This document shows positions 1 through 53,282 of a stretch of 53,282 nucleotides of DNA, in pieces. Under the pieces are notes generated by a model that saw only the letters and a program-made list of their open reading frames with translations, was not told the origin of the DNA and searched no databases. Source of the DNA: Chara braunii (taxonomy: Eukaryota; Plantae; Charophyceae); NCBI GenBank assembly GCA_003427395.1, contig BFEA01000016.1:3984377-4037658 (forward strand). Reading direction: 5' to 3'. Made by a program: the position numbers and the translations under genes. The stretch's first letter is position 1. Each line of letters begins with the position of its first letter.

Positions 1-1800
1 GCAAGACTAAATCTGCCTACCTAGATTCCCCTTTCCAACAGAGAGGGCGTCGGTCCAGGCTTTCAGTCCTCGTACCAGAACTGACTTGATCTCATACCCC
101 CCTCTGCTATGGTAACAGGGCACTACAACCCTCCCCAGTATCGATCAACCTAGCTCTGACGGACAGGAAGTGCCTTCCTCCCTCGACAATTCCCTTAGCG
201 GCGAGCCCCTAAACAGGTTACAGGGTTAAAACCCCGGCGCCAACTACATCGGACGATCTGGTTATGCCTTCCACCCTCGGCATAACTTCCCAGGCCTCAA
301 GCTCCCCCCTGGGTTACGAAGCAGAAGCTCCAGCACCGGCCTGTGTCGGCCCAGCATCGTCCTTCTAACCTACTTACCCTAACAAACAACCCTTTCTGTT
401 GAGAATCCCCTTGCTACCTTCCTTCCTTCAAATCTAGCTTCCCCCCCCTTCGGCTTACTGTGTAGCCATCGACGACACTCCTTCTCTCAAAAAACAAAAT
501 CCTAACATACTGCTATAAGCAGCCATCCCCTTGTCTTCTCGTCCCACCCGCCAATACTGATCCGACCCTAAATCAGTCCGGCTAAGAGACAACAATCCCC
601 CAATACCGCCTCCCCCCTCCAAGAATAACACCTCCCACCTTGTGAAACCCTCACGGGGGCAGGCTCCAACCCTCAAGGAAGGCCCCACAGATATACACAG
701 CAAACTCAATTACACCCCTCAAGACCAGGAAGTTGAAATTAGACGCACGGTGTTATGATTCGCAACCATAGAGTTTTGAAAGATACTACAATAGCCTACA
801 TTTAGGCATCGAAGATCAGAACGAGTTTGTATCAGAAATTAAGAAAAAATCATGACCATATGATCAATAATAGGGAAAACTACAGAATGACAAAATTTAC
901 GATATATTATACGAAGTTTTAGTTTTAGATATCCATAAAGGATTTTCAAATCAGATTCCCAAACCACAGTTTGAGAAACGTTTAGCAAAGATGTATGGCA
1001 CGAAAAAGTTTAAGAAAATATTTTCAAGAAACCATTTTATCAGAAGGAACCACCAACACAAAACTGAGTTAGATCATCATCATTTATAAAGGATAATCAG
1101 AATTACAACCTAGAAAAAACAAACGAGTGAATTCAGAATAGAGAAGACAAAATTCAAAAAAACCTAATTAGATCATCATCATTGGTAAACATCAGCGACG
1201 CAAATTGAAGTAATCCTGATTGGTGAATATGATCAGGGAGAGGGACTATCCAAAGAAAAGTCAAACTCATCCTAAAGCAGCATTCAACAAGGCGAAAAAA
1301 ACTCGACCACAGCAACTGCCGTTGATACCGCTTGGCCCTTCTTCAAAAAAACACGGACTCGATGTCGCCTCCAATCCTCCTCCCACTCCACGTGAGGACG
1401 TGCAGCCGACCATCCTCCACAAAACTACGCAGGCAGAGAAGCAAAGGCAACCAGTATGTCGAGAATCTCATGAAGACCCGCCCCCTTTCAAAGGCAGACT
1501 TCCCTTCATCCAGCGTGCTGGCCAGCAGCATCACTAGGTGAAGCGTGAAGCCGGAGATGGCACCACTTGTGCTTTCAAGGCAGGCCACACCAAGTCGTGC
1601 CACATTATCTCTACCCTGTTGCTGTCAAGTCTCGCGCCCACAGCCCCCACCCGCCCACCGTGTCGCCAGACTCTCCGTTAGCTCCTGCGTCGCGCCGTGT
1701 CCTCTCCGACGGTGCTCCAGCGGGGGCGCAGCGCTCCTGGTCGCGCTGCGCCCCACTTCGTGTTTCTTGGACCCACAAGGATTAATTTCGCTTTTCGAAA
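1..1800 (-). mobile_element. Family E non-autonomous retroelement, copy E0 (3' part lies outside the window; 5' limit approximate)
   Basis: 1-440 aligns by eye with 3090-3520 and with the reverse complement of 14580-15000; 560-720 aligns with 4030-4200; GC hairpin at 1723-1754 matches those at 5481-5514 and 13345-13378. Confidence 0.7.
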
Positions 1801-1825
1801 GATGGCTCATTTCTGGCACTACCGG

Positions 1826-1987
1826 GGCCAAGTCCCACGAGCAGCTTTGAGTTTCCTCAACGGTTGAATCTGGTAGAGTTTGCGGAGATGTGCAGGCATG
1901 GCGTCGAGTTTCCTCAACCCCACATCCTTACAAAGGCGTCCAGATTCAGGGGTTGAGGAAACTCAAAGCTGCAAGTGAGACTTGGCC
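1826..1987. mobile_element. MITE with long TIRs (PIF/Harbinger-like ends)
   Basis: ggccaagtcccacgagcagctttgagtttcctcaac ... gttgaggaaactcaaagctgcaagtgagacttggcc; shares tgaatctgg/tccagattca with the MITEs at 7352 and 48049. Confidence 0.75.
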
Positions 1988-2017
1988 ACCTGCAGTCTTT
2001 CGAAATCCGCTGTCTTT

Positions 2018-2079
<62 letters not shown>

Positions 2080-2632
2080 NNNNNNNNNNNNNNNNNNNNN
2101 NNNNNNNNNNNNNNNNNNNNNNNNNNNNNNNNNNNNNNNNNNNNNNNNNNNNNNNNNNNNNNNNNNNNNNNNNNNNNNNNNNNNCCCCTCCCCCCCAAGT
2201 CCCCAAAATTTATGGCAAAATCTCGCCAACAACCTCAACCCTAACAACAACCAATCTTTTTACCCACACCCCCATTATTTTTTTTTAGTATTTTATTTTT
2301 TTTTATTATTATTTTTTTAATGGCGCACACCCCCATTCTAACAACCACAAAAGAAAGTAAATATAAAACCCCACTAATCCCCAAAATTTACGACAAAATC
2401 TCGCCAACAACCTCAACGGTTACCCTAACAGCAGAACCAAAAACGCAAAGCTACCTAGAAAGTATTACCTGGTCAACACAGAGCACAACACTAACTAAAG
2501 AGCACGACACATCAATACATAACATCAATTGCAAACCTGTCCAGGGTATCGAAAACTCCTCAACACAACTCCCAACACAAGGGTGTGACGGGTATCCAAG
2601 TATTTTATGTGTCGACGCCCTGCAGCGAACCA

Positions 2633-5560
2633 TTTTTTTTATTTTTTTTTAATGGGAACAAGGCTTCAATCTATTCATGGGGAGCAGCACACACTGGGAA
2701 CGGGGCCCAGCATCCCATATGAAAATTTACAGGGAATTTTGAAATTTTGAGATACCGGGGCCATTACCCGGCTTTAGGCTTAAGAAAATTAGAGCTACTT
2801 AGAAAATTTTTACAACAAGCTTCAGAAATAGGCGAAAGTTAGAAAATGACTTAGAACCCCCCATCCATCCTCTTTTACCTCACTCCGGCAGGACTTACTG
2901 CAGCAGAGCCACCATCTTTGCTGCTGCTATGCCCTAGTTCCATCCTACGAGCTAGCCCCCTCACTAGTAGAACGCTTTATATCCCACCATCTAGTTCTCC
3001 CACACACCTCTTTTTTGAAAGTTCTCTGAAAAAACTGCCTATGGTCTTCCCAACCACAGTCCAAACTTGGAAACAAAAGATCCTAACTGAAACCTCCCAC
3101 TATTTACAACTCCCCTTCAACAAGCGAAAAAACGTCAGGTTCAAGTGTTTAGTCCTCGTACCAAAACTCGGCTGATCTCATACCCCCCTATGTTAGGGTT
3201 ACAGAGCAACACAAACTTCCCCAGTACCGGTCAGCCTCATTCAGACGGCAAAGAGTGCCTTCCTCCCTCGATACTCCCGAATAGCCACACACCCTTAAGT
3301 TACAGGGAAAAAAACCCGACATCAGCTATGTTGGACAACCTGGTTATGCCTTCCTTCCTCGACATAACTCCCCAGACCTTTTGCTCCCCCAGGTTACAGA
3401 GCAAAAGCTCCAGCACCGGCCGACGTCGTCCCAACACTGTTATTTTGATCTACTGACTTAGACAAACGTCCCTTCCCTTGTTGAACCCCCCTTACTACCT
3501 CCCATCTTCCAGTTCTAACCTTCTCCTTTTCCCCCTAACGTTCTATTCACAATCTTCTTTGGCTGAGAAATCCCTTAGACAATTACCAAAAATGAGCGTT
3601 CATCTTTTTTTTCTTTTTTTCAACCATCACACAATTTCATACCAGCGCCCACTATACCCACAGGGAGAGGGGAAGAGAGGGAAAAGCACAACCCTCTCTC
3701 CCCATGGAGTCTTCAGCGCCTATTGGGGTCTCAGATACTTATAAAAGGGGTCACAAGAGCCAAAGGGATTACTCCCTTCCCCCACAAAACAACCCCTGTT
3801 TATGTATTGCCTCCGTGGGAAGGCGCCCCCTCACCTCCCCGCCCCAGTTCAAAAACAGCCCCCAACATACCCCTCCTGCTCCCTCAGTATTGCATACAAT
3901 ACTCCCTAGAGTATGCCCTGCAAAGCAAAAGATCACCCTACCTTCCTGCCCCATCCCCTCCAAGCGGAACAGCCCTCTCAACTCTTACGTTGCTGGCGTC
4001 AGCACCCCTTGTCCTCTTTCCCCAACCGCCATTAGCTGATCCCGAAAACCAGCGTAGCCCAAAAAAGGACAAACCCTCAATACCGTCCCTACCCTCTCAA
4101 AGATCACACCACCCACCTTGTGTAACGCTCGCAGGGAGGGACTCCAACCCTAAGCTTAGGGAGATATTCACTCCAGCACCTCTGACCCCACTCTCACAAC
4201 ATCACAAATTGAGACTCCCTTGCTAAGACTAATTGCTTGAGTAAAAACTAATTGAAAACAATTCTTAGAGTCATGCCAACGAAATTTGAATCATAAATTT
4301 AGTATCGAATTCAAAAAAATTATCGTTTAAACAGTAAATCGGGAATCAAAAGAAGTTTGAATCATGAATTTCGCATCAAATTCAGAAAATCAATTGAGAT
4401 TGAAAATACGCTTTGATAAGATTTGAAAATCCAAAATAGGGAAACAAAACAGGGAATCGATTTTGATGTCTAGACGGACTTATGACTCTGATTTCCAGAA
4501 CCCAAGGTTCAAGAAATCGCTCAGATAGTAAGTCAGGAAATATTAAGAAAAAAAATAAAATAGAAAATCAATTGTTTACAAGAGAACTCGCTCCGACAGT
4601 AAATCAGGAAATACTACGCAGAAAAACAAATCGACAATCGATTGTGTCAGCAATTGTGTACGAGAGAAACCATAACGATTCTGAAAACAAATCGCGAAAT
4701 CAACAAAAAAAATTACGAACTATCAATCAAGATCAACAAAATTAGGTCATGCCTCAATCTTGATTATCAAACGTCAGAATCAGAATTATTAGTTATATTT
4801 TCGTTGCATACCTAAACATTCAAGGGTACAAAACCTAATAGTTATTAAACCAGACCAAACTATTTAGGCGTCACATCGTTAAGAATCTCATCAGGGTCAT
4901 CGCAGGATCACCACTACAAAACGGGGAGAGAAAAAACACAACTTACCCTCGACATCCCTAAACGCATCCCCCCTTTCTCCAAACCACACCTCCTCCTTCA
5001 TCAGTTGACAAACAAATCAGTCGCCTGTGGTTGACGACTATTCAACCATCCCAAGGACTGAACGATGAAGATAACAGGACCGCAGCTAGGATTACCATCA
5101 CAGCAAACCAAACCACATCACGAGACTAAATCGCTGAGCCTGCTAGCGACCCCTCGCAGGTAGCCCAAAGAGATGAAGGAGTGTCATCGTCGCAGACGTC
5201 GCACGCCTATAGAAGACCTGTCTTCAACTTCCTTACCCCCAGAAACCCTCCTTTCTCCCCCCCACGACATTCCTCCTCTCCAACAAGACCATGATATGAG
5301 ATATTCGGTAACGACCGGACACCACTACCCTGCTCCTCCATGCCCGACACTCCCTCTCCCGCCTCATCATCCTGCTGTCATTGCACCTCGTACTCTCATC
5401 CTCACGTCATGCCATCATAACGCCCACCGCTCTTCCTTTCCAAATCTCGCTAAGGAGCCTGCCGTCGCATCAAACCATCGGGCGGCGGAGCGCTCTTGGT
5501 AGCGCTCCGCCACCACCGCTTCGGGTCCTTCAAACATCGACAACAAATCAAATTAGGGTC
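2633..5560 (-). mobile_element. Family E non-autonomous retroelement, copy E1 (may extend to the gap at 6613)
   Basis: Poly(T) at 2633-2650, then the degenerate LINE-type 3' hairpins at 2660-2716; blocks 2720-3520 and 4900-5530 are reverse-complement homologues of E2; no TSD found. Confidence 0.75.
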
Positions 5561-6920
5561 ACCCACCTAGCATAATTTCAATGCGTTTTGAGTTCAACTA
5601 CAGCAGTGTAGAAAATACCGTTGTCCCACATCCCCCTATCACCACCTTCTAATTTCTCGTACACCCAATCTCCCCACCAAGTGTCGAACTAGGTACAAGC
5701 AACAGATCAAACAGGGTTGCCCACCTATAAAATCACAAGCCATTTTGTTCGAGCAGGGTATTCCAATATCAAACCGAACTACATCTCTACCGAGGAACAG
5801 GATTGTCAATGACCCAAATAACCAGGAGCGAACGAAAGGACATGCAGTAGCACACATCGAAAAGGGAAATCCTACAAAGCACAATAACCACATAGGAAAT
5901 AACGAAAAGCAAGAAAAAAACAAACTAACTCAATGTCACCAAAAGATAGGAACAAACTTAAAGAGGCAATTTAGGAAATACCCCCAAAACTAAACTTAGC
6001 CCTCAAACGATGTTGCCAAACGATAAATGAGTCCCCCCATCTTCACTGCGTTCCTCGCAAAAAGATCTTCAATCTTCAACTCCAGGCGAAAACATCTCCA
6101 TCATAGCGCATCAACGAGAAAGCCGAAAGACTTCCAACGGAGCTTCTCACCAGCTTAGCCCTCCTCGCGCTCCCGTGATTCTTACGTCAAATCAACGCCT
6201 AAAACGATATCCATAGAATCAACGCCTAAAGCCGCATCTTCATAAGCATCGCGACCAGAGCTTCGTGACTAAGACCAAACGTGATCAACGTGATCGAGCT
6301 CCATACCTGAGATAAGAGGATCATCCTACAAGCACGCCACACCCACACACCAACCACTCTCAACTCAGCATGCCAGTATAACCACGCCTAACCCCATGGC
6401 TAGGAGCGGCCAGGGCGGATGAGACCAGTCAAGCATGGCGACTCAACCGTTGTGGCGCCCGCCGCCGGCCCCAGGCCGCAACGTCGTCGCCTTGCCTCAC
6501 CCAAGCAGCTTCGGGCTATTGCGCTCGGCCACTCCGCAACGCTCTCCTGCGGTCTGTAGCTGATGGAGATAGCGTGAATGCTTCTCTGCTTTTCCATTGT
6601 GGTCGTGCGGGTNNNNNNNNNNNNNNNNNNNNNNNNNNNNNNNNNNNNNNNNNNNNNNNNNNNNNNNNNNNNNNNNNNNNNNNNNNNNNNNNNNNNNNNN
6701 NNNNNNNNNNNNNNNNNNNNNNNNNNNNNNNNNNNNNNNNNTTTTTTTCCTTTTTTTTTTTCTTTTTTGTTTTTGCTTGTTACAAAGCAAGCCTCCGGTT
6801 TATTCCTGGGGAGCTGCAGGTGCGGGCTTTTTCTTTGTTAAATTTGCTGTCTCCATTTTTCTTACTGTGCCTCTCGCAGTCCGATCGTCGAAAAGATTCG
6901 GCTGTCCTGATTAGAATAGT

Positions 6921-7021
6921 CACCCCGAACATAACGCACCCGAAAAATGAATATATACAAGATATATTTTCGGCCAGATACAGCCAAAATGAGGGTGCGC
7001 TGTGTTCGGGGGAAGACGGTA
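6921..7021. mobile_element. Tc1/mariner-like MITE, one end truncated
   Basis: cccgaacataacgcaccc ... gggtgcgctgtgttcgggggaagacgg-TA; inverted homologue of the complete copy at 49683-49787. Confidence 0.75.
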
Positions 7022-7351
7022 GTGCACCCTCTTTTTCCTCCTTAGTACGTGGTTGAGACTCCAACCGCACAGAGCTCCGGGCAGCCCGAGAAACCTCTGA
7101 CGGGTAAAAGAGAGAAGGTATTCCCAAACAGAGACTTTTCTTTTCTGAAACCAATGTGGCGATCATTCACATCGAATGCGTTCCGGTGGAGTGTAAGTGG
7201 AGAAAGGCGGAGTGTAATGAAGAAAGTTGGGCTTGCCGGTGGGAAGGGGGGAGGAGAGGGTAGTAGTTATAGTTACTTTCAATCGAAGGTGATTTTAACA
7301 AAATGTCCCTGCTGTGACCCCTTCACACACGTGCACTTCACGCGAGAGTAA

Positions 7352-7525
7352 GGGCCAGATCCCACTGGCAAAGAGGATTGGAATAAGTGTCTGAATCTAG
7401 ACGTGTTCCACAGAGAGATGCAGAAAAGCAGATCAATCACAATCTTTTGCTCCTCTCCATAAACACGTCCAGATTCAGACGCTTATTCCAATCTTCTTTG
7501 CCGGTGGCCCGGTGGGATCACGCCC
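7352..7525. mobile_element. PIF/Harbinger (Tourist-like) foldback MITE
   Basis: Near-palindromic arms, GGGC...GCCC ends, TAA on both sides (7349-7351, 7526-7528); homologue at 48049-48224. Confidence 0.8.
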
Positions 7526-7528
7526 TAA

Positions 7529-7926
7529 GAGCCTCGTTCCACACCACTTGAAAATACTTGAGTTTCAAGTTCACACTAAGCGAGAAATTGTGATTAAGTT
7601 ACACTTACTCGATTAACAGTTCCATGTGCACTTGAGGAAACCCTTGAACAGGCTGCACGTGAAACCGAACTCCACGACTTGATCGATCCTGGACCAGGAT
7701 AGCCTGCTGGAAAAAAAGAAAAACGAAAAAAAGGCCCCACCCGGAGTGCTGACGGTAAGGGCTGGCACTTGAACTCAAGGTACCTCTGGGAGGTGACTTG
7801 AATTCAAGGTTGATTTTGGTTGTGTCGCCCTTGAAAAAAGTGAAAACAAAGCTGGTCGCTCTAAGGGGGGGTGGAACGATGATTTTTCGCTTCGCTCTTG
7901 AACTCCAGTGGTGTGGAACGAGGCCC
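7529..7926. mobile_element. PIF/Harbinger-like MITE
   Basis: TIR g(a/g)gcctcgttccacaccact / agtggtgtggaacgaggccc, TAA on both sides (7526-7528, 7927-7929). Confidence 0.8.
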
Positions 7927-8212
7927 TAACAACCAAGGCCTAAAGAGAAAAAATGATGCAACTCTATATTCATTTGATCGCTCTACCAGGGTGTGCCCCG
8001 ATCGTTGTTTTTTTGTATGCTATTGACGAATTAGACCCCAATCACGTCCATATACAGCTCATGTTCTCCCGACGCTGATTCCCGTAACGTACAAGGGCCA
8101 GCGCAACTAAGTGTGTCTCGTAATCCCTGCAAAGCTATAGCTCAACACGTGAAGAAATGCTCACGGTAATCTAGCGTGTCGACCTTCCGCACATATGACC
8201 ACGGGAAAGGAG

Positions 8213-8215
<3 letters not shown>

Positions 8216-8261
<46 letters not shown>
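8216..8261. repeat. (CA)n microsatellite running into an assembly gap
   Basis: Direct reading. Confidence 0.95.
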
Positions 8262-8812
8262 NNNNNNNNNNNNNNNNNNNNNNNNNNNNNNNNNNNNNNN
8301 NNNNNNNNNNNNNNNNNNNNNNNNNNNNNNNNNNNNNNNNNNNNNNNNNNNNNNNNNNNNNNNNNNNNNNNNNNNNNNNNNNNNNNNNNNNNNNNNNNNN
8401 NNNNNNNNNNNNNNNNNNNNNNNNNNNNNNNNNNNNNNNNNNNNNNNNNNNNNNNNNNNNNNNNNNNNNNNNNNNNNNNNNNNNNNNNNNNNNNNNNNNN
8501 NNNNNNNNNNNNNNNNNNNNNNNNNNNNNNNNNNNNNNNNNACGATGTTTTCCGTGATAATGATCAGGTGTCGTGTTCGACGTGAAGAAGGTTGGAGGAC
8601 TGGGGAGCAAAAGAAAAAAAAAAAAAAAAAAAAAAAGTCTATAACCGTTGTGGGCCGCAACAGTCCGTCCAATACGATAGGAAGCTTGGTGCGCAGTTTT
8701 ACACCCGAGTATCTAGGGCAGACACATAGCGGTCCGTTCGATGATGCACGAGTGATGCTGGTGTGTGATCGCTAACGGTAGACGACGAGTGAGATCCGCG
8801 TTTTACCCCGGG

Positions 8813-8907
8813 GACCAAGTCCCACTTACCCTGATTCTTAATTTCTGGGCACCGATCATAGTAATTTACGGTCAAAAGTAGAGAATTCGGGTAAGTGGGA
8901 CTTGGTC
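8813..8907. mobile_element. Short MITE
   Basis: TIR gaccaagtcccacttaccc / gggtaagtgggacttggtc; related to 48419-48622. Confidence 0.7.
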
Positions 8908-9099
8908 TCGGATCGGATAATCATGATAGAGTGGTTACCAGTGTTTATGTTGGGAACAATCGTTTGTGTGAATGCGACCTACCTTCTCTGATCGCATCGC
9001 ACTTTGTCCGTCGTGAGAGTGCAATCAGGGCAATCATGGCGGTCAAGGGTTCTCTAGTGACAAACTTAGATTTTGCTGAGGAATTTCGTTGATTTTTCA

Positions 9100-9299
9100 A
9101 TGGTAGGGGTTGTGGAGCTGGCTGTGGGGTGAAATCTAGTGGTGCCCTCGATGTGCTTGGCCGGTGATGCCTTGTCCACTGAGGGCCCCGCCTAATTTTG
9201 TGAGGGATGCTTGACCCGGTTCCAGGCTTTTATAAAGACTTGAGCATTTTTAAAATAAAAATAAATTAAAATAAAATAAAATAAAATAAAAATAAAAAA
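9100..9299 (+). mobile_element. Retroelement 3' tail fragment (5' limit uncertain)
   Basis: Degenerate family hairpin gggatgcttgacccggttccaggc at 9204-9227, followed by an A-rich tail at 9252-9299; same subtype as 16861-16897. Confidence 0.6.
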
Positions 9300-9371
9300 G
9301 CCTACGACTCGACTTGAACAGGAGGCATTTCTAGTATGAAGGGAATGCTCTACCACCTGAGCTACGTGAGC
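9299..9371 (-). pseudogene. tRNA pseudogene; anticodon now reads CAT in a broken stem, ancestrally Thr or Met; organelle-like
   Basis: GCTCACG-TA-GCTC-AGGTGGTA-GAGC-A-TTCCC-TTCATAC-TAGAA...TTCAAGT...CGTAGGC: cloverleaf with mismatched anticodon and T stems. Confidence 0.7.
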
Positions 9372-9383
9372 TCACCGAGAAAT

Positions 9384-9456
9384 TGGAGACGATTGGACTT
9401 GAACCAATAACTTCCTACTTGCAAAACATACGTTCTACCACTTGAATTACGCCTCT
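9384..9456 (-). pseudogene. trnA: tRNA-Ala(TGC) pseudogene, mitochondrial-like
   Basis: AGAGGCGTAATTCAAGTGGTAGAACGTATGTTTTGCAAGTAGGAAGTTATTGGTTCAAGTCCAATCGTCTCCA: 73 nt, TT-TGC-AA loop, intact T arm. Confidence 0.75.
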
Positions 9457-9646
9457 GATGGAATGAAAGAAATGAGATTTGAACTGGTTCAACTTCGTAT
9501 ACTACCATAATGAAGTTACCTTTTATTTAAATTTTGTATTTGGATAGGTTTTGTTTTCGCTTCTTTTGGAGGTTTCCGAAGTTTAATACGTCAGCAACAT
9601 ATAGCCAGATTTTATAACTGCCCTACAAAAGTTTTGAGTTGTGTTT

Positions 9647-9719
9647 AAAAATTTGGACAATTTTTCGATTTATGCGTGTCATTCTTGCGCAGGGGCCATG
9701 TTAATCTTCTCTGTATTGT
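9647..9719 (-). pseudogene. U6: U6 snRNA pseudogene, 3' ~73 nt only
   Basis: Reverse strand ACAATACAGAGAAGATTAACATGGCCCCTGCGCAAGAATGACACGCATAAATCGAAAAATTGTCCAAATTTTT: ACAGAGA box, ISL and plant-type 3' end; about 30 nt of the 5' end is absent. Confidence 0.95.
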
Positions 9720-10013
9720 GGTTGGGTAAATCCGCTAGTTTGCAAAAGCACGATAATGGTGGGAGTTGGTGTCTTTTGATGACGGAGAGTGTGAGTAGAG
9801 GTGCGATCTGCCCTGAATCGCGTAGAGGTGGGGGGGTTCTGCAGGGTCTACATCCGCAGTCGGGGGTCTGGGGATATGGACCCCTGCCGTGCGGGTGGCA
9901 GGACGGTTCTGCAGAGGGGGGGGAAGTTACCAGATGATAACCTTTTTGATTTCATTGTTTATCTCGAGTAGTGAAGTGTTTTGTTGGGTTTCGTAAGTTG
10001 TAGATTACAGCCG

Positions 10014-12830
10014 ACGACGTGCGAACAAACGTTATTAGCAGAGTTGCGTGGGATTCCATCATCCAGCCCAAAGCCACAGGGGGCCTGGAGATCGTAGACC
10101 CGGCTACATAGGTACAAGCCATGCGGCTCCAGTGGCTTAAAAAACTCATTCTTACCTTAGAGAGCCCGTGGAAAGTCTTGGCGTTGGAACACCTGGCTAG
10201 GCTGGCCCCGACAACCCACCCCGAAATACATCCCTTGACCTGGTTAGAGGAATGGTACTGGACCATACCTCGAAAATGGTAGACGGGGGGAGGACACGGG
10301 AAAGACGCTATGGACCAGTTATGACCCTCCTTACTCAAGACCTGCCGGAAACTCCCCCTTCCTGATAAGCAACCTCTAGAAAGATGGGAAAAAGTCTACC
10401 GTCAACCCCTCTTCGGGAATCGTTGGCTGGTCGATAGACACGGGCAGGTAAAGTGCAGTACGGCATCCCCCTACAAAGGATGGGTGAAGAATGGGGTAAC
10501 CCGGATAGGGGACCTATAATGGGACTCATACCTGAGGAGATGGAGAACAGGGGAGGAGTTGCGTAGCCGGCTAAAGTACTGTCACCTCACTGAGGCGAAC
10601 GTGGAGGAGTTACTGAAAACTGTTCCCTTGGCATGGTATAGAACCCTCAGAAAAGGCCCGGAGTTTAGACAGGGAGACTGGGTGGCCAGCAAAGGGGAGA
10701 CGGGATGCATAGGAATGATCCACAAAGTCAAAATCCAAGATGTACTAATTGAATGGTACACAGTTCGTAAGATGGGGTATTGCAGGTGAGCCACGACCCC
10801 TTCGAATGAAAGGATACAACTATTATCTTTAGGATCAGGGTGTTGGGGGAAGGGGAGGAGGCGGTCGCTTTCCAGCCAGACATCGACATCCAACACCTGG
10901 CCCTAGATCCACTGAAGTGGAGGTGGACTTCAGCCACACACAGAACAAATCCCCCCCGCTATATCTATCTGCAAAAAACATAGGATTCGTGAAAACCTAA
11001 CAAAACAAATTGTTAGGTTTGCACAAAATCTATTCAAGATTATGATAGTACGTTTTTCAGGTCTCCTCCAGGAACAAAATTCTACGTGAAGTGAAACATC
11101 CGCAAAAAAAAGAACAGAAAATTAAGTTTTGAAAACTACTAGAGGGGCGAAGAAAAAAATGGTTTTTTTCATAGAAAATCACGACCTGGTGAAGCACCGT
11201 AGGTTCAAGAACTTAAATATCCTGATTTTTTGTTATAAAAAAAAAATTGTGTTTATAGTCCTATAAGATGTGTAGCACGATGAATTTATTCAGGGGTTTT
11301 TCGAACGCGCAAATATATTCTCCTGTTCGTGAATACGTTCGCTTGAACATGGTTTCCCATACATGGGCGAATATATTATTTTTTATTGTTTTTTTAAATT
11401 TTTTTCCCTATATTTTTATTTTAAACTCGTGTTTGGCTAAGAATTTCAAGGTGTCTCTGAGGCAAAAGTTGTTTGTATTCTTATTTTAAACGACATAGAT
11501 TTTTTGATAAGGGTTTTATTGTTAAGTTCAAAAGTGATTTATAGTCCTATAAATTATTTTGTGCAAAGCTTGACTTTTACCTAACTGCAGAAACTGACTT
11601 ATAGTCCTATAAATGAGTATTCACCAAAGCACGTTTTTTTTTTACATCTTTCAAGTTTGCCTTGTCATCCTTAAAAATTACCCTAATTGAACTATGTTTT
11701 TTTGCCAATTTACTGAGAATGACTTATAGTCATATAAAAACATTTTGCAAGGAAGGGTTTTCTTGCACATTTTGAGGAACGCTAGACTTTTCACCTGATT
11801 TTTTGCCTCCTTTATCACAAAACGATTAAAAACGCTCTCTTTTTGTGTAAAAAATAACAGTTTGACTTTTACTTTTTCATTCTATAAGAAATGCCAGATT
11901 TTCTCCGATTGTGAGGTTTTCACGAATCCCCTGTTACAAGCTCTCAGTCAAATCCACATATAGGCTGTTGAGGCCCAAACGCCCACAAAGAGATGTAATA
12001 ATTGATGGATGGGTCAAACATCTCAAAGTAGAGAGGAGCATGCTCACATCGATTCGGTGGTTTAAGGAGGCCGCCTAAGATCTGCTCCCTACAATGGCAG
12101 ATTGCACATCGCTGTCTACCCACTATGGATTGGCTCATAAACCATACGAACCTCGAACAGAAAGGTCAGTCAGTGCCCTGGTGTCCACGGCTAAGATCTC
12201 CTTCCCCGTACAGAAGAAGACCGAAACTATAGAACACATTTTTATGCAATGCCCTGCAGCGCAGCTCATGTGGCGCTGGTGGGATAGGATATTGAGAAAT
12301 ATGATACCAGACCCTGCATGGCCATGGTCCTGGAGAGCCATCTTAACGGGTTATTGGCCACATGTGCAGAAAGAACCACCCTTCGTGGAAGACATGTATA
12401 GGCTGGGACGCAGGGCAATACTGTGGGGACTTTGGTGGCAACGCTGCTTAATGGCGCTCGAGGGGGTCCGGGTGGAGGGAACAGAGATAACTGACCAAAT
12501 CCTGCAACAGGTTCAAATGGAGATAATGAGGAGATGGCAGAAATTAAAGACCATGCTAGATCTTCTACAAATGACGAGGGACATTGAGCGAGCCATCACC
12601 TCCTTTTGCACCAACTGGCTAGGAGGTGTTAGAGGAGGTTGGATAACTAGAGTGGAATGGACCGGCAGAAAGGAAGGGACCCAACAACAGGAGAGGATGG
12701 AGTCACAAAATTACCGGTTGTTGTTTAATGATTGGACGACGATAGAACCCTCCTTCCCTCTACGTCCTCCACAGACTTCCCTGACCCCTTCCCCCCACAC
12801 CCACTTGCCCTTGCTGAGATTCCTGAGTGA
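10014..12830 (+). pseudogene. LINE ORF2 C-terminal remnant (post-RT region, zf-RVT-type zinc knuckle)
   Basis: PKATGGLEIVDP, VKSTYRLLRPK, ETIEHIFMQC, ILWGLWWQRC, DFPDPFPP; stops, frameshifts and an insertion at 10979-11933. Confidence 0.9.
10979..11933. mobile_element. Non-autonomous DNA transposon (hAT-like termini) inserted in LINE A
   Basis: TIR cataggattcgtgaaaacctaacaa / ttgtgaggttttcacgaatcccctg; AT-rich interior with 4 copies of ttatagtc(c/a)tataa; LINE coding sequence resumes on both sides. Confidence 0.8.
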
Positions 12831-13162
12831 CCCGACCCCTCCCCCCTCCTCGAGCCTGCGCACCATCTTCTTTGCTTGATTGCGCACTATCGTCCAAGGA
12901 TGGCCTTGCTTTCTGGTGGGCCTCTAGGAAGCAAGGATCGAGTGATTTGTTTTTGGTTACACGTGCTCCTGTTTTACAAATACACAGTAGGAAATATGAT
13001 AATGCAGTCTGGAGGGTAGGCAGGGGAAAGACCCCAGTGCGAAGAGGTTTTTCTTCTCTCTTCCTTTCTCAATGTTGGCAGACTCCTCAGTCAACTTCTC
13101 TGATATCTTCTTCAGATATCTTCTGATATCTTCCTGAGCCATCTGGAATTCCTTCTGTATAT

Positions 13163-13292
13163 GGGATGCTGGACCCGTTTTCCAGCAGGGGATGCTCCCT
13201 ACCAACAGATGGAGTCTCTCCTCGGGTGCTAGCGGTGTTTGTTTCTATAAGCACCACTAGCACTGCAGGGGGGGTTAAAAAAAAAAAAAAAA
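13163..13292 (+). mobile_element. Additional LINE-type 3' module and poly(A) inside the 3' UTR of A
   Basis: All three hairpins present, then A16; 5' limit and TSD not resolved. Confidence 0.8.
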
Positions 13293-14221
13293 GAGGTAGT
13301 CAATGTAGTCAATGCTGGTTACAGCGGCCGATTCCGTATTGAAGGGCGGCGGAGCGCTACCGGGAGCGTTCCGCCGCCGTCTGATGCTTGGGCGTAGCGG
13401 CGCTTCTCGATGGAGGTTGGAATTGAGGAACGGCCGAGGCGCTGCAACGGCGAATGCGACGCAAGGGGGAGGTGAGAGATGGATCGTGAGGTATGGTGGT
13501 GTGGGTTATTGGCGCCTGAACGAGTGGATGGTCACGAGGGCTGTGTATCCTACATCAAGGTCGTGGTCGAGAGGAGAAATATCACGGCAGGGAGTTAAGG
13601 GGAGGGGGATAGGGTTTTATGGTTTTGTGGAAGAGAGTTATAAGGAAGAAGGGAGGAGGAGGAGTGTGGGGGAAGGGTTTCCATAGGTGGGTGATGTCTG
13701 CAATGAGGATACCCCCTCATCTCTTTGGGCTACCCGCGAGGGGCGGCTGGCGGGTTCAGCGGTCTGGTCTCTCGACGTGGCTGGGTATGCTGCGACGACA
13801 ATCATAGCTGCGGTCCTGTTGTCATCATTGTTCGGTCTTTTCGGATGGTTGAACGCTTGTCAATCACAGGTGGCCGAGTTGCGCGAGTGCCGATGTATTC
13901 GAGGAGGTGAGGTTTGGAGGGAGGGGGTGTGTGTTTAAGGATGTAAAAGGTAAGTGGTGTTTTCCTCTTCGGTTGACCTTGATGAGATTTCTAGGGTGGA
14001 GACTCTCCTATAGTGTTTTACCTACTAGGTTTTCAAACATAGAATCTTCGATAGGTCATGCATATAAAACTGATAATTCTGATCCCGTAAATTCTTAGTT
14101 CTGTTTTTGAAATGGAATTTCTGACAAAAATCGATGGGTAGTTCGCAATTGTCATTGATTTGTGCTAGACTTTAGATTCCTTTGTTCTTTTCACATATAT
14201 TTTATCGCTGCTTTGTTGCTG

Positions 14222-14358
14222 CTAATTGGTATCCCTTGACTTACCATAAAAAACGATTCTTGGGACCTTGGGGTCCTATGAATCTGAATCTAATTGGTAT
14301 CCCTTGACTTACCATCAAAACAATTTTTGGGACCTTGGGGTCCTACGAATCTGAATCG
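14222..14358. repeat. ~69 bp tandem duplication inside E2
   Basis: ctaattggtatcccttgacttaccat...gggaccttggggtccta(t/c)gaatctgaat occurs twice. Confidence 0.9.
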
Positions 14359-15140
14359 AAAGTTGAGTCCTTTGGACATCACAGATGATTCACTCATTTG
14401 GTTTCAATTTCCATTCGAAGCCATTCTTCATGTGGAATTTAATTTCTAGATTTGTCATTCCTTTTCATTCTAAAATTCTAAAAGATGGTTAAGATAGAAT
14501 TCTTGAAATTCGGTTTTGATTACCTTTTTCCAAACTTAGGCCTCTGAAGAAATTCTTAGGGGTGTGAAGTTGGGATTGGGGATGGAAGGCAGTAAGGGGT
14601 TCTCAACAGAGGGGGGCCGTTGGTCAGGGTAAGTAGGCTAGAAGGACGGTGCTGGGACGACTCAGGCTGGTGCTGGAGCTTGTGCTCTGTGACCCGGGGG
14701 GAGCTTGAGGCCTGCGAAGTTATGCTGAGTGCATAACCAGACCATCCAACGAGGCTGGCGCCGGGGTTTTGACCCTGTAACCGGTTAGGGGCTTGCCGCT
14801 ACAGGAATTGCCGAGGGAGGAAGGCACTTCCTGACCGTTGGAATGAGTTTGGTCGGTAATGGGGAGGGTTGTGGTGCCCTGTTACCCTAGCAAAGAGGGG
14901 GTATGAGATCAAGTGAGTTTTGGTACGAAGACTGAAAGCCTGGACTGACACTTCGTCTGCTGAGGGGGGATTTTTGGATAGTAGGCGTTTTAGCTTCCCC
15001 CCCCCGTTCTCATAAAGTTTATAAATCTTAAAAATATTACGTCGTTTGGTAGTCCTAGATGGTCTTCAGGACTGTGAGATTCTTGCTAACTCATCCTGAG
15101 GTGGTTTCGAGATTGTTATACTCAGTGATTTGCAGTTGTC

Positions 15141-16082
15141 CGATGCCAGAACGACGCTGGCCGGTGCTGGGGATTTGCCCTGTAACCTGCAACGTGGGAG
15201 CATGAGGCCTGATAGAGAGATCTGGGGATGCTTTGGGGTGGGCATTCCACGGGACATCCAAGGGTTACTGTCGGGATGACGCTGGTCGGAGCTGGGGTGA
15301 GTCGTGTTGCCCTGTAACCCAGCGAGATATGGGTGGGAGACCTGGAAGAGCTCGGCAGGGAGTAAGACAGTTTTGGAGGACTTCAGAAGGATGCGTGAGG
15401 GACTTCAATGGTTTCTGGATCATTGCAGGACCCCTGCGGCCTATTCTTATGTTTTTTTCTACTGTATTGTGTTCTTACGTTAAGAAGATAATAAGGTGAG
15501 TGAGAGAAGGAAATGGTGGGATATCACGCGTTCTATCCGTGAGGGGGCTAGCTGGTAGGATGGGAGTATGGTACAGCAGCAGCAGAGATGGTGGCTCTGT
15601 TGCAGTTAGTCTTGTCGGAGGGAGGCGTAGAGGTGTGATGGGGGGTTCCTCTGAGTCGATTTCCGAATTTTGTTGTAGTCACTGCAAAAAAATTCTTAAT
15701 CTGGCCCTAATTTCTATGCCAATTTCGAAATGTTTCTGGATACTTTTGGTAGTCTTGAGAATTTTTTAGGACCTTGGGTACTCCTTGCAAAGCAGTCTAG
15801 GTTTCCTTGATGCTGTTTACTCATGGATCTGTTGGTTTTTCGATGCCAGAATGACGCTGGCCGGTGCTGGGGGATTGCCCTGTAACCTGTTAATAGCAGG
15901 AGCGTGAGGCCTGGTAGAGAGATCTGGGGATGCTTTGGGCTGGGCATTCCAAATTCCAAGGGAAAACCAAGGGTTGCTGTCGGGACGACGCTGGCCGGAG
16001 CTGGGGTGAGTCGTGTTGCCCTGTAACCTAACAGGGTGGGGGCATGAGGCCTGGGAGAGCTTGGCAGGGAGGAAGACAGTAT
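15141..16082. repeat. ~235 bp internal direct repeat in E2 (15141-15372 and 15841-16082)
   Basis: Both units start cgatgccagaa(c/t)gacgctggccggtgctgggg and end ggcagggag(t/g)aagacagt. Confidence 0.9.
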
Positions 16083-18968
16083 TAGAGAATTTTAGAGTGT
16101 TTTTTGTGGGGGGCTTCCAGGGNTTCTGAGCATTCGAAGGACTTCCACTAATTGCTGTTTGGATTTTTCTAGTAGTTCCTTGTCTATTTTCATGGAATTT
16201 TCTGATGATGGGACGCTGGGCCCGGTTCCCAGTTTGTGCCAAATTGAGAGGATATGGTTGTATCTATGGGACGCTGGACCCGGTTTCCAGCAGGTGTTGC
16301 TCCCCACCAATAGATGGAGCTGTTTAAAAAAAAAAAAAAATAAAAAAAAAATGTAGTCAATGCTGACCTTTTGAGTATTCTAGAAGCAACTGAGCATGAG
16401 GGTTCTGCATGCAACTCCCCTGATTAGTATCAGTCCCAAGCGGTCTATCTGACACCCTTTTATTAGGGTGAAGAGATACAAGAAGGGATTGGCTGCCCTG
16501 CATGCTCACACAAGGCTACTCTACTGGATATTCCCCTGGGTTTCAGGGCAATCAATGCTGGCAGACTCCATAGCCACTATAGCCACTATTCTCATAGGGT
16601 CTGCTCAGTCAATCCCCTGTTGTGCAGGGTAATCAATGCTGGCAGATCTCACAAGTCACTGTTTTCACCTTCTCAAGATGTTTTTCTTTCAAGGGACGCT
16701 GGACCCGTTTTCCAGCTCCCCACTAATAGATGGAGCCTCTCCCCAGGTGTTAGTGGTGCCTGCTCTTACTAGCAGCACTAACACCGGTGGGGGTGTTTAA
16801 AAAAAAAAAAAAAAAAGAGAGATTACAGTCGGTCTTCTTGGTCACTAACCTTGTTTCTCATGTGAGGAACGCCGGACCTGGTTTCCAGCTTTTATAATGC
16901 GATGGCAACCATGGTATGAACCTGGCCGGAGTGCATGGATCATACCCGGAAGGTTGCCCTTAAAAAAAAAAAGAAAAAAAAAGAAGAAGTTTGAGTTGTG
17001 TTTCTTTTTCTTTTTTTCTTTTTTTTTTAATCCGTGGGGAATATAAAAGTGCTGAGGGAAGTGAAGAGTTTACCGAAGACATCAATTATGGTAAGAGGTG
17101 ACAACAAGAGACTCGCCGAAGAGGGACATCGACAGCCTCAGGATCCCTCTCCAATCGTGCACAGAATCTGTGTGTAGTCCCGGTAAACCGCAGTAATCAA
17201 TCCGAGGAGCAGTTGTGACTGAAGGCCGTCTCGAAATTCATAACAGACTGAATCTTCACGATTGGGGGTATGGACATTGCCGGCGACGATATCAATAAAA
17301 CCATCTCCTCAATCCCACAGAGCCATGTCCATCTTCCCGTACCATAAGCAAGCTATCCCTCAACCCCCATCTTTCCAATTGCGAAAGCAATACTTCAACT
17401 ATCCAGCTTCCGCAGCGAAGCCACGATATCAACGATGTTGCGGCCGAAACCCGATATATTGCAGCGCTCGATCCTCGCCGTCCGATCGTCCCCACAGTAG
17501 TCACTCTTTTTTTTTTATAACAAAACAACCCCCGCCAGTGATAGTGGTGCTGGTAAGAGCAGACATCACTAGCACCTGGGGAGCAGCTCCATCTATTGGT
17601 GGAGAGCATCACCTGCTGGAAAACGGGTCCAGCGTCCCATATACAGATCGTAACAGAATATGCGAATGTGTAGAAAGCCTGCCAGCATTGATTACCCTGG
17701 GGTCCAGGGGATAGACTGAGCAGGTTATTCGGGGCGAAGGGGGGGAGAGAATCTCCTCACCCAAAACTGGCGCCAGATCTCTGCTTCTACATGCTAATTC
17801 TTCCCTCCCCTCACACAAATCAAAAAATTGTTTTACACATAGAAACTCTGTTCCACTAAGCACAGTGACTCCGGTGACTGGCATGCAATGGAGGGGGGAT
17901 GGGGAGCCGGAGAAGGCATCTGGCAGACAGCATGTCCTGGTGTGGACCAGAGAGTCCGGTGTCTGGGTGAGTCTGGCTGCCCCTGTCTGGAAGCGGGCAC
18001 AACTTGCAAACTTGCAACTTTGCTCTGAGGCTGTGCTGGCATGTTGGAGCTCCTGCTGGCTTTTACTTCACTAACTTACCATGACTTGCAATAAAAGAGA
18101 CTGTAATGTGCTGAGGCTTTAGGGGTTAGGGGGTTAGATTGTACTCCCCAAAACCCNNNNNNNNNNNNNNNNNNNNNNNNNNNNNNNNNNNNNNNNNNNN
18201 NNNNNNNNNNNNNNNNNNNNNNNNNNNNNNNNNNNNNNNNNNNNNNNNNNNNNNNNNNNNNNNNNNNNNNNNNNNNNNNNNNNNNNNNNNNNNNNNNNNN
18301 NNNNNNNNNNNNNNNNNNNNNNNNNNNNNNNNNNNNNNNNNNNNNNNNNNNNNNNNNNNNNNNNNNNNNNNNNNNNNNNNNNNNNNNNNNNNNNNNNNNN
18401 NNNNNNNNNNNNNNNNNNNNNNNNNNNNNNNNNNNNNNNNNNNNNNNNNNNNNNNNNNNNNNNNNNNNNNNNNNNNNNNNNNNNNNNNNNNNNNNNNNNN
18501 NNNNNNNNNNNNNNNNNNNNNNNNNNNNNNNNNNNNNNNNNNNNNNNNNNNNNNNNNNNNNNNNNNNNNNNNNNNNNNNNNNNNNNNNNNNNNNNNNNNN
18601 NNNNNNNNNNNNNNNNNNNNNNNNNNNNNNNNNNNNNNNNNNNNNNNNNNNTTTGAATAGTTTCCATATATTAGAATTGCTGGAAAGCGGGTCCAGCGTC
18701 CCTTGACATATAATGATGAGTGATTGAAACCAAAGATGCTGGGAAACGGGCCCAGCGTCCCCTGTACCTCTTCACCCTCATCTGAGTCGCGCCAGATTCC
18801 TAGTCATAGATCTAGTACTAATTTGAATAAATGCTCCTGATAAAAGTGATGAATCACATGGAGGCTAAGTTAACCAGCTACTGTTCTGGTCTAACTTGCA
18901 GCAAAACCTAGTAAACATCTTTTTCCAAGGCACCCGGTGCTGAACCGGGTAGATAGAAATAGTATTTC

Positions 18969-21900
18969 CTATATACCATACCAAGAACTTGGAACTAGAG
19001 CAGATGCTGGGGGGGGGGAAGGATCAGGGAAATCTGACAATGGGCGCATAGGTACTGAAGCCTCACAAGAAGTCCAATCTTCAAAAACCAATTTATAGTC
19101 CCTTTTGAGCCCAGCATTATCACCATTCATTGCCCCATTCCAAACCACACTCCCAATTCTCCTTCCCTGGTTTCCACCCAACCACTTCCTTGTGAATTTT
19201 CGAAAATAATGCTGAATTTTGGTTTTATCTGAGAGAAATTGTACTTTTTCTTTTATTTGATCCCATTTTACCAAAATGTTTGTTTGAATTTGCTGTTTAA
19301 TAGTGTCTGTGAAGTCTGGGCCATCTAGCCTAGCCCCTTCCCATTCATAAGTACACCTCCTCATCCAAATAGCCCACATAACCGCTCTTCTCCCTATTCG
19401 GAACAGATTATCCACAAATTCCTCATTTCCTTCTACCAATTCTGGGTCCGAGTTCCAAGTTTCTAGAAGAATAACCTTCCATGCCCATGGCCATTTGACT
19501 TGTGGGACTAAATGTGACCAGATACGGTCTCACCACCTCCACAGCCAGACTGAACCCGGGCACTGCACAAAGATATGCTCTATGGTCTCCGGAGATATTC
19601 TACTTGGGAAAGCGGATTTACAAATTTTGCACCATCTTGCTGCTAATCCTTTTTGCTCTAAGGAGGATCTATCAATGAGCCAGTCATTGGTTGGAAGACA
19701 TCTATGTTCAATTTGTCATTGGAGAGAAGCTATTTTTGTTGGTTTGTCTTTGACTGTTTTGAACCAACGTATCGACCTCAGCTCCTCTTTACTTATATTA
19801 AGATGTTTCATCCACCTAGTAGAGACTCTATCTTTCAGATTGATTTTAGGGCGCAACATACGATATGCGATATGCTGATTTGACTTAGAGTGAATGAATA
19901 TTCCTCTTGAATGATTTGTTTTGACTTCCTTTTTTTTTCCACTGAACTCCATACCCAATTAGCCGGGTCAAGAGGGAGTTCCGAGATTGGGCAGTCCGAC
20001 TTGAAGGCTACCGAGGAGTCCTTGCTCCTGAAGACCCTTATCCTAAAGATGTGCTGAGCCTGCACCCATCTTGTTTCCCCTTGGCCTATCGAAACTGCAA
20101 TATTGTTCGAGGATAAAGAAAATATTTGTAAAAGAACTCTTTCATTTTGTTCATTGTCCAGAATTATGTTAATTTTCTGGGGGTTGGATCTTGATAGCTA
20201 CCTAATCATTCATCACAAATTTAGGGCCTCTCTTAAGAATACGAATCCATTCAAGTGGGATGAGTTCAATTATCTTTTCCAGAGATTCCATTTGATGATG
20301 ACAGTACCTAAGTTGCCTCCTAAGTTTTGGTGGAGCTATCCTATCCATGGTATTTTTATCTCATATGTCCTTAATCCTTATGACCCAATTTTTAACCCAT
20401 TCCCTCCAAGGTGAGTGCATGCAGTGGAGAACATATCCCTGGGAATCTCGAATCCATCTGTTATCAAAAAAAGGTTGCTGACACACTTTCTCCCACCTTT
20501 CTGGTGATAACTTGTCAGTTAGGGAAAGTTGTCTCCATGTTTTCATCATAGAGACAAAAAATGAATCATTCTTCAAATTTTGTCTAACCGCTTTCCTACT
20601 TGAAATCGTGGATGCAGTTGTTGGTTTAGAAATCCCCCTAGGAATAGTTCAGGAACGGTTCTCTAACCAAGTTAACGGGTCAATTCCCTCGGCCGTAGGA
20701 GGTGCTAGATGTTTAATTTGCTCCAACGCTAAAGGTGTCCATGGAGTCTGTGGGATGAATAGTAAATGTTGCAGCCATTGGATTGAAAGAGCCTTGGCCT
20801 GGGTTGAAGAATCAAGAATCCCCAAGCCACCACCCGCTTTCGGTTGGATAATAGACTGCCAAACTACACTGCTGATGATTCCTTTGTACTAATGATTTCC
20901 TTTTCATAGAAAGACAGTTAGTTTGTGCTGAAGAGATTTAAGGAAGTTTTTATCCATAGCCTAAATCCCTGACTTATACTAAATAGATACCAGAATTACA
21001 TTGTTGATGATCAATGACCGCCCAAAAATAGAGGTATGTTTATTCTTCTACATTTCAATTTTTGCCTGGGCAGGTTAGGAGATCCATTCATTATGATTCT
21101 TTGGTTTTCCTACAACAGATAGAGAAATTCCTAATACTCTTATAGGGGTATTTAAGGTTAACCACTTTATCCTTGGAACCTCTGGGGGTCTCCCTCCTTG
21201 ATGATGAATCCACCAACCAGTTGTTTTACTTCCCCAATTAACTTTCATGTCTGATAGGCGGCATAACCTATCCATCAAGTTCTGAATTTCTACCATGTTC
21301 TCATGAGTAGCATCAATCATAATGGAAAGGTTATCGGCAAATAGGGAGCAAACTGGAATTGCCTCCTCTGGTATACTAGTGATCTGTATTCGACGAATAT
21401 CCTTATGGTGTCGCAGGTTAGCCGCCAACGTCTCCATGATAATGACAAAGAGAAAAGGCGCCAACGGATCACCTTGACGAACAGATCTTTCTAGTGGAAT
21501 AAGAGGTGCCACATTATTATTAACCATAACCCTAGTGGTAGCATTCTGGTGTAGGATTCTCACCCATCTCCAAAAATTTGGACCAAAATTCATTTTTTCC
21601 AAACACTTATCCAAAAAAAGTCAATCCACATGGTCATTGACTTTTTCAAAATCAATAAATATGAAGGCCGCATTATGTTTGGATTGGCGAGATATTTTAA
21701 GGAATTCATTTACCAGAAAAATATTATCTTGAATATTTATGCCTGTTATAAATTCAGTTTGAGATGGATGAGTGATTTCTTGGATTATCCCAGACATCCT
21801 ATCTGCTAATGTTTTAGCTATGAGCTCATATACTACTGTGAGAAGGGTTATTGGTCGATAATTCCTTATGTTAGCCTCATCTCCTTTTTTATATAGTAGG

Positions 21901-24115
21901 GTAAGTACCCCCTGACCCACAAATTCTCCCATATCCTCCGATTCTCATACTGCTTGATAATACTCCACAAGATCCTTAGACATAAAATCCCATGTTGATT
22001 CTCAAAATTCCTTTGGGAGTCCGTCTATACCCGGGGACTTGTCCTCATCCATAAGTAAGAGGGTCTTCTAAACTTCCTCCTTAGCAATAGTTTTTTTCAT
22101 CAATATCTTCTGCTTTTCTGTTAGAGATTTGTTTAAAGGCACAAAAAAATCTTCCATTTCTAGAAGGCGTTGATCTCTAGGAATATGATTGTTTTGAGAA
22201 GTGAATAGAAATTTAAAAAAATCCCTAACTATTTTTGAACAAGCCACAGTCGATGTGACTAAACTATTATTTGGACCCGCTGAGTCTTCTAATGCCTCAA
22301 TTATGGTTCTCCCTGACTTAGCTTTGGCCATTGCAAAAAACCTAGCATCCATTGCACCTTCCATGTTCTGAATTTTGAGTTTACCCCTTATTCTTAGTCC
22401 TTGCCATCTATATTCCATATGGGTGAGAAGTTGAGCNNNNNNNNNNNNNNNNNNNNNNNNNNNNNNNNNNNNNNNNNNNNNNNNNNNNNNNNNNNNNNNN
22501 NNNNNNNNNNNNNNNNNNNNNNNNNNNNNNNNNNNNNNNNNNNNNNNNNNNNNNNNNNNNNNNNNNNNNNNNNNNNNNNNNNNNNNNNNNNNNNNNNNNN
22601 NNNNNNNNNNNNNNNNNNNNNNNNNNNNNNNNNNNNNNNNNNNNNNNNNNNNNNNNNNNNNNNNNNNNNNNNNNNNNNNNNNNNNNNNNNNNNNNNNNNN
22701 NNNNNNNNNNNNNNNNNNNNNNNNNNNNNNNNNNNNNNNNNNNNNNNNNNNNNNNNNNNNNNNNNNNNNNNNNNNNNNNNNNNNNNNNNNNNNNNNNNNN
22801 NNNNNNNNNNNNNNNNNNNNNNNNNNNNNNNNNNNNNNNNNNNNNNNNNNNNNNNNNNNNNAGCATCCATTGCACCTTCCATGTTCTGAATTTTGAGTTT
22901 ACCCCTTATTCTTAGTCCTTGCCATCTATATTCCATATGGGTGAGAAGTTGAGCTTCCAGACTTTGAAGTTCCTCTGCTATTAACTCAAGGATTTCTTGC
23001 TCTTCAGAATCTCTTTCCTTAATCTGTAGTTCTCGAATTTTGGTGTGAAGATTAGTTTCCTTTGAATGTTTTTCTTTTGCCAATAATTTATAATATTCAT
23101 TGCATTTACGNCCCATAAAAGCTAGACCGTTATTGAACCATTTAATGTCATCTTGGAGACACAATCTTTGNTCCATCCAAAAATTCCAAACATCCCGAAG
23201 ATAATTAACCAANCATTCCATCATGAGGTGCGAGGTATTTAGATGATAAAAATCTCTCCATTGGTCTGGCTTTTTTCTAAAAGACAAAATTACTACACAC
23301 ATAGCATGGTCCAGCCCAAGAAAATGACTTTTTGGGAAGATCTCAGCCAGTTGGAGAGCTCCCTGCAGTTCTTCGGCCATCAAGACCAAATCTATTCGCG
23401 ACTTTGAGTTGCATTTTGCAGTGCCCTTCCTAAAACACGAAAAGGCTATGGTCCGTGGGTTTAATCTCCTATAGGAGTCAAAAAGGTTAAGAGATTGACA
23501 TAATTCTGCAATTACTCTTTCGTCTTGTGTCATGTATGATGGGCATGGAGAGGGGGGACGCCATCTATCAAGATTATGATCTGGGGCCGCATTTAAGTCC
23601 CCTGCTATAATTAAGGGAATGCCTACTGGTAGGCGTGGAATAATATTTCCAAAGAATGTTTGTGTTTCCCTTAACTCATTTGGCCCATACACACATAGGA
23701 TTCCTACGATCTCTAGTTCCAACATTGCCAACACATACACCCACCTTTTTTGTTTCAAATCTGCCACTGAGTAGGCTATGTCCGCTCTTGAGTGAGGAGG
23801 AATCCAAATGGCCACCCAAGAACTCCCTGGAGTAATAGCATGCGCTCTATAGGATTGGTGAGGCCATATCTGCTTATGAAGGTAGTTATGCGTGTCTGAA
23901 TCCATTAAGTGAGTTTCCTTGATGCATATAACATCCGTCCACTCCTTACCGTCAATGCCCTTTAGTTGGTCATAAATCGCTTGTCTTTTGCTTAGTTTAG
24001 CCGAGGTCAACCCATTTACATTGAGAGTCCTTAGATCTAAGTTTGTCTGCCTTCTAAGCAATTTCCATTCTTTATCTTTGTTGTACAGAGCATCAATAAC
24101 TTTAATTTCTTCCAT
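18969..24115 (-). pseudogene. LINE B ORF2 (APE endonuclease, reverse transcriptase, zinc knuckle), disrupted
   Basis: LNVNGL, ICIKETH, IIAGDLNA, SRIDL, LDH; YRPITLL, DFEKVNDHVD, VRQGDP, LFADN; WCKIC...ETIEHIFVQC. Confidence 0.95.
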
Positions 24116-24174
24116 TAAAAAATTGCTTCAGCGATCTGAAAGACCGTACGAGAAAAAGTAAAAGGTTGGTTTGC

Positions 24175-27100
24175 CTACAAAATCTTCCACTGACCTGAAT
24201 CCAATACCCCCCCCTTCTCTATAATGCCGTGTTTGAGCACCCTAGCTAGAAGGACCCCCACATCCTCCTCTGACCAAAACAGTCCAACCTTAATTTTGAG
24301 TATCTTAACTTCTTTAAGAGCGTCCAGCCCAAACCATCTCAACTCATCGTGCTTGGTCCCTTCATACTTAACATACACATCTCTCTCTGCTATCCTTTGC
24401 TCCTCCATAGATAATGAAAGAATAGCTACTGCACCTGGAGGAAAATTTTCTTTTATAAATTTCTTTATTTCCAGTTTAATCCATGATTCCCCCGCCATTC
24501 CACCAGTTAGGGATACCAAAGACAGAAACTGCGGTCTAATACCATGCACCGTTATTTCTCCATACACCGCTCCCTAAGGTTCTGACAAACCTACTTGCCA
24601 ACAACCCCCTTTGCACCTGGCAGGTAAAATAACTATACCTGACTTTGACGGCGGTAGGTCCCCTTGTCCTTGAGCCATTTTTTGCTTGAGCTTTTGCCTT
24701 TTGCTGATGGTATTTAATTCCAATATTCTAAGGTCCTGCTTCTCCCCTTTCATGATTTCTTCTCTTACTTCCTCCCTCTCCTGCTCCTTGTCTACCAAGT
24801 TTCCTTCCTTTCCCATGGGTTGAGCAGATTTTCTTGCGAGCTGTCCCTCCAAAAACAAATATTTTCGTTCCCCCGTTATTTCAGATACAATTTCCTTCAC
24901 TCCCAGTATGGGGTTATCACTGCCTTGAGGAGGTGGTTTGGGAGAACTGTCTTCCTCACCTAAAGTTACACCACTGTCCATTTCTAGGGATTGAACCCCT
25001 TTAGGGGAATCTGCTGTCAAACCCTCTGCCGTATGCTGGAAAAGCAACATACCATACGGTGTTGGAACCAGATTGTTGCCAGCTAACTGCAGAACGACCC
25101 CCGACAGACTGAGAAACAATTCATTATGATCCAATGTCTTTTCCTAAATTGCAGCAGTAACCACCACATCCCTTGTTGAGTTTTTTTTTTGGGGAACAGT
25201 AGGAGGAACTACTTGAGTCTGGGAATCCACCCTGCTCACTATTCTCATATCCCTGATTAAAAGTTGGGATTGCAAGTCCTGCACCGGTACAATACTCGAA
25301 GGTATCCCTTGGGAGCACTCCGTTGTTTTTGAATCACATTTCAGCTTTTTAGCACAAATACCCTCTTGCTGTTCCAGCGCTTCCAAAGAATTACTTGTGG
25401 GCTGCCAAAGACCAACCATTTTCTGCTGTTCAGACTTGTGTTTTTTTTTGTTTTTTTTTTTTCAATTTTTTTGTAGTCCTTGGATTGTCTCTTGAGTTTG
25501 AAATTGGATCTGCTGGGAGTAAGAACCAGATGCTTGAGACTATTACGAGGAGAACCACGGTTGGCTGCTGAAAACAACTTCCTATTACCAGGAATTTTTT
25601 TCCCAACACTTCCCACAGTAGACTTTATTTCCTTTATACTTTTATTGAACTTGGACTAGGTTTTTTGCTTCCTAGCAAGTGTTTTGATTCTCCTCAGACT
25701 GCCAGTCCGTGTTTCAGCCCTCTAATCGTTTGCAGTCCCTTCCCCCTTTTCACCCTCTAGTGGAGATGAACCCTTTGGAGTATCTTGCGAATTGCCACTT
25801 GTTAGAAAGAGGGAAAGAAACTTCTCAGTTACAACACTTAATAGTCTATGGCTCGTGGTGGACCAATCTGAGCCATGTGGTAGGCCATATTGCAGTGTCA
25901 GCTTCAAACTCTCACTGTTCACCAATACCAACATCAAGTGATCACGAAACTGTAACCAAAATTCATCGTTCCGTTTTGGAAATCTGGACTTTAGATTCAA
26001 GATCAGCCAATCCCCCTGCTTTGTTAATTCCAAATGAAGATCACTCCCCCCTTCTTTGGGGTTGTCAAAAAATGACGAAAGCTGGGGAATCACAAATGGA
26101 GCAGATTCCACGTCCATGGGCTCTGTACTCAAAGCCACTTTGAGAGGATCAATATCCATTGGCTGATTAGCTTGTTCCTCAACAGATTTAAAAGACTGAT
26201 CTATGAGGTTTCCTTCCCTTCCTTCCTTCGACATTGAACAACTATCAATTTTTTCGTTGATGTTCTTTTGTCCCTTCCTACTTACTACCCTCCATTCCAT
26301 ACTCCGAACCTGGTTTGAGCTGGGGAGATAGCTCAATGGATCTGGACCCACTGACCTTGCTCCTTCTCCCCTCACCACCTGAACTTGACCTTGATTATTT
26401 TTTGTGTGTGCATTGTTAAATCAACTTAAATGCTTGTTGTTTAGCCTGTTCGAGTATTTTTTTTCACCCCCAGAGAGCCTGCATTCTTTCCCTTAGTGTT
26501 TTCTGGAGTTGTTGTCTTAGTGATAATAGGGGCTTGCTCCTGTACTTTTTGTTGTTGAAGGGGTAGAGGGGTTGAAGACGCTTGTGCTATTTGCTGTCCC
26601 CCTCTTTCCCCCCCTCCACCCCTGCGTTGTTGCTGAAACTGGTGCAACTGAGGAGGAAGCCAATCCTGAGGCGGACGTGGAGGTTTCCTCGTATCGTTCC
26701 TTCCTTCCCAAAACCATCCAATTGGATGACCCACTTGATTGAGTTCATCACTGTAAACCCATCCTTCGTATCCCTGCATTACCGGGGTCCACCTGTTCGG
26801 TCTATGTTGGTCCTTTTTCATCTTCTGCTCCATGGTAAAAGCGTGCTGTGGATGGAGCGGACAAACGAATTCCCCACTAAGATGCCCATAGGCCTTACAC
26901 TTAAAACACCATGGTCGGAATTTGTGGGTCGTATGGATCTGGTAAACTCTTCCTCCCATCCTGAATGGGATGATATCATCAGGAGAAAAGGGTTGATCCT
27001 TCGGTAGATCTAAGACCATCATCAAGTAGTTATCCCGTTTGGCAACATACGTCGGCAGCGGATCAATAAAGTCTACTATCTTGTACTGCTGACCGAAATC

Positions 27101-27380
27101 GTGAATGAAGGCCGCTTGAATATCGATTGGTATGTGCCTCAATTCTACCCAATAGAATTCTTTCATTAATTGATCCCTTTTTTCTTCCGGACCCATTTTT
27201 TTTGGCAACCAGGGGTAGATTCTAACTTCTGACCCATCCCATTTCAATTTCTTTCAATTGTCCATCTGTTGTTTGTCTTTCTCAAAAAGGCTGATCACTG
27301 TGAAGACTGTAGGTGACAATGGTTGAATAAAAAAAAATTCAAAAACTGCATCTGGCCCATCTTTCATAGATTCCAACCTG
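24175..27380 (-). pseudogene. LINE B ORF1 remnant (zinc knuckle, helical mid domain, C-terminal globular domain)
   Basis: YWVELRHIP and PWCFKCKAYGHL are typical of plant L1 ORF1; later blocks align with copies C and D. Confidence 0.85.
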
Positions 27381-27589
27381 GATGGACTATACAGCTAACG
27401 GCTATCGCACCCAAATGTCTGTGTAAACAAAGAAACATGTTGTTCTGGGACGCTGGACCTGGTTTCCATCAAGTGCAGCTCCCCACCAATAGATGGAGCC
27501 TCCCCGAGAGTGATAGCGGTGTCTGCTCTTATCAGCTCCCCTACCACTACCTCGGGTTGTTCTGATAAAAAAAAAAACAAAAAAAAAAA
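27381..27589 (+). mobile_element. Inverted LINE-type 3' tail fragment with poly(A), fused to the 5' end of B
   Basis: Hairpin module at 27447-27555, A tail at 27566-27589; no TSD of its own. Confidence 0.85.
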
Positions 27590-30500
27590 TGGTGGGAACG
27601 GGTCTGGGAAGTCCGAGAGTGGCCGAAGTGCGATTGCTGGGTCAAGTACTGTCCATTCGTGGAAGCAGAGCTGAGACTGCTTGTGAGCCGTTCCTTGCCC
27701 TTCTCTCTCTTTCACCATCCCCAATCCCCCCCCGTTTGTTCCCCCAAGCCAGTTGCCACTGAATTGTTGGATAATTCGTTGAATTTCCTTTGAGTCGTGA
27801 AGTGTGGAGATCCGACTTTTCACCTGTTCCCACTGGGTGGAGATATCCGCTTGAACCTGTTGTTTGATAGTATCTGTAAATTATGGTCCATCTAGTCTGA
27901 CTTTCTCCATCTCGTGGGTGCAACGCCTCCACCACAGAGCCCACATTACTGTCCTGCGTCCTATTTTGAAAAGGTTGTGCGAGAAAGTGTCTAGCTGGGG
28001 TGGATGTCAGGATTCGCAGAGGATAGCTCTCCAGTCCATTGCCATGGGCAACTGGTGCCGAGTTGATTCCATATTCGGTCCCACCACCTCCATAGTCAGA
28101 CTGCCCCCGGGCATTGAAGGAAGATATGTTCAATTGTCTCCGGGAGTTTCCTGGCAGGGAAGACCGAGGTACAAAATTTGCACCAGGGAAGTGCAAGTCC
28201 TCTTTGTTCAAGGGACGATCGGTTTATAATCCAGTCGTTGGTTGGTAGACAACGATGGTGTATTTGCCTACTTTGGCGGGTTTAGCTCGTATCCCTTGGA
28301 ACTACTTGATTGGTTGCAGTGACTCTTTGCCGACGTTGAGCTGTCTCCTCCATCTGTCTTCCACCTGGTCTTTGAGGTGGGTCTTAGGCCTTAGCATTCT
28401 ATAGGTGGATTTGACCGATAGGTTATGTAGGGCTCGGGTGCACTTCCTACCATTTCCTGTTGTGTTAGACCAGGTCCAGTTGATGGGGTCGAAAGGGAGG
28501 TTGGCAATAGGTGTGCTCGGTTTGAAGGCCATCCATCCATCTTTGAGTTGTACAACTCTTATCTGGAATAGCAGGTTGTCCCGAACCAATTCCATTATTT
28601 CAGGTTGGGGTCTGTGTAGTATGTTGTCCTCGCCAAGCCTGAAGAGGCTGAGTAGGGATTTCCCTTGCGGGTGTCTGACTACTATGCTGCCCACCCATTG
28701 GGGCTTCCCTTGTATGGCCACCCTGTCGCTCTCCTGCATGTTGGGGCCTTTTCGCAGGATCCAGACCCAATCCAGGGGGATCATTTCGATTATTTCATCG
28801 AGTACTTCTTTCGAGTGATGGCATTAGCGTAGCTTAGTTCTTATCTCCTCTGGGGGGAGCCAGTTCTTGGTTGTTTGGTCCCAGATGTCCCCTACTCTCA
28901 TTATTCCTCTTGCTACCCATCCTCGCCATGGCGAGTCCATACAATGCGAAGATTGCCCCAGGGAATCTTTGATCCATCTGTTATTGAAGAGGGTTTGCTG
29001 GCAGACCTCTTCCCATCTTGCTGGGGGGGGTTTGTCGGAGAGGGGTAGTTTGCGCCAAATTTTCAGAAGGTTGGGCCAGAACGAGTCTCTCCTGATGTCC
29101 GCTCTCATAGCCTGTCGGTCAAATGTCCATGGGGGAGCCGGTGGGTGGGGGGTCCCCCGCGGAATTGTCCATGACCTATTCTCCAACCACATCATAGGGT
29201 CGATGCCAGTTGGAGTGTGAGGCGCTAATCTCGTTATTTGCTCTAGCGCCAAGGCTGCCCATGGGGTCTGTGGGTTGAAAATTAGTTTTTTGATCCATTG
29301 TACAGCGAGTGTTTGAGTCTGTGTCAATGGGTCGATGATTCCGAGTCCTCCCTTTGATTTGGGCTGGATTATTGACTACTATGCCACTCTGCTGATAACA
29401 TTTGTGTGCTCGTGGTTACCTCTCCACAAATAAGTTGCAGCTTGTCTCTGGAGCGGCCGAAAGGCTTCCTTGTCCAGTGCCCAGATTGCTGATCTGTACC
29501 AGAGTGATGCTAGGACCACGTTGTTTATCACCAGCGTCCGGCCTAGAAGGGATGTGTGTTTGTCTTTCCAAGCTGTTAGTTTTTCCAGTGCCGGTTGCGA
29601 TATCCATTCATTGTTGGTAGTCGGTCTTCCTTCAGCTGTGAGGGAGACCCCCAAAATACGGATGGGGGCCTCCACGAACATCCACTTCACCCGCGAGAGT
29701 TCTGGGGGTCCGACTTCCTGATGATGTATCCACCATCCTAAGGTTTTGTTGTCCCAGTTAATTTTCATGCCTGATAGTGTGCAAAATTTGCTCATCATAG
29801 CTTGGATTTCTTTTAAGTTTGATGTTGATGCCTCCACCATTAGGGAGAGGTCGTCAGCAAGTAGGGAGCAAACACGGATGACCTCTTCTGGGATTGACGC
29901 TACCTGGATCTTTTTGATGTCTTTGTGTGTCCTCAGGTTAGAGGTCAGAGCTTCCATAATGATAACAAAGAGAAAGGGGGCAATCGGATCGCCTTGGCGT
30001 ACCTACCGTTGCAGAAAGATGGGTGGTGTCAGGTTAACGTTGACCATTACTCGTGTTGTGGCGTTATTGTGCAAGATCTTCATCCATCTCCGGAAGCAAG
30101 GTCCGAAATTGGATTTTTCCAGACATTTGTCTAAGAAAAGTCAGTCGACATGATCGTAGGCTTTCTCAAAATCAATGAATATGAAGGCTGCGTTATGCTT
30201 TGATTGGCGAGACAACTTTATGAGTTCGTTGATGAGTAGAGTGTTATCCTGTATGTTCTTTTCTGCAATAAAGCTTGTTTGTGTCGGGTGGATTATGTTT
30301 GCTATTACCTTTGTCAGTCGGTTGACCAGCGCCTTGACCGCCATCTCGTAGACTACTGTGAGTAGAGTGATTGGCCGACAATTCCATATATTGTTATTCT
30401 CCCCTTTTTTATATAACAGGGTCAGTATACCTTGTCCCACCAATTCGCCCATCCTCCCAGACGTCCATACTGCCTTGTAGAAATCCATAAAGTCTTGTGG

Positions 30501-32073
30501 CAGGAAGTCCCACAATGATTCCCATAACTCTTTGGGGAGACCATCTATGCCTGGAGTCTTTTCCTCATCCATGAGCATGAGGGCTGACCATATTTCATCT
30601 TTGGTAAGGGGGTGCTCCAGGGAGTCCCTTTGCTGTTCAGTTAGGGAGGCATTTAGAGGGCGGAGGAACTCTTCTATTTCTTTTATTCGCTGATAGTCCG
30701 GTATGTGAGCGCATTCAAAGGTGAAAAGTTTCTTATAGAATTCTCTGACTATGAATGTGCATTCCGGTGTGGAGGTGACTAGCGATCCTTGGGGTTGTTT
30801 TGGGTCGGCCAGGGCCTCTATGACTGACCTCCCAGATCCTACTTTAGCCATCGCGAAAAATCTAGCATCCATGGTTTCCTCCATCTGGTGTCGCCTGAGC
30901 TTGCCTCGGATGTGTGTTCCTTGCCAGCGGCGTTCCATGTGTACGAGAAGTTGGTCCTCCAGGTCTCGGGATTCTTGAGCAAGAGCTTGTAGTAGTTCGT
31001 TGTTTCCTGTGTCAGTTTCTTGTTGCTCCAGGTGATGCATTCTATTGTAGATACGAATTTCAGCAGCGTGACGCTGGGCGGCTAGCAGTTTAGAATATTC
31101 ATTGCACTTGCGGCTCAGGTATGCCAGGACATTGTTGAACCACAGGATCTCGTCTTGAAGCAGATCTCTCTGGTCTCTCCAGAAGGACCAAACTTCTTTG
31201 AGGTAACAGGGATGTGTTCAGTTTGTAAAACCCCTTGCCTTGGCTTGGCTTCCTTCTAAAGGTGAGGATGACCACACACATTGCATGGTCCAGACCAGGG
31301 AAGGGGCTGTGATGAAATATCTCCGCTATCTGCAAGGCCCCTTGTAGTTCCTCTAACAGCAGGATGAGATCAATGCTTGCGGAAGCATGTGAACTTGCGT
31401 TGGGTTGGGAACGTTCTTCGGTAGGAGTCAAAAATGTTTAGCGTTTGGCTTAGGTCCACTATGATGTGCTCGTCTGTTTCAATATATGAGGGGCAGGGAG
31501 ATGAGAGATTACAACGATCCATATGCCTATCTGGAGTTGCGTTGAAGTCACCTGCTATAATTGCAGGGATTCCGACTGGTAGTTTCGTTTTCAAACGAAG
31601 AAGGTACGTCGCTCCTTGGCCTCGTTTGGGGTGTAGATGCAGAGAACTCACACTACTAATTCTAGCATAGCCAATAGAAATGTCCATCTCCCTTCGCTCT
31701 GGCCTGTTTCCCAGTTGAGCGGTTCCACCCTTGATCCTGAGGTTATCCATATGGCAACACCCGCACTTCCTGGTTTGGGTGCATGTGCGCGGTAGGCTTG
31801 GTGAGGTCATATTTCCTTATGAATCCGGTTGTGTTCCGCTCTGTCCATCAGATGTGTTTCCTGTATACAGATAATGTATGACCATTCCTTCCCTTCTACC
31901 CCCTTTAGTTGTTCGTAGATCGCGCGTCTTTTGGGGAGTTTGGATGTGGCCAGCCCGTTAACATTTAGTGAGCGTAAGTCGAGGTCAGTTGCCCTTTTTG
32001 TAATCTCCATTCTTTGTCCTTGTTATAAAAGGACTCCACCACGTTCACGCTCTTCATACTTCTTTCCTTCCAT
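27590..32073 (-). pseudogene. LINE C ORF2 (EN, RT, zinc knuckle), disrupted
   Basis: SLNVNGL, ICIQETH, IIAGDFNA, GLDH, CRPITLL, DFEKAYDHVD, VRQGDP, LLADD, ETIEHIFLQC; ends at PLSDFPDPFPP at the insertion junction. Confidence 0.95.
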
Positions 32074-32089
32074 TTTGTGTTTCAATGGC

Positions 32090-33786
32090 TTATATGGCTT
32101 GCCACATCCCGGTGTCCAGCGGGCTGCCGTTTTCCAGTGTGCCCAGTCTCAGCAGTCTAGTCAGAATGGTGGCTGCATCTGCCTCTGACCAGTACTTGCT
32201 GGCTTTCAAGCTGAGGTGCTGCAATTCACTTAGTGCAAAGTGGGTAAACCACCTAAGCTCTACCTGCTTCGTATGGTCATCTTTTACATAGGCGACCTGC
32301 TCTGCAACCTTATGGGCCTCATTGTCCAAGATCAAAACTGCGGTTCCTCCCTGGGGCAGGCACTCTTGGATGTATTCCGTGATGTCTTCCTTTAACAGAG
32401 CTTTGGCTGGGATGGTATACGGGTGGAGGAAGCATGAGGTAGTACCCCAGATAGTGACTTCTCCATGTGTGGTCCCCGGAGGCTCAGATAGACCGGCTTC
32501 CCAAGCTCCGTCTCTGTATCTAACAGGCAGGACCAAGATCCCTTTCCGGGGTGGAGGTCGGTCCCCGTGGCTTTTGGTTAGTGGCTGGAGAAGTTTTTGT
32601 CTTTTGCTCGTCAACTCCTGGTCAGGAGGGTCTGGGGAGGAGGGCCGCGGAGGCGGGGGGTCTTTTGAGGGGGAGTCACCAACTGGTCTAGCTGGCAGGG
32701 CTAAGCACAGTCGGCGGTGGCGGGTGTCTTTCGGCGGGCTTGGTTCTGAGTGCAAGTTCTTCTGCGAAATTTTAGTTCTTGCTTTTGGTTAGTTTCACCC
32801 GCGTTACGTTGTGTGCCTTCCTCTCTTAATGTTTCCCCCATTTCCTCCTCTTCCTCTCTCAATGTTTCCACCATTTCCCCGGTTGGTTCCGTGTTTAATT
32901 GTCCTTGTTCCTCCCCTTTTCCTTTTTCCTCTCGGTGTAACTTCGTCCCTGTTGTTGTCTAAGTCGGCTCTACCTTTGTAGTGTCAGTCCCTGTTTGGCC
33001 TATCTGTTCCACTGTTGTCTGTGTCGGGTCGCCGTTGTCCTCCCCCCGTTGATTGTGTTCCCTTCTTGTAGTGTCAGATTGTTCTGAGGTAGTTGTTGTT
33101 CCTATGTGTTCAGGTGGGATAAAACGTGTGATTACCACCGTTAGGACATGGTGGCAGGTCTGGTTCTAGTCCTCCTTACCTGGGAGACCTCACAATAGGA
33201 CATTCTTGAGACTGTCGCTGTTTTCTAGCATCGGGACCATCTGACGGTAGGTGTCATCCCAGAAGGTCTCTGAGAGTCAATTGAATCTTTTGCGCAGGTT
33301 GTCGAGGAGCCAGCTTGCCACGTCCTCCAGGTCGATGGTGGAATGTGTTTCCCCTGTGGCCGTTTCTGTAGGTGATACTTCTGGCGGGGGGGGGGGGTCA
33401 TTCGGAGCCGGGTCTATCTCCATCGGGTCTGTGCCGAAGATTTCCATGGGCTTGGGCCCCCCTTTGTCCTCCTGTTCCCACGACCTCTCTTGATCTGTTT
33501 GTTTTCGTACCTCTCCCCGATCTTTTCCTTGATACAAAACAGCTCCTTTCCCCACCCCCCTGTCTTCTGTATCATTTGTAGGGAGGGCTCGGTCCAACCC
33601 CTTTTTGGTCTCGGCATGTCCCATCTCCGTCTGTGTGCCTTCCTTGGGCAAGTACTTGCCCGCTGATGGTTCAGGTCTTCGGGGCTCTTTGTGATCTTGT
33701 TTTTTTTTTTTTTGTTGCACTTTCCTGATCGGGGGTGGATCCGTCTGTCCACCTGGTGGGATAGGATTTTTAAGCTTACCTGATTG
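32090..33786 (-). pseudogene. LINE C ORF1, C-terminal half
   Basis: VASWLLDNLRKRFN block and GILVLPVRYRDGAWEAGL...ELRWF...MWQAI* align with B and D. Confidence 0.85.
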
Positions 33787-34381
33787 CCCACAGTAGTCAC
33801 TCTCCCTCCTCGATCGGATAGGATTGCTCGACACAGTCGGCCAACAGAAGTCAACGAGAGTCAGGAGTCATGGTATGACCCCTTCGGCGCACATTCCACC
33901 ATCAACCCTTTGCGCCCTGACCAGGTCGTCCTCAAGTTTTGGCGGCGGCTCTGTATTTTTTCCGGAGCTGCGTTAGTGATCCCCCAACGCTCGAACGCTG
34001 CATTGGGCCAGGAAAAATTATCAGTACAACTTGCTCTCCGCCCCTTCTCAATGAGGAGTAGGTGGAAAGCTAAGCTGGGTAAAGTTCTCAGTTTGATTCG
34101 ATGAGATATGATAGCTAGTAGGCATTCTGGTTTCCTTGGAACTGTTGTAGGTTGTTGTAGGGCGTCTTGTTCTCCAAAAAAAATAAAAAAAAAATAAAAA
34201 AAAATCAAACAAACAAACAAACAAACTGTAGCAGATAAAAAACTAATAACAAGAAAAGGAAAATCGACCAGAAACAACGAGGATATAGCCCTTTCTGTAT
34301 AGCCTTAGGAGCAGTGGTAGGTAGGCAGTCAAAAGGGCGGGAAATCATTTGAGAGAGGAATATAGTAGTCTAGCTGTTCTC

Positions 34382-34510
<129 letters not shown>

Positions 34511-34946
34511 CGGGTATATGGGAATCTTAGGGGTATGTACCCTGCAGAAATTACAGTCCATCCATTGAGGGATCTCTGCTTGTTTTGGGTCGGCCATCGC
34601 TGATGTAAACTACTACCGGTAGGGTTCGGATTCCAATCCCACTTAGCAATACCAACAGCTCTTTGCCGGAGTCTGAGGAACTGCTGGAGGAGCGCTAAAT
34701 GGTACCGGCGCTGCGACGGGCTCGTGGCGAGAGGGGTACCAGCCGGCCAAGGAACGAAGAGGTGACGACGTGTCTTCAACGGGAGAGCGCGGCTATGGCG
34801 TAAAGCCAATACGGTCAGCACTGGGCGAGGGAGAAACCTGTCACGGGGGGCAGCGTACCCCGTGTCTCGGAGGGCTTCTCACGGAGCTTGCCGCTTCTGG
34901 GTAGGCGACAACACTGATTTGAAGACAAGTACACCAACGAGTCAAT

Positions 34947-35069
34947 AGGTTAGCGACCGGGATGACGAAAGACTGACCGCAAAGGAACGGGGACGCAGTC
35001 AACAACAGGTTAGCGACCGGGATGACGTAAGACTGACCGCAAAGGAACGGGGACGCAGTCAACAACAGG
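34947..35069. repeat. 60 bp tandem repeat x2 upstream of LINE D ORF1
   Basis: aggttagcgaccgggatgacg(a/t)aagactgaccgcaaaggaacggggacgcagtcaacaac occurs twice. Confidence 0.95.
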
Positions 35070-35389
35070 GTCAAAAGTGGTGCGACAAGAAGGGAGAAGG
35101 GCCGAGAGAGAACAACAAGGAAAGCAGGGACGGCAAGAGGGCGGCGAGGAGGTGCTTGGAAGAGAAAGGAGGCGGAAACGAAGAAGAGAAGCCGGAGCGC
35201 GACAAAAGCTGATACACAGCAAGAGCTACCGACTTTCGACATACAGCGCAAGCCATCGGGTCAAGTGCCCTCCTACCTTTGGGGCCCCGGGGTAATCCCC
35301 CCGGCGAAGGAGGAGGGAAAAGCCTGGAGGTAAGAGATAAACCCCTCTAAAGACCTTGCGCCACCCCACCCCCCCCCGTCCCTAAGCTG

Positions 35390-35645
35390 AAGGATGCTTG
35401 CATGATTGACTGGATGATTGATGAAACAAGTAAGTCGGATGCGAATAAAAAATGAAGTGACGGAATAGGACTGGAGACGGACGCTGGGGACACAGTGTGA
35501 GAAGTGAGTGATTGGTTAACTAAACCCCCTCCAAAGCCCTGAGCCGAAAGATGCTTGTATGATCGACCGCCTGATCGACGAAATAATTAAGTCGGAATTG
35601 ATTAAAAAATGAAGTGACGGAATAGGACTAGAGATGGACGATCTG
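35390..35645. repeat. Diverged ~95 bp direct repeat (period ~158) upstream of LINE D ORF1
   Basis: gatgcttg(c/t)atgat...taagtcgga...taaaaaatgaagtgacggaataggact(g/a)gaga(c/t)ggacg occurs twice. Confidence 0.85.
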
Positions 35646-35973
35646 GGTTGGGGGTCCTCAACGGCACGGGAAGAGGAAGGATTGAAACAGCACGAGTATG
35701 TCGGCCGCGGGCAGGACGGGGGAACACAGTTGTGGATGGGTAAATAAGAACACACCCCAACAAGGAATTCGAGGCAGGTGAACACGTGAACAGAAGTTAC
35801 AACTGCGTCTATTTTTCTGCTTGCTCTCGGCAATCCCGGGACATCCACCCTTCTGCCACACTATGACTCACCTAAAATGTGAAGCGAGAAAGAAAGGAAG
35901 ATCACGCAGCACGATGATCTTCTACCATGGAGCCATGAGACACCCCGCGAAGAACACACGTGTACCCTCAGAG

Positions 35974-38820
35974 ATGGCGAAAGGTCATACAGGGGAAACT
36001 GAACCCTCCCCTTCAGACCTACTAACTGATATCATCCAGCAACAGGAACTTGCCGAAGCGAAAAAGAGAATTCAATCTCAAGCCTCACCGGCATCTTCCC
36101 CTTCCTCATGGGCGAACAAAGTTAGGCCATACAGCAAGGAATCATTACTGGTAAAAAGGTCGAAGGAAGGAGAGGATTTCCAAGATCTGGAAATACCGTT
36201 GGGAAATCTCACAACAGCAGCAGCGTTCTTCCTCACCAAATTTCTCGCTGGTTCGGAGGAGAAGCTCATTACCAAAGGAGGGAAGCAATACCGGGTCAAA
36301 ACACTCCCGGAGGAAAAGATTCAAACGCAAGATGAGCTATACACCCGTCATGCTAGTATGTGGGCGTTCTACGATGATGCGGCCTATAAATTGGCAAATG
36401 ATAAGGTAGGTTGGATCAGGAAACGACTAGCGACCCTCAAAGGGTCGGAGGAAGGAGCGGTGGAATTTTTCCTAATCCAACCTATCTCATCAACAGTCTT
36501 CACTGTGATCTGCATGTTTGACTCTGACAAACGTACAATGGACTATTGGCGGAGCATTCGTTGCGACAGATCAGAGGTAAGGATTTTCCCCTGGTCCCCG
36601 CCTCGTAAGCAACGCCCAGAAGAGAAGAGGGACCAACTCATGGCCGACTACTACTGCGTGGAGTTTAGACACGTTCCGATTGAGATTCAGGGGGCTTTTG
36701 TGCCGGATTTGGCACAAAAATATAACATTGTCGATTTCATCGACCCCCTGCCCCCTCACGTGGCTCGGCGTGACGACTTCCTCATGATCGCCCCCGATCT
36801 CCCAAGAGGCCATGTGTTTTTCATCAACGACATCATCATCTTCCGGATAGGAGGGAGGGAATTCAAGATCCACACGGCACACAAAACACGACCGTGGTGT
36901 TTTAAGTGTCGTTCCTACGGTCACCTCCTGATCGATCCGGAATAACCACATCATCCAGTATGAAGAATCAGGGCCACGGGTCGATTGCTGCGAGACCCTT
37001 TCGTAACGACACGATGGAGAACAGTCGACCCGGGCCACGAGGGATGGGTATATATAGACGACCTAAAGACGGGGGGGAACCGAGAGGGTGGGAATGGGAA
37101 AGAAAGGAACCACCAAATTGGGAAACAAAACCCACGGACCAATGGACCCCACCACGCTCAGTTGAGAAACACATGGAGGCACCTATCATTCCCAACCCCG
37201 CCCAGTCGGAAAAAGGGAAGAAAGGGGAGCCGGAACCACAAGATTTCACCCCCGGGCCGCAGGAATTAACCGAGATGTGGAAACAGCAGCCCTAAAAAAA
37301 ACCGCTGCAGACCAAAAACATAGCAAAGAATCCCCTCCCAGCAAAGGACAACGAAGCCAGGAAAGGAAATGGCAACCGTTTCAAAGTGCTGGACAACATA
37401 AATGCAGAGGAACAAACCCTGCAGTTGCAAGAGAAAGAAAAGGAAAGGGATGAAGAAGCGGAAAAGGAGGGCGAAAGAAATCAGATCAGAGACAGAGAGA
37501 GGGGGGGAAAACAGGCCAACCATGGAAAAAAGGGGTGCAGAAAGGGGGAAACCTGGGCTGGCGACAGGTGGCAACGGGACAGGAAGGACAAGAACGGGAC
37601 AGCAACTCGGCCCAAAAGGTGGGGGGGGACACTGGGATGCAAGGACCCTGGAAGGAAAAGGAAATTGAGAAATCCCTAACGAGAGTGGGAACAGAAAGGC
37701 AAGGTATGGTGGAGGCAAACGCAGAGACAATCAAAAGAGACAAGCCCCCCCTCGCAGCCACCCCCCACCCAGAACAGGAGCAAAGCACAACAGCCGAAGA
37801 CCCCTTTAGCCAGGCTTTCGGACCGCAACCCATGGACGTGGAACAACCAGAATGGCCACCCGAAATTGAAATGACGGATAGGGGCCCAGGGGGATGGGAC
37901 CCACTACACGGGGAGGGAGACATGGAATCCAAACTGAGAAATCTGGCAGATTGGCTGATCCACCAATTTCGACAGCAATACCCACATCACACAAGAACTC
38001 TGTGGGACGAGGGTTATGTTCAACTCTTCGCAATGATGGACAGGAGCTCCAGCTTGAAACAGATTTTGGATCTGGGCCCGCCAGAAGGAGCAAGTTGGCA
38101 ACTAGTCTTATACAAAGTATGGAGCATTGTGCAGCAACAGTTCCAACCCCTGGTACATGAAACCGGCACACAGTCCCCCTTCCCGAACATAGAGACAGAG
38201 GTACAAGCACAGACTGAGCAGACAGACCAGCCGCTGCAAATAGAACAACCCCCCCCACGCCTGCCTGACGAAACTTTGAAGGAAGGAACGACAGGGGAGG
38301 GTGTACTGAAAAGATCTAAACTACGCCACTTAATCGAAAAAGGACTCTACAGAGAAGATCCTGCACACAGCGATAAAGTGCTGGCCATTCCCATCCGGAA
38401 AAAAAAAACAGGTGGGAACTGGGATGCTCACCAGCAGAATCGGCGGATCCATATGCGCCTGCATACGGGGGGCTCACTCTACACGGGTGGCACCTGAAAA
38501 GAGAAGGGCCAATGCGGATCGATGAGGTTAAAAACTTCATAGCAAACAACTTCGAGCCAGGGGCTAAATCCACCCTCATCATAGCAGCAAAACATGTCAA
38601 GATTGCCTACAAGGATCTGTACATTTAGTTTGAAGGCAACAAGGAGGCAGGCCTGGTTTAGTACTCCCACGACATGTTACTAGAACCGCGGCAGCTCAAA
38701 GTAAAACCCAATGAGGTCTGGTCCGCTGAGGAACTGTTGGCCGCCCTATGCAAGCTGATGCGAATGGATGCTTTCAACGGGAATATCGAATGGGACCAGC
38801 TTCAGTGGCAGAACCTGTGA
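35974..38820 (+). pseudogene. LINE D ORF1 (~950 codons), frameshifted
   Basis: SSWANKV, YCVEFRHVP, PWCFKCRSYGHL, LADWLIHQF block, C-terminal domain ending LQWQNL*; start codon uncertain. Confidence 0.85.
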
Positions 38821-38834
38821 GCATAACCAACACA

Positions 38835-41800
38835 ATGGCTATATGGCAGAAATAAAGTTTGGAAGCAAGTGCTACAGTTAGCTGATCTGGACCTGAGATC
38901 CATAAATGTAAATGGATTGGCGTCACAAAACAGGGACAAAAACCAAGCCTTGTGGGACCTCATGCGGAGGTTGGGGGGAAGGGCCTGGCCAGACGTAGTG
39001 TGTGTGCAGGAAACCCACTTGATGGACACACCTGAACATCAGAGAGCGCACAACGACGCCTGGCCTTTCGAAGGGTACAGGGCACATACCCCGAGTCCCG
39101 GGCACGCGGGAGTAGCAATCTGGATACCGCCAGACTCGCGGTTTGAGGCAGTCTATTGGAAAACTGACAAGGAGGAAGGGAGATGGGCTATGGTGCTGGG
39201 AACATTAGAACTGGAAATGATATGTGTCCTGTCGATATATGCACCCAATTCCATAAGGGAAAGAAGGATCTTCTTTGAGAAAATCAAACAGATCCCTCCA
39301 CCAAGCATCCCCATCATTTTAGCTGGAGATTTTAACGCTGCACCGGATCGGTGGCTGGACCGATGGAGGATTACCCCCTCCACAGCGCACAACACGGAAG
39401 AGGACGAGGGACTCTTAACTTAACTATGCGAAACGCTAGAAATCTTCGATACCTTTAGGAGAGTGCACCCCACCGGCAAGACATTCACCTGCATTAGAAA
39501 CAACAGTCCCGAGCGACTTTCTAAATCAAGAATCGACTTGATCCTTGCCTCACACGAACTTGCAGGAGGGTTAACAGTACCGACAATACTACCCCTAAGC
39601 CCCTTTTCCCGGCTTGGACCACAAAATGTGCATAGCTGTGTTCACCTTTCCTAGACGGCCGGATAAAGGGCCGAGGTTCTACAAACTCAACACTTCACTC
39701 CTCAAGCTCCGCTCCTTCCGAGACTACTTAGCCCAAAGCTGGCAGTATTGGAAGGAGAGGAGGTCGGAACTGAACTCACAAATCGCCTGGTTTAATAATG
39801 GCCTTTTTTTATCACCAGAAAATGCAAAGAATACTCCAAAAGTGTGGCAGCACAACGCTTTCAACAAGAATTTGAAATTATGCAGCAATTTTTCGATCTC
39901 GAACAGCAAGAAAATTCGCATGTACAGGAACAAAGAAGCCCGACACTCCAGCACCAAATCGAGAACCTCCAAACCCGGCTGTCACAACACGCGCAATACA
40001 GATGGCAAGGAACCAGAATACGGGGAAGATTAACAACTCACACGACCGAAGGAACGATCGATTCCCGCTTTTCTAACTTAGCCAAAGCACAAATAAAACG
40101 TGCTACGATCGAAGCTCTCTATGATCCGGATGAACCAGAGGGGATGCCAACGTTGACAACAGCCCGCTGCATGAAGATCACACGGGACTTCTTCAAGGAT
40201 CTATTCTCAACCCACATTGATATCGCAGACAATGATACACGACACAGAATGATAGACGACTTCCTACTCCCTATGGAAAAAAGACTCTCCCAGAAACAAC
40301 GCGATCAATTGGAGGCCCCCCTCTCCAAACAAGAAATATGGACTGCACTCCTACAGATGAAGGAAGAAAAAACGCCCGGAATGGACAGTCTCCCTAAAGA
40401 GTTTTGGGAAACCTCCTTGGATTTTATGAGCGCAGATCTAATGGAGTACTATAACGAGGTTTGGAAAGGCGCTGAGATGGGGGAGATGGTAGGGCAAGGG
40501 GTGCTGACCTTACTGTATAAAAAGGGGCACAAATTAGATATCAAAAATTATTACGTTACTCACAGTCGTCTACAAGATGTTAGCCAAAGTTTTGGCCAAC
40601 AGGATGATTCCAGTACTGGAGGACATTATTCACCCGTCTCAGACTAGATTCATGCAGAACAGAGACATACAGGAAAATGTTCTGCTAGTGCATGAAATAC
40701 TACAGTTGACCGGGCACTCCCAGCACAACGTCGTGATCATCTTCATAGACTTTGAGAAGGCCTACGACCACGTAGACTGACTTTTTCTTGAAAAATGTCT
40801 GGAGAAGATGAATTTCAGACCGCACTTCAGAAGATGAGTCAGAATCCTCCACCAGAACGCAACGACATGCATACAGGTCAATGGGTCATTGGGACCCCCC
40901 ATTCGACTGGAACGGTCGGTGCGTCAGGGGGATCCTATCGCCCCCTTCTTATTTTTGATCATTATGGAAGCCCTGACGACAAACTTGCGGGCAAACAAGG
41001 ATATCTCTAGAATCCGGGTCTCCCACATCCCTGAAGAAGCGGTCCCGGTATGCTCCCTGTTTGCCGATGACCTAACGATAATGGTGGAGGCAACTCGGCA
41101 AAATATGGAGGAAATTCACCACATGATGGACAAATTTGCACAAATCTCTGATATGAAAATAAACTGGGGCAGCAAAACACAGGCTGGTGGATCCACTACC
41201 AAAGCGGCCGGCCCCCAGAGACACCAAGAATTAGGTGGTTACCGCTGGAGGCACCCCTACGAATTCTAGGGATAACCATGACTGCACAAGGCAAACCAAC
41301 CACAAATGATGCATGGATCAGCACCCCGGCCTTGAACAAATTGTCTGAATGGAAAAACAAACACACGTCAATCTTTGGGCGGGCCCTGATTCTAAACAAT
41401 GTGGTCTTTGCATCCCTCTGGTATAAATCTCTTCTCTGGCCCCTAAGCAAAAGGGCGTTAAAGGAATTGAAATCCAAGGCAACCGCCTTCCTTTGGCGAG
41501 GAGACAGCGAATGCACGCACGTGATCAGCAGGGTAGCATGGGATTCAGTCACACAACCGAAGGTAGGCGGTGGACTAGGGATCATCGACCCGACCATACA
41601 AAGTCAAGCGTTGCCACGTCAGTGGATCAAAAATCTGATCTTCTCGCCCCGAAGCCCCTGACCCCCCCTGGCCTTAGAACACCTGTCCCGTCTAGCACCG
41701 GAAACCCCCCGAGGGACCCACTCGCTGAGATGGATAGACAACAAGTTCAGGGCAATCCCGCGGAGGCTACCGAGGAGGCTGCCAGACCAGCAATACGGAG

Positions 41801-43765
41801 GGGAGCAGACGGGACGGCAAGAAGATGAGTTCTGGCCGGACCTACTTAAAACCTGGCGCAGACTCCCGCTTCCTGACAGACCAGACCCGGACCGTTGGGA
41901 GGAGGTCTTCCGCAAGCCCCTCTTTGGGAACAAAGGGATCACGGACACGCAAGGACGGGTAATGATGTGCTCGGCTTCTCCATGGGAAGGCTGGGTAAAA
42001 CGGGGGATCCTTCGAGTGGGAGACCTATGGGACTGCGAGAGAAAAAACTGGAAGGGGATAGAACAACTGAGAGCAACACTCCGATACTGTCATCACGCAG
42101 AGCGTCACTTAGATCAGATAATTGAAAGTATCCCCTTGGCATGGTACCAAATACTGAGACAAGGACCATCAATAAAAGAAGGGGACTGGGTAGCCCGCNT
42201 TGGACTAACAGGAAAGGTTGGTAGAGTACATATGACAGACACACAAAAAGCCTTGACAGAATACTACANTGTAGGACACAAGGGCACCCTCCAAGAAAGT
42301 AGAGACCCCTTCCAATGGGTGGACAAAACAGAGCTAATCAGAACCAGAGTGCTGGATGAAGGAAAGGGATGGTCAGCCTTCTATCCAGACAAAGACANTC
42401 GGGACCTGCCTTTTGACCCGGAAGAGTGGCNTTGGAAACTCCCACAAGGACAATCAGGGCATACCCCGAAATGGCTNTATTTACACAAACTGACAGTCAA
42501 ATCCACTTACAGAATGCTACGGCCCAAACGACACCTGAGGGACCAAATAAATGACCGTTGGGCCAGACATCTAAATGTGGACATCAATCTTCTCAANNNN
42601 NNNNNNNNNNNNNNNNNNNNNNNNNNNNNNNNNNNNNNNNNNNNNNNNNNNNNNNNNNNNNNNNNNNNNNNNNNNNNNNNNNNNNNNNNNNNNNNNNNNN
42701 NNNNNNNNNNNNNNNNNNNNNNNNNNNNNNNNNNNNNNNNNNNNNNNNNNNNNNNNNNNNNNNNNNNNNNNNNNNNNNNNNNNNNNNNNNNNNNNNNNNN
42801 NNNNNNNNNNNNNNNNNNNNNNNNNNNNNNNNNNNNNNNNNNNNNNNNNNNNNNNNNNNNNNNNNNNNNNNNNNNNNNNNNNNNNNNNNNNNNNNNNNNN
42901 NNNNNNNNNNNNNNNNNNNNNNNNNNNNNNNNNNNNNNNNNNNNNNNNNNNNNNNNNNNNNNNNNNNNNNNNNNNNNNNNNNNNNNNNNNNNNNNNNNNN
43001 NNNNNNNNNNNNNNNNNNNNNNNNNNNNNNNNNNNNNNNNNNNNNNNNNNNNNNNNNNNNNNNNNNGAATAACTGGCTGGTTGACCGTACACACTTGGAA
43101 CAGAGGGGGGAATTGTTACCATGGTGCAAACGCTGCTCTAATTGCTTCCCGTCACACAAGAGGGCTGAGACAATCGAACACGTGTTCATGCAGTGCCCGA
43201 TTGCCCAGTTCATTTGGAGAAGTTGGGAACGTATCTGAAAGAAGATGGGAACCTCAGCCCCCTGACCCTGGTCATGGCAGACGATACTGGCAGGTCACTG
43301 GCGACCAGTAGAAGATACCTCCACCTTCGAAGACAATATGTTCAGATTAGGGAGACGGGCAGTGTTATGGGCCTCATGGTGGCAACGATGCCTGCTTGCT
43401 CTAGATAAAATCCAAATAGATTCAGCAGAAATCATGGAACAAATAAAACAACAGATCCAGATGGAAATAACACAAAAATGGCAAACTTTGAAGCCACAAC
43501 TCAGAAAAAGGACATCAAGAAAGCAATCACTTCTTTCTGCCAGGAGTGGTTAGGAGGGGCAAGGGGAGGATGGATAGCAGAGGTAAAATGGAGCGGGGAC
43601 GACGACAGCTTAGACGACCACCAAGACTTAGAAAGGAAGAGGGACTATAAACTGCTGTTTAAAGACTGGCTGAATATTGAACCCTCATTTCCCCTATGCC
43701 CCCCTGCTACCTTCCTGGACCCCTTCCCGCCCCACCCCCTTTCCCTGACTGAGTACGTCACATAA
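38835..43765 (+). pseudogene. LINE D ORF2 (EN, RT, zinc knuckle), disrupted
   Basis: SINVNGL, VCVQETH, SIYAPN, ILAGDFNA, SRIDL, DFEKAYDHVD, VRQGDP, LFADD, WCKRC...ETIEHVFMQC. Confidence 0.95.
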
Positions 43766-45360
43766 AGGAAAAGAGGTGGCAGTCCGGTGCCCCCCGGACA
43801 CGACCACACGCACGGGTGACAGGTGGCAGCCTAGGGACAATTCAACGATAACCCCCCTAGGGAGGGAGGGAGGTCAGACTGTAGAGGCAAGAGCAGAAGC
43901 AACAGTCCTCTTGGCAGTTGCAGTTTCAGTCCTATTAACAAGCCGATCAGAGTTCATGAACTACGACAAGAGTAGAAGCAACAGCCTTCTTGGCAGCTTT
44001 GGCAGCTTCGGTTCTATTACAAATCTCATTTCAATCTGAGTTCATGAACTACAACATAGCTACAGCACAGGGGGAAGGAAGGACTAATGCATACGTGACG
44101 AATCTGGCGCCGAACTCAGGCGAAGAGGTCTGCCCATTCTCCCAACACCCTGCTTGGTCAATCCCCTGGACTCCAGGGTAATCAATGCTGGCAGGAATTC
44201 TCCACCACTATGTCCCAGACAATTCCATATGATTTCAATCTTTGGTTGGTGTAAGGGACGCTGGACCCGTTTTCCAGCAGGTGTTGCTCCCCACCAATAG
44301 ATGGAGCCCCCCTCAAGTGTTAGTGGTGTCTGCTTTTACCAGCACCACTAACACCGACAGGGAGTTTTTTCAAAAAAAATAAATAAAAAAAAATACTGCC
44401 GCGTCCAGGTAGACAGACAGAGAACCTTCCCCAGCCTGATGAGCGTTATTCGTGAATATAAGTGAAAGCTACGATGGGTGGTGCACGTGTTTGGCGGGCG
44501 TACTTCCCAACAGACTTCTAAACGGGCTGCCCTTTGGACATATGTTTTTAACTTTTTTTTGTATTTTTTTTCTCACTCGTGCTTGCTGGTGCTAACCAAC
44601 CTCGGGGCCATGTCCCACCTCTCAAGGTTTAGTTCGGGTTTCGAGTATACACGGCTCCTTTTTTTCCTTTTTTTTTTTTGATAAAAAAAAGTCCAGGGTG
44701 TTGTAGAGGTCGGTTTCCGGACCCACGACAGGTACCTATCTACAGTCAGCAACTAATTTATGGGACCCAGACCATCCTATCTTGGAGGATCCCCCTCAGA
44801 CAGCCCCTACTGCAGGTTCCCCAACGATTTCCTCCACCAGAGTCTGTCTACTAACAGCCCTCTTTTTTTTTTTTTTTTTTTTAACTTCGCATGTGGGAAA
44901 ACCTACTTAACGAGGTGATAAGAGCACCCCCGGTAAGTAGGCCCCTGCGTCGAAGACTCCATCTATTGGTGGGGAGCTGCACCTGCTGGAAATTGGTTCC
45001 AGCGTCCCTATACAAGATATGATGTGCATCAGCTGGAAATCGGGTCCAGCGTCGCTATTCAGTGATATGAGGAAATATCATTGTGATGTGTATGAGCTGG
45101 AATTCGGGACCAGCCTCCCTATTATGTGTTCACACCAACATCTCAGAAAAGAGCCGAGGCATTGATTACTTCCCTGCGTAAGGGTAGGATTGACCTCCAA
45201 CTCTAATGTACTCTAATTACCATGTATTCCCTACCTCCAAGTGTAGCATGGCGTACACGTGTACAAAAAAATGCATGTGAAAATGGTAAAAATGAAAAAA
45301 GCCATCTATCAAGGTAACAAACATATGTAAAATCAGGAGACTCAGAGTCTAAAAATTACT

Positions 45361-45866
45361 TCAAAAGACAGCAATCCTAGCGACCCCTCGACCATTACCC
45401 ACCCCACCCACTGAGACAGTCCATGCTCCGTCGGCTGTAATCAATAGGGGGCAATCAACCACCCAATCCCCTCGCGAGGCCAAACTTCGGAGCATGGACG
45501 AAAGTAAAGCCATGCTGACCTCGCGGGGTGAAAAAATGAAATTCGCCCAAACCTCCGCAAATTCCAACTGAGCTGCCTCCATGCTGACGAAGATTGAGCG
45601 TTGCCGCTGTAGCAGACAACACTGTCCTTAGTGCTGGTGTCTGCGATCGCAATTGCCAGCCTGTCTGCCTCTTTTTTTTTTCTTTTTTTTTTTTTTTGAA
45701 AAAAACAAGCTCCATCTATTGGTGGGGAAACCGGGTCCAGTGTCCCATAGATACAACGATATCATCACAAATTGGCACAAACTGGGAACCGGGCCCAGCA
45801 TCCCTGTCTGCCTCCTCACCCTCCGCACTTGAGTCGTTGTCGTTGTTGTTGTTGATGTTGTCATCG

Positions 45867-45898
<32 letters not shown>

Positions 45899-46609
45899 GA
45901 TTATGGCGGATGTTGTATTTGCCAGCGCTGTCCGATCTGCCTCCTCAATCGCTACATGCAAACCGCCGGCCGTCATGAGCGTCCTCCCTACAAACCCTCC
46001 AGTGAGCAACCCCCCATCCCGCTCATCCAACCCGGAGGACCAAGCCTCCATTAATTCACACGCATCCCGACCCTTGCAAAAAAGGGCTTTGCAGGCCGCC
46101 AGCTCANCCTCCGCCCTCCNCCAATCAATGTNAGGTTCAAGCCNGGGATCTAGCCCCTCCTCCAGCTCCTCCAGCTCCCAGATTATGTCTGACATGAGTT
46201 GTGAGCGATGATCCACCCATTCGGCCAGGGGGAACGCACCCCCTTCAATCGCCCGCAGCTCCTGAGATCGCTGAGTCAGCTCACCCACCGTCTCCTGCAG
46301 CTGCTGATGGGCCACCGCCAAGATGTCAAGCCACACCGCCGCGTCCCGTTGTAGTATCCCCTCCGCATCCATCGCGCTTCTAATGAAGATAGTCAATAAT
46401 TTGGCCGGCACTTCCCCTATACACACGTCGTCCTCCTTCGAAACAGCCACGTCACGCACGACAATACTGCCACGTGTCGGATGAGTCAACAGGCCCGACA
46501 ATTTGGGAGAGAAAAACCTCCCCAGGTGCTGGTTGAGCCAGGTGCAACCGAGCCGTGTCGGTTGGCTGGCGCAGGCTGCTAGCGCTAGCGCGATTCCACT
46601 AGCATGTTC
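45361..46609 (-). pseudogene. Disrupted ORF of unknown function (acidic, helical, with a poly-Asn tract)
   Basis: Frame open from 46609 to the insertion at 45802 (~270 codons) and continues once the insert is removed; probable frameshift near 45630 into MEAAQLEFAEVW...RIAVF*. Confidence 0.55.
45672..45802 (-). mobile_element. 131 bp 5'-truncated family E tail
   Basis: TSD cctgtctgcctc at 45660-45671 and 45803-45814; matches 16211-16349. Confidence 0.9.
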
Positions 46610-46969
46610 CTACTTACACCCCTCCTACCGGGATCCCTTAAGACAATCCCCTACTGTAGGTTCCCCACTGATATCCTCCAGCAGAGCTTGTCCCAAGCCA
46701 ACGCTCGCCCCAAACGGGACCCCATCGCACCTCAGGTCCTTCCCCCCCCCCAAAGCAGAGCCTAAGGTAACCAACACACATCAGCAGTCTAACCACAAAT
46801 CCGTACCTGCATCCTTATTAGACTGCTAACTGTATCAGGCAAACCCCTCACAGGCCAGGACCAAACATACAACACCATGGGTGGGCGGTGCGCAGGCAGT
46901 GTATGTAATAGCTTACCATGCGTCAGCCCAGCCGTGCGTCATTCTAACGCCCTGCCGGTGTCCATGCAT

Positions 46970-47046
46970 GACGCTGTGGATTTGAACCCGCAACCTCATA
47001 CCACAATGCGCATATCCAACCGGTGCTCTAACCACTGAGCTACATC
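46970..47046 (-). promoter_or_regulatory. Pol III A/B-box tRNA-derived head of SINE H
   Basis: TAGCTCAGTGGTTAGAGC (A box) ... GGTTCAAATCC (B box); no valid anticodon arm. Confidence 0.75.
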
Positions 47047-47689
47047 AACTGGACAGTGTACACGGAGCTACATCAACTGGACAGTGTACACGGCTCCTTG
47101 CCATCCGATCTGAAAATCTCACGGCCCTACCGTAGTGGGACCACGTTGGAAAATATACACGAAACATAAACTAACCCCATCCCCCCACTCCCCCCGCCGC
47201 TAGCGGTTCACGGCCCCCGGACTGATGGGGCTGTGTGAAATTCAAAAGCCAAAAATGTCCTACCTGTGAAATTCAAAAGCCAAAAATGTCCTACCTATGT
47301 ATGCTTTACCAACAGGCTTATCTCAGCTCAGTTGTTACACCCATAAAACTGTGGAAATGAGGACGTCAGTTCGAATCCACATGCCACCAGATGAACGAAA
47401 TCATGGCTGAATAAACTACGGAAGGGAAGCTCAGGGGCACGATTTTTATTTTTTTATTTATTTTATTTTTTCCCCTCTCCTTTTTTTTTTTTTTTTTTTT
47501 AATGTTACATCTTTAATAGCTCAGTAGGCCAGGGATTTTCCCCTCTCCTCTCGTTCCTTTTTTGTCTTTTGAAAGGGCGACGGCCTTGAGATATCATCTC
47601 ATCATTATTGAGCTGACCGGCCCCCATCATCTGGATTCGAGCACGGTCTGTACTTCAACAGTTCATGCGTGTTACCAACTTAGCCACCC

Positions 47690-47797
47690 CCTTGTTCCCC
47701 CGAATACAACGTACGGTCATTATAGCTGTATTTTTTAGGCATCTGTCAGTCTAGATACAGCTATAATGACCGTCCGTTGTATTCGGGAAAAGAAGGG
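47690..47797. mobile_element. Tc1/mariner-like MITE
   Basis: TIR ccttgttcccccgaatacaacgtacggtcattatagctgtat. Confidence 0.8.
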
Positions 47798-47828
47798 TAG
47801 GCTCTCGGGTCCGTTCCACGATATTTTG

Positions 47829-47952
47829 TGGCCTCGCCACACCACTCTCGAAATGTGAAAAAAAAAACATTTGGCGGGTGCATCTGGCCATAATCTAGCT
47901 GGAAGTTCATTCTCATTTGTTTGCTCATTTCGAGAGTGGTGTGGCGAGGCCC
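47829..47952. mobile_element. PIF/Harbinger-like MITE
   Basis: TIR ggcctcgccacaccactctcgaaatg / catttcgagagtggtgtggcgaggcc. Confidence 0.8.
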
Positions 47953-48048
47953 TTTATCTCAAGGCTGTCGCCCTTTATTTTGAAATGGAAGAAGAGGGAG
48001 AAGAGAGAGGGGCGGGGGGGGGGGGGCAAGAAAGCAAACCGTGTGCCT

Positions 48049-48224
48049 GGGCCGAGGTCGCACTAGCAATAGCAAACAGGATAGGATCGAGGTCCTGAAT
48101 CTGGATGTGATTTATGGAGAGATGCAGAAACGCAGTTCAATCTACATTTCCTGCACCTCTCCACAAACACGTCCAGATTCAGGCATTCGATCTATCCTCT
48201 TTGCTAGTGGTGGGACCACGGCCC
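48049..48224. mobile_element. PIF/Harbinger-like foldback MITE
   Basis: Homologue of 7352-7525. Confidence 0.8.
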
Positions 48225-48308
48225 TGATGTCTGTGGAGACGTACGCATCACAGAGGAGAGGATGGGTTGTTGTTTTCACCGTACAGAATTTGTGCAAGGG
48301 GGCCCGTA

Positions 48309-48402
48309 CCTTCTTCCCCCGAATACAACGTACGGTCATTTGAGGCACCTTTCAGTCTAGATACAGCTATAATGACCGTACGTTGTATTCGGGGGAAGAA
48401 GG
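48309..48402. mobile_element. Tc1/mariner-like MITE
   Basis: Perfect 32 bp TIR ccttcttcccccgaatacaacgtacggtcatt, TA on both sides. Confidence 0.9.
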
Positions 48403-48418
48403 TAGTAGTCTGCCACGT

Positions 48419-48622
48419 AGGCAAGGTCCCACTTGCACGGATTAGGAGATTTCGGCCGTTGATCTTCGCTATCAACGGTCAATATCGCATAATTGGTGCA
48501 AGTGGGACCTACCTTGTTCCCCCGAATACAACGCACGGTCATTATAGCTGTATCTAGACTCAAAGATGCCTCAAATACAGCTCTAATGACCGTACGTTGT
48601 ATTCGGGGGAACAAGGTAGCCC
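48419..48622. mobile_element. Short MITE with a mariner-like MITE (48512-48616) inserted at a TA in its right TIR
   Basis: ggcaaggtcccacttgcac ... gtgcaagtgggaccTA[insert]TAgccc. Confidence 0.8.
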
Positions 48623-49216
48623 ACGAAACGGATTTACCGTTGGTGTGGGTAGGTAGGCATGATGATAAAATTGTAAAATTGGAGTCGTTGGCGTCCCGTC
48701 GTCCTTCGATGACATCAGATTCTGTGCTTCGCTTTTCCCATCAACCTACTGTAGTTCCGTTCCGGAGAAGCGATCTTCGTTAGAACGCACCTGGATGTGA
48801 AGACGACCAGGTGTGAAAGGTTTACACACGGACGTGTGTTGGAGCAAGAGGTGGAATATCGTAGAGCCACTTTCGCAGAATAGGTAAGTAACGTAAGGAG
48901 TACACTGCGACGCCACTTCCATGGACTCTTTCCCTTTTTTTTTTTCTTTTTCTTTTTTTTTTTGAGAAATTATCGCATTGTATTTCAAAACAAAAGTGGT
49001 CTCTTTCCTAATTTTGAGAAACGATAAATGATTATTTTGAACCACAATAGACGAGGGTCTCAAAAAGAGTTTTTTTTTCTTTTTTTTTTTCTCTTACTCT
49101 ATGTTCTTCTCTCAAATTCTTTTTTGGGCTTTCGCTACTCTGAAATTCTTTTTGGAATAAAATGTTTTAACTTTCTATAAAAAAATAATAATATATATAT
49201 ATATATATCGTCAAAT

Positions 49217-49255
<39 letters not shown>

Positions 49256-49682
49256 CGGGCTTTCACTACTCTCAAATTGTTTTTGGCCTTCCCTACCTTC
49301 CTACCATTACTCCTATCGTAAAGACTATACATAGAGGGGCCTCGAGAGACGAATATAGTGTAGTTTCCAAGAAAAAATAAAAAGACGAGGGCATATACTC
49401 ACTGTGACACTCGTAGCACTTTCCAAAATGCATCTGACCGCAATTACGGCCAGACGTGCACGAATCTGACCGCAATTACGGTCCGACCTGCACGAATCTG
49501 ACCCCAACCTCGAAGGTACGGTAATTGACTGAAAAATAACCCCGAATACAGCTATAGTGACCGTATACTACGTTGTGTATGCGGGGGAAGAAGGTAGTGT
49601 AGGCCCTTTAGTTGGTTAGGCACGCAAGTGGCGCTCAAGAGGAGGCGGACGCAGTCACCAGTGACCGCCTGGGGCACGCCTA

Positions 49683-49787
49683 CCGTCTTGCCCCGAACAC
49701 ACCGCACCCTCGTTTTGGCTGTATCTGGCCGGAAGTATCACTCGTATACATTCATTTTTAGGGTGCGTTATGTTCGGGGGAAGACGG
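49683..49787. mobile_element. Tc1/mariner-like MITE (CCGT start)
   Basis: ~28 bp TIR ccgtctt(g/c)ccccgaaca(c/t)a(c/a)cgcaccct with TA on both sides. Confidence 0.9.
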
Positions 49788-49867
49788 TAGGGCCAACCAA
49801 CTGAGAGAGAGTTGGGTTGCTCCCCCTGGTCCCGGTAGTGATAGGGTGTTTAGACAGCGCGAAGGGG

Positions 49868-49883
49868 AGTGTGTGTGTGTGTG

Positions 49884-49963
<80 letters not shown>

Positions 49964-49964
49964 N

Positions 49965-50033
<69 letters not shown>
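49868..50033. repeat. (GT)n(GA)n compound microsatellite
   Basis: Direct reading. Confidence 0.95.
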
Positions 50034-50036
<3 letters not shown>

Positions 50037-50115
50037 CCGGGGTGATGGTGGTGGATGGGACTGTTGGCCGTCCTCACGGCTGTTACTCGATGGGGGTAGG
50101 GAAAGTAGAGGGGAG

Positions 50116-50270
50116 TAGTGACGTGAGGATGGGATGGGACGGTAGCCTCGTTCCCTCAGGACGACCATGGCTGACCGCTCCAGGCGATCAATGTGTGCCT
50201 AGTAACCGGCCTCTACAACACCCTGGGCTTTTTTATTAAAAAAAAGAAAAAAGAAAAAAAAAAGAAAAAA
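50116..50270 (+). mobile_element. Truncated retro tail related to SINE H
   Basis: aaccg(g/a)cctctacaacaccctgg(g/a)c-T run-poly(A) shared with 44680-44716; possible 9 bp TSD agaggggag. Confidence 0.6.
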
Positions 50271-51065
50271 AGAGGGGAGGTACAGCTATTGGGAAAATGC
50301 TGTGTCAGTGCATCCGCCTGCTGGCCTCCCATCGCCCAACCAGTGACCCCACCTTACTCGCTCTCTAGGCCAAAGGAGGGTGGGGGGGGGCGCAAAATGT
50401 ATCTCCTTGATTGTGAAAAAGTTAGCTATGCATTCCAAAAAAAAAGAAAAAGAAAAGAAGTAGCTATCCTTGCAGGGAGGTGATATTTTTTTTAGGGGAA
50501 AATTTGAGAAAAGAAGCGCAGGAAGAAAGAAGGCCCAAAAAGAAAAGCGCGTACCGGTAGGGATCTCTACGTCGAGCTGTAGAGGCAGGTAAGTAAGGTA
50601 GTGATTTTTTTTTATTTTTTATTTTTTAAAAACTGCGCTATATTCTTCTCTCAAATCTTTTCATCATCTTTCAAATTCTTTCAATTCACCTTTTTCACTA
50701 CCTACCTACCTACCACTACTCCTAAGGCTTTTAGAAAGGGGACCCTTTCAAAGATAGCTTTGTTGTCTCCCTCCAGCCATCAGAGGGGATGCATGTTGCC
50801 GCCCGCCCCAAGGATGGGGTGGGGCCGCCGGTGGGGGTCCGGCTAACGCAAAGACCGAGCATTTTGCCAGTAGCTGCGCCTCCCTTTTCATCGTCCCCCA
50901 TCCCCAACCGAATAACAGCAGTGTCTAAGGCCAACACTCTCCCACACACCACACACAACCCACTCACACTCACACTCACACTCACACCCGTGTTGGCTAA
51001 GGACCCTTCTATCACTGATGAGAGGTATCAAGCGGACTATCACTGCTGGTGGGCACTAAGTGCGC

Positions 51066-51128
51066 CGCAGGCGATCGAACCCACAACCTCCTGAATGCCA
51101 CTTGGGTGCCTAACCAACTGAGTAGTGA
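51066..51128 (-). mobile_element. Degenerate tRNA-derived SINE head
   Basis: CTCAGTTGGTTAGGCACCCAAGTGGCATTCAGGAGGTTGTGGGTTCGATC; partial homologue at 49609-49645. Confidence 0.55.
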
Positions 51129-51850
51129 TTTACCCAGACGAGAGGGCTTTTTATTTTTTTTAATTTTGTATTATTATAAAATTGTATTATTATTAAAATT
51201 AAAAGGTTGCCTTTATCAGGGCCCAGCAGGCTATTTATGATGCCAGTGAGCGAGGGGCTGTAAGTCAGCGGCGTTGTAAAAAGTGCCGAGCGGGCACTGC
51301 TGATGGACAGATCAGGAGTTCACATCGCGCCGACAATACATGTGCACAAAGAGAAAAGAAAGTGGGAAAGGCGGCGTGCGAGGAGGGTGTGATTTGATTG
51401 ATTGCCCATAACCATCCATCCAGGCACAGGACAGGTGTTGGTGGGTGGCTATGTATGGGCATCGCTCCACTGCTCAACTTTTCTACAAGTACACGTATCT
51501 CTACTTCGGGGTGGCCCAGACACGTTGCAACTGACCCGATGTCTTGAATGAATCGGAACCGCTGTTAGCTCCGCATACATTTCGGATGCTGTGTGGTGGG
51601 GCGAGGCCCTATGTCTATGCTAAGCTGAAATATAATACACTTGGTCGTCATTTCAGAGCAGAATCGTCTATTTTTTTAGATACCCTCTTATCACGGTCAT
51701 AGTACAATTGGGTCCCTGACAGCGAGCGTGAATTCGAAGCCGTTTCCCAAAAGAGAAAAAAAAAAAAAGGAAAAAAAAACAACAACACAAAAGCCGTTTC
51801 GGTGGATGGAGGTAATTAGCTGCAATCAACGGGTGTGGCTCAGGGCATAC

Positions 51851-52273
51851 AGCCTCGCCACACCACTCTTGAAACGGGGGAATTTTTCAAGAGCTGTCAG
51901 ACGTTCTCAAGAGTTGGGTTTTCAAGAGTATCGGGCCCCTCGCCACACAGCACTCTTGAAAGGGCGATGGTGTTGGACAAACGATGAAAAACGACAGTTG
52001 TACAGCTTTGTTTTTTCCGAATGGCGTCAGGATAACGGCCTGACACCTCTCGAAAATCAAAGACACCTCTCGAAAATCAAAGGCCCTTCGAGTGCCCTCG
52101 GGAGGATGCTTGAGGGGTGCTGCAGGCTGGGCGTTTCGGAGTTTCGAGTGCTACTCTTGAAACGAGGTTCTGACAACTCTCGAAAGAGTTTTCGGGCTAC
52201 AACTCTCAAGTGGCTGTGTGGTGACGCGTCCAACTCTTGAAAACGCAGTTTCAAGAGTGGTGTGGCGAGGCCC
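51851..52273. mobile_element. PIF/Harbinger-like MITE
   Basis: TIR gcctcgccacaccactcttgaaac / tttcaagagtggtgtggcgaggc with internal ctcttgaaa repeats; same end family as 7529 and 47829. Confidence 0.8.
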
Positions 52274-53282
52274 ATATACTGGAACTGGCACTTTTTCTAC
52301 GAACCTCTGGTCGCAATGGCAGTCAGGTTCATCCATGTCTCGCCGAAATAGCAGTCAGATGCATTTTGGAAAGTCCTAGTGTGAGTAGGCCCTCCTCCTC
52401 GGTTGGTGCACCTTCGGAACTGTTGAAACACACACCTAAGTTCGAATCCACGTGAACGACAGAAAAAGTATACTGAGGAGGGCCTACTCACACTGAGGGC
52501 CTCATTTCCACTGTTTATGGGTGGTGCACCACTATGGGCCACGTCACACTACTACTGACTTGGTGAAAAATTTTGGGAGTAATCCCGACTTGGTGAAAAA
52601 TTTCGGGAGTACTCCGGAACGTCCGGCGACGCCATTCGGGAGTGCGCTTCACCGCATTGCACTCCCGAGTTGGGGCACTCTCCAATTTGGACGTTGACAC
52701 AAGTGACTACTCAAGAGGGATACAGGGGGAGGGGGGGATTCCGGCAACTGTTCGCTGTGGAACTAATTAGATAAACTGCCATCCATTATGCATCTCCAGG
52801 GGTAATTTATTTTTATTTTTGATTATTTAGTTGTACAGACATGGTGACAACTGACAGACAACTGCAGAGAGGATAGATCATTCTTTGCTGCATTGATTCT
52901 GTTTTTTTTTTTTTTTTTTGGAAGAATCATTAGCTTTTATTACAAATGAAAGGAGGCCGGGAATCCGCATAAACAACCCGGAAGATATGACCAATAACCC
53001 TAATTGGGCTGTTGCTGGAAAACGTGTAGCGGACCCACCAGCTGTGGTGCTCCGCTAGTGACAAAGATGGAGATGGAGGAAGGAGGGGGAGCAAGATCGC
53101 ACAACGCAGCTCCCCACGCAAGACTCCAACGCACGTACTCCAAAATGTGCAAGTGAGGAATGAGAATGAAAACAGACAATGGCTGGGGTATACCCCAGCG
53201 GACTGACGGGACTGGACTGGACTGGCTGGTACCGACAGAGGTACCGACCTGGACTGGCCTACCCCAAATATAACACAGGCCT

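What the first reader, a model, noticed from the sequence alone, without database searches (positions are those of the whole stretch)
9629..17003. Inverted U6/retroelement chimera: antisense U6 3' end joined directly to the left TSD
Seen: left TSD (9629-9646) is followed immediately by AAAAA, the complement of the U6 oligo(U) end, then 73 nt of antisense U6, a sense retroelement tail, poly(A) and the right TSD (16987-17003; 14 bp exact plus aag with a 1 nt indel). Established: the common mammalian U6/L1 chimeras carry U6 in sense at the 5' end, and twin priming normally inverts part of the same L1 RNA. Inference: each nicked target strand primed cDNA on a different RNA 3' end (element poly(A) and U6 oligo(U)), and the two cDNAs were joined head-to-head, i.e. 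twin priming in trans in a plant-lineage L1.
Basis: partly seen in the sequence, partly recalled or inferred. Interest (0 to 1): 0.8.

Follow-up and report, generated by a model that had tools for sequence, protein, structure and literature searches.

The report
Backwards U6 fused to LINE tail
A dead, backwards copy of the splicing RNA U6 and the tail of a LINE-type jumping gene entered this stonewort-type genome as one unit inside a single duplicated target site, a rare arrangement already described in mammals, and four later insertions then piled into it.

Summary
A 5'-truncated U6 copy lies on the minus strand at 9647-9720. The complement of its U tract abuts the left copy of a 14-bp exact repeat (17 of 18 with the aag extension). 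The right copy directly follows a poly(A) tail at 16986.

The 7.3 kb between the repeats is a nest. A 5'-truncated L1-like LINE, a TIR element, a LINE 3'UTR fragment and a 3-kb retroelement each inserted later. Two of them have clear target duplications of their own.

With these removed, the original unit is about 520 nt. It holds antisense U6 (74 nt), 293 nt of unknown origin (X), a sense LINE-type tail with the family's conserved hairpin, and poly(A).

One event with two templates is the best explanation: poly(A) RNA primed at the bottom-strand nick and the U6 3' end primed at the top-strand nick.

This model is already published for mammals (Doucet 2015; Cell Genomics 2026). The case is therefore a new member of a known kind. 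It differs in lineage and in having an intact U6 3' end at the target duplication.

I could not test whether the junction recurs in the genome. Unchecked first-reader notes report similar composites elsewhere in this genome.

The parts
9629..9646 (.). Left copy of the outer target-site duplication (aag + one extra T + the exact 14-mer)
   Evidence: (D20)
9647..9720 (-). 5'-truncated dead U6 retrocopy (about U6 nt 33-105). The complement of its terminal five U directly touches the left duplication.
   Evidence: Rfam 67.8 bits, alignment
9721..10013 (.). Segment X, 293 nt of unknown origin and orientation. Its last 12 nt (10002-10013) are the left target duplication of the nested LINE-A. It was contiguous with 16832 onward before that insertion.
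   Evidence: No relative in the window, Rfam or the protein database; junction
10014..13295 (+). Later nested insertion LINE-A: a 5'-truncated L1-like ORF2 3' part plus 3'UTR, with poly(A) at 13277-13292. Its own duplication AGATTACAG[C/T]CG lies at 10002-10013 and 16820-16831 (11 of 12).
   Evidence: tblastx collinear with the + strand LINE at 41503-43762; junctions
10977..11935 (.). AT-rich element with 27-nt terminal inverted repeats, nested in LINE-A; it interrupts the ORF2 homology
   Evidence: (I5)
13296..13317 (+). 5' start of nested LINE 3'UTR fragment F, which continues at 16366
13318..16350 (+). Later nested insertion E, a 3-kb poly(A) retroelement with an exact 15-bp duplication ATGTAGTCAATGCTG at 13303-13317 and 16351-16365
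16366..16819 (+). Rest of F with its poly(A) at 16799-16816. F sits in the tail of LINE-A, so its duplication is A-rich (...AAAGAG) and only weakly testable.
16820..16831 (.). Right copy of the LINE-A target duplication
16832..16960 (+). Segment G: sense LINE-type 3' tail carrying the conserved first hairpin (16866-16889). Together with X it forms the poly(A) partner of the chimera.
   Evidence: D2; alignment A1 with 14 invariant columns across 8 tails; fold
16961..16986 (+). A-rich tail of the chimera (A runs with three G)
16987..17003 (.). Right copy of the outer target-site duplication
17004..17030 (-). T-rich tract of the right flank, probably the poly(A) tail of an older minus-strand insertion. 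It is part of the original target, not of the chimera.
   Evidence: (I4)

Best explanation
This is a single LINE-mediated integration that used two RNA templates, that is, twin priming in trans.

An L1-like endonuclease nicked the bottom strand at CTTTT/G. That 3' end primed reverse transcription on the poly(A) tail of a LINE-type tail RNA (G, probably with X). After the top strand was cut 17-18 nt away (GTGTTT/C), its 3' end primed a second cDNA at the very 3' end of a U6 RNA. That cDNA stopped near U6 nt 33. The two cDNAs were then joined head to head.

The result was: target duplication, antisense U6, X, sense tail, poly(A), target duplication. Later a 5'-truncated LINE inserted into X.G, a TIR element into that LINE, a LINE 3'UTR fragment into the LINE's tail, and a 3-kb retroelement into that fragment.

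Shown here: the parts, their orientations, the duplications and the nesting order. Inferred: which end primed on which RNA, and how the cDNAs were joined.
For: - The outer repeat has 14 exact bp and 17 of 18 with the extension. It is found only at these two places in the window, against 1.4e-4 expected. It sits exactly at the U6 3' end and at the end of the A tail.
- U6 lies in the opposite orientation with a complete U tract at the junction, as expected if cDNA synthesis began at the RNA's terminal nucleotide.
- There is no second duplication around U6. The sequence right of the truncated U6 end does not repeat the sequence left of it.
- Every interior poly(A) element is accounted for as a later insertion. 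E has a 15/15 duplication and LINE-A an 11/12 duplication, and LINE-A starts exactly where ORF2 homology starts.
- G carries the hairpin that is invariant in seven other sense tails of the window.
- The LINEs of the window have an APE-type endonuclease and an RT closest to human L1 ORF2p among solved structures.
- The same model is published for inverted snRNA/L1 chimeras in mammals.
Against: - This is one old locus, with no empty site and no second copy to compare.
- X (293 nt) between U6 and the recognisable tail is unidentified. The head-to-head joint may lie inside X, and a third template cannot be excluded.
- The top-strand 3' end (TTT) has no complementarity to the U tract. Priming would have been without pairing, or on a short A tail that cannot be seen.
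- In the mammalian cases the inverted snRNAs are 3'-truncated with internal priming, which is not the case here.
Confidence: 0.65

Rival explanations
1. This is a daughter copy or a 5' transduction. An already composite RNA (antisense U6 pseudogene + X + tail), transcribed from another locus, was retrotransposed as one ordinary sense template. No second priming took place at this site.
For: X is unidentified and could be flank of a source locus. Unchecked scan notes describe U6 pieces fixed inside repeat families of this genome (s1-529360, s1-565562; s1-561824).
Against: The insert begins exactly at the last U of U6. A read-through or 5'-truncated cDNA has no reason to end at that nucleotide. 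There is no second copy of X or of the joint in 53 kb. An antisense U6 supplies no promoter.
Confidence: 0.12
2. A free U6 cDNA fragment was captured by end joining. A U6 cDNA made elsewhere was ligated in random orientation between the left target end and the 5' end of the LINE-tail cDNA during repair of the integration intermediate.
For: It gives the same final geometry. Filler DNA at LINE 5' junctions is known (general knowledge). X could be further filler.
Against: A free cDNA that starts at the terminal U still needs a primer, and none is visible. The target 3' end is the simplest primer. The complete U tract sits flush with the duplication, with no extra bases.
Confidence: 0.1
3. There were two independent target-primed insertions. 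The LINE-type tail inserted first, and a U6 retrocopy later landed exactly between its left duplication and its 5' end, or in the reverse order.
For: U6 retrocopies are reported to be very dense in this genome (unchecked notes). A follow-up elsewhere found a neighbouring U6 and retroposon each with its own duplication (s1-572220).
Against: A later minus-orientation U6 insertion at that nick should duplicate the bases left of it (…GAGTTGTGTTT) on the right of U6. The sequence there is different. The reverse order would put the left duplication to the right of U6. The outer duplication encloses both parts.
Confidence: 0.05
4. The repeat arose by chance, or the assembly is wrong, and there is no common duplication at all.
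For: The repeat is T/G-rich and lies between A-rich and T-rich tracts.
Against: The exact 14-mer is expected 1.4e-4 times per strand of the window, and it sits at both predicted boundaries. Four DNA runs of one sample hold 53-62% of the sampled words of 9300-10300; this sample may be the one the assembly came from, so it is not independent support.
Confidence: 0.03

Closest known systems
Inverted snRNA/L1 chimeras formed by twin priming on a second RNA (Doucet et al. 2015, PMC4476161, Fig. 1 and Group IV)
   Same: The snRNA lies in the opposite orientation to a 5'-truncated LINE part. One target duplication encloses both. The snRNA abuts the 5' duplication. The cleavage site fits the LINE endonuclease when read in the LINE orientation. 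One U6/L1 case is listed there.
   Different: The mammalian snRNAs are 3'-truncated, with internal initiation helped by complementarity to the target. Here the U6 3' end with its U tract is intact, the 5' end is truncated, and no complementarity is visible. The host is a charophyte-type genome and the partner is a tail with a family-specific hairpin.
Antisense 5S rRNA, tRNA-half and U5 chimeras with human LINE-1 (Cell Genomics 2026, PMC13174262)
   Same: Antisense orientation is taken there as the signature of two reverse transcriptions started at opposite ends of the break. tRNA halves appear to be primed at the 3' end of the RNA fragment.
   Different: In that human catalogue 98.3% of 180 U6/L1 chimeras are in sense orientation, so antisense U6 is the rare exception. 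No plant-lineage data are given.
Canonical sense U6/L1 chimeras (template switching, or RtcB ligation of U6 to L1 RNA; PMC6789731)
   Same: U6 is combined with a LINE 3' part inside one target duplication.
   Different: In those chimeras U6 is full-length, in sense orientation, and its 3' end is joined to the LINE part. Here it is antisense, 5'-truncated, and its 3' end is joined to the target.
[quoted passage not shown]
   Same: The top-strand 3' end primes a second cDNA, which gives an inverted segment next to the 5' duplication.
   Different: In the classical case both cDNAs copy the same LINE RNA. Here the inverted segment is a different RNA.

Membership tests
LINE-mediated (target-primed) retrocopy | Target-site duplication of 7-20 bp flanking the whole insert | tested here: met
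   14 exact bp, 17 of 18 with the extension, at 9629-9646 and 16987-17003
LINE-mediated (target-primed) retrocopy | A-rich tail directly before the 3' duplication | tested here: met
   16961-16986
LINE-mediated (target-primed) retrocopy | T-rich/purine first-strand nick site of an APE-type endonuclease | tested here: met
   The bottom strand reads CTTTT/G at the left edge of the duplication. APE-type endonuclease and L1-like RT are present in LINEs of the window. The site preference of this particular family was not measured.
Twin-priming type inverted snRNA/LINE chimera (Doucet 2015) | snRNA and LINE part in opposite orientation inside one duplication, with the snRNA next to the 5' duplication | tested here: met
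Twin-priming type inverted snRNA/LINE chimera (Doucet 2015) | snRNA 3'-truncated, with complementarity between the snRNA and the target at the junction (internal priming) | tested here: not met
   The U tract is complete at 9647-9651. The target end TTT cannot pair with U.
Twin-priming type inverted snRNA/LINE chimera (Doucet 2015) | No separate duplication around the snRNA alone | tested here: met
   The sequence right of 9720 does not repeat the sequence left of 9647
Canonical sense U6/L1 chimera | Full-length U6 in the same orientation as the LINE part, with the U6 3' end joined to the LINE | tested here: not met
   U6 is on the minus strand, 5'-truncated, and its 3' end is joined to the target
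Functional U6 gene | Full-length RNA with conserved catalytic positions | tested here: not met
   The first ~32 nt are not U6-like, and conserved positions are changed in the Rfam alignment
Fixed U6-containing SINE or composite family | The same U6/partner joint in many copies | not testable with these tools
   There is one copy in 53 kb. No loci of this genome could be fetched.

The most novel reading that the evidence does not exclude
In this stonewort genome the L1-like machinery may regularly start a second cDNA on the 3' end of U6 (possibly a short-A-tailed form) at the top-strand nick. Two-template twin priming would then be a routine integration route and one source of the reported extreme density of U6 retrocopies. 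This locus would be one of many such head-to-head composites with different partners and different U6 breakpoints.
Probability: 0.2. Interest if true: 0.6.

Novelty: new member of a known kind. Interest (0 to 1): 0.35.

Why it matters
Twin priming on a second RNA has so far been inferred only from a handful of mammalian loci. A clean example made by an L1-like element of the plant lineage suggests the behaviour belongs to the enzyme class and not to mammalian L1 alone. The intact U tract at the junction suggests initiation at an RNA's terminal nucleotide without visible base pairing. That bears on how these reverse transcriptases choose templates at the second nick. If the similar composites noted elsewhere in this genome are real, Chara would give enough cases to study the process statistically. 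Taken alone, this locus is a decayed insertion with no expected function.

Tried and rejected
- Identity of X (9721-10013): blastn and tblastx against the window, Rfam at E<=5, folding of both strands (z -1.2 and -2.8) and a protein search with its 71-codon open frame all gave nothing usable.
- Fetching other loci of the genome: a protein search with the 573-aa LINE endonuclease ORF gave no hit at E<=1e-20. There was therefore no route to other loci and no census of U6 copies.
- Other U6 pieces in the window: none at E<=1.
- X as an inverted part of the same LINE (classical twin priming): no ORF1/ORF2 similarity on either strand.
- The 9721-9751 stretch as a diverged U6 5' end: rejected, because the 3' 73 nt differ from the consensus at only about five positions while the 5' 32 positions barely match.
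- A target duplication for the minus-strand tract right of 17004: not found.
Full report
**What is there.** Rfam places U6 on the minus strand at 9647-9751 with 67.8 bits against a gathering score of 44. In the alignment only U6 positions about 33-105 (window 9647-9720) match well, with about five differences, four of them G to A on the U6 strand. The first 32 model positions barely match. The copy is therefore 5'-truncated and dead. It ends in five U, read as AAAAA at 9647-9651 on the + strand. No other U6 piece exists in the window at E<=1.

**The outer repeat.** Directly left of the AAAAA lies TTTGAGTTGTGTTT (9633-9646). The same 14-mer recurs exactly once, at 16990-17003, directly after an A-rich tail at 16961-16986. 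From the window's base composition, 1.4e-4 exact copies are expected per strand. The next best matches to the left flank are 10-mers. Both copies are preceded by aag, and the left copy has one extra T. This is a real target-site duplication of 17-18 bp. It is bounded on the inside by the U6 complement on the left and by poly(A) on the right.

**The 7.3 kb between is a nest.**
- tblastx shows that 10013-12828 is collinear with the ORF2 3' part of the + strand LINE at 41503-43762. This LINE-A starts at 10014 and ends in poly(A) at 13277-13292.
- LINE-A is flanked by AGATTACAGCCG (10002-10013) and AGATTACAGTCG (16820-16831), an 11 of 12 match.
- Its ORF2 homology is interrupted at 10977-11935 by an AT-rich element with 27-nt terminal inverted repeats.
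- After its poly(A) comes a LINE 3'UTR fragment F (13296-13317 plus 16366-16819). The duplication of F is A-rich and only weakly testable.
- F is split by the 3-kb element E (13318-16350), which has an exact 15-bp duplication ATGTAGTCAATGCTG. This agrees with the scan's note s1-567382.
- Removing these layers joins 10013 to 16832.

**The original unit.** It was about 520 nt long and consisted of:
- antisense U6 (74 nt);
- X (9721-10013, 293 nt);
- G (16832-16960);
- poly(A).

G carries the first hairpin motif, which is invariant in seven other sense-oriented LINE-type tails of the window (14 invariant columns, alignment A1; D2). G is therefore a LINE-dependent 3' tail in sense orientation. X has no relative in the window, in Rfam or in the protein database. 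Its origin and orientation remain unknown.

**The machinery.** LINEs of the window encode an APE-type endonuclease and an RT. Among solved structures both are closest to human LINE-1 ORF2p, at E 8e-9 for the endonuclease and about 1e-15 for the RT. Earlier notes of this scan name the genome as Chara braunii and report very dense U6 retrocopies, mostly A-tailed. I did not check these notes.

**Mechanism.** For a sense-oriented poly(A) insert, the first nick lies on the bottom strand at the left edge of the duplication. Here it reads CTTTT/G, a T-rich site whose four T can anneal to poly(A). The top strand was cut at GTGTTT/C. The top-strand piece that ends in the duplication is exactly what is joined to the complement of the last U of U6. 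The simplest account is that this 3' end primed reverse transcription at the terminal nucleotide of a U6 RNA. That cDNA stopped near nt 33 and was joined head to head with the cDNA of the tail RNA.

The terminal TTT of the primer cannot pair with the U tract. Initiation was therefore either without pairing, or on a short A tail that would be hidden in the TTT of the duplication. This last point is speculation prompted by the unchecked notes on A-tailed U6 copies.

**Rivals.**
- A later independent U6 insertion at that nick should have duplicated the bases left of it on the right side of U6. They are not there. The reverse order would place the left duplication to the right of U6.
- A read-through or daughter copy of a pre-formed composite does not explain why the insert starts exactly at the last U. 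It cannot be excluded without a genome-wide search.
- Capture of a free U6 cDNA by end joining gives the same geometry but needs an unseen primer.
- A chance repeat is excluded by the numbers above.

**Comparison with what is known.** Sense chimeras arise by template switching or by RtcB ligation (PMC6789731).

Twin priming on a second RNA is, however, already published. Doucet et al. 2015 (PMC4476161) describe inverted U5, U1, U2 and one U6 chimera with L1 inside one duplication and draw exactly this model. The 2026 catalogue extends it to 5S rRNA, tRNA halves and antisense mRNA pieces.

This locus differs in three ways:
- the U6 3' end is intact and the 5' end truncated, whereas the mammalian cases are 3'-truncated with internal priming;
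- no target complementarity is visible;
- the host is in the plant lineage. Two full-text searches for snRNA/LINE chimeras or twin priming in plants listed no such report.

**Verdict.** The novelty is that of a new member of a known kind. First-reader notes report similar head-to-head U6 composites elsewhere in this genome (s1-555290, s1-570464, s1-529563). None has been followed up. A census would decide whether this is a regular route in this genome.

Noticed in passing
window 9299-9520, minus strand: Two tandem tRNA-like sequences: Rfam 40.5 bits at 9384-9456 with a UGC-type anticodon loop, and 26.7 bits at 9299-9371 with a CAU type. A third piece resembling a tRNA 3' half lies at 9461-9520. 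ARAGORN calls none of them. They are AT-rich and lie directly after an (AAAAT)n-type tail, so they may be a decayed tRNA cluster or an organelle-derived insert.
   Followed up: partly
window 16960-17030: The A-rich tail of the chimera and the T-rich tract of the right flank are 86% complementary over 29 nt, with similar spacing of their G/C interruptions. The right target duplication is the 13-nt spacer between them. The arms do not extend into the neighbouring bodies. This is probably chance, but it is unexplained.
   Followed up: partly
window 13296-13317 and 9998-10013: Both nested LINE-type insertions landed in a similar short motif of a LINE 3'UTR: E in ATGTAGTCAATGCTG of F, and LINE-A in AGATTACAGCCG of X.G. 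Both duplications end in GCYG. The two sites are only about 9 of 14 alike, so a target preference is no more than a hint.
   Followed up: no
window 10977-11935: A 959-bp AT-rich element with 27-nt terminal inverted repeats (89% complementary) interrupts the ORF2 remnant of LINE-A. No clear target duplication was seen.
   Followed up: no
window 9647-9720: All four differences of the U6 copy from the Rfam consensus at conserved positions are G to A on the U6 strand (C to T on the + strand). There are too few of them to test for a strand bias.
   Followed up: no
window 8900-9298: Another sense LINE-type tail with the same hairpin-plus-CTTTTATAA subtype as G ends in an (AAAAT)n-like expanded tail, 330 bp upstream of the chimera.
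   Followed up: partly
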